From Candidatus Latescibacterota bacterium (GTDB lineage: Bacteria; Latescibacterota; UBA2968; UBA8231), in NCBI GenBank assembly GCA_965261395.1, contig OZ253462.1:2304001-2368000 (forward strand): a stretch of 64,000 nucleotides of DNA, written 5' to 3'. How positions within the stretch are numbered: position 1 is the stretch's first letter; the number at the start of each line of letters is the position of its first letter. A program made the translations under genes and the position numbers. Below are positions 1 to 64,000 of the stretch, piece by piece. The notes under the pieces were generated by a model. It saw only the letters and a program-made list of their open reading frames with translations. It was not told where the DNA came from and did no database searches.

Positions 1-588
1 GTGCGCGAAGCCGCTGGCTCGCACGCCAAGGTGCTCATCGACGCCAACATGGGCAATACACTCAACACGGCCATAGCCCTGTTGGATGCCTGTGCGGATG
101 TGGGCATCTATTGGTTTGAGGAGCCTTTTGCCGAAGACGCCCCGCTCAATCAAGCGCTCAAGGAGCACATCGTCGAAAATGACTGGGACACGCTGGTAGC
201 CGATGGGGAATTTTCGCCGCCGCCGTACTTTTTTGACTTGGTAGAACAGGGTTTTATCGACGTGGTGCAGCACGATTTCCGCGCCATGGGGCTGACGTGG
301 TGGCGGAGCACGTCGGCGCGGCTAGAGCAGTGGAACGCGCTCTGCGCCCCCCATTGCTGGGGGTCTTACGTCGAGCGCTTTCACCACGCCCATTTCGCCG
401 CTTCGATCCCCAACTTCTGCCTGCTCGAAGCCGCACCGGCTGCCATGCCTGGGCTAATCACCGATGGCTGGCGGCTCGCCGACTCCATCCTCCACGTGCC
501 CGCCACGCCCGGTGCGGGCCTCGACATCGATCCGCGCATCTTCGCGCAAGGAATGGAAGATCGAGAGGGGTTTAGGGTGGTGTTTTGA
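1..588 (+). CDS. Mandelate racemase/muconate lactonizing (enolase superfamily) enzyme, 5' part outside the window
   Basis: LIDAN, YWFEEP and ADGE metal-ligand motifs; C-terminal PATPGAGLDID. Confidence 0.85.
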   Translation: MREAAGSHAKVLIDANMGNTLNTAIALLDACADVGIYWFEEPFAEDAPLNQALKEHIVENDWDTLVADGEFSPPPYFFDLVEQGFIDVVQHDFRAMGLTWWRSTSARLEQWNALCAPHCWGSYVERFHHAHFAASIPNFCLLEAAPAAMPGLITDGWRLADSILHVPATPGAGLDIDPRIFAQGMEDREGFRVVF

Positions 589-713
589 GGGATAAAAACA
601 AAGAATAGGGAGGCGAAAATCGCAGTTATGCATATCTTTAATACAATCCCCTCAATCCCCTGTCGTTTTTTATTTTCAGTCCCAAAGACGTTGTAAATGA
701 GGAGGAGTGTGCG

Positions 714-2123
714 ATGACAGACGATCTTCATACCAACCCGTTTGAGAAGATCGACACCAATAGGGTCGCGGAAGATCTGCATATAGTCGAAGATAGCCAA
801 CGGAACGCGAGGCGGGGGCGGCCGGCACTAGACAGTGCGGAAGACGACCTCGATCCCACAGAACGCAAGGTTATCGGGCTAATTGAGAGCTCTCAAGCAC
901 AGGCACAGAATACGTGCGAGAGCGAGCTAAAGACATACAGAGAACGACTCGTCGGGCTAGATTTCCGGGAACAACTAAGTTCCATTGAGATTGAAACGGC
1001 CAAGCAACGTGCGGAGTTCGATCAGAATGTCGATAAGGCCATAGTGGAGTTGAGCAGAGAGCAACAGGATCTGCGCCGAAAAAAAGAAGACTTGCAGCAG
1101 TTTAAGGAGCAAAATGGCCTTAGCCGCGAGCCGCAGCCCCGTAGCTGGGACGATAAGATATTTAACATAGGCCTCATCGCCGTGCTCTTTCTCATTGAGA
1201 CCTTTGGCAATGCCTCCTTTCTGGCCAAGGGCAACGAGTTTGGGCTGTTCGGCGCGTACACCGAGGCCGTTGTCATCTCGTTCGTCAACCTCGGCATTGC
1301 CTTTTTGCTCGGCATCCTGGTCACCAATTTCAACCACATCCATTGGAGCAGAAGGTCCGTGGGCATCGCCGGCGCGGTGGTGTTTATGGCCTTTGCGTTG
1401 TTTTTCAACCTGATGGTGGCGCACTATCGGGAGACAACGGGCACGATGCTCGACGAAGGGGGGAAACTCGCCATCGCCGCTTTCGGCGACAATCCATTGG
1501 GTCTAGGGGACTTCCAATCGTGGATCCTGTTCTTCATGGGATTCCTCTTTGCGATCATTAGCTTTATCGATGGAATCCTGTGGGATGATCGCTATCCGGG
1601 TTACGCGAAATGTGCCCGCGTCTTCGCGGAGGCCGACGAAGCGTACAACGTGCTCTATCAGGTCTGCCTAAAGGGATTGAAGGAAACGTCGGATGAGGCG
1701 GTGCAAGCGTTGGAGAACATCAAGCAAAACATTTTGCTCGCTGGACGACAACACGATTCTGTCATCGACGACCATCGACGCCTCATTAAATTGTTCGACG
1801 ACCATCTAGACCACTTAGAGCACGCGGGAAATCACTTGCTCAAGCTCTACCGCGATACCAACCGGGCGATGCGAGACGGAAAAGCGCCAGAGCGATTCAA
1901 GAAGCCTTGGCGAATCGTGAAAACGCCAATAGACACCAGCTTGCCGAAGGCCATGCTGACGCGCGAGGAGATCTTGAAGATCACCAGCGCGGCGGAGATA
2001 AAAATTGATAACGGCGTGAAGGAGCTGCACTATCAGTACGATATGGGCAGCGAGGAATTGAGACCGTTGGCGCCGCATCGGAGGCAGCCAGATAGTCCGA
2101 GGGGCGATCAGGAAGAGAGTTAA
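714..2123 (+). CDS. Uncharacterised membrane protein, coiled-coil / 4 TM / coiled-coil (469 aa)
   Basis: GAGGAGG RBS; four hydrophobic segments flanked by charged helical regions; DDRYPGY after the last TM. Confidence 0.75.
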   Translation: MTDDLHTNPFEKIDTNRVAEDLHIVEDSQRNARRGRPALDSAEDDLDPTERKVIGLIESSQAQAQNTCESELKTYRERLVGLDFREQLSSIEIETAKQRAEFDQNVDKAIVELSREQQDLRRKKEDLQQFKEQNGLSREPQPRSWDDKIFNIGLIAVLFLIETFGNASFLAKGNEFGLFGAYTEAVVISFVNLGIAFLLGILVTNFNHIHWSRRSVGIAGAVVFMAFALFFNLMVAHYRETTGTMLDEGGKLAIAAFGDNPLGLGDFQSWILFFMGFLFAIISFIDGILWDDRYPGYAKCARVFAEADEAYNVLYQVCLKGLKETSDEAVQALENIKQNILLAGRQHDSVIDDHRRLIKLFDDHLDHLEHAGNHLLKLYRDTNRAMRDGKAPERFKKPWRIVKTPIDTSLPKAMLTREEILKITSAAEIKIDNGVKELHYQYDMGSEELRPLAPHRRQPDSPRGDQEES

Positions 2124-2923
2124 TGAGTAAAAGTAAGCTATCGAATAAAACGATAGCAGGCGGTGCGATGATCGCGGGGGTCATCGTTATCTTGCTCGTT
2201 TTTGTGTTGCTAAAACCGCCGTCGGTCGAGCGCGATCCAAAGACCCTTTGCCGGTCGGAGGGCCCCTCGGCGATTACGGCGATCCTGCTCGATCGCACGG
2301 ATTCGTTCATGCCCACTACCAAATCCGATCTGGAAACTCGGATCTGGAACCTACTCGATAAGATTGAGGAAAATCACGAGATCAGTCTTTTTGCGGTGGA
2401 CCCTACGCATGGCGGGAGCCTCGACCCGATTATCAAGGTCTGTAGCCCCGGCGACCCGGAAAACGTCGATCACCTCACGCAATCCGAAGCGATCATTCGG
2501 CGCAACTGGCAGCAAAAATTTCGCGCACCTTTAGAAGAGGAGCTGAGAAAGCTGCTCACCAATAAAGAGGCGAAATCGTCGCCGATCATGGAATCGGTAC
2601 AGTTGGTTGCCATAAAGCATTTTCAGAGTACCAAGCGGCGCGAGGTGCCGCGTCGTCTCATCATCGTTTCAGATCTCCTACAAAACAGCGACGCGATTTC
2701 GTTCTACAAGAATCAGCCGGATTTCAAGCGCTTCCACGGCAGCCCCCAAGCTCGAGGGCTAAACCCGGACCTGCGGGACGTCGAGATCGAGCTATGGCTC
2801 ATTCAGCGAAAGCAACGACAGCAGGGAGACGGCGCAGCCGTGTTGCAATTCTTCCGCTCTTGGCTCGTGGAACATGGGGGCCAAGTTCGCGCGTCCGTGC
2901 GAACTTCGGGGATAAACAACTGA
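2123..2923 (+). CDS. Membrane-anchored VWA-like protein (266 aa)
   Basis: N-terminal TM; LLDRTDS (MIDAS-like DxTxS), SPI and IIVSD motifs; TAATG overlap with the upstream gene. Confidence 0.65.
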   Translation: MSKSKLSNKTIAGGAMIAGVIVILLVFVLLKPPSVERDPKTLCRSEGPSAITAILLDRTDSFMPTTKSDLETRIWNLLDKIEENHEISLFAVDPTHGGSLDPIIKVCSPGDPENVDHLTQSEAIIRRNWQQKFRAPLEEELRKLLTNKEAKSSPIMESVQLVAIKHFQSTKRREVPRRLIIVSDLLQNSDAISFYKNQPDFKRFHGSPQARGLNPDLRDVEIELWLIQRKQRQQGDGAAVLQFFRSWLVEHGGQVRASVRTSGINN

Positions 2924-2993
2924 GGCAAACCGCCCCGGCAAGCAAAGTCAATCGGCGATTCTGCTGCATGTGGGTCGGGTGCCCGCCGCCCGC

Positions 2994-3854
2994 TCAGCGC
3001 TGTAACCACCCCGGCAAGCGAATTTCAGCAGACTGGTGCCAGGCCGTCAGGTAGAGCGAGGCCGTAAAGCGCACGGACGTCCGGGCCAACTCTAGGGCCA
3101 AGGCACGCACGCGGGCGTCACTTTTGTCTTCCCAATGGCCCAGCAGCGCGTACACCTCTTCCACTCGCCCGTTGCTTTTTTTGATCTGGTCGGTGATGGC
3201 CTTCATCAGCGAATCAGAGGCTACAATGTCCTGCTCGGCCGCCAAATCCTCGGCCGCAAAGCCGAGCCGCTCCACCGCTGAATCCACCTGTTCGTGGATG
3301 CCCTTGCCGATAACCGTGCCGTCCGCTTGCTTCTTGCCGTCGTAGTCCCGGGTCGCGTGCAGAGGCTGACAGATGTCTTCGGCGTAGTGGGCGAGCATAC
3401 CCGCATAGACGAGGCACTTCTGCTGAATCGCCTCGTTCTCCGGCCACTTGCGATGCTCGGCAAAGGCCACGGCCAACCGTCCGGTCCACTCGGCGATGGC
3501 GTATGGGGCCATCCCGACCTTGGTCGGATCCAGTTCTAGCTCGAAGCACAAGGCGATAAAGTCAAAGCGCTGCGGCGGAATCTCTCGTCCCTCAAGGTAC
3601 TCTAGATCGAAATAGTGCTCTCCGTGCTCGGCATGGCTCAGCAAGGGGGCGCCCCGATTCTTAAACAGATCTGGATCGAAGACCGTATGGCTGGCGATGT
3701 TGCCGCCTTGGCGGAAGAAGGCCGGCACGTCCTCTGGCAGGGCCAGCACGGCTCCCTCGGTCAGAATCCCGTGCCCATCCCCCCACCAAGCTTGGGCTGG
3801 AACGGCCACCAAGCCAGCGACGACTGCAATCCACATTGCGCGGATCGTTCTCAT
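2994..3854 (-). CDS. Secreted S1/P1 nuclease or zinc phospholipase C family protein
   Basis: Signal peptide then WWGDGH; HYAEDICQPLH; HEQVD zinc ligands. Confidence 0.75.
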   Translation of the reverse strand: MRTIRAMWIAVVAGLVAVPAQAWWGDGHGILTEGAVLALPEDVPAFFRQGGNIASHTVFDPDLFKNRGAPLLSHAEHGEHYFDLEYLEGREIPPQRFDFIALCFELELDPTKVGMAPYAIAEWTGRLAVAFAEHRKWPENEAIQQKCLVYAGMLAHYAEDICQPLHATRDYDGKKQADGTVIGKGIHEQVDSAVERLGFAAEDLAAEQDIVASDSLMKAITDQIKKSNGRVEEVYALLGHWEDKSDARVRALALELARTSVRFTASLYLTAWHQSAEIRLPGWLQR

Positions 3855-3937
3855 TAGTTTGCATCCTTTCTTTGTGCAAATTACCTAAAAGTTTCTAAGA
3901 AGCAGTCCGCCAACAACCCTCAACCGCGAGGATCCCG

Positions 3938-4765
3938 ATGAAACTCTCGCTCTCGGTCCGCGTCGCCGAAAAATTTCACGCCAAACGCGAAGCCAATATG
4001 ACGCTCGAGCAATTGGCCGCCCTGGCCACCCGCCACGGGTACCGCGGGCTGTGTATGCGCGCCTCGCAAGTGGGCGTTCACAGCCCGCCAGAGACGGTTG
4101 CCGCTGCTCATGCCCTGCTCGGCCGCTACTCGCTGGCCGTCTCCATGCTCACCGGCGACTTCCCCATCCCGGAAAACTCCGACCAAGGGCCGGATGCCCT
4201 CCGCAATATAACGCCCTATCTCGATCTAGCCGAACAGCTCGGTGCTCCACTGCTGCGCGTCTGCCTGAAAAAGGACGCAGATATCGCTTGGGCGCGCCGT
4301 GCCGCCGACGAAGCTGCCGAGCGCGATATGCGCCTAGCACACCAGTGTCACACCCGCAGCCTCTTCGAGGAAATCGACCGCTCGCTGCACGTTTTGGCGA
4401 GCATTGGCCGCTCCAACTTTGGCTTGATCTACGAACCGGCCAACTTAGAGCTATGTGGCGAGCCTTATGGGCTGAATGCCATCCGCCGTCTGGTGCCGCA
4501 CCTATTCAATGTGTATCTGCAAAATCAGGTCTTGACCGCCGATGGTCCAGACGCGCTTGAGACGTGGTGCCGCGGCGAGGTGCGGTTCCGCCAGATCCCC
4601 TTGTGGGAGGAAGGGGGCATTAGCTTCCCGCCGCTGATGGACGCGCTGCGCGTGGTCGGCTACGAGGGCTATGTAACGGTTCATCAGGCTTCGGCCGAGC
4701 TGGGTACAGAAGCCGCGGTCCGCGAGAGCGCTCGCTATCTCAAGCGGCTGTTGGCGACCAATTGA
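3938..4765 (+). CDS. Sugar phosphate isomerase/epimerase (xylose-isomerase-like TIM barrel)
   Basis: AP_endonuc_2-like pattern: NFGLIYEPAN, GYEGYVTVH. Confidence 0.75.
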   Translation: MKLSLSVRVAEKFHAKREANMTLEQLAALATRHGYRGLCMRASQVGVHSPPETVAAAHALLGRYSLAVSMLTGDFPIPENSDQGPDALRNITPYLDLAEQLGAPLLRVCLKKDADIAWARRAADEAAERDMRLAHQCHTRSLFEEIDRSLHVLASIGRSNFGLIYEPANLELCGEPYGLNAIRRLVPHLFNVYLQNQVLTADGPDALETWCRGEVRFRQIPLWEEGGISFPPLMDALRVVGYEGYVTVHQASAELGTEAAVRESARYLKRLLATN

Positions 4766-4840
4766 CGACCGCTATGCGTACCTTGATATTTAATCGTTTG
4801 TTCGCAAACCCTTTCACAAGTAGAAAAAAGGAGAACCATC

Positions 4841-5476
4841 ATGGCTATCCGACTCGGCGACGAAGCCCCGGATTTCAGCGCGGCAACCACCGCAGGCCCG
4901 ATCAACTTTCACGAATGGCTCGGCGATTCTTGGGGAGTGCTCTTTTCCCACCCCGCCGACTTCACCCCGGTCTGCACCACGGAGTTAGGTGCAGTGGCCA
5001 ACATCGAAGAGGAGTTCAAAAAGCGCGACGTCAAGATCATCGCCTTGAGCGTCAACTCGGTTGACGATCACGCGGACTGGATCGCCGACATCAACGAGAC
5101 CCAAAACGCCAATGTCGGCTTCCCGTTGATCGCCGATCCCGAGCGCAAGGTCGCCGAGCTCTACGACATGATCCACCCCAACGCGCTCGACAATATGACC
5201 GTGCGTTCGGTTTTCGTCATCGGCCCGGACAAAAAGGTCAAGCTGACGCTGACTTATCCGGCCGCAACCGGCCGCAACTTCGACGAAATTTTGCGCGTGA
5301 TTGACTCGCTGCAACTGACGGCTAATTACTCGGTGGCTACCCCGGCCAACTGGCAAGACGGCGACGACTGCATCGTGGTGCCGGCCGTCTCGGACGAGGA
5401 AGCCACCGAGAAATTTCCCCGGGGCTTCACGGCGATTAAGCCCTACCTGCGCGTCACGCCACAGCCCAATAAGTAA
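4841..5476 (+). CDS. 1-Cys peroxiredoxin (Prx6 family)
   Basis: FSHPADFTPVCTTE and GRNFDEILRVIDSLQLT; AGGAG RBS. Confidence 0.95.
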   Translation: MAIRLGDEAPDFSAATTAGPINFHEWLGDSWGVLFSHPADFTPVCTTELGAVANIEEEFKKRDVKIIALSVNSVDDHADWIADINETQNANVGFPLIADPERKVAELYDMIHPNALDNMTVRSVFVIGPDKKVKLTLTYPAATGRNFDEILRVIDSLQLTANYSVATPANWQDGDDCIVVPAVSDEEATEKFPRGFTAIKPYLRVTPQPNK

Positions 5477-5481
5477 GCGCT

Positions 5482-6578
5482 ATGAATTTAACTTGGGCTG
5501 GTAGGCGGGTTTGGGCGGGTGGGTTGGCCGCGCTGATGTGGTGTGCGGCGGCCAACGCGGAATCCCTGACCGTGGTGTCTTGGGGCGGTTCGTATGCGCG
5601 CGCCTGCGTAAAAGGCTATTACGAGGCGTTTACGGCCGAGACGGGCATTGAAGTCCATCTGGACGACTACAACGGCGGCCTCGCCCAATTGTGCGCCCAA
5701 GTGGATGCGGGGGCCGTGTATTGGGACGTGGTGGATATGGAACTCGCCGATGCCATGACCGGCTGCGACGAGGGCCTCCTCGAAGTGCTGGACTTTGAGC
5801 TGCCTCCCGGGGCGAATGGCGAATCGCCCGAGGACGATTTTTACCCGGAAACTGTGAGCGAATGCGGCCTCGGCATGTTGTTCTACTCGACCATCTATGC
5901 GTACCACGCGGACCACTATAAGGAATAAGGAGCGCAAACCAGAGACCATCGCCGACTTTTTCGACCTTGAGACGTTTCCGGGCCGGCGCGGGATGCGGCG
6001 CGTACCGGCTGTAAACCTGGAGTTCGCCTTGATGGCCGACGGAGTGCCTCGGGACGAGGTGTACGCCACCCTCGACACGCCCGAAGGGGGTCAGTCGCGC
6101 ATTCCGCAAGCTCGACACCATTAAGGATCAGGTGGTTTGGTGGGAGGCCGGCGCGCAGCCGCCGCAGATGCTCGCCGATGGCGAAGTGGTGATGACCACG
6201 GCGTACAACGGGCGCATATTCAACGCGCAGGTTTTGGAGAAGCAGTCGTTTACTATCGTCTGGGACGGCCAGGTGCTGGACATAGACCAGCTCGTCATCG
6301 CGGCTGGTGCGCCGAATTTGGAGGCCGCGCGCCAGTTTCTCGCCTTTGCGGCGCGGCCGTCGTCTATGGCCGGCGTGGGCCGCTACATCGCCTATGCGCC
6401 GGCGCGTCGCTCGGGCATGGATCTGATTTCGCTACACGCTGAGACCGGCGAGGAAATGGCCCCGCACATGCCGACGTATCCAGCCAACGCGGCGGGCGCC
6501 CTGCGCAACGACTGGCGTTGGTGGAGCGACAACATGGACGAGATGAACGAGCGCTTCAGCGCTTGGCTGGCGCGCTAG
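5482..6578 (+). pseudogene. Polyamine-type ABC transporter substrate-binding protein with two frameshifts
   Basis: Three ORF pieces join into one PotD/PotF-like protein (LTVVSWGG, DFFDLETFPGRR, QMLADGEVVM); 7-bp tandem duplication at 5918-5931 and an extra G at 6086-6090. Confidence 0.85.
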
Positions 6579-6602
6579 CAGCGGGAAAAGCTGTTTGATA
6601 GT

Positions 6603-6640
6603 GGGCCGGGGCGTCTGTATTTGCCTCGGCCCGTTTTTTA
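6603..6640. terminator. Probable intrinsic terminator between convergent genes
   Basis: GGGCCGGGGC...GCCTCGGCCC stem followed by a T-run. Confidence 0.55.
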
Positions 6641-7474
6641 TAATTCGGCGAAAATAGCCTCTATGTCAGCCGTTTCTTTCCACTTGGCGAATTCTTTGTC
6701 CATCTTGGGCGACCACTTGCGATCCACCTCCCCGGGCGTGTAGCGGCCGTCGGCAATGCTCTTCTTGCCCCAATAGTCGCGCAGGCGGGTGTTTTCGGAA
6801 GACTCCACGACCTCGCGGGCGTATTGCGGTGGCACGAAAATCACGCCCGTGGGGGTCGCCAGCACGATATCGCCCGGCATACAGGTCGCTGCCCCCACCC
6901 GCACCGGGCCGTTGATCTCGGCCATGGTCACCTCGCCGATTGCCGAGGGATGTAGCCCCTTACAGAGCACGTTAATGGGCAACTGGCGCACGCGGTGATC
7001 GTCGCGGATGCCGCCATCGACGACCAGGCCCGTACCACCGGTGTTGGTCGCGATCGCCGTGCCGAGATTGTCGCCGATAAAGGTCCCGCGCAGCACCTTG
7101 CCGAACAGGTCGACGACCAACACGTCGTTGGCGACTAAGGCGTCGATGACCCAGCTATTCTGACCGCCGATCCGGCCGTGCCGCTCGCCTTCGGCCTGCA
7201 CGACGCCGTCGAAGTCGGGCCGGTGCGGGATATAGCGGGCCGTCACCGCGCGGCCGACTAGCACGCGGCTTGGATGCAGGTTGATCCAGTCGCCTTCGAA
7301 CTGAAACGAATGCCCCTTGCCCATCAGCACCCCCCAGGCTTCCTCAATGGTCACCCGCTGCATCCGCTCGACGATATCACCACCGACTTTGGGCCGCCCG
7401 TCGCGAAAGCGCGGGCCTGAGTACGCGCTCGTTATGCTCTTTATTTTGCTTGGCGCGTTGAGTTCAAATGCCAT
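6638..7474 (-). CDS. RraA / HMG-aldolase family protein
   Basis: VGRAVT, GDNLGT, VVDGGIRD and PGDIVLA motifs; start placed at the ATG following GGAG. Confidence 0.8.
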   Translation of the reverse strand: MAFELNAPSKIKSITSAYSGPRFRDGRPKVGGDIVERMQRVTIEEAWGVLMGKGHSFQFEGDWINLHPSRVLVGRAVTARYIPHRPDFDGVVQAEGERHGRIGGQNSWVIDALVANDVLVVDLFGKVLRGTFIGDNLGTAIATNTGGTGLVVDGGIRDDHRVRQLPINVLCKGLHPSAIGEVTMAEINGPVRVGAATCMPGDIVLATPTGVIFVPPQYAREVVESSENTRLRDYWGKKSIADGRYTPGEVDRKWSPKMDKEFAKWKETADIEAIFAEL

Positions 7475-7581
7475 GGTCGCTCCTTCGAGAAGATGAAAAA
7501 ATGGCCGCGCATCCTTTGCGGACCGCGACCAAGCTAATACATCTCGTCCGAGCGTCAACCCGGCGGAGTGGTGGAACGGGG

Positions 7582-7947
7582 TTAAAAGGGCAGATCGTCG
7601 CGGTTGGGGCCGGCCGCAGGGGTACCGGCGAGTGCATGACCGTTGCTCTCAGTGGCCTCGACGGCCTCGGCGGCCCGTTCGTCACCGAGCATTTTCATGG
7701 TGTTGGCGACGATTTCGGTGGTCTGGCGCTTGTGACCTTGCTGATCTTCCCAAGAGCGCGTTTGCAGCTTGCCCTCGATGTAGATTTTGCTGCCCTTTTT
7801 TAGGTACTGACCAGCGATTTCGGCGAGCCGTTGCCACAAGACGATGCGGTGCCATTCGGTGCGCTCTTGGCGCTGCCCGTTCTTGTCGTTCCACGACTCG
7901 CTGGTGGCCAAGTTGAAGTTGGCGACCTGAGCGCCGCTGGGGGTAAA
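7582..7947 (-). CDS. ssb: Single-stranded DNA-binding protein, exon 2
   Basis: [19 protein letters not shown]...TEWHRIV...[19 protein letters not shown]; acidic tail DDLPF. Confidence 0.92.
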
Positions 7948-8917
7948 GTAGGGTAGGCAGCAGGCGAGTTGCTGGTATCAGCACTTTTCCTACTACCCCC
8001 CTCCGAACCGGACTTGCGGCTTTCACCGCATCCGGCTCTCCAGTGTGTTCTTCCAGAAATCCCATTCATTTCTGTGCTGGCCTGCATGTATTGCCTTGTG
8101 ACAAGTAGTGCAGGTCATCAGAGTTTTACGTCTGAGGGCAGCCATGCGATGTATCCAAACAGGTTTTGTTTTCCTACCTGGCATGTCTACATCTTTTAAC
8201 TTCCGCACATGATGAACTTGGATTGCCCCTTGTTCCCCGCACATTTCGCACTCTTCTTTCATCATCCGAGTCAGGATTTCACTTCTGTTAGTCCCTATTC
8301 GTGTGATGGTGTCCGAGATAGTGCTGGGTTGAGGGTTTCTTTTCAGGGGTATAGCCCCAAAGTGGGAGATAAGTGGTTTCTTTCCCTCTCTCTCCACAAC
8401 AGCTTGAAATACACGGTAAATTTTCCCGTTTAGTCTTTTGGTATCCTTATACTTCTTTGCGACCTTGGACACCGTAGACTTATATTTATTCGCCAGTGTT
8501 TTGAGGAGGGACGTTACTACCACCCATTCCAATCTGTTGAGGTTGTGCACGTTGTGAGCCATGATATAATACTGTGCGATACCTCTGTATTCTGCCTGAT
8601 AATGAGCGATTATGTCGTAATCGCTATTGAGCAGAAGTTCAGAGCGGTGTATTGGCTTACCGTTTTGCATGTATTTTCTCATGGATTTCACTATGACCTC
8701 TTTGGGAACCCCATACCAAATTTGTCCGTTTGCCGTTCTTCTCTCATTTCTCTGCATTACGCAGAGGTCATACCCGAGGAATCTGGCTTTTTCGGTCTTG
8801 GCGTGGGTTATTAAGGTCTTTTCGACAGACAACTCAAGACTGAGTTCCCTTTCTAAAAACCCTTTGATGTGTTCCCTGATTTCCTCAGCCTCTCCTTTAT
8901 TACCTGAGAAGCTGAGT

Positions 8918-10495
8918 GGGCACCTTAGCCGATTGTTATGGCACGATTTCGGTACGTATGTGTATATTTTACAGTAACTTGTTCTATTCTTTTGCCGCCT
9001 CCCCCGCGGCACGCTCCCCTCGATTGAGAAAGAAGGGGAGCAATGCCTGCGATTCTCTCTCTGGCGCCCTTTCAGCAGCGGCAGCAGTGGGCGCGCTTTC
9101 GAAGTAGAGCGCATGAAGCCCTGGACGAGTTGCTGGATCGGGTGGAGACGCAAATGAGCGAGCACGGATCTACTCCGCCGACGTTGATGGAGATTACCGA
9201 GGCGGTGTCGCAAGAGCGCTCCGGGCTTACCGCGGCGGTGGTGGAAGCCTTCATCGAACGCCGCCACGGCCAGTTCCTGGCGCAAGAAGAGGCGGCCTGC
9301 CCGAAGTGTGAGCGCGTCCTGCGTGCGCGACCGTCGCGCTCGCGCACGGTGGAGACGCTGCTCGGGCCGGTGCCCTTGGAGCGGCCCTATTTCTACTGCG
9401 TTTCCTGTGAGCACGGCTTTTATCCGCTGGACGAGGCCCTGGGCCTGTCGGGGCACCGCAAGCAGTGGGACGTTCAAAACGCCGGGGTCAAGCTGGCGCT
9501 GGAGATGCCCCACCAGCGCGCCGCGAAGCTGCTGGACGAGCTGACCGACGCGTCGATGAGCGACTGTGTGATTCACGAGGTGCTGCAACAGACCGGGTCG
9601 TTGGACGTGCTGCAGGTGTGTCCGGACGCGGCCGACATCCAGGATCGCATTGCTCAAGCCGCCGCCGCTCGCAAGTGGCGGCCCATCGTGGTGTTGGCCA
9701 TCGACGCGGCCGACGTGCCCAGTCGTCCCGAGACCGCCAAAGGGACTCGTCCGGGGCGCAAGAAGAGCCGGGCTCGGCGAAGGCGTTGGCAGGGTGAATA
9801 CCACGAAGCCAAGGGCTTTCGCTTCTACTTGGTAGACGATGAGCGCATCGAGCAGCTGATCTCCTGGCACCAGATGGGCGACGAACAGGCCTTCGGCTCG
9901 GCCTTGCGCCAGGTCAAGGAGGCGGGGCTGATCCCGGAGGAGCAGGTGCGCTTGTGTGCCATCGGGGACGGAGCCCCGTGGATCTGGAAATGGGTGGAGG
10001 AACTGTTCCCGAGCGCCCGTCAGATCCTCGACTACTACCATTGTAGCCGCTACCTGCACGCGGTGGCCGAGGCTCAATACGGCACCGATGCGGCGCGCGC
10101 CAGCCATTGGCTGGAAGCGACTCTGGCGCGCCTGTTCTGCGGTGAGGGCACCGGCGTGGTTTGGGGTCTGCAGCGCATGCAGGCGGTCTCGGAAGAGGCC
10201 GAAGAAGCGATCGGCACGGCCTTGACGTACCTGCAAAAGCGATTGCATCAAGTCGATTTCGGCAGCCATCGCAAGGGCGGATACCCGATCGGGTCGGGTG
10301 CGATCGAATCGGCGCATCGCTTCATCGGCCATGTTCGTCTGAAACGCTCGGGCGCTTGGTGGTATAAGGAAAACAGCAACGCCATTCTTGCCCTGCGTTG
10401 CGCCTTGTACAATGGAACGCTTGACCGGGTCTTTCAGCAGTACCGAGACAACCTAAAAACAACCACCAAAACCGTAACAATCACCTAATGCACCC
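8918..10495 (+). mobile_element. Insertion sequence, ISKra4/ISLre2-like
   Basis: Imperfect 21-bp IRs (GGGCACCTTAGCCGATTGTTA / GGGTGCATTAGGTGATTGTTA); 8-bp TSD AGCTGAGT at 8910-8917 and 10496-10503. Confidence 0.9.
9043..10488 (+). CDS. DDE transposase (ISKra4-like)
   Basis: CxxC...CxxC zinc finger, AID, GDGAPWIW, ILDYYH, GYPIGSGAIES. Confidence 0.9.
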   Translation: MPAILSLAPFQQRQQWARFRSRAHEALDELLDRVETQMSEHGSTPPTLMEITEAVSQERSGLTAAVVEAFIERRHGQFLAQEEAACPKCERVLRARPSRSRTVETLLGPVPLERPYFYCVSCEHGFYPLDEALGLSGHRKQWDVQNAGVKLALEMPHQRAAKLLDELTDASMSDCVIHEVLQQTGSLDVLQVCPDAADIQDRIAQAAAARKWRPIVVLAIDAADVPSRPETAKGTRPGRKKSRARRRRWQGEYHEAKGFRFYLVDDERIEQLISWHQMGDEQAFGSALRQVKEAGLIPEEQVRLCAIGDGAPWIWKWVEELFPSARQILDYYHCSRYLHAVAEAQYGTDAARASHWLEATLARLFCGEGTGVVWGLQRMQAVSEEAEEAIGTALTYLQKRLHQVDFGSHRKGGYPIGSGAIESAHRFIGHVRLKRSGAWWYKENSNAILALRCALYNGTLDRVFQQYRDNLKTTTKTVTIT

Positions 10496-11970
10496 AGCTG
10501 AGTAGGAAGTCATCGGCGTATCTGATGTATTCCAATTTTCTATAACTTTCGTCATCTATTATAGACGGAATAGATTTCATCAGCTCACCGTAGTGCTTAT
10601 AGGCATCCATATCCCTGCTTTTCTTTGCTTTTGAGCGTAAGTGCTCATAGCGCCGATATTCAGGGTTACGGCTACGGCCTCCATTTTCTTGTCGGCCATA
10701 GTTGTATAGAGGCAACAGTTCCTTTTCAATCCATTTATCGAACGCATCCAAGTATATATTGGACAGTAATGGACTGATTATTCCGCCTTGTGGTGTCCCA
10801 CTATGCGTTTGGTTATGTTGCCAATCTTCAACATACCCAGCTTTCATCAAGTTTTTAACCAGTCGTAAAAATCTCTGGTCATGGATGTTTTGACCTAATA
10901 TGTCCAACATTATATCGTGGTCGATGTTATCGAAACATCCCTTGATGTCACCTTCTATGAACCAGCTAATGTTCCTGTGAGATTGTCCAATCTGCTGTAA
11001 GGCAGTGTGGCAACCCCGTTGGGAGCGGAAGCCGTGACTTCGGTTACTGAAAGTCGGTTCATAGTAGGTTTCCAGCAGGATTTTCATGGTAGCTTGTAGT
11101 AACTTGTCATCTCCTGTTGGGATGCCAAGCGGCCTACTTTTACCATTACTTTTGGGGATGTATGTTCGGCGCACTGGTTGCCAACGGTAGGTCTCGCTTT
11201 TGATTTTCTGGATTATTCTGTCCATCCTTGCGGTTGACATATTATCCATTGTCTCATCGTCGATGCCTGGTGTCGTTGCACCTTTGTTGGCGTAAATCTC
11301 CGCGTATACCATCTTATACATCTCGATATTGAAGAGTTGTCTATACATCCTGTCCAAAGGTTTCCCTTCGATACCCCTCTTCTGGATGACATTTAAAACA
11401 GTTTCGGCAGTCTGCATTTCGCATACCTCCTTGTTTGAATGTCTAACATACCTGTCTCCCTTCGCCATGTAAGGGTCTTTCTCCCTCGCTGACTACTATG
11501 GAGACTCCGTGACCATGTGCCTCTCGGCATGTAGGCCATCCCTGCTTCCGTGCATAATCACTGGCAGTATCCCTTAGATTCCTCGTTCGTCCCCTTAGTC
11601 TTGCTCTTTGCAAGCTGTCTCCTCGTTGGCAGGTAGTCTTGGCAACTCGCTTATGCCAAAGACCGTTTGACGGGTATACTAGATTAATACACGTCCGGAG
11701 GATTTGGGTTTCAGCCATATTTCCCAAAGATGCCCGATTTACACCGACTGGGAACTGAGGTTCAGGCAGTTTAGCTTTAATCATAGGATACAGGTCTTGA
11801 CGGACTGAAGTTCATTATGGCTATCCCGTCATCCGCTTTTACCACCATGCTGTGTTCCCCTCCCCTTTTCAGGTTTGGGTAAGGTGGTTGACCTATGGGG
11901 TGCCCTGCTCCCCATGTCTGCTCCCCATGTCTGCTTTACAGACAGGTGATTATGCCGTGAACAGGCGCAC

Positions 11971-12030
11971 GCGCGTCTCGGGATCAGACCCTAAGTTGCC
12001 GATGAGTAAAACCTTGTTGAGACTCGACAT
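11971..12030 (-). CDS. ssb: Single-stranded DNA-binding protein, exon 1 (MSSLNKVLLIGNLGSDPETR)
   Basis: Canonical SSB N-terminus NKVxLIGNLGxDPE; AAGGAG RBS; ends exactly at the intron GTGCG. Confidence 0.92.
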
Positions 12031-12031
12031 A

Positions 12032-12265
12032 TTATTGCTCCTTGTCTTGCCCGTTGGGCTTGGTGAACCGGTTGGGGATGCTGAGATAATCCTGCTTCCA
12101 CTCGCTGCGCTTGCGGCGCTTGCGTGCCTGGGGTGTCTCGATGCCGTAGCGGCGGCAGAGGCGGCTGAAGCTGCCCGGGGCAATGCCCAAGGCCGAGCCG
12201 GCGTCGTGATTGCTGGCATACATCCGCGCGGCGCGTTCGATGCGATCTTTTGCGATAGGCGGCAT
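12032..12265 (-). CDS. Small basic HTH-like protein (77 aa), probably co-transcribed with ssb
   Basis: AAGGAG RBS; AGSALGIAPGSFSRLCRRYGI resembles a Fis-type HTH. Confidence 0.65.
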   Translation of the reverse strand: MPPIAKDRIERAARMYASNHDAGSALGIAPGSFSRLCRRYGIETPQARKRRKRSEWKQDYLSIPNRFTKPNGQDKEQ

Positions 12266-12456
12266 GAGTTTCTCCTTTTGTGCCAGATTAAGCTAGGTAG
12301 CGAAAAACGGGAAAGCTCCAGACGACGAAGATTGCTCCTGTACACATCGGCCCTAGCCTGCTTACTTGGCGCTGGGCGTGCTTGTTTTTGCTCAACTCGC
12401 GTAAGGCGTGAAACGCAAAAATTGGGTTCATTGTTCTGCTCTCCTATGGCCAGCTA

Positions 12457-12540
12457 TTAGTTGAGAAGCGGCTTCACCGCAAATACGAAGAGGCTGACGA
12501 GGGCGTACATTAGGCCCTGGCTGATGATCTCGCGTCGCAT
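12457..12540 (-). CDS. Putative 27-aa hydrophobic small protein (MRREIISQGLMYALVSLFVFAVKPLLN)
   Basis: AAGGAG RBS upstream of the ATG; one TM-length hydrophobic stretch; below the ORF-track cutoff. Confidence 0.45.
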   Translation of the reverse strand: MRREIISQGLMYALVSLFVFAVKPLLN

Positions 12541-12886
12541 GTGGTTTTGCTCCTTGCGATGAGGTGCTTAGTGCTCAGTTTTCCAACGCAAAAAAGGCCC
12601 TTTTTACTTCGATTACCTGCACAAAAAGATAGTAAACATTTGTATATAAGTCAAGAAATTTGCTCCCTTTTTTTACCTCGTTTTACAAGGGTTTTTCCAT
12701 CTGACCAAAAAACAATAACTTATTGATATAAAAAAACTTTTTCAGCTTAATAAATTTCCGTTAATATATAAAAAAACAAAGATTGCCCTGCCCTGCAAAC
12801 GCGGTAGTGCTGCGCAGAGCTTCGTTTGTTACATTATGGGCACTAATGGCGCAACGGCTGCGAATCTACGAGAAAGGAGAAAAGCC

Positions 12887-13300
12887 ATGAGTACGGTACT
12901 CGTCCACATTGGCGTCCGAGCCACCGACCTCGAAAAGACCATCCGCTTTTGGCGCGACGGCCTCGGCCTGCCCGTGGTCTCGACCCACGAGAATTGCTAC
13001 GACCTCAGCGACGGCCACCACAACTTCCGAGTTTTCCAGCACAACGGCCCGGCCCGCCCGGACCACGTCAGCGGGATGCTCGACTACCTGCACATCGGCG
13101 TGCGGGTGCCCGACCTCGCAGCCGCCGGCAGCCGCCTATTGGCCATGGGCTATGAAATTTTTTCCGATGGTTTAGGAGGCAAAGAGCCGGTTGATGTCCA
13201 CAACATCCACGAAGGGGCCTTCAAGGTCGAAGACCCAGATGGCATTACCGTGGACGTGACGGCCAGCGACGGTCAATGGCCTGGTGCGGTGCTCAAATAG
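12887..13300 (+). CDS. VOC / glyoxalase family protein
   Basis: HIGVRATDLEKTIRFWRDGLG, HIGVRVPDL, EDPDG. Confidence 0.85.
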   Translation: MSTVLVHIGVRATDLEKTIRFWRDGLGLPVVSTHENCYDLSDGHHNFRVFQHNGPARPDHVSGMLDYLHIGVRVPDLAAAGSRLLAMGYEIFSDGLGGKEPVDVHNIHEGAFKVEDPDGITVDVTASDGQWPGAVLK

Positions 13301-13342
13301 CCCAACTCCATTCCAATCCTTACCCCTAATCGAGAGGATCTA

Positions 13343-14746
13343 ATGCCAGCCAAAAAGACCAACGTCATTATCTTCGGCATCGACAGCCTGCGCGCCGATC
13401 GCATGAGTTGTTATGGCTACCACCGCCAGACCACGCCCCATATCGACCGCTTTGCCGCAGACGCCGTGCTCTTTGAAAAGAACTACTCGGCCCACATTCC
13501 CACGACCTCGGCCTACGCCTCCATGCTCACCGGCCTCGACTGCTTCGGCACCAGCGTCGTGGCCCTGCGCCACCGCGGCGGCCTGCCCAAAAAGATCAGC
13601 ACCCTACCCGAGATCCTGCGCAGCAGCGGCTACAACACCTCGTGCGTTGGGTTCACGGGCAACCCCAGTTCGCGCGGCTTCAGCCGCTATTTGGACTATC
13701 CGGGTTGGGGTTCCTTTGCCGAAGGCCGCAGCCCCAAGGCCGAAAACCTCAACCAAGTCGCCATCCCCGAGCTGGAACGGCTCGCGCGCTCGAAGAAACC
13801 CTTCTTCCTGTTCTTGCGCCACATGGACCCACACGCCCCCTATCTGCCGCCGGCCCCCTTTGAGCGGATGTTTTACAGCGGCAACGAATTCGACCCCAAA
13901 AACAAGAGCATGGAGCCGGTGTTTAGCTTCAAGCCCTTCTGCGACTTCTTCGCCGATTGGATGCCGCCCGGAGTGCGCGACCGCCACTATGTGGATGCCC
14001 AGTACGACGGTGCCGTCGCCTATATGGACGCCTGCATTCAGCGCATCCTCACCCGCGTCGAAGAGCTGGGCTTGGGCGACAATACCTTGATCGTCATCAA
14101 CGGCGACCACGGCGAGACCCTGTACGAGCACGACTGCTGGTACGACCACCACGGCATGTACGAAAACACGCTACACGTGCCGCAGATCATCCGCCTGCCC
14201 GGCAAGTTGCCCGCGGGCAAGCGCGTCGCGGGGACCGCCCTGCACCAAGACTTGGTGCCCACCGTACTCAGGCTCCTCAACATCCGCGCGGACATCGCAT
14301 TCGACGGTCAGTCGCTACTGCCGCTGATCGCGGGTCAAAGGGCCTCCAACTACTCGGATTTTTACATCACGGAATGCACTTGGATGCGCAAGCACGGCTG
14401 GCGCACCCCGGAGTGGAAGCTGATCGTCGCGCTAGAGCCGGACTTCCACTTTAAGCCCGAAGTCGAGCTATACAACTTGGTCGCCGACCCGCTGGAGCTG
14501 AAAAACTTGGCGAAAAAAGAGCCGGGGATCGTTGCCACTCTGAAGGAGCGGATGGAGGCGTGGATCGCCAAACGCGAGCGGGAAACGGGCGAGATTAACC
14601 CGATGTACACCAATTTGCAGTGGCACGGCTCAAAGACACACGAGGGACCGTTCGAGACTTCGCAACAGGCGTACGACACCTTGCATATCGGCTCGGTGGG
14701 TGCGGCAAACAGATTGCAGGCGGGGAAAAAGAAAAAGGGGTCGTAG
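13343..14746 (+). CDS. Sulfatase-like hydrolase
   Basis: IDSLRAD, TPHID, DPHAPY, GDHGE; non-canonical PTTSAYASMLTG at the nucleophile site. Confidence 0.85.
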   Translation: MPAKKTNVIIFGIDSLRADRMSCYGYHRQTTPHIDRFAADAVLFEKNYSAHIPTTSAYASMLTGLDCFGTSVVALRHRGGLPKKISTLPEILRSSGYNTSCVGFTGNPSSRGFSRYLDYPGWGSFAEGRSPKAENLNQVAIPELERLARSKKPFFLFLRHMDPHAPYLPPAPFERMFYSGNEFDPKNKSMEPVFSFKPFCDFFADWMPPGVRDRHYVDAQYDGAVAYMDACIQRILTRVEELGLGDNTLIVINGDHGETLYEHDCWYDHHGMYENTLHVPQIIRLPGKLPAGKRVAGTALHQDLVPTVLRLLNIRADIAFDGQSLLPLIAGQRASNYSDFYITECTWMRKHGWRTPEWKLIVALEPDFHFKPEVELYNLVADPLELKNLAKKEPGIVATLKERMEAWIAKRERETGEINPMYTNLQWHGSKTHEGPFETSQQAYDTLHIGSVGAANRLQAGKKKKGS

Positions 14747-14833
14747 CGAAACCACGCGCCCTTGCGCAGGTTACGGTCGGTCCTATATTGCCGAAAACCG
14801 GGCGCAATGTCGCAATGTAAGGGGAAATGCACT

Positions 14834-15400
14834 ATGACCACACAGCCGCAAAACCGCGCCTTCACGGTCGGCGAATACTACCGCATGGTCGAGGCGGACA
14901 TCCTCACCGAGGAGGATCGCGTTGAGCTTATCGCCGGGCAGATCGTCGCCATGAGCCCCATTGGCAGCCGCCACGCCGCTTGTGTTGATCGACTCAACGG
15001 CTTATTGCATCGCCAGCCAGAACAGGCCTTCATCGTGCGAGTGCAAAGCCCCATCGCTCTCGACGCGTACTCCGAGCCGGAGCCGGACCTGGTGCTACTC
15101 CGTCCCCGCGTCGACTTCTACGCAGAGGCCCATCCGTCGGCGGCCGATGTGCTACTGGCCGTCGAAGTCGCCGATACGTCGGTCGACTACGACCGCGAGG
15201 TCAAGCGGCCCCTCTACGCTCAAGCCGGCCTTCCCGAAGTGTGGCTGATCGACCCCCGCGTACGCGGGGGCCGCATCGAAGTGTACGCCCGGCCCCAAGG
15301 CGGCGCGTACCAACAGCGCGTCAAAGTCACAGCCGACACCACCCTCACCTCGCCGACGATCCCCCAGCTCGCATTGGCCGCCGCTGACTTGTTAGGCTGA
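14834..15400 (+). CDS. Uma2 family endonuclease
   Basis: ELIAGQIVAMSP, EPEPD, VEVADT, KxxLYAQAGLPEVW. Confidence 0.88.
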   Translation: MTTQPQNRAFTVGEYYRMVEADILTEEDRVELIAGQIVAMSPIGSRHAACVDRLNGLLHRQPEQAFIVRVQSPIALDAYSEPEPDLVLLRPRVDFYAEAHPSAADVLLAVEVADTSVDYDREVKRPLYAQAGLPEVWLIDPRVRGGRIEVYARPQGGAYQQRVKVTADTTLTSPTIPQLALAAADLLG

Positions 15401-15402
15401 CG

Positions 15403-15460
15403 TTACTCACCCTCCGTCCACGCCCAATCTAGCCACGAGACTAGCGCTTCGATGTCGCTG
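15403..15460 (-). repeat. Displaced duplicate of the serC 3' end (SDIEALVSWLDWAWTEGE*)
   Basis: 15420-15460 matches 17673-17713 at 37 of 41 nt and ends in its own TAA. Confidence 0.85.
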
Positions 15461-15473
15461 TCTTGAAATACCT

Positions 15474-17579
15474 ATGATCAATACGGATCAAATCAAAACA
15501 GTACGAGCGGCTCGAGAACTGCTTGAAGAAGTAGCCCGTTCTGACAGAAGACTTGTCTATTGGGTTGGCGCAGGAGCAAGTGCATGGGCTGGTTATCCGC
15601 TTTGGAATGATCTCTCTGAGATAGTCCATAGAGCTTTCTCACGTTATGAATCGGGATACGATGCCCAATATGGATTGGAGCTTCTCCAGACTGGTAATTA
15701 TCCAACTTTCTTTGAGAAAATAAAATCTGCTTCTCCTCAGAGATACAACCGACTAATCAAGGAGCAATTTACAATACAGCAACCTACACCTGTTTATAGT
15801 AGATTTTTATCAGCCATCTCTTCTATTCAACCAATCCGTCTTATTACCACAAATGTTGATGAGATGCTGGAAAAAGGTTTGGAAGGTGTACAGACAGTAC
15901 AACGAGATGATATTGAGCAAATTTTAGATCTTAATGCTTCAGATAAGTCATACCTGCTCAAGTTGCATGGTAGTGTTTCAGATATTGAATCAGTAGTTTT
16001 TACCAAGTCTGATTACGATGCTGTTTGGTCCAGTTATCGTGTTCCTGATATCCTCTCTAAGGTGATCGTCGAGTCCTCGTTAGTATTTATCGGGTACAGC
16101 TTGCAAGACCAGTCGGTAGTAGAGCTTCTTGAGCGGTCAGATCAACTTCGTAGTCTTCTTGGCGATGGCCCCCACTTCGCAATACTTCCTCAAGATAACA
16201 CTCAGTTACCTCCAAGTGTAAGGATAATCGAATACAAACCGATACCTTACAAAGATCACCGAACCTCAATAACCGTAATCGAGGAAGTAACTGCATCACG
16301 AAAAGGCCAAGATCCCGATTATATACCACAAGAGGCAGCTTCAAATCTAATAAGTGCACATCTACTTTTTGATATATTCCCTCCAGGAACTTGGAGCACT
16401 TCATATACTGCGGAGGCAACTTCTAGCTCTGGGGATGAAGTTTCTGTAACTGCTGGACTAGGATTTAAAAGTGATGAATTGGCTACTCGACAATCAACTG
16501 CTCTGAATGACTTGCTTGTTGGTCTCACTTGTTTTGATATTGTTTACGCTCCGTTCACTGCAGCCGCAAGATTAATTAAATTACTTGGTGAGCCGCTTTT
16601 TATGTACCTCGTGAAGAATGATGAACTTCGTTTTATTCATTGGGAACGAGAGTTGGTTTTGATATTCAGGTCTAAAGATGTCTTGAGACGAGGTGAACTC
16701 AATCCAATTACGGTATACGATCGCAAAGATGGCCCTCCTCTTCAAGCCATAGATCACTTACGACGTTGGATTACTCCTCAAACTGGAAAGGAAGCTCAAG
16801 CAGAAGAAAACGTCGGAATCATAGCAACACAAACTATAACTATTAAACAAGATCAAGAACAAGATATTGTTGGTCGTACTAGATCATTACTTATCAGTCC
16901 ACGTATTAGGAATATGCTTGGCGTGAGCGGAGGAGCTCCTTTAGATCAAATTACACAGTGGAACACATTTCCAGTTCTTCGCCTTGGTCATGTAGTTAAA
17001 ATTGGTACTGCATGTAATTTATTAGGCCTCGCTTCTGCCAAATTAGATTTTGGTTCTAGTGGTTTAGCAGGGCCAGCTTTTGCCACATCTTTTGGTCAAG
17101 AATGGTCTGATTCAGTTGCGAGTTATGTTTTGTGTGGCACTTTCTCAGAGGATCTTGGTAGATTAGCAGAATCCGATCCAGCGCTCATTGCAGCAGTGCT
17201 CAAATTCCGCGAATCCGCTGCAGGCTTACGCCTACGCGAGGAGGTGATGAGGCAAATTGCGGCTTCTGAGGGGGCTGAGGTTCGCGCTTCTGTGAATGCA
17301 GGTCTTAGGCAACTTTTGCCAAGTAGTGTCATGGATCAGGCACGGCGTCAGTTCGTCAATCTATATGTCAGTCCTACAAATCTTCAACAACCGAGAGCGA
17401 TGCTTTGGAATGATGCACGTTCAGCGGACCAAGCGTTGCGTTTATGGCGCGAACGAAGTCTACGCGAATTGAATGAAATATGCAGTAAAGCCGGTATTTC
17501 TCAATATGATCCATGTCCTTGTGGTTCTGGAGAGAAGTTAAAATTCTGCTGCGAAGAGTCATTGAGATCTAATTTATAG
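15474..17579 (+). CDS. SIR2-like (SIR2_2) domain protein with a C-terminal SEC-C zinc motif; putative defence NADase
   Basis: WVGAGAS, TTNVD, KLHGS, FIGYSLQD; C-terminal CPCGSGEKLKFCC; visibly AT-richer than its flanks. Confidence 0.8.
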   Translation: MINTDQIKTVRAARELLEEVARSDRRLVYWVGAGASAWAGYPLWNDLSEIVHRAFSRYESGYDAQYGLELLQTGNYPTFFEKIKSASPQRYNRLIKEQFTIQQPTPVYSRFLSAISSIQPIRLITTNVDEMLEKGLEGVQTVQRDDIEQILDLNASDKSYLLKLHGSVSDIESVVFTKSDYDAVWSSYRVPDILSKVIVESSLVFIGYSLQDQSVVELLERSDQLRSLLGDGPHFAILPQDNTQLPPSVRIIEYKPIPYKDHRTSITVIEEVTASRKGQDPDYIPQEAASNLISAHLLFDIFPPGTWSTSYTAEATSSSGDEVSVTAGLGFKSDELATRQSTALNDLLVGLTCFDIVYAPFTAAARLIKLLGEPLFMYLVKNDELRFIHWERELVLIFRSKDVLRRGELNPITVYDRKDGPPLQAIDHLRRWITPQTGKEAQAEENVGIIATQTITIKQDQEQDIVGRTRSLLISPRIRNMLGVSGGAPLDQITQWNTFPVLRLGHVVKIGTACNLLGLASAKLDFGSSGLAGPAFATSFGQEWSDSVASYVLCGTFSEDLGRLAESDPALIAAVLKFRESAAGLRLREEVMRQIAASEGAEVRASVNAGLRQLLPSSVMDQARRQFVNLYVSPTNLQQPRAMLWNDARSADQALRLWRERSLRELNEICSKAGISQYDPCPCGSGEKLKFCCEESLRSNL

Positions 17580-17583
17580 AATT

Positions 17584-17628
17584 AACAGCTTTCGAAGGCT
17601 ACAGACGGCAGCCTTCGAAAGCTGTTTT
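17584..17628. terminator. Strong hairpin terminator between the SIR2 gene and serC
   Basis: AACAGCTTTCGAAGGCT...AGCCTTCGAAAGCTGTT perfect stem followed by a T-run. Confidence 0.8.
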
Positions 17629-17646
17629 TATTATAGTTACCAATTT

Positions 17647-18801
17647 TCATCCCTCGCCTTTTATTTCCGCAAACGCCCAATCCAGCCACGGGACTAGCCC
17701 TTCGATGTCACTGGTTTCCACCGTCGCTCCTCCCCAGATCCGCAGGCCGGGGGGTGCGGCGCGGTAGCCGTTGATGTCGTAGGCGACGCCCTCGTCTTCC
17801 AGCTTAGCGACGAGGGCTTTGACCTTTGCCCGTTGCGCGTCCTCGGTTAAGCCGGTAAACCACGCATCGGCGATCCGCAGGCAAATCGACGTACTAGAGC
17901 GAATCGCTCGGCGCGCGGGCAAAAATGCGATCCACTCGCTTGCGGCTTCCCACTGCTCCAGCACCGCGAGGTTGGCCTGCGTGCGCCGCACGAGTTCGGG
18001 CAAGCCGCCGCTGCGTTCGGCCCAGCGCAGTCCGTCGAGTGCGTCTTCCACGCACAGCAGGGAGGGCGTGTTGATGGTGTCGCCTTTGAACAGGGCCTCG
18101 TTGAGCTGGTCGCCTTGGGTCATGCGGAAGAGTTTGGGCACGGGCCAAGGCGGCGTGAAGCTGAGGAGCCGCTCGACCGCTCGCGGGCTGAGGATGAGCA
18201 TCCCGTGCGCGGCCTCGCCGCCCATGACCTTTTGCCAAGAGTAGGTAACTACGTCGAGCTTTTCCCAGGGCAGGTCCACGGCGAAGACCGCAGACGTCGC
18301 ATCGCAAATCACTAGGCCCTCGCGGTCAGCGTCGATCCACTCGCCATCGGGCACCTTCACCCCGGAGGTCGTGCCGTTCCACGCAAAGACCACGTCGCGG
18401 TCGCAGTCGATCAAGGACAGGTCGGGTAGCTGCCCGAAGTCGGCGTCGAAGACGCGCACGTCCTCCAGCCGCAGGTGCCGGGTAATGTCTGTCACCCAGC
18501 CCTTGCTGAAGCTCTCCCAGGATAGGACATCCACGCCGCGCGCCCCGAGCATGGACCACAGGCACATCTCCACGGCACCCGTATCCGAACCCGGCACTAC
18601 GGCTATGCGATAATCGGCCGGTACGCCCAGCAGTACACGCGACCGCTCGATGACTTCTTGTAGCTTGGCCCGTCCGACTGCGGCGCGGTGCGAGCGCCCC
18701 ACGGCCGCGTCTTTTAGAGCCGCAAGATTCCACCCAGGGCGCTTGGCGCAGGGACCAGAGGAAAAGCAGGGATTTTGCGGTTTGACTGCTGGCTTGGTCA
18801 T
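17647..18801 (-). CDS. serC: Phosphoserine aminotransferase (Methanosarcina / alphaproteobacterial type)
   Basis: [29 protein letters not shown] (PLP lysine), PPGLRIW. Confidence 0.92.
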
Positions 18802-19563
18802 CTACTCGGTCCGCGCCAGCATTCCGCCATCTACGGTCAACGCAGTTCCGGTGATAAAAGACGCCTCATCCGAGGCGAGAAACAGCACGGCGTTGGCGAT
18901 GTCCTCGCCCGTGCCCAAGCGCTGGGCCGGCACCATCTTGGCGTAGCGCACTCGTTCCTCTTCCGGCACTTGTAGATCGTCCCACAGGGGCGTCAGAATT
19001 GCCCCAGGGAGCACCGCGCAGACGCGGATGTCCGGTCCGTAGTCAATGGCGAGGGTCCGCGTCAGGCCCAAAACTCCGGCCTTGGCCGCGTCGTAGGCCG
19101 TGGCCGTGGCAAAGCTGACCAGCGAATGCACCGAGCCGGTGTTGATGATCACCCCGCCCCCAGTCTTGCGCATGACTGGGATGCCGTATTTGGCGGCGAG
19201 GAAAATCGCCTTCAAGCCGATGTTTAAGGTGCCGTCCCAATCCTTTTCGTCGAGCTCGGTCGCCGAGCCGTGGCGAAACCATATTGCGTTGTTGTGGACG
19301 ATGTCCACGCGGCCAAAGGCTTCTTCGGTGCGCGCGAACATTTCGATGACCTCGGCGGACTCGCCCACGTCGGTGCGGACGAAAATGGCTTCGCCGCCGT
19401 CGGCGTTGATTTTATCGACGACCCGCTGGCCGCCGTCGGCGTTGACATCGGCTACGCAGACGGACGCGCCTTCGCGCGCCAGCACCTGTGCGGTGACTTC
19501 CCCGATTCCCGAAGCCGCGCCTGTTACAATGGCCGCCTTACCGGCGATTCGACCTTTGTTCAT
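18802..19563 (-). CDS. SDR family oxidoreductase
   Basis: TGAASGIG, NNA, YDAAK, VDGG. Confidence 0.93.
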   Translation of the reverse strand: MNKGRIAGKAAIVTGAASGIGEVTAQVLAREGASVCVADVNADGGQRVVDKINADGGEAIFVRTDVGESAEVIEMFARTEEAFGRVDIVHNNAIWFRHGSATELDEKDWDGTLNIGLKAIFLAAKYGIPVMRKTGGGVIINTGSVHSLVSFATATAYDAAKAGVLGLTRTLAIDYGPDIRVCAVLPGAILTPLWDDLQVPEEERVRYAKMVPAQRLGTGEDIANAVLFLASDEASFITGTALTVDGGMLARTE

Positions 19564-19925
19564 AGTTGATCTCCTGTGTCAGAAGGTTCTTCGTCAACAA
19601 TGGCTTTTAGTTGTTCAATGAGCGGTGGCAAGTCGTTCTGAATAATTTTCCACAGAATGTCGAGATTAACGTCATCATAACCGTGAACCAGCCGGTTGCG
19701 CAGACCGATAATCTGGGGCCAAGGAATCGCCGTATGTTTCTGCTGCGTCTCCTCAGAAACGCGATTGGCTGCTTCGCCCACAATCTCCACCAATTTCTGC
19801 AGTGCGAGCTGCATCACTCGGTCTTCTACCACGTCATCTAGGCTTGTCCCACTGGACAAAGCGACAGCTTCCTTGGCGTAGATGAGCATATCCACGAGGC
19901 TTACGCGGTCATCACGCCTGCTCAT
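19560..19925 (-). CDS. HEPN / DUF86 (HepT-like) RNase toxin
   Basis: EIVGEA; RNRLVHGY (Rx4HxY). Confidence 0.9.
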   Translation of the reverse strand: MSRRDDRVSLVDMLIYAKEAVALSSGTSLDDVVEDRVMQLALQKLVEIVGEAANRVSEETQQKHTAIPWPQIIGLRNRLVHGYDDVNLDILWKIIQNDLPPLIEQLKAIVDEEPSDTGDQL

Positions 19926-20223
19926 ACTGGACCTCCGCCGAATTGAGTATCTCCTCTCGGAGCAACCAGTTGCGGCTTCTTTCGACTCCTCTGAAGGTGT
20001 GTAAATCCACTTGCCGGCCGAATATTTCCGACAGCTCGTCCTGCATGGTGATGAACTCCAGTCCCGGCGTCTGGCCTAGCTCAAAGTCCACGAGCACATC
20101 CACGTCGCTTTCGGGCGTGAAGTCGTCGCGCAGGACCGAGCCGAACAGGGCCATGCGCCGGATGTGATTGCGCCGACAGAAGGCGGCGATCTCGTCTTTG
20201 GGGATGTCGATTCTCGCGCTCAT
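19912..20223 (-). CDS. Minimal nucleotidyltransferase (MntA-like) antitoxin
   Basis: FGSVLRDDFTPESDVD (GSx10DxD); overlaps the HEPN gene. Confidence 0.9.
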   Translation of the reverse strand: MSARIDIPKDEIAAFCRRNHIRRMALFGSVLRDDFTPESDVDVLVDFELGQTPGLEFITMQDELSEIFGRQVDLHTFRGVERSRNWLLREEILNSAEVQYEQA

Positions 20224-20229
20224 GGCCTC

Positions 20230-20574
20230 TCAGATGTGCAGTTTCAAGTCAAACACGAGTTCCATATTGGCCCACCACTCGCCCTCTTTGGCCTCGGGCA
20301 CCTGCTGCTGAAAGGTCCGCATCAGTTCGTCCCACTCCTTCGCTTTGGGGTTTTGCTCGACGTAGCGCGGGAAGTCGCGGGCTGGATCGAACTCGTCGGT
20401 GGCGGTCATGTACATGAACATCCGCTGCCCCAAGAGAAAAATTTTCATGTCGGTGATACCGACCTCGCCTAGGCCCTGAAGCGGCTCGGGCCAGGGATCG
20501 GCGTGGTATGCCTTGTACTGGGCGATCAGTTCGGGATCGTCCTTCAACTCAATGGTTAGACCGAAGTGCTGCAT
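20230..20574 (-). CDS. L-rhamnose mutarotase family protein
   Basis: YKAYHADPWPE; WWANMELVFDL. Confidence 0.85.
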   Translation of the reverse strand: MQHFGLTIELKDDPELIAQYKAYHADPWPEPLQGLGEVGITDMKIFLLGQRMFMYMTATDEFDPARDFPRYVEQNPKAKEWDELMRTFQQQVPEAKEGEWWANMELVFDLKLHI

Positions 20575-21896
20575 TGCGTTTCTCCTTGGTTTTCAGCGCG
20601 ATAGGCTGCGGCCAAAAGCGACACGGGGTGGACGACGTCCACGGCGGCTTGTGCGCGGCGGACGCCGTACTGGAGCTGGATGGCACAGCCCGTGTTGCCC
20701 GTGGCTACTGCGGTCGCACCGGTCGCGCACACGTGCGCCATCTTGCGGTCGAGTAGCTGCATGGACAGCTCGGGCTGGGTGATGTTGTAGATGCCGGCGC
20801 TGCCGCAGCACCAGTCGGCCTCTGCCAGTGGCACGAGCTCCAAATTGGGCACGGCTTGGAGCACCTCGCGCGGGGCGGCGGAAACCCGCTGCCCGTGCTT
20901 GAGGTGGCACGACTCGTGGTAGGCGACCTGCTGTGGGGGCAGTGCGGCGCGGGGCTGGCGCAAGCCGATGTCGGCAAGCCACTCGTGTACGTCCTTTACT
21001 TTTTTGCTCCACGCCGCGGCCCGCTCCGCGTAGGCGGAGTCATCGGCCAGCAGGCGGTCGTAGTGCTTGCAGTGCAAGCCGCAGCCACCGGCATTGACGA
21101 CGATCGCGTCCAGATTTTCAGCATCAAAAGCGTCGATGTTAAGCCGCGCCTGCTGCCGCGCCTGTTCGACCGCGCCGTTGTGCGCGTGTAGCGAGCCGCA
21201 ACACGCCTGTCCTTCCGGCAGCAGCACTTGGCAGCCATTGTGCTGCAAGACGCATATCGTGTCGGCGTTTACCTCGGCAAAGGATATGTCTTGGACGCAG
21301 CCGGCCAACAGCGCGACCCGGTAGCGCGGTGCGGACGGATTCGCCTGCTGCAAACCTCGGCGATACAACTGGTCGGTAAAACGCCGGGAAATCTGCGGTG
21401 CCAGCGGCTCCAGTGCCCCCAAGCCAAAGGGCAGCAGCTTCAGGAGGCCGCTGCGGCGCGCCAGTGTTTGCAGACCGCTGCGCTGGAATATGCGCATCAA
21501 GCGCGCTACTGCCCGCAGGCGCGTCTGTTTGGCAAAGAGCCAGCCGAGGACCCAACGGCGCACAAAATTCCGCACTGTGCCGTCGAGCAAGCCCTGCCGC
21601 TCCACTTCGGCGCGGGCATTTTCAAATAGCGCGGCGTAATCCACGCCAGCCGGGCACGCGGTCTGACAGGCGAGGCAGCCGAGGCAGAAGTACATCTCTT
21701 CGGCAAAGATCGTACTCACCTCCAGCTCGCCATCGGCGATGGCCCGCATCATGGCGATCCGCCCCCTCGGCGAAGAGCGCTCGCTCAGAGTCGCGTCGTA
21801 CGTCGGGCAGGTCGGCAGGCAGAGGCCGCAGTGCATGCACTGCTGGAGCGCGGAGTAATCCAGACCGCTAAGTAGGTTGAGGCCGTCGTCGCTCAA
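20556..21896 (-). CDS. glcF: Glycolate oxidase Fe-S subunit (GlcF-like)
   Basis: Two CxxCxxCxxxCP motifs and two CCG domains; TTG start overlaps the glcD stop. Confidence 0.88.
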   Translation of the reverse strand: MSDDGLNLLSGLDYSALQQCMHCGLCLPTCPTYDATLSERSSPRGRIAMMRAIADGELEVSTIFAEEMYFCLGCLACQTACPAGVDYAALFENARAEVERQGLLDGTVRNFVRRWVLGWLFAKQTRLRAVARLMRIFQRSGLQTLARRSGLLKLLPFGLGALEPLAPQISRRFTDQLYRRGLQQANPSAPRYRVALLAGCVQDISFAEVNADTICVLQHNGCQVLLPEGQACCGSLHAHNGAVEQARQQARLNIDAFDAENLDAIVVNAGGCGLHCKHYDRLLADDSAYAERAAAWSKKVKDVHEWLADIGLRQPRAALPPQQVAYHESCHLKHGQRVSAAPREVLQAVPNLELVPLAEADWCCGSAGIYNITQPELSMQLLDRKMAHVCATGATAVATGNTGCAIQLQYGVRRAQAAVDVVHPVSLLAAAYRAENQGETQCSTSV

Positions 21897-23272
21897 TCGA
21901 ACATGTTCCCTGGGTTTAGGATGCCCTTGGGGTCGAAGGCGGTCTTGACCCGCTTGAGAATTTCTATCCCCACCGGCCCGAGTTGCCCGGGCAAGTAAGG
22001 CTTTTTGGCCAAGCCGACCCCGTGCTCGCCCGTGATGGTGCCGCCCAATTCCACAGCGTAGGCAAAAACCTCGGCCATGGCCTTTTCGACGCGGGCCATT
22101 TCTTCGGTGTCGCGCTCGTCGCACAGGAAGGTGGGGTGCAGGTTGCCGTCGCCGAAGTGGCCGAAGGTACCCACCCGCACTTGGTGCCGCTGGCCGACCT
22201 CCTGCACGTAGGCGACCATGGCCGCCAGCTCGCTGCGCGGCACGGTGACGTCCTCCAGCACGACCGTCGGCGCCAGCCGCGCCAGCGCACTAAAGGCCGT
22301 GCGTCGGGCTGCGGCAAGCTGTTGGGCCTCTGCTTCTGAAGCGGCTAGCCGCACCGAACGAGCGCCGCCCTCCCGGGCAATGGCCTCGATCTGGGCGGCC
22401 TGCTCGGCGACCTGCGCCGGGTGCCCATCTACTTCCATCAGCAGCACGGCCGCGCAATCCGTCGGCAGGCCAATACCGGCGTGAGCCTCCACGCATTCGA
22501 TGGTAGTACGGTCGAGGAATTCGAGGGTGCAGGGGATGATTTTGCGCGCGATAATCGCCGAGACTGTGGCCGCTGCCTGCGTCATCTCGTCGTAAAGGCC
22601 GAGCAAGGTCTTCTTGCTCGCAGGTGCCGGGACCAGCTTCAGCACGATCTTGGTAATGACCCCCAGCATCCCCTGAGAGCCGACGAAGAGATCTTTGAGC
22701 GTGAACCCCGCCACGTCCTTGACGCATTTGTTGCCAGTTTCCAACACCTGCCCGTCGGCGAGGACCACTTCCAGCCCCATCACGTAGTCGCGCGTCACGC
22801 CGTATTTTAATCCGCGCAGCCCCCCGGAATTATTGGCCACATTGCCGCCGATAGTCGAGATCTTGATCGAGCCGGGATCTGGGGGATAAAATAGGCCGGC
22901 GGCTTGGGCCGCGTCGGCGATCTGCTGAGTTAGAACGCCCGGTTGGACGACCATGACTAGGTTGGCTGCGTCTATCTCTAGTATCTGGTTGAGCCGGACC
23001 AAGCAGAGCACAACCCCTCCTTGCGAGGGCACCGACCCCCCGGCCAACCCAGTGCCCGAACCGCGCGGCACCACGGGTACCTCTCGCTGGTTGCACAGGG
23101 CCAAAAGCTGGGCGACCTCTTCCCGACTTTCCGGCAACGCCACGCAAGCGGGTCGCTGGTGCAGCAGGGCAGTCCCGTCGAAGGCATAGACGCTGCAATC
23201 CTCGGCCGAGGTCAACAATTGGTCTGGGCGCAAGAAGGTGCCGAGATCGCTTATCAGGGCGGCGTGATCCAT
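21893..23272 (-). CDS. glcD: FAD-linked oxidase, glycolate oxidase subunit GlcD-like
   Basis: PRGSGTGLAGG, YPPDP, KYGVTRD, DGNLHP, GEHGVG. Confidence 0.9.
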   Translation of the reverse strand: MDHAALISDLGTFLRPDQLLTSAEDCSVYAFDGTALLHQRPACVALPESREEVAQLLALCNQREVPVVPRGSGTGLAGGSVPSQGGVVLCLVRLNQILEIDAANLVMVVQPGVLTQQIADAAQAAGLFYPPDPGSIKISTIGGNVANNSGGLRGLKYGVTRDYVMGLEVVLADGQVLETGNKCVKDVAGFTLKDLFVGSQGMLGVITKIVLKLVPAPASKKTLLGLYDEMTQAAATVSAIIARKIIPCTLEFLDRTTIECVEAHAGIGLPTDCAAVLLMEVDGHPAQVAEQAAQIEAIAREGGARSVRLAASEAEAQQLAAARRTAFSALARLAPTVVLEDVTVPRSELAAMVAYVQEVGQRHQVRVGTFGHFGDGNLHPTFLCDERDTEEMARVEKAMAEVFAYAVELGGTITGEHGVGLAKKPYLPGQLGPVGIEILKRVKTAFDPKGILNPGNMFD

Positions 23273-23292
23273 TGCAGGCCTGGACGCAGTAG

Positions 23293-23985
23293 CTACAACT
23301 CGTCGGACAGGTGCTCGGTGCGGTTGAGATATTTGACGACTGTGGTGCCGCCGGGCGCGAGCGCGATGCGGGTAATCGCCGTGTTGTCGTGTTCGTAATA
23401 GGTGCCGTCGTCCAGTACCTGGTTACCTAGGGCCGAAAGCAACAGGCTCATAAAGCCGCCGTGGGTCACGAAGCCAATGCGCGTCTCTTCCCCTGCCCGC
23501 GCTAGCAAGTCTGCGGCTACGCCGATAGCACGGCGCTGGGCCTGCTGATCCGTTTCCTTGCCCGCGTCCCACCATCCGTCTTCGCCGACTTCCGCTGACG
23601 CGACGCTGGTGGGAAAACGCGCGGCAATTTCCGCCCGCGTCAGGCCGGGATAGCCAACGGCTCCCCGCTTGCCGCCGTGGTCGAGGTAAATGCCTCCCAT
23701 CTCGTGAATAGCTACCCAGATCTCCGACCTCAATTCCATTGCCTGTCCGATCGCTTGCGCTGTGTGCAGGGTGCGAATCATTGGACTGCAATAAAGCCGA
23801 TCGAAAAAGGGCCGATCCTCTGCGCGCTCGGCCGGGGCGAGGTGCAACCCTTCTGCTAGATACGCAGCTACCCGCTCGGCCTGTGCCCGGCCGTTAGCGG
23901 TTAATTCGGGATCGGCGACGCGCTGGCTGACATCGGCTAGCGCGTTGTTGGTGGACTCGCCGTGGCGAATCAGAAATAGGTCCAT
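23293..23985 (-). CDS. Histidine phosphatase family protein
   Basis: LIRHGES, SPMIRT, VTHGG. Confidence 0.9.
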   Translation of the reverse strand: MDLFLIRHGESTNNALADVSQRVADPELTANGRAQAERVAAYLAEGLHLAPAERAEDRPFFDRLYCSPMIRTLHTAQAIGQAMELRSEIWVAIHEMGGIYLDHGGKRGAVGYPGLTRAEIAARFPTSVASAEVGEDGWWDAGKETDQQAQRRAIGVAADLLARAGEETRIGFVTHGGFMSLLLSALGNQVLDDGTYYEHDNTAITRIALAPGGTTVVKYLNRTEHLSDEL

Positions 23986-24058
23986 GGCATTCTTGACAGT
24001 AGTATGGTTAGTGGTTAGTGGTTAATGACCGCTTACTTCTCACTCTAATGTTAATGTT

Positions 24059-25546
24059 ATGGATATTAAAGTAATTCAAGGAGCTATTCAAAAACAGGAC
24101 GCGGACGTCCTCGTGGTCAACCTCTTTGCCGGAGCGCGTCCAGGCGGCGCTACGGGCGCGGTTGACCAAGCCCTTAGCGGCCAAATCTCGGCGGCGATTG
24201 ACCTCGGCGACTTCGAGGGCAAGGCTGGCCAAACCTTGCTGCTGTACACGCACGGCCAGATCCCAGCACCGCGCGTCCTCGTCGTTGGCTTGGGCGAGCA
24301 GGAGGGCTTTGACCTCGAAAGGGAGCGCCGTGCCGCGGGCACGGCCATCGGCACCCTCGGCGGCTTGGGTGCTAAGAGTGCAGCCACCATTCTCCACGGC
24401 ACAGGCGCGGGCAATCTGCCCGTCGAGCCAGCCGCTCAAGCTGTGGCCGAAGCCTCGCTGTTGGCGGCCTATCGCTTTGACGAGTACCGCTCGCAGCCCC
24501 GCCCACAGCCGCTGGCCAAGCTGCACATCGTAGAGTTTGACTCGACTAAGCTCAAAGAGGCGCGCCGCGGAGTTCGTCGGGGCTGCGCCCTCGCCGAGGC
24601 CACCTGCCTCGCCCGCGACTTGGTCAATCACCCCGGCGGCGAAGTGACGCCGGCCTACTTGGCCCGCACGGCCCGCCGCCTAGCCAAAACCCACGATTTG
24701 CGCTGCCGGATTTTCGGCGCAAAAAGCTTGGCCGAGCTAGGCATGGAAGCCTTGGTGGCCGTTGGTCAGGGCAGTGCCAATAAGCCGCGTTTCATTGTCC
24801 TTGAACACGGCCCCCGCGAGGGTGATCCACTAGTGTTTGTCGGCAAGGGCATCACCTTTGACAGCGGCGGCCTCTCGCTCAAGACCGTCGAGGGCATCCG
24901 CACGATGAAGACCGACATGTCCGGTGCCGCTGCCGTCTTGGGCGCTATGCAGGCGGTGGCCGCGCTCGGCCTCAAGCGGCGGGTCGTCGGCCTGATTGCC
25001 GCTGCTGAGAACATGCCCTCCAGCACCGCCTTCCGCCCCGACGACGTGCTGCGCACTCTCGCTGGCAAGACCATCGAGATCATCAGCACGGACGCCGAAG
25101 GCCGCCTCGTCTTGGCCGATGCCCTCGCCTACGCCAGCCGCTACGAGCCAGCCGCGGTCGTCGATCTGGCCACCCTCACCGGCGCTTGCGTAACCGCGCT
25201 GGGGCACCATGCGTCGGGTCTGTTTGCCAACGACGACGACTTGGCGGATCGGCTGATCGCGGCCGGGGAGCAGACTGGCGAGCGGCTCTGGCGTCTGCCG
25301 CTGTGGCCCGAGTATCGCGATCAGATCGACAGCGACATCGCCGACATGAAAAACTCAGGCGGTCGGCCGGCAGGTGCCAGTACGGCCGCGGCGCTTTTGG
25401 CGGAGTTCGCCGACTATTCTTGGGCGCACCTCGACATTGCCGGCACCGCTTGGTGCGAAAAGGCCAAACCCTACGTGCCACGAGGCGGCGTCGGCATCGG
25501 CGTGCGCCTATTGACCCAACTTGCCCTCGATTGGAGCCCATCATGA
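24059..25546 (+). CDS. pepA: Leucyl aminopeptidase (M17)
   Basis: GKGITFDSGG, MKTDM, TDAEGRL, DLATLTGA, HLDIAG. Confidence 0.95.
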   Translation: MDIKVIQGAIQKQDADVLVVNLFAGARPGGATGAVDQALSGQISAAIDLGDFEGKAGQTLLLYTHGQIPAPRVLVVGLGEQEGFDLERERRAAGTAIGTLGGLGAKSAATILHGTGAGNLPVEPAAQAVAEASLLAAYRFDEYRSQPRPQPLAKLHIVEFDSTKLKEARRGVRRGCALAEATCLARDLVNHPGGEVTPAYLARTARRLAKTHDLRCRIFGAKSLAELGMEALVAVGQGSANKPRFIVLEHGPREGDPLVFVGKGITFDSGGLSLKTVEGIRTMKTDMSGAAAVLGAMQAVAALGLKRRVVGLIAAAENMPSSTAFRPDDVLRTLAGKTIEIISTDAEGRLVLADALAYASRYEPAAVVDLATLTGACVTALGHHASGLFANDDDLADRLIAAGEQTGERLWRLPLWPEYRDQIDSDIADMKNSGGRPAGASTAAALLAEFADYSWAHLDIAGTAWCEKAKPYVPRGGVGIGVRLLTQLALDWSPS

Positions 25547-26535
25547 CCATTCGCACGATCCACGTAGGAGCCGGTGGCCGCGGCCGCTGGCCCCTGAACC
25601 GCTTCCGCGACCGCACCGACTTCGAGTCCGTCGCCTTGGTCGATGTTAGCGAGGAGAACCTCGCCACGGCGCGGGAGATTACCGGCCTAGGCGAGGAAGC
25701 GTGTTTTTCTTCGCTAGCTGAGGCTTTGCAAGCCGTCGAAGCCGACGCCGTGGTCGTCATTACGCCGCCCGACCTGCACGCCGGTCAATGTATAGAGGCA
25801 GTCCGTGCCGGTAAGCACGTACTGGTCGAAAAGCCCTTCACCAAAGACCTCGGTCACGCTCGGCAAATCGTCGCTGAGGCAGCCGAGCGTGGCCTCAAGG
25901 TCGCCGTCACCCAGAACGCTCGCTACTATCCGCCGGTCTTGACCATCCGCCGCTTGCTGCAAAGCGGCGAATTGGGCCATCCTTCCTTTGGCCTGATGAC
26001 CAAATACGGCTGGCGTCCGCGGGTCCACCATTCAGGCGCGGATCAACACGCCTATTTGTGGGAGCGCGGCATCCACGACTTCGACCAATTGCGCCACCTG
26101 CTCGACTCCGAGCCCAAGCGGCTCTTTTGCAATAGCTTCAACCCGCCTTGGAGCCCGTACAGCGGCGGTGCGGCCATCGACGGCTGGATCGAGTTCCACA
26201 ACGGCACCACCTTCAACTTCCAATGCACTTTCGCCACCCACAAAGGCGGCTCAAGCTGGCGGCTGGACTGCGAGAAGGGCACGGTCGAAGAGGTCTCCGG
26301 CGGCTTGGCGCTCCGGCGGCCCGGAGCCGATGCGGACGAGATCATACCTATGGACGAAAACCCCCATCCCGAGGAAGTCCTCTTAGACGGCTTCCGCGAC
26401 TACGTGCTCAACGACGTGGAGCCGTCCTTCTCCGGCCCGCGCAACCTAGCCACGGTGGGCCTTATCAACGCCTTAGGGGCCTCGTCAGAGCAAGGCGTGG
26501 TAATCGACTTCGACGAGTACATGGCCGCCGAATAG
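25543..26535 (+). CDS. Gfo/Idh/MocA oxidoreductase
   Basis: VGAGGRG, GKHVLVEKP, IHDFD; ATGA overlap with pepA. Confidence 0.88.
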   Translation: MTIRTIHVGAGGRGRWPLNRFRDRTDFESVALVDVSEENLATAREITGLGEEACFSSLAEALQAVEADAVVVITPPDLHAGQCIEAVRAGKHVLVEKPFTKDLGHARQIVAEAAERGLKVAVTQNARYYPPVLTIRRLLQSGELGHPSFGLMTKYGWRPRVHHSGADQHAYLWERGIHDFDQLRHLLDSEPKRLFCNSFNPPWSPYSGGAAIDGWIEFHNGTTFNFQCTFATHKGGSSWRLDCEKGTVEEVSGGLALRRPGADADEIIPMDENPHPEEVLLDGFRDYVLNDVEPSFSGPRNLATVGLINALGASSEQGVVIDFDEYMAAE

Positions 26536-26558
26536 AGGGCGTGCCACTGGATAAAGCA

Positions 26559-27581
26559 ATGGACGAACAAACCGCCCGTCGCCTGCACCAAGACTCCTTG
26601 GTCATTGACGCTCATAACGACAGCATCGTCGCGCTGATCCGTCGGGGTATGTCCCTAAATGGCACACAGCGCACTGACTTTCACCAGCGCGAGGGGGCTG
26701 TCGCGTATTTGCGCCAGTACCAGTCGTCGGACGACGGCGTTCAGCTCGACTTGCCCAAGGCGCGCGAGGGAGGGATAGACGCGGCGTTTTTCGCCGTTGA
26801 CTGCACCCGCCCTTGGGGCAATCACTTGCTTTACTGCATGGACGCCTTGGGCTGTTTTTTACAGGAGGTGGAAGAGCACAGCGGGAGCATTGCCGTGGCG
26901 CGCTGCGCGGCGGACATTGAGCGCGCCCGCGCCGAGGGCCGACTGGCGGCCATACTGGCGGTGGAAAACAGCGATGCGCTGGAGAAAAGCCTCCACGTCC
27001 TGCCGCTGCTCTACCAACTGGGCGTCCGCGCCATGACCTTCACCCACAGCACCCGCTCTTGGGCCGGAGACGGCTGTGAAGTCGAGGGGGGAGGCGGCCT
27101 GACCGGCTTTGGCCGCCAGCTACTAGCGCAGATGAACGAGCTGGGCATGGTCGTCGATGTGTCCCATCTCAACGAACCGGGCTTTTGGGACGTGGCCCGA
27201 GCGGCCCAAGCTCCTTTTATGGCCACCCATAGCTGCTGCCGCGCCCTCTGCGACCATCCGCGCAACCTCCGCGACGAGCAACTGCGCGCCCTCGCCGAAA
27301 AGGGCGGGGTCGTGAGCATCACCTTTGTCCCGCCCTTTATCGACGCGCACAATCCCACCTTTGACGGCCTGCTCGACCACATTGAGCACGCGGTCGCCGT
27401 TGCTGGCATCGACCACGTCGGCTTGGGATCGGATTTTGACGGTGGCGGCTTGCTCTTAGAAGATGTGACCTGCCTCCCGGACATTGCGGTGGGCTTGGCC
27501 GCTCGCGGCTATGCCGAGGCCGATGTCCGCAAGATCCTCGGCGCGAACCAACTGCGGTTCCTGCAACAGGTCATCGGCTGA
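26559..27581 (+). CDS. Membrane dipeptidase (M19)
   Basis: IDAHND, VDVSH, HPRNL, HVGLGSDFDG. Confidence 0.92.
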   Translation: MDEQTARRLHQDSLVIDAHNDSIVALIRRGMSLNGTQRTDFHQREGAVAYLRQYQSSDDGVQLDLPKAREGGIDAAFFAVDCTRPWGNHLLYCMDALGCFLQEVEEHSGSIAVARCAADIERARAEGRLAAILAVENSDALEKSLHVLPLLYQLGVRAMTFTHSTRSWAGDGCEVEGGGGLTGFGRQLLAQMNELGMVVDVSHLNEPGFWDVARAAQAPFMATHSCCRALCDHPRNLRDEQLRALAEKGGVVSITFVPPFIDAHNPTFDGLLDHIEHAVAVAGIDHVGLGSDFDGGGLLLEDVTCLPDIAVGLAARGYAEADVRKILGANQLRFLQQVIG

Positions 27582-29070
27582 GGCCGTAGAGCGCTCCGAA
27601 CTTCTCCTGCAAATAGGCGATGAAGTAATCGGCACTCAGCTTCGCGCCCGTCACCTCCTCGACCAATTCGCTGGCCGTCGCCCGTGAGCCACGGGTGTGG
27701 ATTTTCTCGTTGAGCCAAGTTTTGAGCGGCTCGAGTACGCCCTGCGCGATCTGTGCTTCGAGGTCGGGTAAGTCTTGGTGGGCTTGGTGAAAAAACTGGG
27801 CCGCGTACAAGTTGCCTAGCGCGTAGGTAGGGAAATAGCCCATCAGGCCGCAAGACCAGTGAATGTCTTGCAGCACGCCGCGAGCGTCGTCGGGCGGGCG
27901 GATGCCCAAGTATTGCTCCATCCGCTCGTTCCACACCGCGGGCAATTCAGCCACGGCAACCCGCTCCTCAATCAGGTCGCACTCCAGTTCAAAACGCAGC
28001 AGGATGTGGAGGTTGTACGTCACCTCGTCGGCCTCGACCCGGATCAGCGACGGCTCGACTTGATTGACCGCTGCGTAAAAGGCGTCTAGATCGACCGCGC
28101 TGAACTGCTGGGGAAAAAGCGCTCGTAGCTTGGGCAGGTAATGAGTCCAAAAGGCTTTGCTGCGGCCGACCATGTTCTCCCATAGCCGTGACTGCGACTC
28201 GTGGATCCCCAGCGAAATGCTCGCGCCGGCCGGGGTGCCGCTGGCGGCGGCGGGCAGACCCTGTTCGTACAGTCCGTGCCCGCCCTCGTGGATGGTGCCG
28301 AAAAGCGAGCCGGGCAGCCAATCGGCACTGTAGCGCGTCGTTAGCCGCACATCGTCGCGGGACGTGCCCGAGCAAAACGGATGCACCGCCAAGTCGAGCC
28401 GTCCGGCCTGCATGTCGAAGCCCATGTCCGCCAGCACCTGCCGTCCCAAAAGCTCCTGTTGCTCGATGGGGTATTCCTGGTCGAGTACGCCCCGCGCCGG
28501 GTACTGCCCGGTGGCGGCGATCTGCTCGACTAGCGGCACGAGCTGGGCTTTGAGTTGGGCAAAGACTGGGGCGATCTCCTCGGCCCGCGCATAAGGCTCG
28601 TACTCGTCGAGCAGCGCGTTGTACATCGCGCCTTCGTAGCCGACCCGCTCGGCCACTTCCCTTTTGAGCGCGATTATTTTTTCTAACCAAGGCTGGAAGA
28701 GGGCAAAGTCCGATTTTTTTCGCGCCTCGACCCAAGCCTCGTGTCCCAAGGACTCGGTCTGGCTCAGCTCGACGACTAGCTCTTTGGGCAACTTGAGCGA
28801 CCGGCTCTGCTGGCGGTCAATTTCGCGGACGTTGACGGCCGCGTCGCCTGTTAGCTCGGCATCCTTGAGGTCGGCTACGAGTGCTACGAGTTCCGGTGCG
28901 GTGAGCCGCTCGTGGTACAGACCGGCCAAGGTCCCCAACGATCTAGCCCGCATGGCCGCGCCCCGCGGCGGCATATAGGTCTCTTGGTCCCAGCTCATCA
29001 GCCCTTGCGCGTGGCTTAGATCGGCCAGCTCGTGGAGGCGTTCTACAAAGGTTTCATACGTTTTGCTCAT
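27571..29070 (-). CDS. Carboxypeptidase M32
   Basis: WDQETYMP, HPF, HEGGH, HESQSRLWEN, IRVEADE, GYFPTY. Confidence 0.95.
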   Translation of the reverse strand: MSKTYETFVERLHELADLSHAQGLMSWDQETYMPPRGAAMRARSLGTLAGLYHERLTAPELVALVADLKDAELTGDAAVNVREIDRQQSRSLKLPKELVVELSQTESLGHEAWVEARKKSDFALFQPWLEKIIALKREVAERVGYEGAMYNALLDEYEPYARAEEIAPVFAQLKAQLVPLVEQIAATGQYPARGVLDQEYPIEQQELLGRQVLADMGFDMQAGRLDLAVHPFCSGTSRDDVRLTTRYSADWLPGSLFGTIHEGGHGLYEQGLPAAASGTPAGASISLGIHESQSRLWENMVGRSKAFWTHYLPKLRALFPQQFSAVDLDAFYAAVNQVEPSLIRVEADEVTYNLHILLRFELECDLIEERVAVAELPAVWNERMEQYLGIRPPDDARGVLQDIHWSCGLMGYFPTYALGNLYAAQFFHQAHQDLPDLEAQIAQGVLEPLKTWLNEKIHTRGSRATASELVEEVTGAKLSADYFIAYLQEKFGALYGLSR

Positions 29071-29176
29071 GGCGTTGCCTTTCCTTGGATTGGATTAAAT
29101 TAATGGTTGCTCGTCTGCGAATTTTTGCGTGTCTTCTGTCCATTCGCCTGTGACCCCATCATCCGCGGAGGCTCCC

Positions 29177-30406
29177 ATGAAGATCACCCACGCTGAAGCC
29201 ATTGCCCTCAACATCCCCTTCTATGCCGAGCACGTCACTCGCGCCATGCAGCGCGCCTCGACCCACGACGAGCGCGTGTGGGTCGTGCGCTTGGAGACGG
29301 ACAACGGCCTCGTGGGCTGGGCCGACAACCACGGCCAGCCATCGGTCGATGGCCTCGTCGGGCAAAACCCAGCCAGCCTGATAAACCGCGACGATATTGG
29401 CTTTGGCCCGCAAGTCGCCTGTCTCGACCTAGTGGGCCAAGACAACGGCGTGCCCGTACACGAGCTGCTCGGCGTCAAGCTCCGCGACCGCTGCCCCATA
29501 TCTTGGTGGGACATAGATATGCCGCCCCAAGACTGGGTCGCCGAGGCCGAGGAATCGCTAAAGCGCGGGTACACCTGCATTAAGATGAAGGCCCGCCCTT
29601 GGCGCGACATCATCGCCCAAACTGATGCAGTCGCCAAGGTCGTCCCGGCCGATTACAAATTCGACGTGGACTTCAACGGCTTCTTGCTCAACCAAGCTAA
29701 GGCCGAAATCATCCTGCAAAAACTCGACGAAAACCCCAATGTCGGCATGTACGAAAGCCCGTTTTACTTGCACTCGGACGTAGATGGCGCGCGGATTTTG
29801 CGCGAGCGGGTGCGCAAACCCATTGTCGAGCACTACCAAGACCAATATCTGCGCAACAACTGCTGCGATGGTTTCGTCATCGGCAGCGGCGCGACTGAGA
29901 CCCGGCGGGCGGCAACCCTCGCGGCCGCCCACAACAAGCCCTTTTGGCTCCAGCTCGTCGGCGCTGGCTTAACCACTGCTTATGCGGCGCACCTCGGCTC
30001 GGTACTCTCGCACGCCCAACTGCCCTATATCACCTGCCACGAGCTGTGGGAGGACGACCTGCTGCAAGAGCCTATCGAGGTTCGCGATGGCTATATGCCG
30101 GTTCCAGACGCGCCCGGCTTGGGCGTTTCCGTGGATGAAGAGGCGATTGCAAAGTACCGAGTGGATCCCGCAGAGCCTACGCCCACGCACCGCTACATGG
30201 CCCAAAAGCGGATTCTCCGCGTGTACTGGCCGGGTGACGGCAAAGAGCGAGAGTGGGAATTTACCGCTGAAGACCGCTATCAGCGGGCCTTCTATGCCGG
30301 CAACATTCCCGGCTTTGAGCAAGGCGTCGATTTGGAGGTGATTGAGGACGACAACAGCGCGGCCTTCCAAAAGCGACACGAGGCTCTGGTGGCGCAAGAG
30401 CGCTAG
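29177..30406 (+). CDS. Enolase superfamily (MR/MLE) enzyme
   Basis: KMK, VDFN, YESP, PDAPGLGV. Confidence 0.82.
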   Translation: MKITHAEAIALNIPFYAEHVTRAMQRASTHDERVWVVRLETDNGLVGWADNHGQPSVDGLVGQNPASLINRDDIGFGPQVACLDLVGQDNGVPVHELLGVKLRDRCPISWWDIDMPPQDWVAEAEESLKRGYTCIKMKARPWRDIIAQTDAVAKVVPADYKFDVDFNGFLLNQAKAEIILQKLDENPNVGMYESPFYLHSDVDGARILRERVRKPIVEHYQDQYLRNNCCDGFVIGSGATETRRAATLAAAHNKPFWLQLVGAGLTTAYAAHLGSVLSHAQLPYITCHELWEDDLLQEPIEVRDGYMPVPDAPGLGVSVDEEAIAKYRVDPAEPTPTHRYMAQKRILRVYWPGDGKEREWEFTAEDRYQRAFYAGNIPGFEQGVDLEVIEDDNSAAFQKRHEALVAQER

Positions 30407-31413
30407 TCCCGCTGCTGAGCGATGGCCTCGTAATCCGTCAGTGCATAGCCGATGCCCACGTAATCGAGCAGGTTGAGCAGCGCCCGCAGCGCGACCCCAA
30501 ACCCATCGACGCCGCTGAAGCCGCCAAACTGTCCGCCGCCCTTTAGGTGCGGCTCTAGGTCGAGGAACACGCCGGGAACTCCCTTCTGCTTCAGCTCGTG
30601 CTCCAAGGCCGGGATGCGGGTGCGGAAGTCGCGCAATATGGCTTCGTGCCCGGAGCCGCCTCGGTCAGCGGGCACAAAGTTTTTGAGCCGCTCCTCGTCC
30701 ACGACACCCTCCCATTGGAGAGCTGGGTCAATCTTGTAGTCCTTGATGTGCATCCAGCCAATCCCCTCGCGCATCGCATGATACTCGGCTAAGGTTTCGA
30801 CCGGAGTGAAGTTTTGGCTCGACAGATTGCCGCCGTCGAAAATCAGGCACAGGTTGGGGTGGTCCACCATCTCGTAGAGCTTTTGCAGCAGCCGCCCGTT
30901 CTGACCGACGAGGTTGGCCTCGACCTCTAAGCCAAAAATGGCCCCGCCCCGGCTGCAGACCTCGGCGATTTGCGCCAGCCGCTCGGCCGCCGGCTCCACG
31001 TAATTGGCTGGGTCCTCGCCCTGAGGATGGTAAAACGAGAACCCGCGAATTAGCCGCGTCTCGAACTCGCCGGCTAGATCCACGGCCCGCTGCACGTCCT
31101 GTTGCAAGTACTGGTCGAATGGGATGTAGGCATTGGCTGAGCCGTCTTCCACATCAAGCAGCTTGACCTTGCCAATCGGCGAGCCGATCGAGGCTATTGC
31201 AATCCCGAATTCGCCGTGCAATTGGCGCAGCCGCGCTATCTCGGGCTGCGTTAGCTGCATCGCGTTTTTGACGCCCTGCCCCACATCGACAAAGCGCAAG
31301 CTGTAGTGCGACATGCCCAGCGTCGCGAGCATGGTTAGCTGGGCTTCGGCCTTTTTGTCCGCCGGCCCCTCGTCGGCAAAGCCGCTGATGATCACCTTGG
31401 GTGTTTCGCTCAT
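30403..31413 (-). CDS. Sugar phosphate isomerase/epimerase TIM-barrel protein
   Basis: SGFADE, GSPIGK, FDGGN, HIKD, LEPHL. Confidence 0.8.
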   Translation of the reverse strand: MSETPKVIISGFADEGPADKKAEAQLTMLATLGMSHYSLRFVDVGQGVKNAMQLTQPEIARLRQLHGEFGIAIASIGSPIGKVKLLDVEDGSANAYIPFDQYLQQDVQRAVDLAGEFETRLIRGFSFYHPQGEDPANYVEPAAERLAQIAEVCSRGGAIFGLEVEANLVGQNGRLLQKLYEMVDHPNLCLIFDGGNLSSQNFTPVETLAEYHAMREGIGWMHIKDYKIDPALQWEGVVDEERLKNFVPADRGGSGHEAILRDFRTRIPALEHELKQKGVPGVFLDLEPHLKGGGQFGGFSGVDGFGVALRALLNLLDYVGIGYALTDYEAIAQQRD

Positions 31414-31524
31414 AAGGCTCTCCTAAGATTTTCCTAAGTATAGAGTTTGGACAAACCTTGACAAAACGCGCCCTCGCTGCTGTCTTAGGGCGTCCTGCCG
31501 ACTCAATTACAGAAGAAACTAAGA

Positions 31525-32531
31525 GTCAACCACCGCCCCCTGAAGGAGGCGACTTGTCCCTAGCTCACCCGGCCGCCGCAGCGGTAGGCAGGCCGAAACT
31601 ATAGGCTCGTTGACACAGAGCCCTGGCTCGGATATTCCGAGCCGCGTTGATATCGGCATGGGCTTGCTGCCCACACCGACGACAACAAAACCGAGATTGA
31701 GATAAGCGATTGGCCCGCTCGACATGACCACACTCGGCACACCTCTGACTAGTATGCTTGGGATCGACCATCTCGACCGACATGCCAGCGACTTGCGCCT
31801 TGTAGGCGATAAACTGCCTCAGTTGGTCAAAAGCCCATCCCGTCATGCGAGCGCGTTGAGGCTTGCGAAACCGGATGCTATCCCGGATACCCTTGAGGTC
31901 TTCGAGGGCAATACCCCGGATAGTGCCTTTAGCCTGCTCAACGATGCGCTTGGAGAGGACGTGATTGGTATTTCTACGGAAGTTGGCTTCTTTGCGCGCG
32001 CGTCGGTGCAGCTTCTTGCGGATGCGCTTGCGGCGGCGGGCATTTTGGGCTTGGTCGGCCGCCGATTGCAGCTTTTGACGCAGCGTCTGGCACTTTACGC
32101 GCACCCGCTCCACGTCGGCCCCTGAATACTGTTGACCGTCCGAGTCCGTCGCCAGATTCGCCACGCCCAAATCAACGCCAAGGAAGTCGTCCGGCTCACA
32201 CGTCGTCGCGTCGTCGTATTCGACCGTAGCCATCAAGAACCACTTACCATCGCGCCGACGCACCAACTCGGCATACCGCTTGACGTGGCCGAACTGCTCG
32301 GCTTGGTAGCGGCCCATCTTGCAAGGGATGTCCGTGCGGCCAGCCAGAGCCTTGAGGTTAATACACTCAAGCCCTTTGTAGCGGAGCAAGTGGCGATCAT
32401 AGGGCATCGACGACAGCGGGCGAAACGACATAAAAACCAATACAGTCCGTGTGGAAAACTTTGTCAACCCGTAGTAACCAAAGGGAGAATCGGCGTTTCC
32501 TCTGTCGCCTGAAGACGACAGGCTCCACGCC
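31525..32531 (-). mobile_element. Non-autonomous IS200/IS605 (IS1341-like) element; left boundary approximate
   Basis: Left-end hairpin CTGTCGTC-TTCA-GGCGACAG (~32501-32521); right-end hairpin GTCGCCTCC-TTCA-GGGGGCGGT followed by GGTTGAC ending at 31525; no tnpA. Confidence 0.75.
31565..32431 (-). CDS. tnpB: TnpB RNA-guided nuclease, N-terminally short (288 aa)
   Basis: RuvC motifs GVDLG, ALEDL and HADINAARNI; zinc finger TSQRCAECG...CRRCG. Confidence 0.85.
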   Translation of the reverse strand: MSFRPLSSMPYDRHLLRYKGLECINLKALAGRTDIPCKMGRYQAEQFGHVKRYAELVRRRDGKWFLMATVEYDDATTCEPDDFLGVDLGVANLATDSDGQQYSGADVERVRVKCQTLRQKLQSAADQAQNARRRKRIRKKLHRRARKEANFRRNTNHVLSKRIVEQAKGTIRGIALEDLKGIRDSIRFRKPQRARMTGWAFDQLRQFIAYKAQVAGMSVEMVDPKHTSQRCAECGHVERANRLSQSRFCCRRCGQQAHADINAARNIRARALCQRAYSFGLPTAAAAG

Positions 32532-32540
32532 GAAATTTCT

Positions 32541-35096
32541 ATGAAACCTCTACATCGCCTCAATATCATTCCATCCCTGCCCGAGCAGTTGACGCCGCTG
32601 TGGGAGCTGGGGTACAACCTCTGGTGGACTTGGAGCAAGGAGACCATCTGCACCCTCTACCAGATCGACCCGGAAACGTGGATCGAGAGCCAGCGCAATC
32701 CCCTGCGCTTTTGGGCTTCCCTGCGGCCGGACCAGCTCGACGCCCTAATTGCCGACGAGCAACTGCGGGGTCGCATCGAGCGCATCGTCGAGCAATTCGA
32801 GGGCTATTTGTCGCATACGGCGTGGTTTGGTCAGACGCACGGCGAGAGCCAGTTACAGGTTGCGTACTTCTCGGCGGAATTCGGCTTGACCGAGAGCCTA
32901 CGCATTTATTCCGGCGGCTTGGGCGTGCTCGCCGGCGACCACCTCAAGGCCGCTAGCGACCTAGGCATTCCCCTCGTCGGGGTCGGCTTGCTCTACCGCG
33001 AGGGTTATTTCCGCCAAGCCCTCAACGCCGACGGCTGGCAGGCAGAGCGAAACCCGGAAAACGACTTCTACCAGATGCCCGTACAGCCGGTCTACACTCG
33101 CGACGGAGGGCACCTGACCATTGAGGTCCCCTTTGCCCACGGCTTGGTACAGGCGCGGATTTGGCGGGTGCAGGTGGGCCGGGTGCAGCTCTATTTGCTC
33201 GATACCAACCTCGACGAAAATACCCCTGCGGACCGCGATATTACCGCCCGCCTCTACGGCGGCGACGCAGCCATGCGCATCCGGCAGGAGATTCTCCTCG
33301 GCATCGGCGGTCTGCGTGCTCTCCAGGCCGTGGGCGTCGAACCTACCGTCTGCCACATGAACGAGGGGCACTCGGCCTTTTTGGCCCTAGAGCGGATTCG
33401 TCGGCTAATGGCCGAGCACGGCTATTCGTTTGCCACAGCCCGCGAGGCCAGCGTCATGGGCAATGTGTTCACTACACACACCCCGGTCGCGGCTGGCAAC
33501 GACTGGTTCCCCGCGCACCTAGTCGAGGCGCACTTGGGCTATTTCCGCGAGTGGCTCGGCCTGTCGCACGAGGAATTTATCGGCTTGGGCCGGGTTAATC
33601 CCCGCGACCCCCACGCCGACTTCTGCATGACGGTCTTGGCGCTCAGGCTTTCGGGCCGGGCCAATGGGGTCAGTCGCCTGCACGGCGCGGTTAGCCGCCG
33701 CATGTGGCAGGGCCTGTGGCCCGACTTCTCAGAGCACGAAATCCCCATCGGCCACGTCACCAACGGCGTTCATCTCCACACGTGGATTTCGCTGGAAATG
33801 GCCGAGCTGTTCGACCGCAAGCTCGGCGACGCCTGGCGCTTTGTCTCGACTGACGAGCGGGACTGGGACCCGGTCTATCACATCCCCGACCGCGAGCTGT
33901 GGGACACGCACCAGCACCGGCGCAAGCGGCTGATTGACGTAACCCGCCATCACCTGCGCCAGCAGATGCAGGGCCAAGGCGCGCCGGCGGCCAAAATTGA
34001 ACAGGCGCTAGCGCGGCTCGACCCCGAGGTGCTGACCATTGGCTTTGCCCGCCGCTTTGCCACCTACAAGCGCGGCAACCTGATTTTCCGCAATATCGAG
34101 CGGCTCAAGGCCCTGTTCTCCGACTCGCAGCGGCCCTTGCAGATTCTCTTCGCCGGCAAGGCCCACCCCCACGACGACGCTGGCAAGGAGCTGATCCGCC
34201 AGATCGTCCACCTCGCGCGACAAGCGCCCTTTAATGGCCGGATTTTCTTTTTGCAAGACTACGACATGAACCTCGCCCGCTACTTGGTGCAAGGGTGCGA
34301 TGTCTGGCTCAACAACCCTCGCCGCCCCTTGGAGGCGTCGGGCACGTCTGGCATGAAGGCTGCGGTCAACGGCGTGCTCAACGTCAGCGTATTCGATGGC
34401 TGGTGGGACGAAGCCTGCGACAACCACGCTGGTTGGACCATTGGCCGCGGCGAGGACTACGACGACGAACAGTACCAAGACGCGGTCGAGTCCAACTCGC
34501 TTTACGACCTGCTAGAAACCGAGGTGATCCCGCTCTTCTACCAGCGCGATGCGGACGGATTGCCCGGCGGTTGGGTTGCCCGTATGAAGGAGACCATCGC
34601 CCAGCTTGCGCCGCAGTACAACACGAACCGCATGGTGCGCGAGTACGTCGAGCGGTTCTATTTGCCTGGGCAAGCTCGCTTTGAGGAATTGGCGGCCGAC
34701 CGCGAGCGGGTCCAGCGGCTGACGCATTGGAAGTCGCACGTGCGCTCCAAGTGGGCCCAGGTCCAGATCGGCGCGGTGGATGCCGAATTTCCGCGGCTGC
34801 TCAAGGTGGGGATGCGGGTGCCGTTGCGCGCCGCAGTGGCCTTGGGCGAGCTAACGCCAGAGGATGTCCGCGTCGAGATCTACGCCGGCCGTCTCAATGC
34901 CCAGCGCGAGTTCTCGCAGACCGAGGTGTATCCGCTGGAATTGGCCGGTCCCAACGGCGACGGCACCTATCATTTCGTCGGCACCTTCACGTGCGCGGCG
35001 GCCGGCTCGTACGGCTACACCCTGCGCGTGGTGCCCTCGCACTCTGACTTGCAAAACTCCTTGGAGATGGGGTTGGTTCACTGGGCGAAGGGGTAA
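32541..35096 (+). CDS. glgP: Alpha-glucan (glycogen) phosphorylase
   Basis: YSGGLGVLAGD, HMNEGH, ARRFATYKR, EASGTSGMK. Confidence 0.95.
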   Translation: MKPLHRLNIIPSLPEQLTPLWELGYNLWWTWSKETICTLYQIDPETWIESQRNPLRFWASLRPDQLDALIADEQLRGRIERIVEQFEGYLSHTAWFGQTHGESQLQVAYFSAEFGLTESLRIYSGGLGVLAGDHLKAASDLGIPLVGVGLLYREGYFRQALNADGWQAERNPENDFYQMPVQPVYTRDGGHLTIEVPFAHGLVQARIWRVQVGRVQLYLLDTNLDENTPADRDITARLYGGDAAMRIRQEILLGIGGLRALQAVGVEPTVCHMNEGHSAFLALERIRRLMAEHGYSFATAREASVMGNVFTTHTPVAAGNDWFPAHLVEAHLGYFREWLGLSHEEFIGLGRVNPRDPHADFCMTVLALRLSGRANGVSRLHGAVSRRMWQGLWPDFSEHEIPIGHVTNGVHLHTWISLEMAELFDRKLGDAWRFVSTDERDWDPVYHIPDRELWDTHQHRRKRLIDVTRHHLRQQMQGQGAPAAKIEQALARLDPEVLTIGFARRFATYKRGNLIFRNIERLKALFSDSQRPLQILFAGKAHPHDDAGKELIRQIVHLARQAPFNGRIFFLQDYDMNLARYLVQGCDVWLNNPRRPLEASGTSGMKAAVNGVLNVSVFDGWWDEACDNHAGWTIGRGEDYDDEQYQDAVESNSLYDLLETEVIPLFYQRDADGLPGGWVARMKETIAQLAPQYNTNRMVREYVERFYLPGQARFEELAADRERVQRLTHWKSHVRSKWAQVQIGAVDAEFPRLLKVGMRVPLRAAVALGELTPEDVRVEIYAGRLNAQREFSQTEVYPLELAGPNGDGTYHFVGTFTCAAAGSYGYTLRVVPSHSDLQNSLEMGLVHWAKG

Positions 35097-35266
35097 GGGA
35101 TGTGCGCTGTAGGTATAGACGCGCTTCAAGTTCGTCTTCGGGGATTGGTGGCTTCGCTATTTGTGGGAGTACCCAGCGAAGGCACCCCGTAGCAAAAAAT
35201 AAAGCCCCTGCCTCCAGCTTTTGCGGCATAGAGCGAGATTTTAAACTGAAACTGAGCCATGACCCT

Positions 35267-35611
35267 TTAAGGGTGTTGACTCGTCGTCAGTGAATCGGCG
35301 AGGGTGGTTACGATGGATTTCTCGTCCCGTTTCGATAGCGTACCGATTTTGCGTATCACCGATTTATTATCGAGCGTGAAAAGCTTTAGGCGGATTTTGC
35401 AAGGCACATTGAGGCCGGCTTCCTGCCAATTCTCAATGACTACATCGCTTGGCCATTTGTTTTTCGTGCTCGTAATCATGGCGAGGATCGTTTGCGTGTG
35501 GGCCTTATTGAAGCTCACTGAAGAGACGACTAGCGCCGGGCGGCGTTTCTTTTCATTGAGGTCTGCGAAGGGAAAGGGAACGACGACGACATCGAATGGA
35601 TCAAAGGTCAC
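35267..35611 (-). CDS. PemK/MazF family toxin
   Basis: DVVVVPFPFAD, KRRPALVVS, AMITS; GTG start after GAGGAGG overlapping the upstream stop. Confidence 0.88.
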   Translation of the reverse strand: MTFDPFDVVVVPFPFADLNEKKRRPALVVSSVSFNKAHTQTILAMITSTKNKWPSDVVIENWQEAGLNVPCKIRLKLFTLDNKSVIRKIGTLSKRDEKSIVTTLADSLTTSQHP

Positions 35612-36593
35612 GCCAAGCCTCCTCATCTTCTGGAGAAGTCCATTCTTCGCTCATCGTCTGATAAAGACCTCGCAGGTAATCTTCCTGAACTAGCGGCCAG
35701 CCACCGTAGGCTTCTATTGTTTCGTCAATGCTAGCCATGATGCGCGGCGTCTCGGCCAAGGCCGCACAGAGGCGACGGTAGTGGGCAATGCCGTCGTATG
35801 AGAGGGTGTGTTTTTTGCGGTCCTTGAGCCACTTCTCCGCCGGCTGGTAGCCACCAATAGTGAATTCCCACGTGTTTGGCTCAACGCCATCAAAATACTG
35901 CTCGCTGTTGATCCACACCCGCTTCTGCGGCGGCGCATAGCTCACCTTTTCTACGCGATTGTTGCCATCGACTGGAAAAACGGGGGCCTCGCCATCATCG
36001 GCTTCCATTAAGTGCAGGACTGTCAGTCGCTTCCCAAGCGCGGCGAGCGACTCAAACAGCGCACCGCAGTTGGTCACGGGAACGCGGGGAAAATCTGACT
36101 TGAGGAAGTCAGCGTAGCGGCGGCGGTATTCTGGGCTGTGGAGCACTGCGTAGAGGTAGTGGAAGACATCATCCGGGCCAAAGGTGGTGGTGAGATTGCC
36201 AGCACCGTCGGGGATGAAATCGAGGCTGACGGCTGATGCGAACTTCTTGATGAACCGGGAATCTAGGTTTGGAGCACGCGGGCTGGTGCCATCCGCTAGG
36301 GTCTCCGGCGGATAGATATACAGAGGGAACAGGTAGTTGACTTCTTTTAGAGATACTGTGTGGTGTTGAATGAGGTCCTTGGACGCGAAGACATGCTCCC
36401 AGCCCTTTGCGATTTCGGTCGATCTCGTAGTTGATAGCCCCAGATTCTCCCCGGCCAGTACATGCCGCATAACGTCATATACAGGCCATCCCAAAAACCC
36501 CTTTGACTTATCCGTGTAGTATGTCCACCTATAGTCAAAGGGCCTATATAGACAAAGCTTTATATATTCATCTTTGATTCGGCTTTGGTGCAT
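35601..36593 (-). pseudogene. C-terminal target-recognition part of a type ISP restriction-modification enzyme, fused to an antitoxin-like tail; 5' end removed by IS5
   Basis: YRPFD, FPLY, YAVLHSPEYRRRY...LKSDFPRVP, IGGYQPAEKWLKDRK, GGWPL, then DYLRGL...EWTSPEDEEAWRDL. Confidence 0.82.
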
Positions 36594-37765
36594 GAATTGG
36601 TGTTTTTTTCGGTTGATCGGTTGAATAAAAACAGGCTCCTCAGTAGATTGAGCACGACTTTCGCCAAAAAACCCATGCTTTCTCGTCCAAGGAACCTGTC
36701 ATGGCCAACCTATCGTCTTGCCCCTCTTCCGTCAAGCCTGGTCGCTCGCCTCGCCGTCGCTCCAACGTCGTGTACCGGGTACGTAATTGGGCCGACTATG
36801 AGGCCGGGCTGCAACAGCGCGGTAGTCTGACGGTGTGGTTCACGCCCCAGGCCGTCGAAGCTTGGTATTATCAAGGGCCGCCTCAGCGGGGGGCGCAATA
36901 TACCTTTTCGGAGGTCGCCATCCAAACGGCGTTGACGCTGCGTCTTTTGTATCACTTGCCCCTACGCCAAACCGAGGGGTTTGTCGCTTCGGTGTTGGCC
37001 CTGATGGGCTTGGATCTGCGGGTGCCCGATCACACGACCCTGTCGCGCCGTCAGGCGGGTTTAGCCGTGGCGTGGCCGCCCCAGCGGGGAGACCAACCGA
37101 TGCACTTGGTGGTGGATTCGACCGGGCTGAAAGTGTATGGCGAAGGCGAATGGAAGGTGCGTCAGCACGGCTGGAGCAAGCGGCGCACGTGGCGCAAATT
37201 GCACCTCGGGGTTAATGAAGCCACCGGCGAGATCGTCGCGCAGACCTTGACGACGAATAGCCACGATGATGCGGGGCAGGTGGAGCCGTTGCTGGCACAG
37301 ATCGAGGCCCCCGTGGAGGCGTTGGGCGGCGATGGGGCCTATGACAAACGCAAGGTGTTCAAGGCGTTGGCCGCGCCCGAGCAGGGGGCACCTATTCATC
37401 CGATCATTCCGCCGCGCAAGGACGCCAAAATCGAGCAACATGGCAACACCAACGCCGAGCCGTTGCCCCGCGATGAGACGATTCGAGCCATCCGCAAACG
37501 GGGCCGTCGAGGTTGGAAACACGAGAGCGGCTATCATCGACGCTCGGTAGCCGAAACGCAGATAGGCCGCTACAAACAGATACTTGGTGACACCTTGCGC
37601 ACCCGAACCCTAACCAACCAACAGACCGAAGCGCGGTTGGGCTGTGCCTTGCTCAACCGGATGCGGGCGTTGGCGAAACCTGAGTCCTATCCGCTAACCA
37701 AAAAAGCGTAAATCACACGCGAAAGAAGCCAACACGGCCCCGACCGGTTTTCATGCAACAAAGCC
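36581..37765 (+). mobile_element. IS5 family element (IS903-like)
   Basis: 16-bp IRs GGCTTTGGTGCATGAA / GGCTTTGTTGCATGAA (15 of 16 match); no target-site duplication. Confidence 0.9.
36701..37711 (+). CDS. IS5 family transposase
   Basis: YRVRNW..Y, DSTGLKVYGEGEW, WRKLHLG, GDGAYD, GYHRRSVAE. Confidence 0.93.
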   Translation: MANLSSCPSSVKPGRSPRRRSNVVYRVRNWADYEAGLQQRGSLTVWFTPQAVEAWYYQGPPQRGAQYTFSEVAIQTALTLRLLYHLPLRQTEGFVASVLALMGLDLRVPDHTTLSRRQAGLAVAWPPQRGDQPMHLVVDSTGLKVYGEGEWKVRQHGWSKRRTWRKLHLGVNEATGEIVAQTLTTNSHDDAGQVEPLLAQIEAPVEALGGDGAYDKRKVFKALAAPEQGAPIHPIIPPRKDAKIEQHGNTNAEPLPRDETIRAIRKRGRRGWKHESGYHRRSVAETQIGRYKQILGDTLRTRTLTNQQTEARLGCALLNRMRALAKPESYPLTKKA

Positions 37766-37766
37766 G

Positions 37767-38558
37767 TCCCCAGGCAAAAAAGGTGTTGCCATTCCGAAGC
37801 CCATCCAAAAGGGTATCGAATTCCGCGACGTATCGTTTTGCTATCCAGGGTCTAATGAGTACGTGCTGCGCAATATCTCCTACCATCTTCCCACCGGGCA
37901 TACGACGGCTATCGTCGGCCCTAATGGAGCTGGAAAGACGACACTAGTTAAGCTATTGATTCGACTATATGATCCAACCGAGGGGGCGATTTTAGTGGAT
38001 GGAATAGACCTGCGCGAGGTTGAACCCGAGTCGTGGTGGCGTCATATGAGTGTTATCTTCCAAGACTTCCAACGCTACAATCTATCGGCACGGGAAAACA
38101 TCGGCTTTGGCGAATTGGAGCACTTGCATGACGACGATAAACTCATGCAAGCAGCACGCCTTGCTGGAGCTGAGACGCTGATACAACAGTTCCCGAGAGG
38201 ACTTGACACCATGTTTGGTCGCATGTTCTCCGACGGGATCGAAATTTCCGGCGGGGAGTGGCAGCGCATTGCCCTTGGCAGAGCGTTTATTCGGGACGCA
38301 CAAGTAATTGTATTGGACGAGCCGACAGCATCGCTCGATGCTTTCACTGAGCAGGCAATATACGAAGGATTCGCGCGAGCGATTGTCGGCAAAACGGGGT
38401 TGCTGATCTCGCACCGATTTTCCACTGTTCGCATGGCGGACAGTATTCTCGTCCTGAAGGATGGGCAACTCGTTGAATATGGAACGCACGAGCACCTCAT
38501 TTCAACAAACGGCCTCTATGCCGAGATGTTCACAGCTCAAGCAAGTCAATACAGGTAG
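37767..38558 (+). pseudogene. ABC exporter nucleotide-binding domain; membrane domain lost at the IS5 junction
   Basis: IEFRDVSF, GPNGAGKT, ISGGEWQR, LDEPT, ISHR; the frame is open back to the IS end. Confidence 0.85.
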
Positions 38559-38636
38559 GGATTCATCGACCGTTTGCAAATGCGAACGGATTCGGGTCTG
38601 CGTATCCGCTTGAGACGTTACACGCCAGCGGCAGTC

Positions 38637-40934
38637 TCAGCGCTGCCAATAGTACGACACTTTGAGTTGCAGCGAGCGGCTGGCTTGCTGCAAACCTCCC
38701 TCCGTATCCCAGACCTGATTGTACACGAGGAACAGATCGCTGCCGGGCAGGTAGCGATAGTTAAATAGAAAATTGCCGCCCGCTAGCTCTTGGGCGCTGT
38801 TCCACTGTAAAAAGCCGCGCAAGAACATGTCGGGCGAGAAGGAATAGAGGAAGCGGTGCCCGAACAGGTGGGTGTTGAAGGTGCCGTTGGGCAGGTTGAT
38901 GTGGTTGAACTCGTAGGTGCCTTCCAGCTCTAGGCGGGCATTGTAGCGCCAGACGGCCTCGGTGGAAGTGCGGTGGCGGATGCCGTTGAAGAAATCGCCG
39001 TATTCGTACGAAGCGCGGCCCGAGAGGCGGCGACTCGAATTGGCGAAGAGATTGAACTGGTAGCTGCCAAATTCGTACGCGCCTGGGGGGATTTCCTGGT
39101 CGTCGCGTATTTCAAAAGCCTCGTCCAACAGCTCGTAGCGCTGGCGGTAGCGCCCCCCGAACCAGTCGCCTATTTCCAAATTGACAAAGGCGGAGAATTC
39201 AAAGTCGCGGCTCTGCAAGGTATTGTTCCGGTCCATCAAGTAGGTAAAGCGCGGCCCGAGCGAGAACATGCGGATCCAGTCGATGGCCGGTCGGGGCCGA
39301 TAGCGTCCGTTGCCTTTGAAGCGGCGGATGTCGGTGCGCGGCACAAAGCCCACTTCGGGCGCAAAATCTTCTTCCACGTCCAGATAGCTCAGGCCGGTCT
39401 CAAAGCGGCCTTGGCGGTAGTCCAGTTCCAGCAGGCCGGCTCGGTCGCGGCCTTCTATTTGGGAGGTCCAAGTCTTGGCGGCAAAGCCGCGCAGGTTGAG
39501 GGCGGCCTGCAATAGCGACAGGGTGAAGTCCACGCCGCCGGTGCGATTGTAATCACCCTCGGAGCCGGGTTGCTTGTCGATGGCGATAAAGCCGAGGTTG
39601 GAGCGGCCTAGCATATCGCGCTTGATGCGCAGGACCGTGAAGTCGGTCTGGGCCACGCGCAGGGTGTCGGGGATGTTTAGCTGCAAGGTATCGACGATGG
39701 TGTCCTCACTTAGCTCCGCTTGGTCCGCGTCGAGCAAGTCGCCGTCTGCGGTTACAAAGCGGTCCTCCTCCTCTTCATCGACAAAGGTCATGGCTTGGGT
39801 GGTCATGCGCAGAGTGCCGATTTGATAGGGGCCGGCCCGTCCAGTGAGTTTGCCTCCGGCCAATACGGGCAGGTTGTGGCCCTCTTCAATGCCAATGCGA
39901 CGGCTGTAGAATAGCAGGGTAGGTGGTGGCCCGCCGAAGCCCTGCCTTTCGACGCGTTCGCCAAATTCAAAAATGCCGGCTCCTTCGAGAAAAAAGTCGC
40001 GCTTTTCGGGGAAGAACAGGCTGAAGCGGGTGAGGTTGATCTGCTCTTGGTCGGCTTCCACTTGGGCAAAGTCGGTTTTGTAGGACAGGTCCAAGGTCAG
40101 CGCGGGCGTGAGGCCGTATTTGAAATCTAGGCCTAGGTCTAGGTCGTATTCAGTGGAGCCGCCGTCCGTGAAATCGCGTTGGGTGCCGCTGAGCAAGAAA
40201 GGGACGACCGCTAGGGGCGGGCGGCTCTGAAGCTGGCCCAAACCCGTCAGGGTCGCTAGAAGCGAGGTGCGGTAGCGGCCTCTAAAACCATAGGATTGGG
40301 GCGGAGGCACGAGGAAGACTTCCTCGTTTTTGCGGCGAATGGCGCGACCGATGTTAATGCCCCACACGGCTTGGTCGCTGTCGGGATAGCGCACCTGATC
40401 GAAGGGAATGGCCACTTCGGCGCTCCAGCCCAAGCTGTCGATCCGGGTGCGGCTCTGCCAGACGCTGTCCCAGGCTTGGTTGCGGGTGCGGCCCTCGTCG
40501 GTGAGCAGCAGATCTTGACGAGCACCTAGGGGATTGGTGCTAAAGTAAAAGCCGCCGCGACGGTCGTTATAGGGATCGAGGATAATCTGGATATTGTCGT
40601 TTTCGTCCAAGTCGGCATCGCGCCGCATTTGGTTGGCCACTAGGCGGTCGGCCTCGCTGTCGAAACAGCGCAGGGCAAAGTACAGATGGTCGTCGTCAAA
40701 GAGGATGCGGACTTGGGTCTGCTCGGTGGGCGGGGCGCCTTCGATGGGCTCGCGTTGGAAAAAGTCGGCTATGGTTGGGGCTTGGTGCCAGACTAAATCG
40801 TCGAGGCGACCGTCGATGCTAGGGGGTGTGGGTGTACGGGTGGCTTGGACGAAGGGGGTTTCCTGAGTTTGGCCTAGTGTGGCGAGTAGCGCTAGGACGA
40901 CGGCGCTTTTGGCAATGGACGATAGAAGGTTCAA
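38637..40934 (-). CDS. CBM9-like / DUF5916-type outer-membrane protein
   Basis: Signal peptide; IDGRLDD..W, WSAEVAIPF, DFAQVEAD, FPEKRDFFLEG; amphipathic beta-strand C-terminus. Confidence 0.8.
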   Translation of the reverse strand: MNLLSSIAKSAVVLALLATLGQTQETPFVQATRTPTPPSIDGRLDDLVWHQAPTIADFFQREPIEGAPPTEQTQVRILFDDDHLYFALRCFDSEADRLVANQMRRDADLDENDNIQIILDPYNDRRGGFYFSTNPLGARQDLLLTDEGRTRNQAWDSVWQSRTRIDSLGWSAEVAIPFDQVRYPDSDQAVWGINIGRAIRRKNEEVFLVPPPQSYGFRGRYRTSLLATLTGLGQLQSRPPLAVVPFLLSGTQRDFTDGGSTEYDLDLGLDFKYGLTPALTLDLSYKTDFAQVEADQEQINLTRFSLFFPEKRDFFLEGAGIFEFGERVERQGFGGPPPTLLFYSRRIGIEEGHNLPVLAGGKLTGRAGPYQIGTLRMTTQAMTFVDEEEEDRFVTADGDLLDADQAELSEDTIVDTLQLNIPDTLRVAQTDFTVLRIKRDMLGRSNLGFIAIDKQPGSEGDYNRTGGVDFTLSLLQAALNLRGFAAKTWTSQIEGRDRAGLLELDYRQGRFETGLSYLDVEEDFAPEVGFVPRTDIRRFKGNGRYRPRPAIDWIRMFSLGPRFTYLMDRNNTLQSRDFEFSAFVNLEIGDWFGGRYRQRYELLDEAFEIRDDQEIPPGAYEFGSYQFNLFANSSRRLSGRASYEYGDFFNGIRHRTSTEAVWRYNARLELEGTYEFNHINLPNGTFNTHLFGHRFLYSFSPDMFLRGFLQWNSAQELAGGNFLFNYRYLPGSDLFLVYNQVWDTEGGLQQASRSLQLKVSYYWQR

Positions 40935-41097
40935 GATACAGGCTCAGATATTCTCGGTTGAGCAAGTGAAGCTCAATTTTTGCCGTTTCTCTGTCAAGGA
41001 AGATTCAGAGGCATGTTCGACTCTTCGTTGACATGCGATACCGGTCAATCTACCTTCCTCGCCTTTTCGGTCGCAGCATTCCACAACGGAGATCGCG

Positions 41098-42723
41098 ATG
41101 ACTAAACTCCCGCGCCTGATTTTCAATACCGACGGCAACTGGATGCTATTCTACCTGCCGGACCGCAACCCCGACGATGTCACCCATCAGCTCGACGAAC
41201 TGGTCCCGGCCGGCGTTGGCGCCCTCGCCGGACTGATTGGCATTGACGACGACGTGGTCTGGCGCGGCAGTCCGCATTCGGCCATGTGGGGAGACGACAC
41301 CGAAGTCTGGGACCCCGACCCCGACGTGGATGCCGACGGCAATCCGATCCGCAAGATGACGGCCGGTGGCTTCGAACTCAGCCGCCTCGAACAGCTCTAC
41401 AACTGCATGGACGCGGTCATTACTGACGGCCGCGAGCTGATGCAGGTCTATATCCACGGCTGCCGGCGGCACGGCATCGCGGCGATCGCGTCGATGCGGA
41501 TGAACGACGCTCACACCTCCGACGAGGCGCGCGAGTGGCAGGTGCGCAGCCGTCACAAGAAGTCGCGGCCCGACCTGCTGATCGGTTCCCCGACCCCGAC
41601 GCGCTCGGGTGGTGCCGACCGCTGGAACTTCTGTTGGCAATGGGATTACGAGCAGGAGGAGGTGCGCAATCGCTTTCTCGGGCTCGTCGATGAGACGCTG
41701 GAGCGCTACGACTTCGACGGCATCGAACTCGACTGGATGCGCGGGCCACCCTACTTCAGGCCCGGGCGCTTGCTCGACAACCTCGACACCCTCACCGAGT
41801 TCATGCGCCAAGCTCATGCTATAGTGCGCCGCCACAGCGAGCAGAAGGGGAAGGAGATCTCGCTGCTCTCACGGGTACCCCCCTGCCTTGCTGAGGCGCG
41901 TGGCATCGGCATCGACGCATCGACTTGGATCCGCGAGCCGGTGGCGGATCTGTTCGTGCTTTCCTCGGCTTCGTACTGTCCGGCCCGTATCGACATCGCC
42001 GAGGCCGTCGCCTGCGCCGAGGAAAGCAAGGTGCCGATTTACGTGGGCTTCGACGGTGCCACGCATCTGACCTCGCCGCACGAAGGATACGACCGAGGCG
42101 TGCCCGCCGTCTTGCGGGGCGTGGCGTTAAATGGGTACGAACAGGGTGCTGCCGGCGTTTACATTTTCAACTACGACTACCGGCATCATCGCGCTTCGCC
42201 CTTTGAGGAGGAGGAGTACAATGAAGACCATCTCAATCTCCTCACCGATCTGAGCGATCCCGAGCGGCTGGCGCGGCGCGACCGCAGCTATTCAGTGTCT
42301 GATTCGGCCTTGGGGGGTGTCGTCCACCACACGCCTGGGGATCACTACCCGCAGGTGCCTCGCGCCTTGAGCATGCCGGCACGCGCGACTGGCGGTCTCG
42401 GGTACGAGATGACCCTCATCATCGAAGATGACATTGAGGCTGGCTTCGCCGACGGCCGCATCCTCGGCACCGAGCTACGCCTGCATCTCACGGATTACGA
42501 AGCCTGCTTGGATCGCATTTTCTGCCGAGTCAACGATCGCGCTGTCTCGCTCGCTGGTGCCGCGAAGCTGGAAAACCAACTCGGTACTTGGCTCGTCGTG
42601 AAAAATCCCCCCATCCAGCGCGGCAAAAACCTCGTCCTCCTAGGACTCGATGGCCTGCAAACACCCGATCCATGGCCGACGCTGCACCAGTGCGAGGTGA
42701 TGGTTCTGGGGTGTGATAGCTAG
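41098..42723 (+). CDS. Glycoside-hydrolase-like (GHL10-type) TIM-barrel protein
   Basis: SMRMNDAH, YDFDGIELDWMR, GVYIFN. Confidence 0.6.
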   Translation: MTKLPRLIFNTDGNWMLFYLPDRNPDDVTHQLDELVPAGVGALAGLIGIDDDVVWRGSPHSAMWGDDTEVWDPDPDVDADGNPIRKMTAGGFELSRLEQLYNCMDAVITDGRELMQVYIHGCRRHGIAAIASMRMNDAHTSDEAREWQVRSRHKKSRPDLLIGSPTPTRSGGADRWNFCWQWDYEQEEVRNRFLGLVDETLERYDFDGIELDWMRGPPYFRPGRLLDNLDTLTEFMRQAHAIVRRHSEQKGKEISLLSRVPPCLAEARGIGIDASTWIREPVADLFVLSSASYCPARIDIAEAVACAEESKVPIYVGFDGATHLTSPHEGYDRGVPAVLRGVALNGYEQGAAGVYIFNYDYRHHRASPFEEEEYNEDHLNLLTDLSDPERLARRDRSYSVSDSALGGVVHHTPGDHYPQVPRALSMPARATGGLGYEMTLIIEDDIEAGFADGRILGTELRLHLTDYEACLDRIFCRVNDRAVSLAGAAKLENQLGTWLVVKNPPIQRGKNLVLLGLDGLQTPDPWPTLHQCEVMVLGCDS

Positions 42724-42745
42724 GCGGGCTTGTGGAAACACAACG

Positions 42746-42783
42746 GCCCCTCGGCAAGCAGGTCCTGAGCCTGCCGAGGGGCC
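42746..42783. repeat. REP-like palindrome / hairpin between convergent genes
   Basis: GGCCCCTCGGCA...TGCCGAGGGGCC. Confidence 0.55.
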
Positions 42784-42823
42784 GGGGGTCAACGGGCCAG
42801 AGGCCCGGGGCTTCTCGGTGCCG

Positions 42824-43222
42824 CTATTCTTGGCCCTGTCTCGCTCCCCGGGTCAATCCATAGACTACGCCGATTATCGGTATTATGGCGAACATAAAAG
42901 CTAGGGATTTGTCCCCCTTTATCGCGCCTTGGCTAATGGCAGCGTAGACCGCAGCATCCCCGCCGATGTTCACCAACAGCAGCACAACAGCCACACGAGT
43001 GGCCCGCTTGGCGTCAGCTCGGGGGGTCAACACCATTACCAGCAGCGCGATGGCGGCAACCGGATGCACGACCATAATCAGCGCTCGTTCCCAAACGCTA
43101 CCCCCGTCGGCGAATCCGCCGACCAAGGCCGTAGATCCCGTCAGCATCAGTTGGACGATGGCAAGCGCGATCATGGCAATATGGATCGTTCTCACAGCGA
43201 ATCTCCTTTCTTGACCGCTCAC
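42824..43222 (-). CDS. Small membrane protein with about four TM helices
   Basis: Four hydrophobic segments; overlaps the stop of the upstream binding-protein gene. Confidence 0.6.
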   Translation of the reverse strand: MSGQERRFAVRTIHIAMIALAIVQLMLTGSTALVGGFADGGSVWERALIMVVHPVAAIALLVMVLTPRADAKRATRVAVVLLLVNIGGDAAVYAAISQGAIKGDKSLAFMFAIIPIIGVVYGLTRGARQGQE

Positions 43223-44460
43223 GGCGCGGACTGGTACTCTACCGGCAACTGCGCGGTGTCCGTGATGCTTGAATCTGCGTGGTAGTAGATGTTCACGCGT
43301 CCGGTGCCGCAGTCGCCGAAATCGTCGCAGGTGAGTGCGCCGATAATCCCCTGAAAGTCAGTCGTTGCCCCGATTTCTTCGCGCAGCGCGACGCGGTCTA
43401 GGTACAACTTCCCACCTTCCTCTACTCCAACGGATTCAATGGCGCTGAGCAGTAGCGTCGTGGCGTCGTAGGCGTGAAAAAAGAAATTCGCGTCGGTAGC
43501 CGCTTGGTACTCAGCCGACAGCGCACTCGCGTCCTTGCCGGTCACCTGATTGGCGTTGGTGCCGAAATGCGAGTCGTGCCCTGAGAGATAGACTCCTTCT
43601 GATTCCGGCTGCTCGAGAAATTCCTGTGTGCTTGTAGCGGAACCGGCGATGAGCGTTACCTCTGCCAACCCGTCAAACGCCTTTGCTTGGCTGACTAAAT
43701 GATACCCCTCGGCGGCAAAGAGCGGTAGAAAGATGCCGTCCGGTGCGGCAGCCGCAAAGTCCGCGAGCACGGCGCTCATGTCCGTGTCGCCCTTGCTGAC
43801 AGTGGCGATGGCAACGACTTCGCCGCCGATCGCGCTGAAAGAGTTAGCAAAGGAAGTGGCGAGACCGTGTGTGACCGAGTCGCCGTCGTGAATGGTCGCC
43901 ATCCGTCGCAAGCCCAACTCGATATAGGCGAAGTGGGCGACTGCTTGGGCTTGGTAGAGGCCGTTGCTGTACACGCGAAAGTAGCCGGGATGGTAATCCG
44001 GTCCTGGGTTGCCCGCGAGGTCCGACGTGAGATCGGGCGACGCGTTCGCCGGCGAGATCGTCACCAGCCCTGCAGCGCTGAGCACGGGCGAGGCACCCAC
44101 CGACGCCCCGGAACACGCCGGGCCGATGACGCCCACCACTTGCGGGTCGGCGACAATCTGCCGCGCGCCCTCGCTGCCGCCGTCGCTTGAACACATGGTA
44201 TCTATCGGCTGTCCGAGCGCAACTGTGCGACCATGGATGGGGCCATAGTCTGCGACGGCCAACTCGATAGCATCTTGGATCGATTCGGCAATATTCTGCT
44301 GGCCCGTGAGCGGCAGCATGGAGCGCACTTGCACTGCTTCGTCTGCGTCAATCTCGACCGCGCCGAGCGGTCCTGACTCAAAGCCGAGCGGTTCATCCTT
44401 TTCTCCGCACGCTGCCGCGAGCGCGGCAAGTAATGCGACGCGAAATACTCTGTTAGCCAT
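43219..44460 (-). CDS. Branched-chain amino acid (LivK-like) substrate-binding lipoprotein, paralog 1
   Basis: Lipobox AAAC; VGVIGPACSG; AYDATTLLL; FQGIIG; AGGAG RBS. Confidence 0.85.
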   Translation of the reverse strand: MANRVFRVALLAALAAACGEKDEPLGFESGPLGAVEIDADEAVQVRSMLPLTGQQNIAESIQDAIELAVADYGPIHGRTVALGQPIDTMCSSDGGSEGARQIVADPQVVGVIGPACSGASVGASPVLSAAGLVTISPANASPDLTSDLAGNPGPDYHPGYFRVYSNGLYQAQAVAHFAYIELGLRRMATIHDGDSVTHGLATSFANSFSAIGGEVVAIATVSKGDTDMSAVLADFAAAAPDGIFLPLFAAEGYHLVSQAKAFDGLAEVTLIAGSATSTQEFLEQPESEGVYLSGHDSHFGTNANQVTGKDASALSAEYQAATDANFFFHAYDATTLLLSAIESVGVEEGGKLYLDRVALREEIGATTDFQGIIGALTCDDFGDCGTGRVNIYYHADSSITDTAQLPVEYQSAP

Positions 44461-44815
44461 TGGTGTACATCTCCTTATTGGGTTAGCCAGCGGTGTAAGG
44501 TGTGCCACGGTCTATTTCTAATGCTCCGGTGTCCGGCGTCGTAGCTTGGCTCCTATTGGTCATCGCCGCACTATTGATCTTGCCGATTGTGGTCCAAGTA
44601 GATGGAGTCACGTCAAGGAATTTGTCAGGAACGTAAGTTGCCTATGAACGTCTTGGGGGATAGAGGTCGCTTTGACGGAAAAGGACCCTTGTGATGCGGA
44701 TGACTTCATTGCTATCCAATCTGAACTTCAAAAGGTAGATAATGTGTCAGTATAAATAAAGAATACAAAAAGAGAAAACGGTGTGTTCTGATTCGGTCGA
44801 AAGTAATGGTGGGAG

Positions 44816-45760
44816 GTGACGACGATGAGACTCATTGGTCAGAGCACGGTGATGCACCAGTTCCAAGTCAAACTCATGGAAGTAGCATCCATTAATATGA
44901 TGGTGCTGATCTTGGGTGAAACAGGTGTTGGTAAGGGAGTAGCAGCACGGGTATTACACAAGCTGAGTCCTAATTGCGATGGACCTTTTATACAAGTCAA
45001 TTGTGGTGCTCTACCTGAATCGCTGATCGATAGTGAACTCTTTGGGCACGAGAAAGGATCCTTTACTAACGCCGTTTCCCGTCGGCTGGGCAAGGTGGAA
45101 CTGGCCGAAGGCGGCATGCTCTTTTTAGATGAAATCGGCGATATGTCTCTAGCGACACAGGTCCGGATGCTGCGGTTGCTGGAAGATCGCACTTTTGAAC
45201 GCATTGGAGGCAGTGAGACGCTGACAGTGCAGACGCGCATTGTGGCAGCGACTAATCGCAACTTAGAGGAGATGGTTCGCGCGGGTACATTTCGCGAGGA
45301 TCTCTATTATCGCTTCCGCGCCTTTCCAATCTATTTGCCACCGCTACGCGAACGCAAGGAGGATATACCACACTTAGCCGAGTTTTTCAAGGATGGCATG
45401 ACGGCGCATTTGGGTAAGCAAATCGGACCTTTGACGCCAGATATTATAGACGTGCTACAAGCCTATCATTGGCCGGGGAATGTACGGGAACTGGAGCAGA
45501 TCATACAGCGGGCTGTAATAGCGTGCAATGATTCTCTAATCCGAGTAGGAGATCTTGGACTGATGAGTATTATCTTGCCGGTTTTTCAAGGCCAAGAAAT
45601 CGTGCCTTTGGATGAATTTGAGCGCCGCTACATCATCGAAGTACTCAAATCGACCAACTGGCACGTAAAAGGAACAGAGGGGGCGGCAGCTTTGTTAGGC
45701 ATACCTCCTTCGACACTGTATAGCAAAATGAAGAAGTTAGGTATCAAACGCCCTGAATAA
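44816..45760 (+). CDS. Sigma54-type AAA+ activator with a Fis-type HTH and no sensor domain
   Basis: GETGVGK, SELFGHEKGSFTNA, FLDEIG, FREDLYYR, WPGNVREL, C-terminal HTH. Confidence 0.88.
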   Translation: MTTMRLIGQSTVMHQFQVKLMEVASINMMVLILGETGVGKGVAARVLHKLSPNCDGPFIQVNCGALPESLIDSELFGHEKGSFTNAVSRRLGKVELAEGGMLFLDEIGDMSLATQVRMLRLLEDRTFERIGGSETLTVQTRIVAATNRNLEEMVRAGTFREDLYYRFRAFPIYLPPLRERKEDIPHLAEFFKDGMTAHLGKQIGPLTPDIIDVLQAYHWPGNVRELEQIIQRAVIACNDSLIRVGDLGLMSIILPVFQGQEIVPLDEFERRYIIEVLKSTNWHVKGTEGAAALLGIPPSTLYSKMKKLGIKRPE

Positions 45761-45974
45761 AAGATATAACATTCTATTATTAAATAGTATAAAAGCCAGC
45801 ATTCAGGGGCAGGCCGCTAGGGGTTCCAGGCAACTGCCAATTCTTTCTACCGGGCCACTTGCACGGCAACCCGACCCATAGAGCTACGAATGGAGGACAG
45901 CGCTCGTCCGGTTCGTAGCGGATGTTTGCGTTTGCGCGGGCTGCTGTCAAAAGAGACTCAGCTTTCCGTCGGGA

Positions 45975-47234
45975 TCACGGCGCGAACTGGTACACCACCG
46001 GCAACTGCGCGGTGTCCGTTATGCTCGTGTCCGTATGGTGGTAGATGTTGATGCGCCCGGTGCCGCAGTCGCCGAAATCGTCGCAGGAGATCGCGCCGAT
46101 AATCCCCTGAAAGCCGTCCGTTGCGCCGACTCCCTCGCGCAGCGCGGCGCGGTCTATGTACAACTTGCCGCCCTCTTCCACGGCAACGGATTTGATGGCG
46201 CTGAGCAGCACTGTCGTGGCGTCGTACGCATGCGCCCAGTACGGAGAAGTAGGCGATCCGCCGTATGTGGCTTCATACGCGGTGAGCACATCGTCTGCGT
46301 TCTTGCCGGTCGCCGCATTGACGTTCGCGCCGTGGTCCGACTCCGGCCCGGCGAAGTACATGCCCTCTGACTGCGGCGTGCCGAGGAATTCGGACACGAG
46401 GAGAGCTGCACCCGTAATGAGCGTCGCGTTTTCTAGGCCGTCGAACGCCCGCGCCTGTTCGGCAAAGGGCGTGCCTTCGGCTTCGAAGAGCGGGAAGAAG
46501 ATGCCGTCTGGTTCGGCGGCGGCGAATTCCGCGAGGACCTCCGTCATGTCCGTGTCGCCCTTGTCGATGCGGGCAATGACCGCGACTTCGCCGCCGAGCG
46601 CGCCAAACGCATTGCCAAACGCACTGACGAGCGCTGTGGTGTATGGGTCGCCATCGTCAACGGCCACCATGCGCCGCAAACCCAATTCGCTGTAGGCGAA
46701 GTCGGCGACTGCGTTCGCCTGATAGAGGTCATTGTTAGAAGTGCGGAAATAGCCGGGGTGGTAGTTGGGATTGGCGTTGCCGGCGAGGTCGGACGTGAGC
46801 AACGGCGACGTGTTGGACGGCGAGATCATCACCAGCCCCGCCTCGCTGATCACCGGCGAGGCCTCTACAGCCGCGGCCGAGCACGACGTGCCAATGACGC
46901 CGAGCACCTGCGGGTCGGCACTGATCTGCTCGGCACCCGCGCGTCCGCCATCTGGCGAGCACATGCTGTCCATAGACTCGCCGAGTTCGACTGCGCGACC
47001 GTGGACATCGCCGAAATCCCGCACGGCTAACTCGACGCCGTTGCGCAACGCCCCGCCTAGCGACGCCGCGCCAGTGATCGAGAGCAACGAGCGGATCGGC
47101 ACGGCCTCGCCCGCGCCGATCTCGACGGAGCCGAGTGGTCCGGCTTCAAAGCCGAGCGGTTCATCGTCTCCGCCGCACGCTGCCATCAGAGCCGCCAGCA
47201 GCGCGATGTGGAATTTTCTAAACGCATTATTCAT
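45975..47234 (-). CDS. LivK-like substrate-binding lipoprotein, paralog 2
   Basis: Lipobox MAAC; motifs shared with paralogs 1 and 3; AGGAGG RBS. Confidence 0.87.
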   Translation of the reverse strand: MNNAFRKFHIALLAALMAACGGDDEPLGFEAGPLGSVEIGAGEAVPIRSLLSITGAASLGGALRNGVELAVRDFGDVHGRAVELGESMDSMCSPDGGRAGAEQISADPQVLGVIGTSCSAAAVEASPVISEAGLVMISPSNTSPLLTSDLAGNANPNYHPGYFRTSNNDLYQANAVADFAYSELGLRRMVAVDDGDPYTTALVSAFGNAFGALGGEVAVIARIDKGDTDMTEVLAEFAAAEPDGIFFPLFEAEGTPFAEQARAFDGLENATLITGAALLVSEFLGTPQSEGMYFAGPESDHGANVNAATGKNADDVLTAYEATYGGSPTSPYWAHAYDATTVLLSAIKSVAVEEGGKLYIDRAALREGVGATDGFQGIIGAISCDDFGDCGTGRINIYHHTDTSITDTAQLPVVYQFAP

Positions 47235-47272
47235 GGGCTTCAACCTCCTGATTGCTTTACTCGTTAGCTGAC

Positions 47273-48607
47273 TCACGGCGAGGACTGATACACCACCGGC
47301 AACTGCGCGGGATCTGTAACGCCGGAGTCTGTGTGGTAATAGATGTTGGCGCGCCCGGTGCCGCAGTCGCCGAAATCGTCGCAAGAGAGTTCGCCGATGA
47401 TGCCCTGAAAGCCAGCCGTCGCCCCGATCTCCTCGCGCAGCGCGGCGCGGTCTATGTACAACTTCCCACCCCTCTCCACCGCAACGGAGTTGATGGCGCT
47501 GAGTAGCAGCGTTGTGGCGTCGTACGCGTGCGCCCAATACGGAGCGGGATGAGACTCTCCATACGTAGATTCGAGCGTGGCGAGAATCGCATCCCCGTTT
47601 TTGCCGGTCGCCACATTGACGTTTGCGCCGCGAACCAGCTCCGGCCCTGCAAAGTAGATGCCCTCAGACTGCGGTGTGCCGAGGAACTCCGACAGGAGGA
47701 GGGCCGCGTCCGTGATGAGCATCGCGCCTTCCAAGCCATCGAATGCCCGCGCCTGCTCGGCAAAGGGCGTGCCTGCCGATTCGAAGAGCGGGAAGAAGAT
47801 GCCGTCCGGCTCGGCGGCGGCGAATTCCGCGAGGACCTCCGTCATGTCCGTGTCGCCCTTCTCAATCCTAGCGGCGACCGCGACCTCGCCGCCGAGCGCG
47901 CGGAACGCATTGCCAAACGCGATGGTGAGGCCCATGGTGTACGGGTCGCCGTCGTCTATGGACACCATGCGCCGCAATCCCAATTCACTGTAGGCGAAGT
48001 CGGCGGCGGCTTGCCCCTGATAGAGGTCGTTGTTCGCCGTGCGGAAATAGCCGGGGTGGTAGTTGGGACTCGCGTTGCCGGCAAGGTCGGATGTGAGCGC
48101 AGGCGACGTGTTGGACGGCGAGACCATCACTAGCCCTGCCGCGCTGAGCAGCGGTGAGGCCTCCACCGCCGAGCCTGAGCACAATGTACCGATGATGCCC
48201 AGTACCTGCGGGTCGGCGATGACCTGCTCGGCGCTTGTGCGTCCGCCCTCTGGCGAACACATGGCGTCTATTGGCTCGCCGAGTTCAATCTCGTGGCCGT
48301 GGATGTTGCCGAAGTCTTGGATAGCTAACTCGGTGCTGTACCGCAACCATGTAGCAACCGACGGCACAACGGTGTGCGCGAGCAATGAACGGATCTGGAC
48401 GGGCTCGCCGGCACTGACCTCGACCACGCCGAGCGGGTGGACCCGCGACTCGGCTAGCCCTGCGACGGGGAAGCTGGTCCGAGTTATGCTGCTGATTCTG
48501 CGCTTGGCAGCCGCCTCGGTCGGCTGGTTGGCGGAAACGGGATCGCGATCAGAACATGCGCCTAGGGTCAAGGCGCAGGTGAGTAAGAAAAACAGAGCGG
48601 ATTTCAT
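47273..48607 (-). CDS. LivK-like substrate-binding lipoprotein, paralog 3
   Basis: Lipobox LGAC; highly similar to paralog 2 across the core. Confidence 0.87.
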   Translation of the reverse strand: MKSALFFLLTCALTLGACSDRDPVSANQPTEAAAKRRISSITRTSFPVAGLAESRVHPLGVVEVSAGEPVQIRSLLAHTVVPSVATWLRYSTELAIQDFGNIHGHEIELGEPIDAMCSPEGGRTSAEQVIADPQVLGIIGTLCSGSAVEASPLLSAAGLVMVSPSNTSPALTSDLAGNASPNYHPGYFRTANNDLYQGQAAADFAYSELGLRRMVSIDDGDPYTMGLTIAFGNAFRALGGEVAVAARIEKGDTDMTEVLAEFAAAEPDGIFFPLFESAGTPFAEQARAFDGLEGAMLITDAALLLSEFLGTPQSEGIYFAGPELVRGANVNVATGKNGDAILATLESTYGESHPAPYWAHAYDATTLLLSAINSVAVERGGKLYIDRAALREEIGATAGFQGIIGELSCDDFGDCGTGRANIYYHTDSGVTDPAQLPVVYQSSP

Positions 48608-48702
48608 TGGGCCTCCTTTATGGAGTTGGGCAAATGCTCTAAATGCTCTAGTTAATGGTAGCGAGGCTCACGGCGCAAACCGATACACCTCCGGCAATTA
48701 TC

Positions 48703-50046
48703 TCACTCTGGATAGATGCCCAAAAATTCGCGGGCCGGGTGGTGCGGCTCCGAGGGCGAGCGGGCATCGGGATCGTTGATTACCGCGGTAGCGGGCGGCA
48801 CTATGGGGCGTCCTTGGGCCAGGGGATCGTCGGTGTTTTGCATCCATTGGTCGAGGCGCTGGCGTAGCTCCGCTAGGCGATCTTGGCAATTGGGATCTGC
48901 AGCCAAGTTGTGAGTTTCGTGCGGATCGAAGACCAAGTCGTAGAGTCTTTCGCTCTCCAGCGCGCGTTGCCGCCAGCCTTGGTCGATGAAATAGTCTTTG
49001 GTCAGGCTGTCGTCGCAATTGGGCAAGACTGGGTATTGGCGCTGGTCAAAGCGGCGGATGTACTTGAAGCGCGACGTGCGGATGCAGCGCTGGGGTTCGT
49101 AGTAGGTGTGGTAGTTCACTTCGGCGAAAATTTCGCTGCGGATTTCCCTGGCTTGGCCACTTACCAGCGGTAGCAACGAGGTGCCCTGTACGTGATCGGG
49201 CAATGTGATTCCGGCTAGGGCGCAGACCGTTGGATAGATATCGACTTGGCTGACTAAGGAATCGAGTACTTGGCCGCCGCTAAAGCCGCCCGGGCCGCGC
49301 AGCACCAGCATGACGCCAAGCCCGTGGTCGGTGAGATTGCACTTCATGGTGGGGAAGGCAATGCCGTGATCGGTGGTGCAAATGACGAGGGTGTTGTCGG
49401 CTAAACCGTTGTCCCGCAGGGCGGCAAAGACGCGGCCCATTTTGGCGTCGAGGGTGCGGGCGGCGTCGATGTATGCAGCCATGTCGCGGCGTGTCTCGGG
49501 CGTATCGGGGAAGGGCGCGGGGGGCCGCACGTAGCGCGGATCGGTGGGATCCTCGCCGTGGGGCTGGGGCGCAAAACCGCGTCCTTGGCGGTGGGTTTCG
49601 CTAAAGCCCACGTCCAAGTAGAAGGGCGCGCGATGATCTTCGGCCAAAAAGGCGGCTGCCCGCTCTTCGGTTTTGGTATCTGGGGTATCTGGGGGCAACA
49701 GGCGAGTGAAGCCACCATCGTTGACGTCCGCTACCACGTGCTGGAAGCCGGCCATGGCCGTGGTGTAGCCGGCCTTTTGCAGGGTATGGGTCAGTAGCCG
49801 TTTGGGCTGGGGCAAGGTCCAGCCTCGGTTGACCAAGCCGGTCATGCCGCAGGAATGGGCCCACTGGCCGGTGAGCAGGCTGGCGCGGCTGGGCGAGCAG
49901 GTGGGGTTGGCGCAAAAAGCTTGGCGAAAGAGGACGCCTTCCTCGGCTAGCTGCTGGATATGAGGCGTGGGTATGGCGTGGCCGTAGGGTTGGACGTAGC
50001 GGCCGGTGTCGTGCGAGTGGATATAGACGATATTGGGGGCTGGCAT
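48703..50046 (-). CDS. Sulfatase (S1 family, sulfamidase-like)
   Basis: PNIV, CSPSRASLLTG, TTDHG, LYDL..DPHE..NL. Confidence 0.92.
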   Translation of the reverse strand: MPAPNIVYIHSHDTGRYVQPYGHAIPTPHIQQLAEEGVLFRQAFCANPTCSPSRASLLTGQWAHSCGMTGLVNRGWTLPQPKRLLTHTLQKAGYTTAMAGFQHVVADVNDGGFTRLLPPDTPDTKTEERAAAFLAEDHRAPFYLDVGFSETHRQGRGFAPQPHGEDPTDPRYVRPPAPFPDTPETRRDMAAYIDAARTLDAKMGRVFAALRDNGLADNTLVICTTDHGIAFPTMKCNLTDHGLGVMLVLRGPGGFSGGQVLDSLVSQVDIYPTVCALAGITLPDHVQGTSLLPLVSGQAREIRSEIFAEVNYHTYYEPQRCIRTSRFKYIRRFDQRQYPVLPNCDDSLTKDYFIDQGWRQRALESERLYDLVFDPHETHNLAADPNCQDRLAELRQRLDQWMQNTDDPLAQGRPIVPPATAVINDPDARSPSEPHHPAREFLGIYPE

Positions 50047-50316
50047 GGGAACCTACGGTTGTCGATGGTGCGGAGCGAAGGATAGCGCGAAAATGGACTC
50101 GGTTGGACTTATGGGTACCCGTCTGTGGGTATCAACTCACTCTCCTGAAAAAAATAGATACCGTCATCAACCGCAATGCGGCTTGTGTACAGGAGCCAAA
50201 TTTCGTATTTCGCTTCCGAGTGCCCGACAGGGTGCTCTAAGTGAATCGGAGATGGAATTTTTCGAGACTCTATCAATGCTCCTCGGGCATTGATCACTAA
50301 TTAAAGGAGGTCCACT

Positions 50317-51045
50317 GTGACTGATAACAGGGAAGTTATGCTGCAGAATTACACCAGGCGCGAATTTCGCCAAGGCCTTGAAGCAGGGAAATTCCAGGCC
50401 GCTATCATCCCCACCGGCAGCATCGAGCAGCACCTCGAACACCTGCCCTTTGAGCACGATATTGCCTCGTCAACTTGGGTGGCGCGACAAGCGGCCCTGC
50501 GCCTGTACCCAAAGGTGATCGTGGCCGTGCCCATGGCCGTCGGCATTTCCGAGCACCACATGAAGCACAAGGGCAGCCTCACGGCCAAGCCGGGCTCGTG
50601 GCTGGCCGTGCTCTTCGACGCGGTGGAATGTTTTGCCCGCCACGGCATTGAGAATATCCTGATCCTCAACGGTCATGGCGGCAATGTGCAACCCGTGAAT
50701 AGCATAATCCGTCAGTGGCGTCTCTTTTTTGAGTCCACTGCTCCGGGGGTGAATCTGCACTTCCACCCCTATTGGAACCTAATCCCTAGGGCGCTCATCG
50801 ACGAGCACATGGTCACCAAGAGCGCTCCGGGACACGCCCAGGAATTCGAGACCTCGCTGGCCATGCACATGTTCCCAGAGAAGATCCGGCGGGACGCCAT
50901 GCAGGACCAGGAGGACAGGACGCCCCTGGAGGCCGATGCGGAAAAAGGCAGGATTTTGTCCGAAGAAGCGGTCAATCGGGTAGTGGAATACCTCGAGGCA
51001 ATGATGGAAGGGAAAACCCTGCTGGACGTGGGGGAGCGGTACTAG
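50317..51045 (+). CDS. Creatininase family amidohydrolase
   Basis: PTGSIEQHLEHLP, NGHGGN, GHAQEFETS. Confidence 0.9.
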   Translation: MTDNREVMLQNYTRREFRQGLEAGKFQAAIIPTGSIEQHLEHLPFEHDIASSTWVARQAALRLYPKVIVAVPMAVGISEHHMKHKGSLTAKPGSWLAVLFDAVECFARHGIENILILNGHGGNVQPVNSIIRQWRLFFESTAPGVNLHFHPYWNLIPRALIDEHMVTKSAPGHAQEFETSLAMHMFPEKIRRDAMQDQEDRTPLEADAEKGRILSEEAVNRVVEYLEAMMEGKTLLDVGERY

Positions 51046-51064
51046 AAGCCCACAGAACCACAGT

Positions 51065-51658
51065 TCAAATGTGGGGCCCTCGCTCCCGGATGACGCGGAT
51101 CGCCAGATCGGGATCAACCTGTACAATCATCTCCGGTTCAATGGCTAAGTTGCTGATCTCAAATCCGCCCAAAGCACTGCGGCCGTGCCAGCCGGAGCGG
51201 CCGTCGGCTTGGCCCTCCTTGGCGCGACGCGACAGGGGGCCGCCGAATACATCGTGCCAGACTTCCGTGTATCCGTCCACCACCCGGGGAGCGTTGGTAA
51301 AGGACTCTTCGCGGTGGGCCGAATGCACCATGCCGATGCACTTGACGCAATACCAGACGTCGTTCAGCGTGCCAAAGGGGTGCAGACCCCAGTGCAGCAC
51401 GTAGATGTGCTTGTGCCCCACGTCCCTGCCGGCCCTGTATCCTTTCTCTACCGAGGACTCGTCGTTGGTGACCGGCCCCTCGCCAGCTCCCGACCCCGAG
51501 AAAAAGAGCAAGCCGGAAGGAGTGAAGATGAGTCTGGGAATGCGGTTGGTCTCGGGGGCGATGGCGTCTTCTCTGCGGCCCAAGTCGATGCCGAGTTCTT
51601 CGAGGCGTTCGTACACATCGTAGTCGCGTTGCCAGCGTCCGGGCAGTTCAAGTTGCAT
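51065..51658 (-). CDS. RidA / YjgF-like protein (divergent)
   Basis: RLEELGI, LFFSG, PRVVDG, HGRSALG. Confidence 0.6.
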   Translation of the reverse strand: MQLELPGRWQRDYDVYERLEELGIDLGRREDAIAPETNRIPRLIFTPSGLLFFSGSGAGEGPVTNDESSVEKGYRAGRDVGHKHIYVLHWGLHPFGTLNDVWYCVKCIGMVHSAHREESFTNAPRVVDGYTEVWHDVFGGPLSRRAKEGQADGRSGWHGRSALGGFEISNLAIEPEMIVQVDPDLAIRVIRERGPHI

Positions 51659-51687
51659 GAGAACCTCCTTTTGGTTTTCACATGGTA

Positions 51688-53112
51688 TTAATTTCTGGAA
51701 AGGCTGTCCAGCAGTGTTTCCGGCAGGGCTTTTGCCAATCGGTCTGGAAAGACTGTGACGCGGTCCCCATACCGCTGGCGCAGATCGGCGATCCACGCGT
51801 CAAAGCGCTCTTTTTCCAGCGCCTTCCTCAGGGCGACCTCCGCCCTCCTGCGGGCTAGCTCAAAGGGTTCCCGCCGAAACATCTTTCCGTTTTCCTCGTA
51901 GAACCTTCGGACATCCGCCTCGTCAATGGCGATCTGGTCGATCACTTCCCGCTGTCTTATACCCCAGACCAGCAACTCCCGTCTGGTTTTCTCGACCCAC
52001 TTTATCACCTCGGGATCTTCCGGGAGGCCGAGGCGCTCGGCGGCTGCCACAAAGAGAGCGGGCTGCTGCAAAAAGCGGCGTCCGAGCAAACCGATAAAGA
52101 CGCTGTCCAGCAAGGCCCGAGGCGCTCTGATCCTGTGCTGGCGCAATACCGCCATGTAGTCCGCCAGAGAAATGGCCCCACCCTCGTAAGTGAAGAGTGG
52201 CACGCGCTCTTCTTCATCGGTCAGCTGCAACTTTCCGCTCTCTCCCAAGGCCGAGCCTTTATCCCTCAGCAGAGTCGCCCCTGCAGAGACCAGTTGCCAG
52301 TTGAATTCGCGCGCCAGAACGCCTGCTTGCTCCTCTTCGAGGGCCCGTTGCTTCTCTTCCTGCAACTGCGTCTTTATGTCCTCTCGGTGAGTCTGCAGAT
52401 CCGTGGACCGGTCTTCTAAAAAGCGGATTAGGTGATAGTTGTGGCCCCGGCGAAGAGGGGGCGATATTCGGCCGGTGCTAAGCGTGTCGAATACTTCCGC
52501 GGGGATCCCCAAGAGCCGTTCGGCAGCAGCGCGGGTGACAAACCCCAACTCGCCTTCCCGCAGGGCCGACCAAGTGTCGAGCGAATGCTTTCTGGCCAAC
52601 TCGCCGAAATCGCTCCCGGCTTCGAACTGGGCGCGGATTCGCTGCGCTTGCTCCTGAGTCCGCACTAAAATGGCGGTGACCCGGCGTTCCCGCGCCATAT
52701 CCTGCCGGTTGAAGAACTGGCGGATCTCCTCCTCGGACACTTGTATCCGGGGCAGGATCTCCTGGTCGCGATAGAGGGAGAGGAGGTGTTCTCTTCTTTT
52801 CTGGTCGAGTGTTTTGAGCAAATCGGGGTCCTGATCCAAGCCTTTTTCATAGGCCTCGAGAAGCGCGATTTCCCGGTCGACCAAAGTCTGTAGATAATCC
52901 TCCCGGGCCCGCTGTCCTTCTTCATCGCTGACCAAGCTCGGCACGAGACGGCGCACGAAGTGGCGAAGTTCCTCGACGGTGATTTCCCTAGTCCCAACTA
53001 TGGCCACAGCCGTTTTCCCGTGGTTTTGGGCGCAGGCCGTCAGCAGAACCACTATCAGTACGAGTCGCGTCCGGGGCGAGATCCAGCGCTCCGGCGCAAC
53101 AGCCAGTCCCAT
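51688..53112 (-). CDS. Parvulin-type PPIase / foldase lipoprotein (PrsA/SurA-like)
   Basis: Lipobox LTAC; DFGELARKHSLD...GELG; GHNYHLI; SurA-like helical regions. Confidence 0.78.
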   Translation of the reverse strand: MGLAVAPERWISPRTRLVLIVVLLTACAQNHGKTAVAIVGTREITVEELRHFVRRLVPSLVSDEEGQRAREDYLQTLVDREIALLEAYEKGLDQDPDLLKTLDQKRREHLLSLYRDQEILPRIQVSEEEIRQFFNRQDMARERRVTAILVRTQEQAQRIRAQFEAGSDFGELARKHSLDTWSALREGELGFVTRAAAERLLGIPAEVFDTLSTGRISPPLRRGHNYHLIRFLEDRSTDLQTHREDIKTQLQEEKQRALEEEQAGVLAREFNWQLVSAGATLLRDKGSALGESGKLQLTDEEERVPLFTYEGGAISLADYMAVLRQHRIRAPRALLDSVFIGLLGRRFLQQPALFVAAAERLGLPEDPEVIKWVEKTRRELLVWGIRQREVIDQIAIDEADVRRFYEENGKMFRREPFELARRRAEVALRKALEKERFDAWIADLRQRYGDRVTVFPDRLAKALPETLLDSLSRN

Positions 53113-53469
53113 TTTCACTTCCTCGATTCAAAGTGGGTAGACAGGTGTCGAAAGAAAAGTAGGATGGGCCAATAGGTGTATCAAGATATAAGATATTTCT
53201 AGCCGAGGGTAAGAATTTGGTTGAACCCTAGGCTGAAAGTAAATATATTGGGGAGAAATTCCGCAGCTATTAGGCGTACGGCCTTTGTAACGATCATCGT
53301 AAGTATGACCTAAGTACCAGAAAATAATCAATATATATTTCTCTAGGTCGATTTCCTAAGTCCCTTCCCTTGGGGCTATTCAGGGCCCTTTAGGGAAAGT
53401 CATCTGGTCTATTTGCACTGGTGTAGCGGATGGACCATTTACCCACTTCCTCAAAGGAGTCGAAACGAG

Positions 53470-54381
53470 ATGAGATTATTTTCTTCTATCCTAGTGCTGA
53501 GCCTGGCGGTCCTGTTAGGGGCAGCGCCAGCCACGGCCGATGCGCCGGATTACTTCGCCATCCACATTCCAGCCGGAGTTGCCCAACAAATGGAGATTGA
53601 TGGGGAACTCGGCGACTGGAGTTGGTTCCCTAGTTACGCCATCATTCCCCGGGACGCGCTGCTCAGCCGCGCCGGCCCGGACGGGCTCGACTTGAATGAT
53701 TTCGACGTCACCATCTGCGTGGCGTGGACTGGCGTCGACGAGGGCAATCAACTCTGGTTCGCGATCAACACGTTCGACGACTTCTACGATCGCGACTTGC
53801 TGCGCGGCAGCCGCACGGTCGGCGACGACGGCTGGACCTTTGCTTCGGATCCCGATCACAGTGGCGGCGGAATCGATCCGGACGGGGTGTACAGCAACGG
53901 CCAGGAGTGGACGTTTCAGGCGGCCGGAGATGCGGATGTGTTTGTCCTGCAGGGCTTCAGCGACAGCTACTCTCAGTTCTGGGCCAACCAGCCGCCCCAC
54001 CTCGTCTTCGCCACTGGCCCGGCCAGCGACAAGCCGTGGAGCCACGGCGATGAAAATGTGACCATTAACTACGAATGGCGCATGACCTTGTTCTCTTTCT
54101 TCGACGCGGCCGTCTCGACCGGTGAAGGCGGAGCCGAGACCAGCACGGTCATGGATCTGACTGAGAACGCGAAGACCCACCTCATATTCCAGGGAGACGA
54201 CTGGGACGGCGGCGACAGTTGGGACGGCGCTTGGGCCACATCGAACGAGAGCGGAGCGACCGGCAACGGGGATTCCATGAATAGCTTCACCCTCATCGTC
54301 GACCCCGATGTCGAGGCCGCTGCCCCCACCGCGGTCGAGTCGACTACCTGGGCTCGCATAAAGTCCAGTCTCGCAGACTAA
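53470..54381 (+). CDS. Secreted acidic protein (CBM9-like start) with C-terminal PTAVESTTWARIK motif
   Basis: AAGGAG RBS; signal peptide; IDGELGDW; short conserved-looking tail. Confidence 0.7.
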   Translation: MRLFSSILVLSLAVLLGAAPATADAPDYFAIHIPAGVAQQMEIDGELGDWSWFPSYAIIPRDALLSRAGPDGLDLNDFDVTICVAWTGVDEGNQLWFAINTFDDFYDRDLLRGSRTVGDDGWTFASDPDHSGGGIDPDGVYSNGQEWTFQAAGDADVFVLQGFSDSYSQFWANQPPHLVFATGPASDKPWSHGDENVTINYEWRMTLFSFFDAAVSTGEGGAETSTVMDLTENAKTHLIFQGDDWDGGDSWDGAWATSNESGATGNGDSMNSFTLIVDPDVEAAAPTAVESTTWARIKSSLAD

Positions 54382-54499
54382 CGGCTCATCTGTACCTATC
54401 CCGGGATTCCACCCAGCGTGGGGAGTGTCTCGGGGCTCGAGTACCAGCGGTTCGGCCGGGACACCGGCTGGACCGCTGTATTGTATGAAAGAGTGATCT

Positions 54500-54916
54500 A
54501 TGCTGAGGTGCGCGCATTTGCTCCTGCTCGGCACGGGCATCTTTCTGTCGAGTGGCTGCGAAAAAGAGATTGATCTGTCGACTCTACCAAAGGACACCGG
54601 GGAAGGTGAGCCCAGCCGCTTCATCAAGTTCGTCAATTCCTTCCGCGGCGAGGTAGAGGTGAGTATCGCCGCCTGCTTCCAGAGATTCCGCCTCTTGTCC
54701 GACCAAATCCAATCGATCGAGTGCCTGATCGAGGAGGATGTCAATGCCTTCGACGTCGTCGTCGTGTGGCTGGATCCACCCGTTGGACAAGGGTATGCCC
54801 CGCCTCCGCCCAAGACCGTCACCGTGTCGTACGGGCAGGTCGTCGAAATCAGGAACGTCCCGGGAGGGACGGGTAGTGGCTTCATTATCCTAATCGACGG
54901 TCGTCGCCAGAACTGA
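54500..54916 (+). CDS. Small lipoprotein, paralog A
   Basis: Lipobox SSGC; FVNSF..EVEVSIAAC shared with the next ORF. Confidence 0.65.
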   Translation: MLRCAHLLLLGTGIFLSSGCEKEIDLSTLPKDTGEGEPSRFIKFVNSFRGEVEVSIAACFQRFRLLSDQIQSIECLIEEDVNAFDVVVVWLDPPVGQGYAPPPPKTVTVSYGQVVEIRNVPGGTGSGFIILIDGRRQN

Positions 54917-54927
54917 ACAGAGCCGGC

Positions 54928-55329
54928 ATGGGAATACTGCGCGTATTTCTCATCCTAGCACCAGCGGCCATGCTGGGCGGCTGTGAAGAGGAGATTCCGC
55001 TCTCTACCGAGACGACCCGCGCCGGAGAAGGAGCGGTCGAACTCCGGGTCGTCAATTCGTTTATCGACGAAATGGAGATCGCTATCGCCGCCTGCCAGCA
55101 GCGCGCCCGGATCGAGGCCAAGAGCACGGCGGTGATCGAATGCCTGCTCCGAGATACCTCGACGCCATTTGAAGTGGAGATAGCTTGGCCCGGTACCCCC
55201 CTGAACGCGCAAGGTGAGTCATCCTTTCCCCCGCAGACAGCCCTTGTGGTCCCCGGCCAGATCATCCGCATTGGCATCGCACCTGAAGGGGTCGAGGGTG
55301 GATTCACAATCAAGGTTGCCGCACAGTGA
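54928..55329 (+). CDS. Small lipoprotein, paralog B
   Basis: Lipobox LGGC; VVNSF..EMEIAIAAC...IECL. Confidence 0.65.
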   Translation: MGILRVFLILAPAAMLGGCEEEIPLSTETTRAGEGAVELRVVNSFIDEMEIAIAACQQRARIEAKSTAVIECLLRDTSTPFEVEIAWPGTPLNAQGESSFPPQTALVVPGQIIRIGIAPEGVEGGFTIKVAAQ

Positions 55330-57116
55330 GTCGCGCCCGGTACATGGCTATGCCGTCTAAATCCCTCTTGCTGATTGCCCTCTTGGTCGGAGAATCCGCG
55401 GGCGCCCGGGAAGTACTGGTTTTTGGCGGCAGTGAGCGTCCGTGGCAAGCGTGGGGTACTCTGCGCGCCATCGACTTGACGAGTCGTCCGGGTTGGCTAC
55501 AGCCCGAGCGCATATCGCCCGACGAAAATCTCAGCTTGAGAGCTCTAGCCGAAGGTGGCAATATCGATAGCCCGCAGCCTTCGGTCCAAGGTCTGGCCGA
55601 TCCCCAGACCGGCTTGGGGGCGCTGATCGACGGAGAAATCGCCACGATTTTTCCCATTGAGCACTCTAGACAGATAGGGGGGCGCATCATTCTGGATCTG
55701 GGCCGGGTTTTCAGTGGTGTCTATCAAATTTCGTTCTATCCTCGCATTGAGCAGGGAGACCGATTTCTGCGGGGATACGAACTGTACGTCAGCGACGAAA
55801 GCGACCCGTTGCGGGGCGATCCAGTCTGGGATTTGGCGGCCCGAACGACCCGCAACGAACGCGAAGTGGTCACAGTCGACATCGCGCCCCGCTATGTCCG
55901 GTGGGCCATGCTGATATTCACAAGTCCCCTGCCTTGGGAAATCGCCGAGTTAGAAGTCTATGGCCAGGGCTTTGCACCGCGGGCGGTGTACACGTCCAAC
56001 GTCATCGATTTAGGCGGCCTAGCCACCCTGGGAACGCTGACTTGGGCAGCCCAGACCAATACGGGGGGCGCTGTTCAAGTCAGCACCCGCAGTGGCTCCA
56101 CAGCCGATCCCTATCTCTACTACCGGCGTCGGGGGGCTACGCTCGAAGAAGTGGGGAAAGACCAGTACGACAACCTGAGGGAAAACCAACGGGTAAAACG
56201 GCCCGATCTGGCAAACTGGAGCCCCTGGTCGCCACTGCACACAACGAGTGGTTCGCGCATCCGCTCGCCAGCACCTCGGCGCTATTTCCAGTTTGCCGTC
56301 GAATTGGTCAGCGATCGCTTTGCAGCGGCAGCTCAGGTGGATTCGCTCGCCTTTGAAATTTCCTCTCCGCCACCAGCCCACGAAGTAGTGGCCGAAATCG
56401 AGCCGCAATTCGTCGTCGCCGGGGAGACAACGCCCTTTACCTACCATGTGCGACCGCGCATCCTAGATGACGATGCGGGCTTTGATGCCGTGGAATTGTC
56501 CACTCCGACCTTGGCTCGTTTGAGGGAGCTGACTATAGGCGGTACACCAATAGAAGACTTTACCTGGGAAGCGACGGATTCCCTACTGACGGTGCGCTTT
56601 CCGAATCATCCCGTCGTAAAAGACGGGGTACTGGTAGAATTGAAATTCGATGCAAAGGTGATCGAATTCGGTACCCTTTTTTCTTCCCGAGTGTTCGCCA
56701 GCCAGTCCACTGAACTAGCCCAAGATGTCCTGCCCGGCGATGCCAGCATCGAACTCAATACCAATCACTTTTCGGTCGAGTTGGAATTGGACAATACCAT
56801 TCTGGGCGACTTGGCCATTGTGCCCAACCCCTTTACACCCAACGGCGACTCGCTCAACGACCGGATGCGCATTCAGTACAGCATATTCAAACTCGTCCAA
56901 CCCGTATCCGTCGAGGCGGCTATATACGACCTTGCGGGGAGGCGAGTTCGGGCGCTTTTCAATGGCTTGCAAAGCAGCGGTTTTCACGCGGTGGAGTGGG
57001 ACGGTAGAGAGGGCCAGGGCTCCTTAGCCGCACCAGGGTTGTACATATGTCGCATAAGCGTAGATTCGGCCACGGGGGCCAACGAAAGGGCCGTACCTGT
57101 GGCTCTGGTCTACTGA
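55326..57116 (+). CDS. Secreted discoidin-like protein with C-terminal FlgD-Ig domain, paralog 1
   Basis: Signal peptide; LDLGR, IAELEVYG, TRSG, WSPW, RYFQ; PNPFTPNGD...IYDLAGR...WDG...PGLY. Confidence 0.75.
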   Translation: MSRARYMAMPSKSLLLIALLVGESAGAREVLVFGGSERPWQAWGTLRAIDLTSRPGWLQPERISPDENLSLRALAEGGNIDSPQPSVQGLADPQTGLGALIDGEIATIFPIEHSRQIGGRIILDLGRVFSGVYQISFYPRIEQGDRFLRGYELYVSDESDPLRGDPVWDLAARTTRNEREVVTVDIAPRYVRWAMLIFTSPLPWEIAELEVYGQGFAPRAVYTSNVIDLGGLATLGTLTWAAQTNTGGAVQVSTRSGSTADPYLYYRRRGATLEEVGKDQYDNLRENQRVKRPDLANWSPWSPLHTTSGSRIRSPAPRRYFQFAVELVSDRFAAAAQVDSLAFEISSPPPAHEVVAEIEPQFVVAGETTPFTYHVRPRILDDDAGFDAVELSTPTLARLRELTIGGTPIEDFTWEATDSLLTVRFPNHPVVKDGVLVELKFDAKVIEFGTLFSSRVFASQSTELAQDVLPGDASIELNTNHFSVELELDNTILGDLAIVPNPFTPNGDSLNDRMRIQYSIFKLVQPVSVEAAIYDLAGRRVRALFNGLQSSGFHAVEWDGREGQGSLAAPGLYICRISVDSATGANERAVPVALVY

Positions 57117-57128
57117 GAGGACGAGAAC

Positions 57129-59525
57129 GTGGACATGGGCACGGGGCGCGCCAGCAGAAAAGCAACTTCAACTGTTTTGTACCGCACAGCGAAGATACTC
57201 GTCGTTTGCGCCGGCCTTTTCCTCCTCAGGCCTTGGAGTGCGCCGGCTGGTGAAATCCGCTTCAGCCGCTCGTCGCAGTGGCGCGAGTGGAGCGCACCCG
57301 AGGGGACCATCGCGATTTCGCCGGACGGCCGAGTCAGCCCGGTCTTCATCCGCAAATCGATCAACGCGGCGCTCAATGCCGGCCAGTTCGCAGTACTGGG
57401 CGACTTCGGGGACGAAGAAGAGCGCTTGGGCGGCATAAGTGGGGCTGGCACGAATCCCGGAATGGCCGGTCTCATTCTCGACGGCGACGAGGAGACGTTT
57501 TGGACCCCTGCCGTCGGCGCTGCTCTCGACGACTGGTGGGTGGAAGTGGATCTGGGTCGGGCAGTCTCCGCCACGGAGATCGCGGTAAAATTCGCTCGCT
57601 CGGGCAATCCTTTCAGCATGTTCCAAGTCTTCGTCTCTACGGGCGAGGAAGCAGTCTATTTCGGCTCCGGACTTAAGAAATACAGCCTATTGGCCGAGAC
57701 GACCCGTCCCAATACTAGGTACGAACTCACTTATCCGCTCTTGCCGCAGGACGTGAAATTGAGCGGTCGAGGCGAGCTGACCTTTAGGCAGTTCGTGCGC
57801 TTTGTTTTGTTCCGGGCCTTGCGCACAGCCGAGAATCCGCGCTTGGCCGAAATCGAGGTCAGAGCCTTGGGCGACAATATCGTCTTGGGCAGCGAGCAAC
57901 GGGGTGGCGGCGCTCTCATCGCACCGGCCGGAGGCGACGAAAGCGAGCCACCGACCTTTGCTTCGGATATCATAGACGGGAATTACAATACGGGCTGGAA
58001 TTCCCTGGGAAATTTCGTCGGCGACCCCAAGCGGTGGGGGTGGGTCAATATAGACCTGGGAACCCTATTCTGGGTAGACCATGTGCGCATCGTCACGTCT
58101 TTCGGGTTCACCGGTAAGCGCAATGTTCCGGTCTTCGGGTACAAACTCTTTGCCTCGGACGGGACGCGCAGCAGCGGCGCAGGCGCGGGCGAGTTTGTCG
58201 ATTTCGACGACCTAGTCTGGGAGGAGATTGCCGAACTCGAAGACAATCCCGCTCCCGAGCGCTTCATCTTTGAAGAGCACCTGACCCCGCGCAAGGTGCG
58301 CTACCTGTTCTGGTCGAATCGCAACCAGCGGGGCACGGGCGTTTCAACCGTGCGGGAGATCCAGGCTTTTGGGGAGGGTTTCATTCCGGGCGTCACCTTA
58401 ACCTCCGGCTTGATAGATCTGGGCGGTGCCAAAAATCTGACGGCCATCCACTGGAGCGGAGAAACGCCGCCGGCCACTAGACTGGCGGTGCGCACGCGCA
58501 CGGGCAATGAGCTAGGCGAGAAACGGCACTACTTCGACAAGGAGGGCAATGAATACACCGAAAAGGCTTGGGAGAAGCTGCCGCCCTTCAAACGCCAGAA
58601 AGAGCCCACCGTCGAACTCATCCCGGGCGCGGGATGGAGTCCGTGGAGTCTGCCCTACGAGTATTCGGGCGCTCGCTTTCAATCGCCCAGCCCCCGCAGC
58701 TATGCCCAGATACAAGTGGAGTTGATCAGCGATGATCCGCAGCGGGCTCCGGCCTTGTCCAGTGTGGCGCTCGAATTCACGGACCCAGCGGCCGAACAGA
58801 TCATCGCCGAAATCGTCCCCCGGATAGCTACACCGGGACAGACGGAAGAATTCTCCTATTTCATCCTCCCTAGTTTCGGGTCTGGGAATCGCGGTTTTGA
58901 CCAGATTTTGATTCGCGTTCCGACCGATCCTGTCTTTCGGGGCCTGAAACTAGACCACGAGGAAATAGATCCCGTTGCCGTGCGGGCCGCGGCGGACTCA
59001 CTGGTCGTCACCCTGCCGACTGCGGTGCAGTCGACGCAACTGATCGAGGTGAATTTCGCCACTCAAGTCTTCCTCAATGCCACCCTCTTTGAGGGTTTTG
59101 TACGGCGCTCGGCTGAGCCGGACTCTTGGCAACAGATTGATCCGGGCGATGCGAGCCCGGACGCTCTAGGCGACGATCTGAGAGTTTTCCTACCGGCCAG
59201 TAGCAGCGGTCTCCAAACCCCGACAATCAATCCATCGGTGATCACCCCGAACGGAGATGAGCGCAACGAACAGTTGACTGTGCGCTTTGCGCTGGTCGGC
59301 TTGGAGGCGTCCCGCCAACTCCGGGCCGCCGTGTACGATCTGGGTGGTCGACTGGTCGCCCGGCTGCGCGACCAGTCCGGGTCTAGCGGGGAGTACGCCC
59401 TTTTGTGGGATGGCCGCGATGGGGCGGGAAATATGGTGCCCCCTGGGGTGTACCTGTTCCGCCTGAGCATCGACAGCGATAAGCCGACGAGGGCGTTTAC
59501 GCGACTCGTCGGGGTAGCCTACTGA
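57129..59525 (+). CDS. Secreted discoidin-like (two-domain) protein with C-terminal FlgD-Ig domain, paralog 2
   Basis: VDLGR and IDLG repeats, TRTG, WSPWS, ITPNGD, YDLGGR, WDGRD, PPGVY. Confidence 0.75.
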   Translation: MDMGTGRASRKATSTVLYRTAKILVVCAGLFLLRPWSAPAGEIRFSRSSQWREWSAPEGTIAISPDGRVSPVFIRKSINAALNAGQFAVLGDFGDEEERLGGISGAGTNPGMAGLILDGDEETFWTPAVGAALDDWWVEVDLGRAVSATEIAVKFARSGNPFSMFQVFVSTGEEAVYFGSGLKKYSLLAETTRPNTRYELTYPLLPQDVKLSGRGELTFRQFVRFVLFRALRTAENPRLAEIEVRALGDNIVLGSEQRGGGALIAPAGGDESEPPTFASDIIDGNYNTGWNSLGNFVGDPKRWGWVNIDLGTLFWVDHVRIVTSFGFTGKRNVPVFGYKLFASDGTRSSGAGAGEFVDFDDLVWEEIAELEDNPAPERFIFEEHLTPRKVRYLFWSNRNQRGTGVSTVREIQAFGEGFIPGVTLTSGLIDLGGAKNLTAIHWSGETPPATRLAVRTRTGNELGEKRHYFDKEGNEYTEKAWEKLPPFKRQKEPTVELIPGAGWSPWSLPYEYSGARFQSPSPRSYAQIQVELISDDPQRAPALSSVALEFTDPAAEQIIAEIVPRIATPGQTEEFSYFILPSFGSGNRGFDQILIRVPTDPVFRGLKLDHEEIDPVAVRAAADSLVVTLPTAVQSTQLIEVNFATQVFLNATLFEGFVRRSAEPDSWQQIDPGDASPDALGDDLRVFLPASSSGLQTPTINPSVITPNGDERNEQLTVRFALVGLEASRQLRAAVYDLGGRLVARLRDQSGSSGEYALLWDGRDGAGNMVPPGVYLFRLSIDSDKPTRAFTRLVGVAY

Positions 59526-59536
59526 GGCGATTTTCC

Positions 59537-62137
59537 GTGACCTACTGCAAATACATCGCAATCACAGTGGCCTTGCTCGCGGCCGTGCCGCCACCGAGCC
59601 AGGCGCAGGCCCTGAACCCGACGGGAGCCCAGACCTTTTTTGCGGCCATTGATCCCACCATCCAGAAGTGGTATCGCCCCCAGCAACTCTACGCCGAGTA
59701 CAAGTGGGACTGGTGGCAGTATTCCAATTATGCCAGAGTCCCCTACCAGCGCTACGTGGATACCGAACTGGAGGGCACCCGCTGGTACGATCTCTACGGG
59801 AACTACGTGACCGAGGGGTGGCAGATCTACCGCTGGACCCAGGAGCAGCCCACGACCTTTGGGAGCGACATCCTCAAGAGCCGCCGCTTCAATTCTTGGT
59901 TCAACAGGCTAGTCGTGACCCAGGTCCAAAGGGGCCAGTACTACTTTGCCGTGACGGTCGGCGATGAGATCCGCACGGCCCTGACCCCTTTTACTTTTTC
60001 CAAACCGGCCTTCAATGGGGTCCAGGTCGATCTCCAGTCGGACAAATACGCGGCGACCTTGCTCATGTCCCGGGTCAACCTGCCCATAGCGCTCGAAGGG
60101 GGGGAGGTAAACGAATCGAAGATCACCGACTTCAACAATCTGCTCGGCTTCAGGACGACGGTGCAGATAGGGGATTTCGTCCAAATGGGCGGCACGTATG
60201 TCAATGCCCATCTGGGGCGGACCTCGCCGGATTTGAGTCTGGCCGGGATCCGCGCGGGGAACTTGACGACCGAGCAGAATCGAGATGTCATCCGCCAAGT
60301 GCAAATTCGCATCAGCGACGATTCGCCGGAAGACGGCAAGGGTGGAGCCATCCTCTTTTCCGAGCGCGTTTTTGCCAATGCGGACACCGAACCCCTCGCT
60401 ATTGTCCCCCTAGTCGAAGGCGGTACTCCGCGCCGCGGGGCCTTGGTCGCCGACGGAGCCGAGCAGATCGTCCTGACCTACGCGTTCACCCAGCCCGAAT
60501 TGATCCGCAAGCTAGTCTTTGAACTGGTATTGGCCAATGACTACTTGGTGGAGGTGACTTCCAACCTACAGACCGATTTCTCGGACCAACCCGTGTACCT
60601 GCCCATGGCCAAGTCCGCGCGGAATGTTCAAGACGGCTCCAACCAGCGCCTCGTCCGCTTTGACTACGGCTTGCCGACGGCCAACGAAATCTATGGTATG
60701 ACGCTCGAAGTCCAAGATGTTGCCGGACTCGACATCTTGGCTGAGTGGAATAACAACAATCAGTGGCGCCGCCTGCCCAATGTGAATTTCGAAAGGCATG
60801 TGCGGGCCGCGAACACCGCCCAGGTCGGATACCTGACCGCGCGCACCACGAGTCGGTACTATCCGTGGTTCGCGTACGGCGAAATTTTCAGTGTGGACCA
60901 GGACTACTCCACGTCCATGTACATCCAGGATCAGCAGGGCAAGCTCGACTACACCAACAAACTGCGCGGCGTGTACGAATTTGTCGACGACAACGACGAC
61001 CAAGATCGCTTCCCCGACTGGCGCCGGGCCCAGCAACCCAACGAAAGTCAGCGCCGATCCATCTCCGGCGGACCTAGAGGCGGGATATTCCCCGGCCTGG
61101 ACGAGAACAACGATTTTATCTCGGATTTCAACCAAAACGATAACACCCGGCCCGATTACGACGAACCCTTCCTCCGCTATACCGTGGACCCGCCCGAATT
61201 CCTCTTTGGCATCGATATGGACAACAACACCCTAATCGATCGCTTTGAGGACGATAACGAGGCCGACTACCCGTTTCAACGGGACCACCGCGGGTACAAC
61301 GGATACTTGGGCCTCAATATTTTCCCCGAGGTCCAGCTGCTAGGGGGCTATTCAAACCAGTGGCTGCTGTCGGCCGACCGCCGTAGTCGCTCATCCTATC
61401 TGCTCTTCAAAATGCAGCAGGACCGGGTTGCGTTGGGCAAATTCCGCTTTTTCTACCAGCTCAAGTTCGTCGAGGACAACATCATCGACGACCAGTTGTT
61501 TTGGACGCAGCCGCCGGGTACGTTCGGCGTGAGCGAATTTCCCTTTGAAGATCCCATGCTGGCCCAAGACGCGGTCGTCAACTCGGTTTTTATCGGTTTC
61601 GACCAAGCTTGGGGCCGTTTCAATACGTCGGCCAAGGTCAAATACGAGGGCCTCGTTCAGCGCGGCGACAATGTCGCCCGGCTCACCCGGCCTGGGGAAG
61701 AACCGGAGATCATCGACGACTCTCATTTCCTCGGCCTAATCCACAAACTCGACTACTCTTTTCAGCTCACTGATGCGCTGGTATTCCACCCCAAATTGAA
61801 GAGCATGTACCGGCGCCAGACCGCCTATCTGGAAAGTGCGGGCAAAAAAAACAACCTGTCCGAGATCCTCTTTCTAACGCTGGCGGTGCAGTTGATGCCC
61901 AATCTCGAGCTGGAAGGTGGTACGGAATTGACCAAATTCTGGGATTTGGCCGACCAACCTGGGGCGCGGCTCGATTTTTGGGGTTGGGTCGGCGCGCTGC
62001 AGCTATCCGTCACCCAGGCGTATCTTGGATATCAGGTGACGATAAACCTGGGGACGCAAGTGCAGCAGCAGCGTTTTGAGGACCGGGAACAGAACCGCGT
62101 CGAATCGTTCCTCGTCATATTTGCCGGACTGGATTGA
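59537..62137 (+). CDS. Large secreted protein, probably an outer-membrane beta-barrel with Asp-rich Ca-binding loops
   Basis: Signal peptide; DDNDDQD, DENNDFISD, DMDNN motifs; alternating beta-strand pattern in the C-terminal third. Confidence 0.6.
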   Translation: MTYCKYIAITVALLAAVPPPSQAQALNPTGAQTFFAAIDPTIQKWYRPQQLYAEYKWDWWQYSNYARVPYQRYVDTELEGTRWYDLYGNYVTEGWQIYRWTQEQPTTFGSDILKSRRFNSWFNRLVVTQVQRGQYYFAVTVGDEIRTALTPFTFSKPAFNGVQVDLQSDKYAATLLMSRVNLPIALEGGEVNESKITDFNNLLGFRTTVQIGDFVQMGGTYVNAHLGRTSPDLSLAGIRAGNLTTEQNRDVIRQVQIRISDDSPEDGKGGAILFSERVFANADTEPLAIVPLVEGGTPRRGALVADGAEQIVLTYAFTQPELIRKLVFELVLANDYLVEVTSNLQTDFSDQPVYLPMAKSARNVQDGSNQRLVRFDYGLPTANEIYGMTLEVQDVAGLDILAEWNNNNQWRRLPNVNFERHVRAANTAQVGYLTARTTSRYYPWFAYGEIFSVDQDYSTSMYIQDQQGKLDYTNKLRGVYEFVDDNDDQDRFPDWRRAQQPNESQRRSISGGPRGGIFPGLDENNDFISDFNQNDNTRPDYDEPFLRYTVDPPEFLFGIDMDNNTLIDRFEDDNEADYPFQRDHRGYNGYLGLNIFPEVQLLGGYSNQWLLSADRRSRSSYLLFKMQQDRVALGKFRFFYQLKFVEDNIIDDQLFWTQPPGTFGVSEFPFEDPMLAQDAVVNSVFIGFDQAWGRFNTSAKVKYEGLVQRGDNVARLTRPGEEPEIIDDSHFLGLIHKLDYSFQLTDALVFHPKLKSMYRRQTAYLESAGKKNNLSEILFLTLAVQLMPNLELEGGTELTKFWDLADQPGARLDFWGWVGALQLSVTQAYLGYQVTINLGTQVQQQRFEDREQNRVESFLVIFAGLD

Positions 62138-64000
62138 TGGCCAGAAGACGTAATGTTGCCCCGTCCCTTGGCGCTTTGCACGGGACAGTTTTACTCCTCG
62201 TCCTAGTCTGCTGGGCACGGGCCGTAGCCGTGGAGCACTGGACCGTCGGCGGACAGGCACACCCCTGGAATACTGTCGGCACCCTAGCGCTGTTGAGCGA
62301 CGCGCAGAGTTCCGGCTGGCTAGAGCCGCTCGAAGTGTCGGGCGAGAACCTCGCCCTCAACCTGCGACAGTTGGACTCGGCGCGGGTGCTGACCAATTAC
62401 ACTTGGCGAAAATTCGAGAGCCTGAAAAATGTAGTGGACGGGGATCGCTTGAGCGGCTGGCCTCCCATCGAACTCGATATCGTCAATACGCGCGAGAACA
62501 ACCCCTTTTTCGCCGTCGTCCTAGTCGTCGATTTGGGGGCACCCTTCGGTGTGGACCGCATTGGTTTCTCAGCGGTAGAGGGACTTGAGTTCCGCTTTAT
62601 CGAAGGGTTCCAGGTTTTTATCCAAGACGGCAAAGAGCCTGTCGCCTTTCCCCAAAGTCAGAGGAACTGGCACTGGTTTGTGCGCGATTGGGAGCTGGTT
62701 GCTGAGGTGGAGCAGACCGAGGGAAGCACAGCGCATATCGAAATACCGCCGCGCTTGGTGCGCTATGTGGCTCTCTCCGATACGATCAGCTTGCCTAGTG
62801 CCCGTCTCTGGCAACTCGGCGAGGTGGAGGTCTGGGGCAGGGGGTATGCCTCCTCAGCCACCTTTACATCCGACATCATCGACTTTGGCGAGCCGGTCGT
62901 TTTGGGGGCTATGACCTGGGATGCGGTGGACGATCCCGGCAGTACCCTGCAGATTCGCACGCGGAGCGGCTCGACGCCCGATCCGAATGTCTACCTCAGC
63001 TTTACGGGCATAGGACAAAACGGCCAACAGGCCGTATCGCGCAGCGCATACGAGGCTCTGCACCCCAAGGCGAGGGGGCCTATTGTGGCCGATACGAAAA
63101 ATTGGACTCCGTGGTCCGCGCCCTATCCGTCCACCGGGAGGGAATCCTTGGTTGCCCCCAAACCTGCGCGCTATTTCCAGTTTGAGATCGACTTTGCAAG
63201 CGCTCTGCCGCTGTCGCGCTCCCGCATCGATTCTCTCTCGGTCGAGTTTTCTCCGCCCTTGGTCGAGCAGGTCGAAGGCGAGATTTGGCCTGCGCTCGTC
63301 TCCCCGGGCGAACTCGTGCGCTTCACCTATGCGCTGAGGCCGCGCGTGGCTCCCGGAGATCCCGGTTTCGACGGGGTGGAGATTGCCACACCTACCGCTG
63401 CGGTGGTGCAAGAGGTGAGGATCGCTGGCATAGGCTTGGACGATTTTGTGGCCGAGGTGGAGGAAAACCGTCTGCGCGTCTCTTTTTCCGGGCGATTGAT
63501 CGACCGGGATGCTATCCTAGTCGAAGTCGATTTCGACTGCCGCGTCTTTGTTGCGGGCACGCGTTTTGCGGGCCGAGTTTTCAACAGCAAACGCGACGAG
63601 ATGCCCCAGCCAATTGTTCCCGGCGATGTGCACATTGACCTCAATTCAGAGGATCTGCTTGTCGGGTTTGCCCCGGAAGAGCAGGGCAAGTTGCTGGCTG
63701 AGGTGGAGATCCACCCCAGTCCCTTTACGCCCAACGGGGATGGCGTGAATGATTGGGCGGAGTTCACCTATAACCTGTTTCAGGCCACGGTACCCGTTCC
63801 CGTTGAAATCGCCGTCCACGACCTCTCCGGTCGCCTCGTCTGGCACCAGGCAATGTCCCAGTCCAGCGGTTTCGGTCGCGTATTCTGGGATGGTAGGGAT
63901 GGGTCTGGGCAACTAGTAGCGCCGGGGGTGTACATCTACCGGGTTTCAATGGACGCCGCCGTCGGCGCGCAGGTCCGCGTCGGTGCGGTGGCAGTAGCAT
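62137..64000 (+). CDS. Secreted discoidin-like + FlgD-Ig protein, paralog 3; stop codon lies just beyond the window end
   Basis: Absent from the ORF track because no stop is in the window; ATG overlaps the upstream TGA; MARRRNVAPS...HPW, TRSG, WTPWS, RYFQ, PFTPNGDG, WDGRD, APGVY, ends VGAVAVA. Confidence 0.75.
   Translation, partial: MARRRNVAPSLGALHGTVLLLVLVCWARAVAVEHWTVGGQAHPWNTVGTLALLSDAQSSGWLEPLEVSGENLALNLRQLDSARVLTNYTWRKFESLKNVVDGDRLSGWPPIELDIVNTRENNPFFAVVLVVDLGAPFGVDRIGFSAVEGLEFRFIEGFQVFIQDGKEPVAFPQSQRNWHWFVRDWELVAEVEQTEGSTAHIEIPPRLVRYVALSDTISLPSARLWQLGEVEVWGRGYASSATFTSDIIDFGEPVVLGAMTWDAVDDPGSTLQIRTRSGSTPDPNVYLSFTGIGQNGQQAVSRSAYEALHPKARGPIVADTKNWTPWSAPYPSTGRESLVAPKPARYFQFEIDFASALPLSRSRIDSLSVEFSPPLVEQVEGEIWPALVSPGELVRFTYALRPRVAPGDPGFDGVEIATPTAAVVQEVRIAGIGLDDFVAEVEENRLRVSFSGRLIDRDAILVEVDFDCRVFVAGTRFAGRVFNSKRDEMPQPIVPGDVHIDLNSEDLLVGFAPEEQGKLLAEVEIHPSPFTPNGDGVNDWAEFTYNLFQATVPVPVEIAVHDLSGRLVWHQAMSQSSGFGRVFWDGRDGSGQLVAPGVYIYRVSMDAAVGAQVRVGAVAVA

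Follow-up and report, generated by a model that had tools for sequence, protein, structure and literature searches.

Bacteria have two classic kinds of addictive module, toxin-antitoxin pairs and restriction-modification systems, which tend to be regarded as analogous yet separate. Among the former, the canonical MazE antitoxin is a dimer with two tails. Among the latter, the Type ISP enzymes (the LlaGI/LlaBIII kind) are chains of about 1570 residues composed of a helicase-like ATPase motor and a Mrr-type nuclease. A link between an RNA-cutting toxin and a restriction enzyme is known from PrrC-EcoprrI, where PrrC is a separate ABC-ATPase/anticodon-nuclease protein, seated non-covalently on the multi-subunit Type I enzyme and activated by a T4 peptide. 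Antitoxins are modular, with neutralisation located at the C-terminus (accessible part of PMC3879964), and complexes of MazF with antitoxin fragments are given in PDB 7du4 and 7du5, according to the titles of these entries. Experimentally, an unrelated carrier suffices for a short neutralising element, according to the accessible text of PMC10440598 and PMC3879964; Doc is neutralised by a neutralising element fused to SUMO, the isolated element being inactive until fused (same part of PMC10440598).

In the window (the whole analysed stretch of DNA, 64,000 nucleotides) a locus has been identified that probably represents a lineage-specific fusion remnant: the tail of a MazE/AbrB-type antitoxin is joined to a Type IIG enzyme, and the tailed protein would be the antitoxin of the coupled MazF/PemK toxin. 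The features of this locus are collected in Table 1. The locus sits in an island of lower GC content (0.50-0.57, against 0.62-0.66 in the adjoining DNA), and in relatives it adjoins a further toxin-antitoxin-like gene pair, HigB/HigA-like by eye.

Table 1. Position, strand and supporting evidence of the features at the fused locus (window coordinates).
Feature	Position	Strand	Evidence or remark
MazF/PemK-type toxin gene, 114 codons from GTG 35611	35267..35611; stop 35269-35267	minus	Pfam PemK_toxin 3e-16
330-aa open reading frame with tail	35601-36593	minus	ends ...GGWPL-VQEDYLRGLYQTMSEEWTSPEDEEAWRDL-TGA
29-codon antitoxin-derived tail (VQEDYLRGLYQTMSEEWTSPEDEEAWRDL)	35604-35690; stop 35601-35603	minus	homology to the C-terminus of a standalone antitoxin
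AGGAGG, ribosome-binding site of the toxin gene	35618..35623	minus	within the D-E-E-A codons of the tail, with 6 nt between it and the GTG
3' remnant of the Type IIG gene, residues 5-301 of the reading frame	35691..36580	minus	Pfam Type_ISP_C 8.5e-75, profile positions 71-340 of 342
9-bp flank ctttgattc	36572..36580		twin at another IS copy, beside the N-terminal part of the enzyme, about 175 kb off
ATG and first four codons (MHQS) of the 330-aa reading frame	36581..36593	minus	terminal inverted repeat of the IS
1185-bp insertion sequence of the IS5 family with its transposase at 36701-37711	36581..37765	plus	Pfam DDE_Tnp_1_5, DDE_Tnp_1
ABC exporter gene, 3' part (ATPase domain)	37766..38558	plus	Pfam ABC_tran 4.9e-31

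The first-pass annotation of this DNA had described an in-frame run of 29 residues beyond GGWPL, its likeness to the C-terminal peptide of antitoxins, an 11-nt overlap of the toxin start with the stop of the run, and the absence of a separate antitoxin gene; each of these claims, including the coordinates and sequence of the run, has been confirmed. The 29 residues are a real extension, because 95 of the best 120 homologues (out of 6924 matches to the C-terminal 329 residues of the enzyme) are devoid of this tail, most of them ending in GGWP[LI] followed by 0-10 residues. As read from the sequence, the toxin GTG (35611-35609) overlaps the stop of the tail (35601-35603) by 11 nt, an overlap common to most of the standalone relatives as well, and the AGGAGG within the tail codons is identical across all ten loci of the genus. 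Profile analysis of the genome revealed 11 matches to PF04014, the nearest lying 62 kb from the toxin, with no MazE/AbrB domain detected any closer. No PF04014 match has been found in the 330-residue reading frame, in the full-length enzyme P0001 or in the four loci with the fusion in the set of 80 closest toxin relatives.

The source of the tail can be recognized in the same genome, which encodes a standalone MazE-type antitoxin (L009) of 74 residues, assigned to MazE_antitoxin. A BLASTP comparison of the tail with the C-terminus of this protein gave 20/28 identities (E 2e-11), and its toxin is 62% identical to that of the window and has the same overlapping GTG start. In species-representative genomes, 75 of the 80 closest toxin relatives are accompanied by a standalone PF04014 antitoxin with such a tail; of the other five, four carry the fusion, all within the same genus, and one has neither. 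The consensus of the 75 standalone antitoxins upstream of the toxin relatives, DxYLxGLxxTLSEWxSPEDEEAWRDL, comes from C-termini with which the tail aligns. Judged by homology, the tail is the putative toxin-binding C-terminal segment (28-29 residues) of a MazE/AbrB-type antitoxin, the AbrB domain of which has been replaced by a whole enzyme. The standalone paralogous antitoxin, with a tail 71% identical, might cover the toxin in trans.

Other carriers of the tail were looked for in two ways. Among longer proteins sharing the tail of the standalone antitoxin, three candidates were scored, and two matches turned out to be ordinary antitoxins with over-long gene calls; this search missed even the known fusions and says little. 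A 34-residue tail query against 1.84 billion representatives returned four matches, i.e. three fragments of the same enzyme and one tail-only reading frame of 31 residues, and no other protein family with the tail was detected at the sensitivity of this search.

The restriction-modification part differs from what had been supposed. The first-pass annotation considered a whole Type ISP enzyme to be the antitoxin; the antitoxin-derived tail, the in-frame fusion and the coupling to a PemK/MazF toxin support the core of this idea, whereas both the class and the completeness of the enzyme at this locus had to be revised. The remnant in the window shares 74% identity with residues 771-1088 of P0001, an intact enzyme of 1088 residues in which Pfam shows no helicase domain. 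The intact relatives match the PADLOC model REase_MTase_IIG (PDLC03610) at 5.3e-273 and the Pfam families N6_Mtase, Eco57I and Type_ISP_C; their sequences also show NPPY and, in the N-terminal part, PD...ECK as motifs. The enzyme therefore belongs to Type IIG, with about 1090 residues comprising a nuclease motif, an N6-adenine methylase and Type_ISP_C, but no helicase. The term Type ISP occurs only in the Pfam name of its C-terminal domain. The single-chain Type IIG architecture, which unites nuclease, gamma-class N6-adenine methylase and target recognition in one protein, is found in the intact relatives and in the pre-insertion allele rebuilt from its two halves; the reading frame in the window has only positions 71-340 of Type_ISP_C and is thus not a whole restriction-modification enzyme.

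The two halves were separated by a mobile element. The genome contains 20 copies of the IS at 100% identity, with the ends GGCTTTGGTGCATGAA and TTCATGCAACAAAGCC and with 9-bp target duplications at other copies, and the 13 bases that supply the start of the reading frame flank all 12 copies examined. The last 297 residues of the enzyme and the tail remain in the window, and its first 773 residues are encoded at a distance of about 175 kb. To the right of the element the flank is gtccccagg (37766-37774), and the 5' part of the exporter gene is situated beyond the other IS copy. The flanks of the two IS copies are swapped, a pattern that marks an inversion between these copies, and a contig from run X16 crosses the insertion point (36572..36580) without the element. 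The Type IIG gene has been split here by the IS5-type insertion, followed by an inversion of about 175 kb through the second IS copy, and the same inversion has brought the 3' part of the ABC exporter gene beside the element. The ATG in the IS end can start the remnant reading frame in frame, with the intact toxin gene following. Within 35000-37000, a scan confined to sigma-70-like promoters gave none against 1.1 expected, which is uninformative for this phylum. The junction between tail and toxin is bridged by contigs from metatranscriptome libraries of two studies, although RNA libraries may hold DNA and such contigs are no proof of a single transcript.

The toxin gene has an alternative start in the open reading frame listing, an ATG at 35626; the GTG agrees with the start of the standalone paralogue. 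Compared with solved structures by sequence, the toxin gave only weak MazF matches (E 0.17-0.7), and the assignment was decided by the fold. An AlphaFold2 model built from an 83-sequence alignment reached a pLDDT of 92.5, replacing an earlier, discarded model (pLDDT 48.5, 10-sequence alignment), and its top Foldseek matches were the MazF proteins of S. aureus, B. subtilis and M. tuberculosis (TM 0.75-0.78, probability 1.0). Residues R24 and T47 are invariant in the 83 aligned relatives, including all toxins of the fused clade; they presumably correspond to R25 and T48 of B. subtilis MazF and would be the catalytic pair, by analogy with the MazF proteins of B. subtilis and E. coli. With the MazF/PemK fold, an SH3-like barrel, in the model and this invariant pair, the toxin looks active. 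The penultimate tail tryptophan co-varies with toxin positions 55, 38 and 62 in 82 pairs, a calculation that ignores kinship and is not used as evidence here.

Homology and the way in which the genes decay lead us to infer that the tail neutralises the toxin, and the enzyme itself probably holds the neighbouring RNA-cutting toxin in check. The proposed mechanism is as follows: (i) the disordered, acidic, tryptophan-bearing tail would lie in the RNA-binding groove of the toxin dimer in the manner of MazE tails, and the enzyme, or any in-frame remnant with the tail, would therefore be the antitoxin; (ii) the pair is probably no longer self-repressed, because the DNA-binding domain of the antitoxin is lost, and would follow the expression of the enzyme gene; (iii) whenever translation failed short of the 3' end with the toxin still being made, the cell would be arrested or killed; (iv) the toxin would thereby addict the cell to the enzyme gene, or at any rate to the frame and 3' end of this gene. 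With just one tail on a large protein, binding of the toxin may differ from that by a MazE dimer.

An independent case of the same kind has been found with another toxin. The metagenome Type IIG enzyme L136 carries a 42-residue extension, the stop of which overlaps a VapC/PIN gene by 10 nt. The last 24 residues of this extension share 13/24 identities (E 2e-05) with the C-terminal end of a 64-residue antitoxin that, in a plasmid search, precedes the closest plasmid VapC relatives of the L136 toxin. The enzyme comes from a high-GC metagenome lineage, and the closest plasmid relatives of its toxin are actinobacterial. By sequence comparison, L136 is thus a Type IIG enzyme with a predicted VapB-type tail and a VapC toxin gene. 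Another Type IIG enzyme (L143), ending in ...LLDAWRRHVKS, has no toxin-like reading frame downstream and was not counted; among short proteins with the VapB-type extension three candidates were scored, the sole match being a fragment of the enzyme that carries this extension. Because nuclease and methylase share one chain in a Type IIG enzyme, the nuclease cannot outlast the methylase, and the enzyme is unable to secure its own retention in this way. It can be tentatively suggested that single-chain restriction enzymes take over antitoxin tails recurrently, with at least two such events involving unrelated toxins, MazF in Latescibacterota and VapC in the lineage of L136. As the antitoxin of a coupled toxin, such an enzyme could gain a means of addiction or frame policing, and possibly an abortive-infection backup. 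Such capture may extend to other C-terminal extensions in the enzyme family.

The fusion is not unique to the locus in the window, so that this refuting condition of the first-pass annotation does not hold. The enzyme lineage with the tail or a tail remnant is present in 10 of 31 genomes of the Latescibacterota genus, and a near-invariant tail occurs in 24 of the best 120 protein clusters (of the 6924 matches mentioned above). Five genomes of the genus possess the intact enzyme of about 1090 residues, the tail and the toxin. The MazE-type fusion arose once, in a single genus; shared descent may account for much of its spread, and the ten loci are non-independent.

Three loci (G012, G021 and G000) combine a broken enzyme with an intact toxin, and all three are broken in a frame-preserving way. 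In G012 and G021 the same in-frame deletion has fused the native start and eight codons to residue 677, leaving a form of 418 residues, and in G000 an in-frame ATG is supplied by the IS end. Comparison of the remnant bodies of G012 and G021 (381 codons; 45 synonymous and 22 nonsynonymous differences) gave a pN/pS of 0.15. Despite their common deletion junction these two genomes stand apart in a tree of the 3' 675 nt, in which four of seven inner branches are unresolved; the separation may mean recombination or an unresolved tree.

These remnants bear on the idea, also put forward in the first-pass annotation, that the toxin is an abortive-infection backup, latent on the enzyme and freed when a phage inhibits, sequesters or degrades it, with RNA cleavage and growth arrest as the outcome. 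Such a guard is compatible with the architecture, in which a defence enzyme would carry the toxin as its bound partner; the lower-GC island and the toxin-antitoxin-like pair adjoining the locus in relatives are in line with it, as is the rise of the same kind of fusion twice with different toxins. PrrC-EcoprrI offers a precedent in the form of an RNase that a restriction enzyme keeps latent until a phage inhibitor of this enzyme activates it (accessible part of PMC1484252). However, nothing ties the contact between tail and toxin to the state of the enzyme, the tail being a terminal appendage, and it is also kept on the three remnants without nuclease and methylase, which at least in G012 and G021 are under purifying selection. 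Plain neutralisation explains this more simply than sensing, and a guard role is considered unlikely.

Selection on the tail and toxin speaks to another possibility, namely that a chance deletion joined neighbouring genes and left a weak or silent toxin and a now functionless tail. The single origin of the MazE-type fusion in one genus and the decay of several loci would suit an inert relic of this type. In 28 pairs from eight toxin-bearing genomes, however, tail codons 1-21 and the toxin gave pN/pS values of 0.14 and 0.25, respectively, indicating purifying selection on both, and the tail is retained in frame in all eight. The toxin gene has been deleted in two genomes of different clades, with different junctions, and the tail is changed in both. 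In G006 the stop is located exactly at the junction, and the tail has acquired four nonsynonymous and no synonymous changes. In G007 there are two nonsynonymous changes and the tail is still open; a tail without its toxin agrees with a relic, and this genome demonstrates that the tail can outlast its partner for some time. The invariance of the putative catalytic residues, the loss pattern in G006, the preserved frame in all three broken loci with an intact toxin and the independent VapB/VapC version all count against a relic, which appears very improbable.

The loci can be arranged in a decay series, from the intact enzyme through an in-frame deletion, or an IS split with a donated start, to toxin loss and then tail loss, which fits a toxin enforcing translation through the 3' end of the enzyme gene. 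It is scarcely credible that the toxin dimer tunes or bridges enzyme molecules via the tail, or that Type_ISP_C replaces the lost AbrB domain in DNA binding: the purifying selection on the truncated Type_ISP_C body (pN/pS 0.15) does suggest a role beyond that of a spacer, but the same constraint is accounted for if the tail has to sit on a stably folded carrier (compare the SUMO fusion in the accessible text of PMC10440598).

Compared to MazEF/PemIK (Kis-Kid), the locus shares a MazF-fold toxin, an acidic tryptophan-bearing antitoxin C-terminal segment, an antitoxin frame placed upstream with an 11-nt overlap, and a toxin ribosome-binding site within the antitoxin codons. The differences relate to the carrier: the fused antitoxin is devoid of the AbrB domain for DNA binding and dimerisation, so that autoregulation is presumably lost, and the predicted neutralising segment of 28-29 residues forms the C-terminal tail of a restriction-modification enzyme of about 1090 residues. 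The intact relatives have the domains of Type IIG (MmeI-like) enzymes, to which this lineage has added the tail and the coupled toxin gene. Panacea/PanA antitoxins and the SUMO-Phd-C construct resemble the present protein in having a short C-terminal neutralising element and an exchangeable N-terminal part (accessible parts of PMC10440598 and PMC3879964); in contrast to them, the tail sits here on a defence enzyme that is complete and apparently functional, where they have a small DNA-binding or accessory domain. A fusion of this kind was not found described in a full-text literature search (subscription journals and supplements lying outside it), nor in the accessible parts of PMC2701414 and PMC10440598.

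The two addictive modules are here physically joined, with a whole defence enzyme in place of the DNA-binding domain of an antitoxin, and the second, VapB/VapC version suggests a general logic over an accident. With PrrC-EcoprrI (Type Ic) the locus has in common an RNA-cutting toxin tied to a restriction-modification enzyme of the same locus (PMC1484252, in its accessible part), the tie being a predicted one in our case. Instead of PrrC on a multi-subunit enzyme, there is a MazF-fold toxin of 114 residues and a captured antitoxin peptide on a single-chain Type IIG enzyme. If it were true that the toxin fires when a phage disables the enzyme, the locus would be a covalently wired counterpart of PrrC-EcoprrI.

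The 330-codon open reading frame beside the toxin gene, corresponding to the 3' end of a restriction-modification enzyme gene, extends past ...EAYGGWPL by 29 residues, VQEDYLRGLYQTMSEEWTSPEDEEAWRDL, exactly as read in the first-pass annotation, and the overlap of its stop codon with the toxin start was the same on re-reading. Of the tailed restriction-modification enzyme proposed there, the tail fusion stands; the whole enzyme does not, since only Type_ISP_C is left (profile positions 71-340 of 342, 8.5e-75, the sole Pfam domain of the frame) and the first 773 residues are encoded on the opposite strand at a distance of about 175 kb, where a copy of the window's insertion sequence (IS) comes after them. 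The downstream gene has been identified as PemK_toxin (Pfam, 3e-16). The G+C content of the toxin gene and enzyme remnant (35000-36800) is 50-57% vs 62-66% in the adjacent phosphorylase gene, which fits a horizontally acquired island. Only 170 nt (35097-35266) separate the phosphorylase and toxin genes, about 2 kb being missing compared with relatives, where a lipoprotein gene and a two-gene toxin-antitoxin (TA)-like pair, HigB/HigA-like by eye, are found in this place (L022:4297-6216).

Features of the toxin locus and its surroundings (window coordinates)
Feature	Position	Strand	Remarks
TnpB-like ORF	31565-32653	-	OrfB_IS605 and Cas12f1-like_TNB domains (Pfam); between sugar-metabolism genes and glucan phosphorylase gene
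Toxin gene, 114 codons	GTG at 35611	-	start overlaps stop of 330-codon ORF by 11 nt
AGGAGG	6 nt upstream of toxin GTG	-	within last codons of 330-codon ORF
330-codon ORF	35601-36593	-	stop 35603-35601
IS5-family element	36581-37765		1185 bp; interrupts Type IIG gene
IS5-family transposase gene	36701-37711	+	upstream of 330-codon ORF (Pfam)
ABC exporter gene, ATPase half	37766-38558		beyond transposase gene; split by same IS and inversion

Intact relatives of the enzyme have a length of about 1090 aa. One of these, P0001, from genome G001 of the same genus, matches PADLOC REase_MTase_IIG (5.3e-273) and possesses N6_Mtase, Eco57I and Type_ISP_C domains, an NPPY motif and an N-terminal ...APDF...ECKD motif. 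Pfam revealed no helicase domain in this protein, so "Type ISP", the class given in the first-pass annotation, is merely the Pfam name of the C-terminal domain; judged by its sequence, the enzyme is of Type IIG. By eye, in translations of 36100-36580 and locus L026, the last ~190 residues are near-identical between species and the ~140 recognition-domain residues just before them are strongly diverged (overall identity 74%), a mosaicism suggestive of an exchanged specificity region. The genome also encodes an untailed Type IIG paralogue (L002/L051, G000:C1:2793663-2798750; 42-43% identical) in two reading-frame pieces (ORFs of 475 and 338 aa, with matches to separate open frames of 749 and 370 aa), suggesting a frameshift, and the small ORF pair 3' of it is possibly a TA module. 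The enzyme family includes a further unusual C-terminal fusion, P0056, a Type IIG enzyme of 1315 aa bearing a Peptidase_S24 (LexA-like) domain at the C-terminus (6.1e-07).

The source of the tail is indicated by a standalone toxin-antitoxin pair encoded in the same genome, 3.3 Mb from the window locus. The toxin of that pair shares 62% identity with the window toxin and has a GTG start with the same overlap; the antitoxin is a 74-aa protein with a MazE_antitoxin domain (PF04014, 1.6e-10) and the C-terminus ...GRDDYLQGLSEVMSEWASPEDEEAWRDL. Residues 48-74 of this antitoxin align with residues 303-330 of the window frame (20/28 identical, E 2e-11, BLASTP), which bears out the antitoxin resemblance noted in the first-pass annotation. 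The fusion point lies directly after the AbrB domain (standalone ...RKVTPG/QDDYL vs fusion ...GGWPLV/QEDYL), thus the fusion keeps the entire neutralising segment and the entire DNA-binding domain is absent. The alignment identifies the tail as a MazE/AbrB antitoxin C-terminus. The absence of a separate antitoxin gene was confirmed by a genome profile search: no PF04014 match was found within 62 kb of the toxin, the nearest lying at least that far away. Among toxin relatives from species-representative genomes (best 80 of 566 confirmed), 75 have a PF04014 match in the 80 residues upstream of the toxin, four carry the fusion, and one (L119:3459-3599) is preceded by a frame of 47 aa that lacks an AbrB domain. 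The long open frames in front of some relatives are high-GC artefacts with the AbrB domain still inside. The L119 frame and P0127, a 31-aa ORF comprising little beyond the neutralising tail, are possible tail-only antitoxins; truncation of the gene call or decay of the gene may also account for either.

The search for further copies proposed in the first-pass annotation showed that the fusion is not unique to the window. With P0001 as query, the enzyme lineage was found in 10 of the 31 genomes of the genus: enzyme, tail and toxin are intact in five (G001, G044, G022, G042, G046), the toxin gene is deleted next to an intact enzyme in two (G007, G006), and the enzyme is cut down with tail and toxin intact in three (G012, G021 and the window genome, G000). 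Matches to class-level relatives outside the genus end at about residue 290-305 of 330, hence these lack the tail. Among the best 120 protein clusters (of 6924 hits), 24 have a near-invariant tail at the C-terminus, one is the G006 form ending in GGWPLV, and 95 have no tail, most stopping at GGWP[LI] plus 0-10 residues.

The tail is in frame in all eight toxin-bearing genomes, with conservative changes only (E/D, G/D, M/L and those in the last residues, which double as the toxin start). Across the 28 pairs of these genomes, which are not independent, tail codons 1-21 (free of toxin-signal overlap) have a pN/pS of 0.14, the last 60 codons of the enzyme 0.22 and the toxin 0.25. In each of the three broken enzymes the break preserves the frame: G012 and G021 have an in-frame deletion in common, by which the native start (ribosome-binding site, ATG and eight codons) runs directly into residue 677, and in G000 the in-frame ATG is supplied by the IS end, the terminal repeat of which contains this ATG and the first four codons of the ORF. 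As roughly one deletion in three is expected to be in frame by chance, this is suggestive but no proof. The 381-codon remnants of G012 and G021 differ by 45 synonymous and 22 nonsynonymous changes (pN/pS 0.15). The tail is altered in both toxin-deleted genomes, whose deletion junctions and clades differ: in G006, sister to the toxin-bearing G046 (support 100/99), a stop codon occupies the junction and the four other changes are each nonsynonymous; G007 has two nonsynonymous changes.

The tailed enzyme, or any in-frame remnant retaining the tail, is probably the antitoxin of the coupled toxin, presumably through binding of the tail, and the toxin would then make the 3' end and reading frame of the enzyme gene addictive. 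The first-pass annotation proposed in addition a guard, in which loss, degradation or phage inhibition of the enzyme would release the toxin. This is doubtful. Plain neutralisation explains more simply why enzyme-dead remnants persist and stay constrained. That the window locus, with its enzyme cut down and its tail and toxin intact, is an inert relic is unlikely.

The toxin to be neutralised looks functional: its predicted structure (pLDDT 92.5, alignment of 83 relatives) resembles solved MazF proteins (TM 0.75-0.78), and R24 and T47, which we take to be the catalytic Arg/Thr pair of MazF, are invariant in the alignment. In metatranscriptome libraries from two studies, contigs span the tail-toxin junction (run X15, 35333-35760; run X16, 35503-35828), which fits weakly with co-transcription, these being contigs with possible DNA carry-over.

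The interrupting IS is present in the 6.55-Mb genome in 20 identical copies, with seven more at 81-82% and three at 70% identity, and generates target duplications of 9 bp. Next to the window copy lie ctttgattc and gtccccagg; at the distant copy the order is gtccccagg / ctttgattc. The swapped flanks indicate that two insertions, one in the enzyme gene and a second in the ABC exporter gene, recombined with each other and so inverted the segment between them; at least one inversion of ~175 kb is attributable to this element. The 5' part of the exporter gene adjoins the distant copy. Two public contigs show an uninterrupted enzyme allele, one (X16) matching 36447-36580 without difference and continuing into sequence flanking the distant copy, the other (X6) matching 36114-36580 likewise and extending 275 bases further. 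This makes the insertion a recent, strain-specific event.

A second, independent fusion was found among 77 metagenome loci of related enzymes. L136 and L137, identical in sequence, encode a 1101-aa Type IIG enzyme (L136:2501-6207) with 42 residues past GGWP. A PIN/VapC ORF of 137 aa (PF01850, 9e-09; NCBIfam VapC, 4.6e-12, below cut-off) starts at an ATG that overlaps the enzyme's stop by 10 nt, with no antitoxin ORF between the two. The closest plasmid relatives of this toxin (five records, 57-58% identity, three Mycobacterium plasmids) are preceded, in both cases inspected, by a 64-aa ORF ending in ...ALDVLAAVPSEDRAEAWR or ...ALDALAAAPSDDRAEAWR, the last 24 residues of which match the last 24 of the L136 enzyme (13/24 identical, E 2e-05, BLASTP). 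A tail of the same kind occurs in P0060 (Acidimicrobiales according to the source label). Another antitoxin/toxin-like pair, Phd/YefM-like and RelE/ParE-like by eye, lies 3' of the L136 VapC gene. With its MazE-type and VapB-type tails, this one enzyme family has acquired the neutralising ends of two unrelated antitoxins, each with its own toxin.

That a tail could serve as an antitoxin by itself accords with published work. Antitoxins are described as modular, the N-terminal part binding DNA and the C-terminal part neutralising, with the toxin and antitoxin C-terminal residues forming a single evolutionary module (PMC3879964). A short neutralising element without activity of its own is reported to neutralise its toxin once fused to SUMO (PMC10440598), and a peptide is reported to block E. 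coli MazF in vivo (PMC12557383). Judging by entry titles, MazF structures with bound antitoxin fragments are deposited in the PDB. In the openly available full-text literature searched, including PMC2701414 and PMC10440598, no description of a restriction-modification enzyme carrying an antitoxin tail was found. The component parts, and the principle of an exchangeable carrier with a short neutralising element, are already known; the new variant is the use of a restriction-modification enzyme as the carrier, twice independently.
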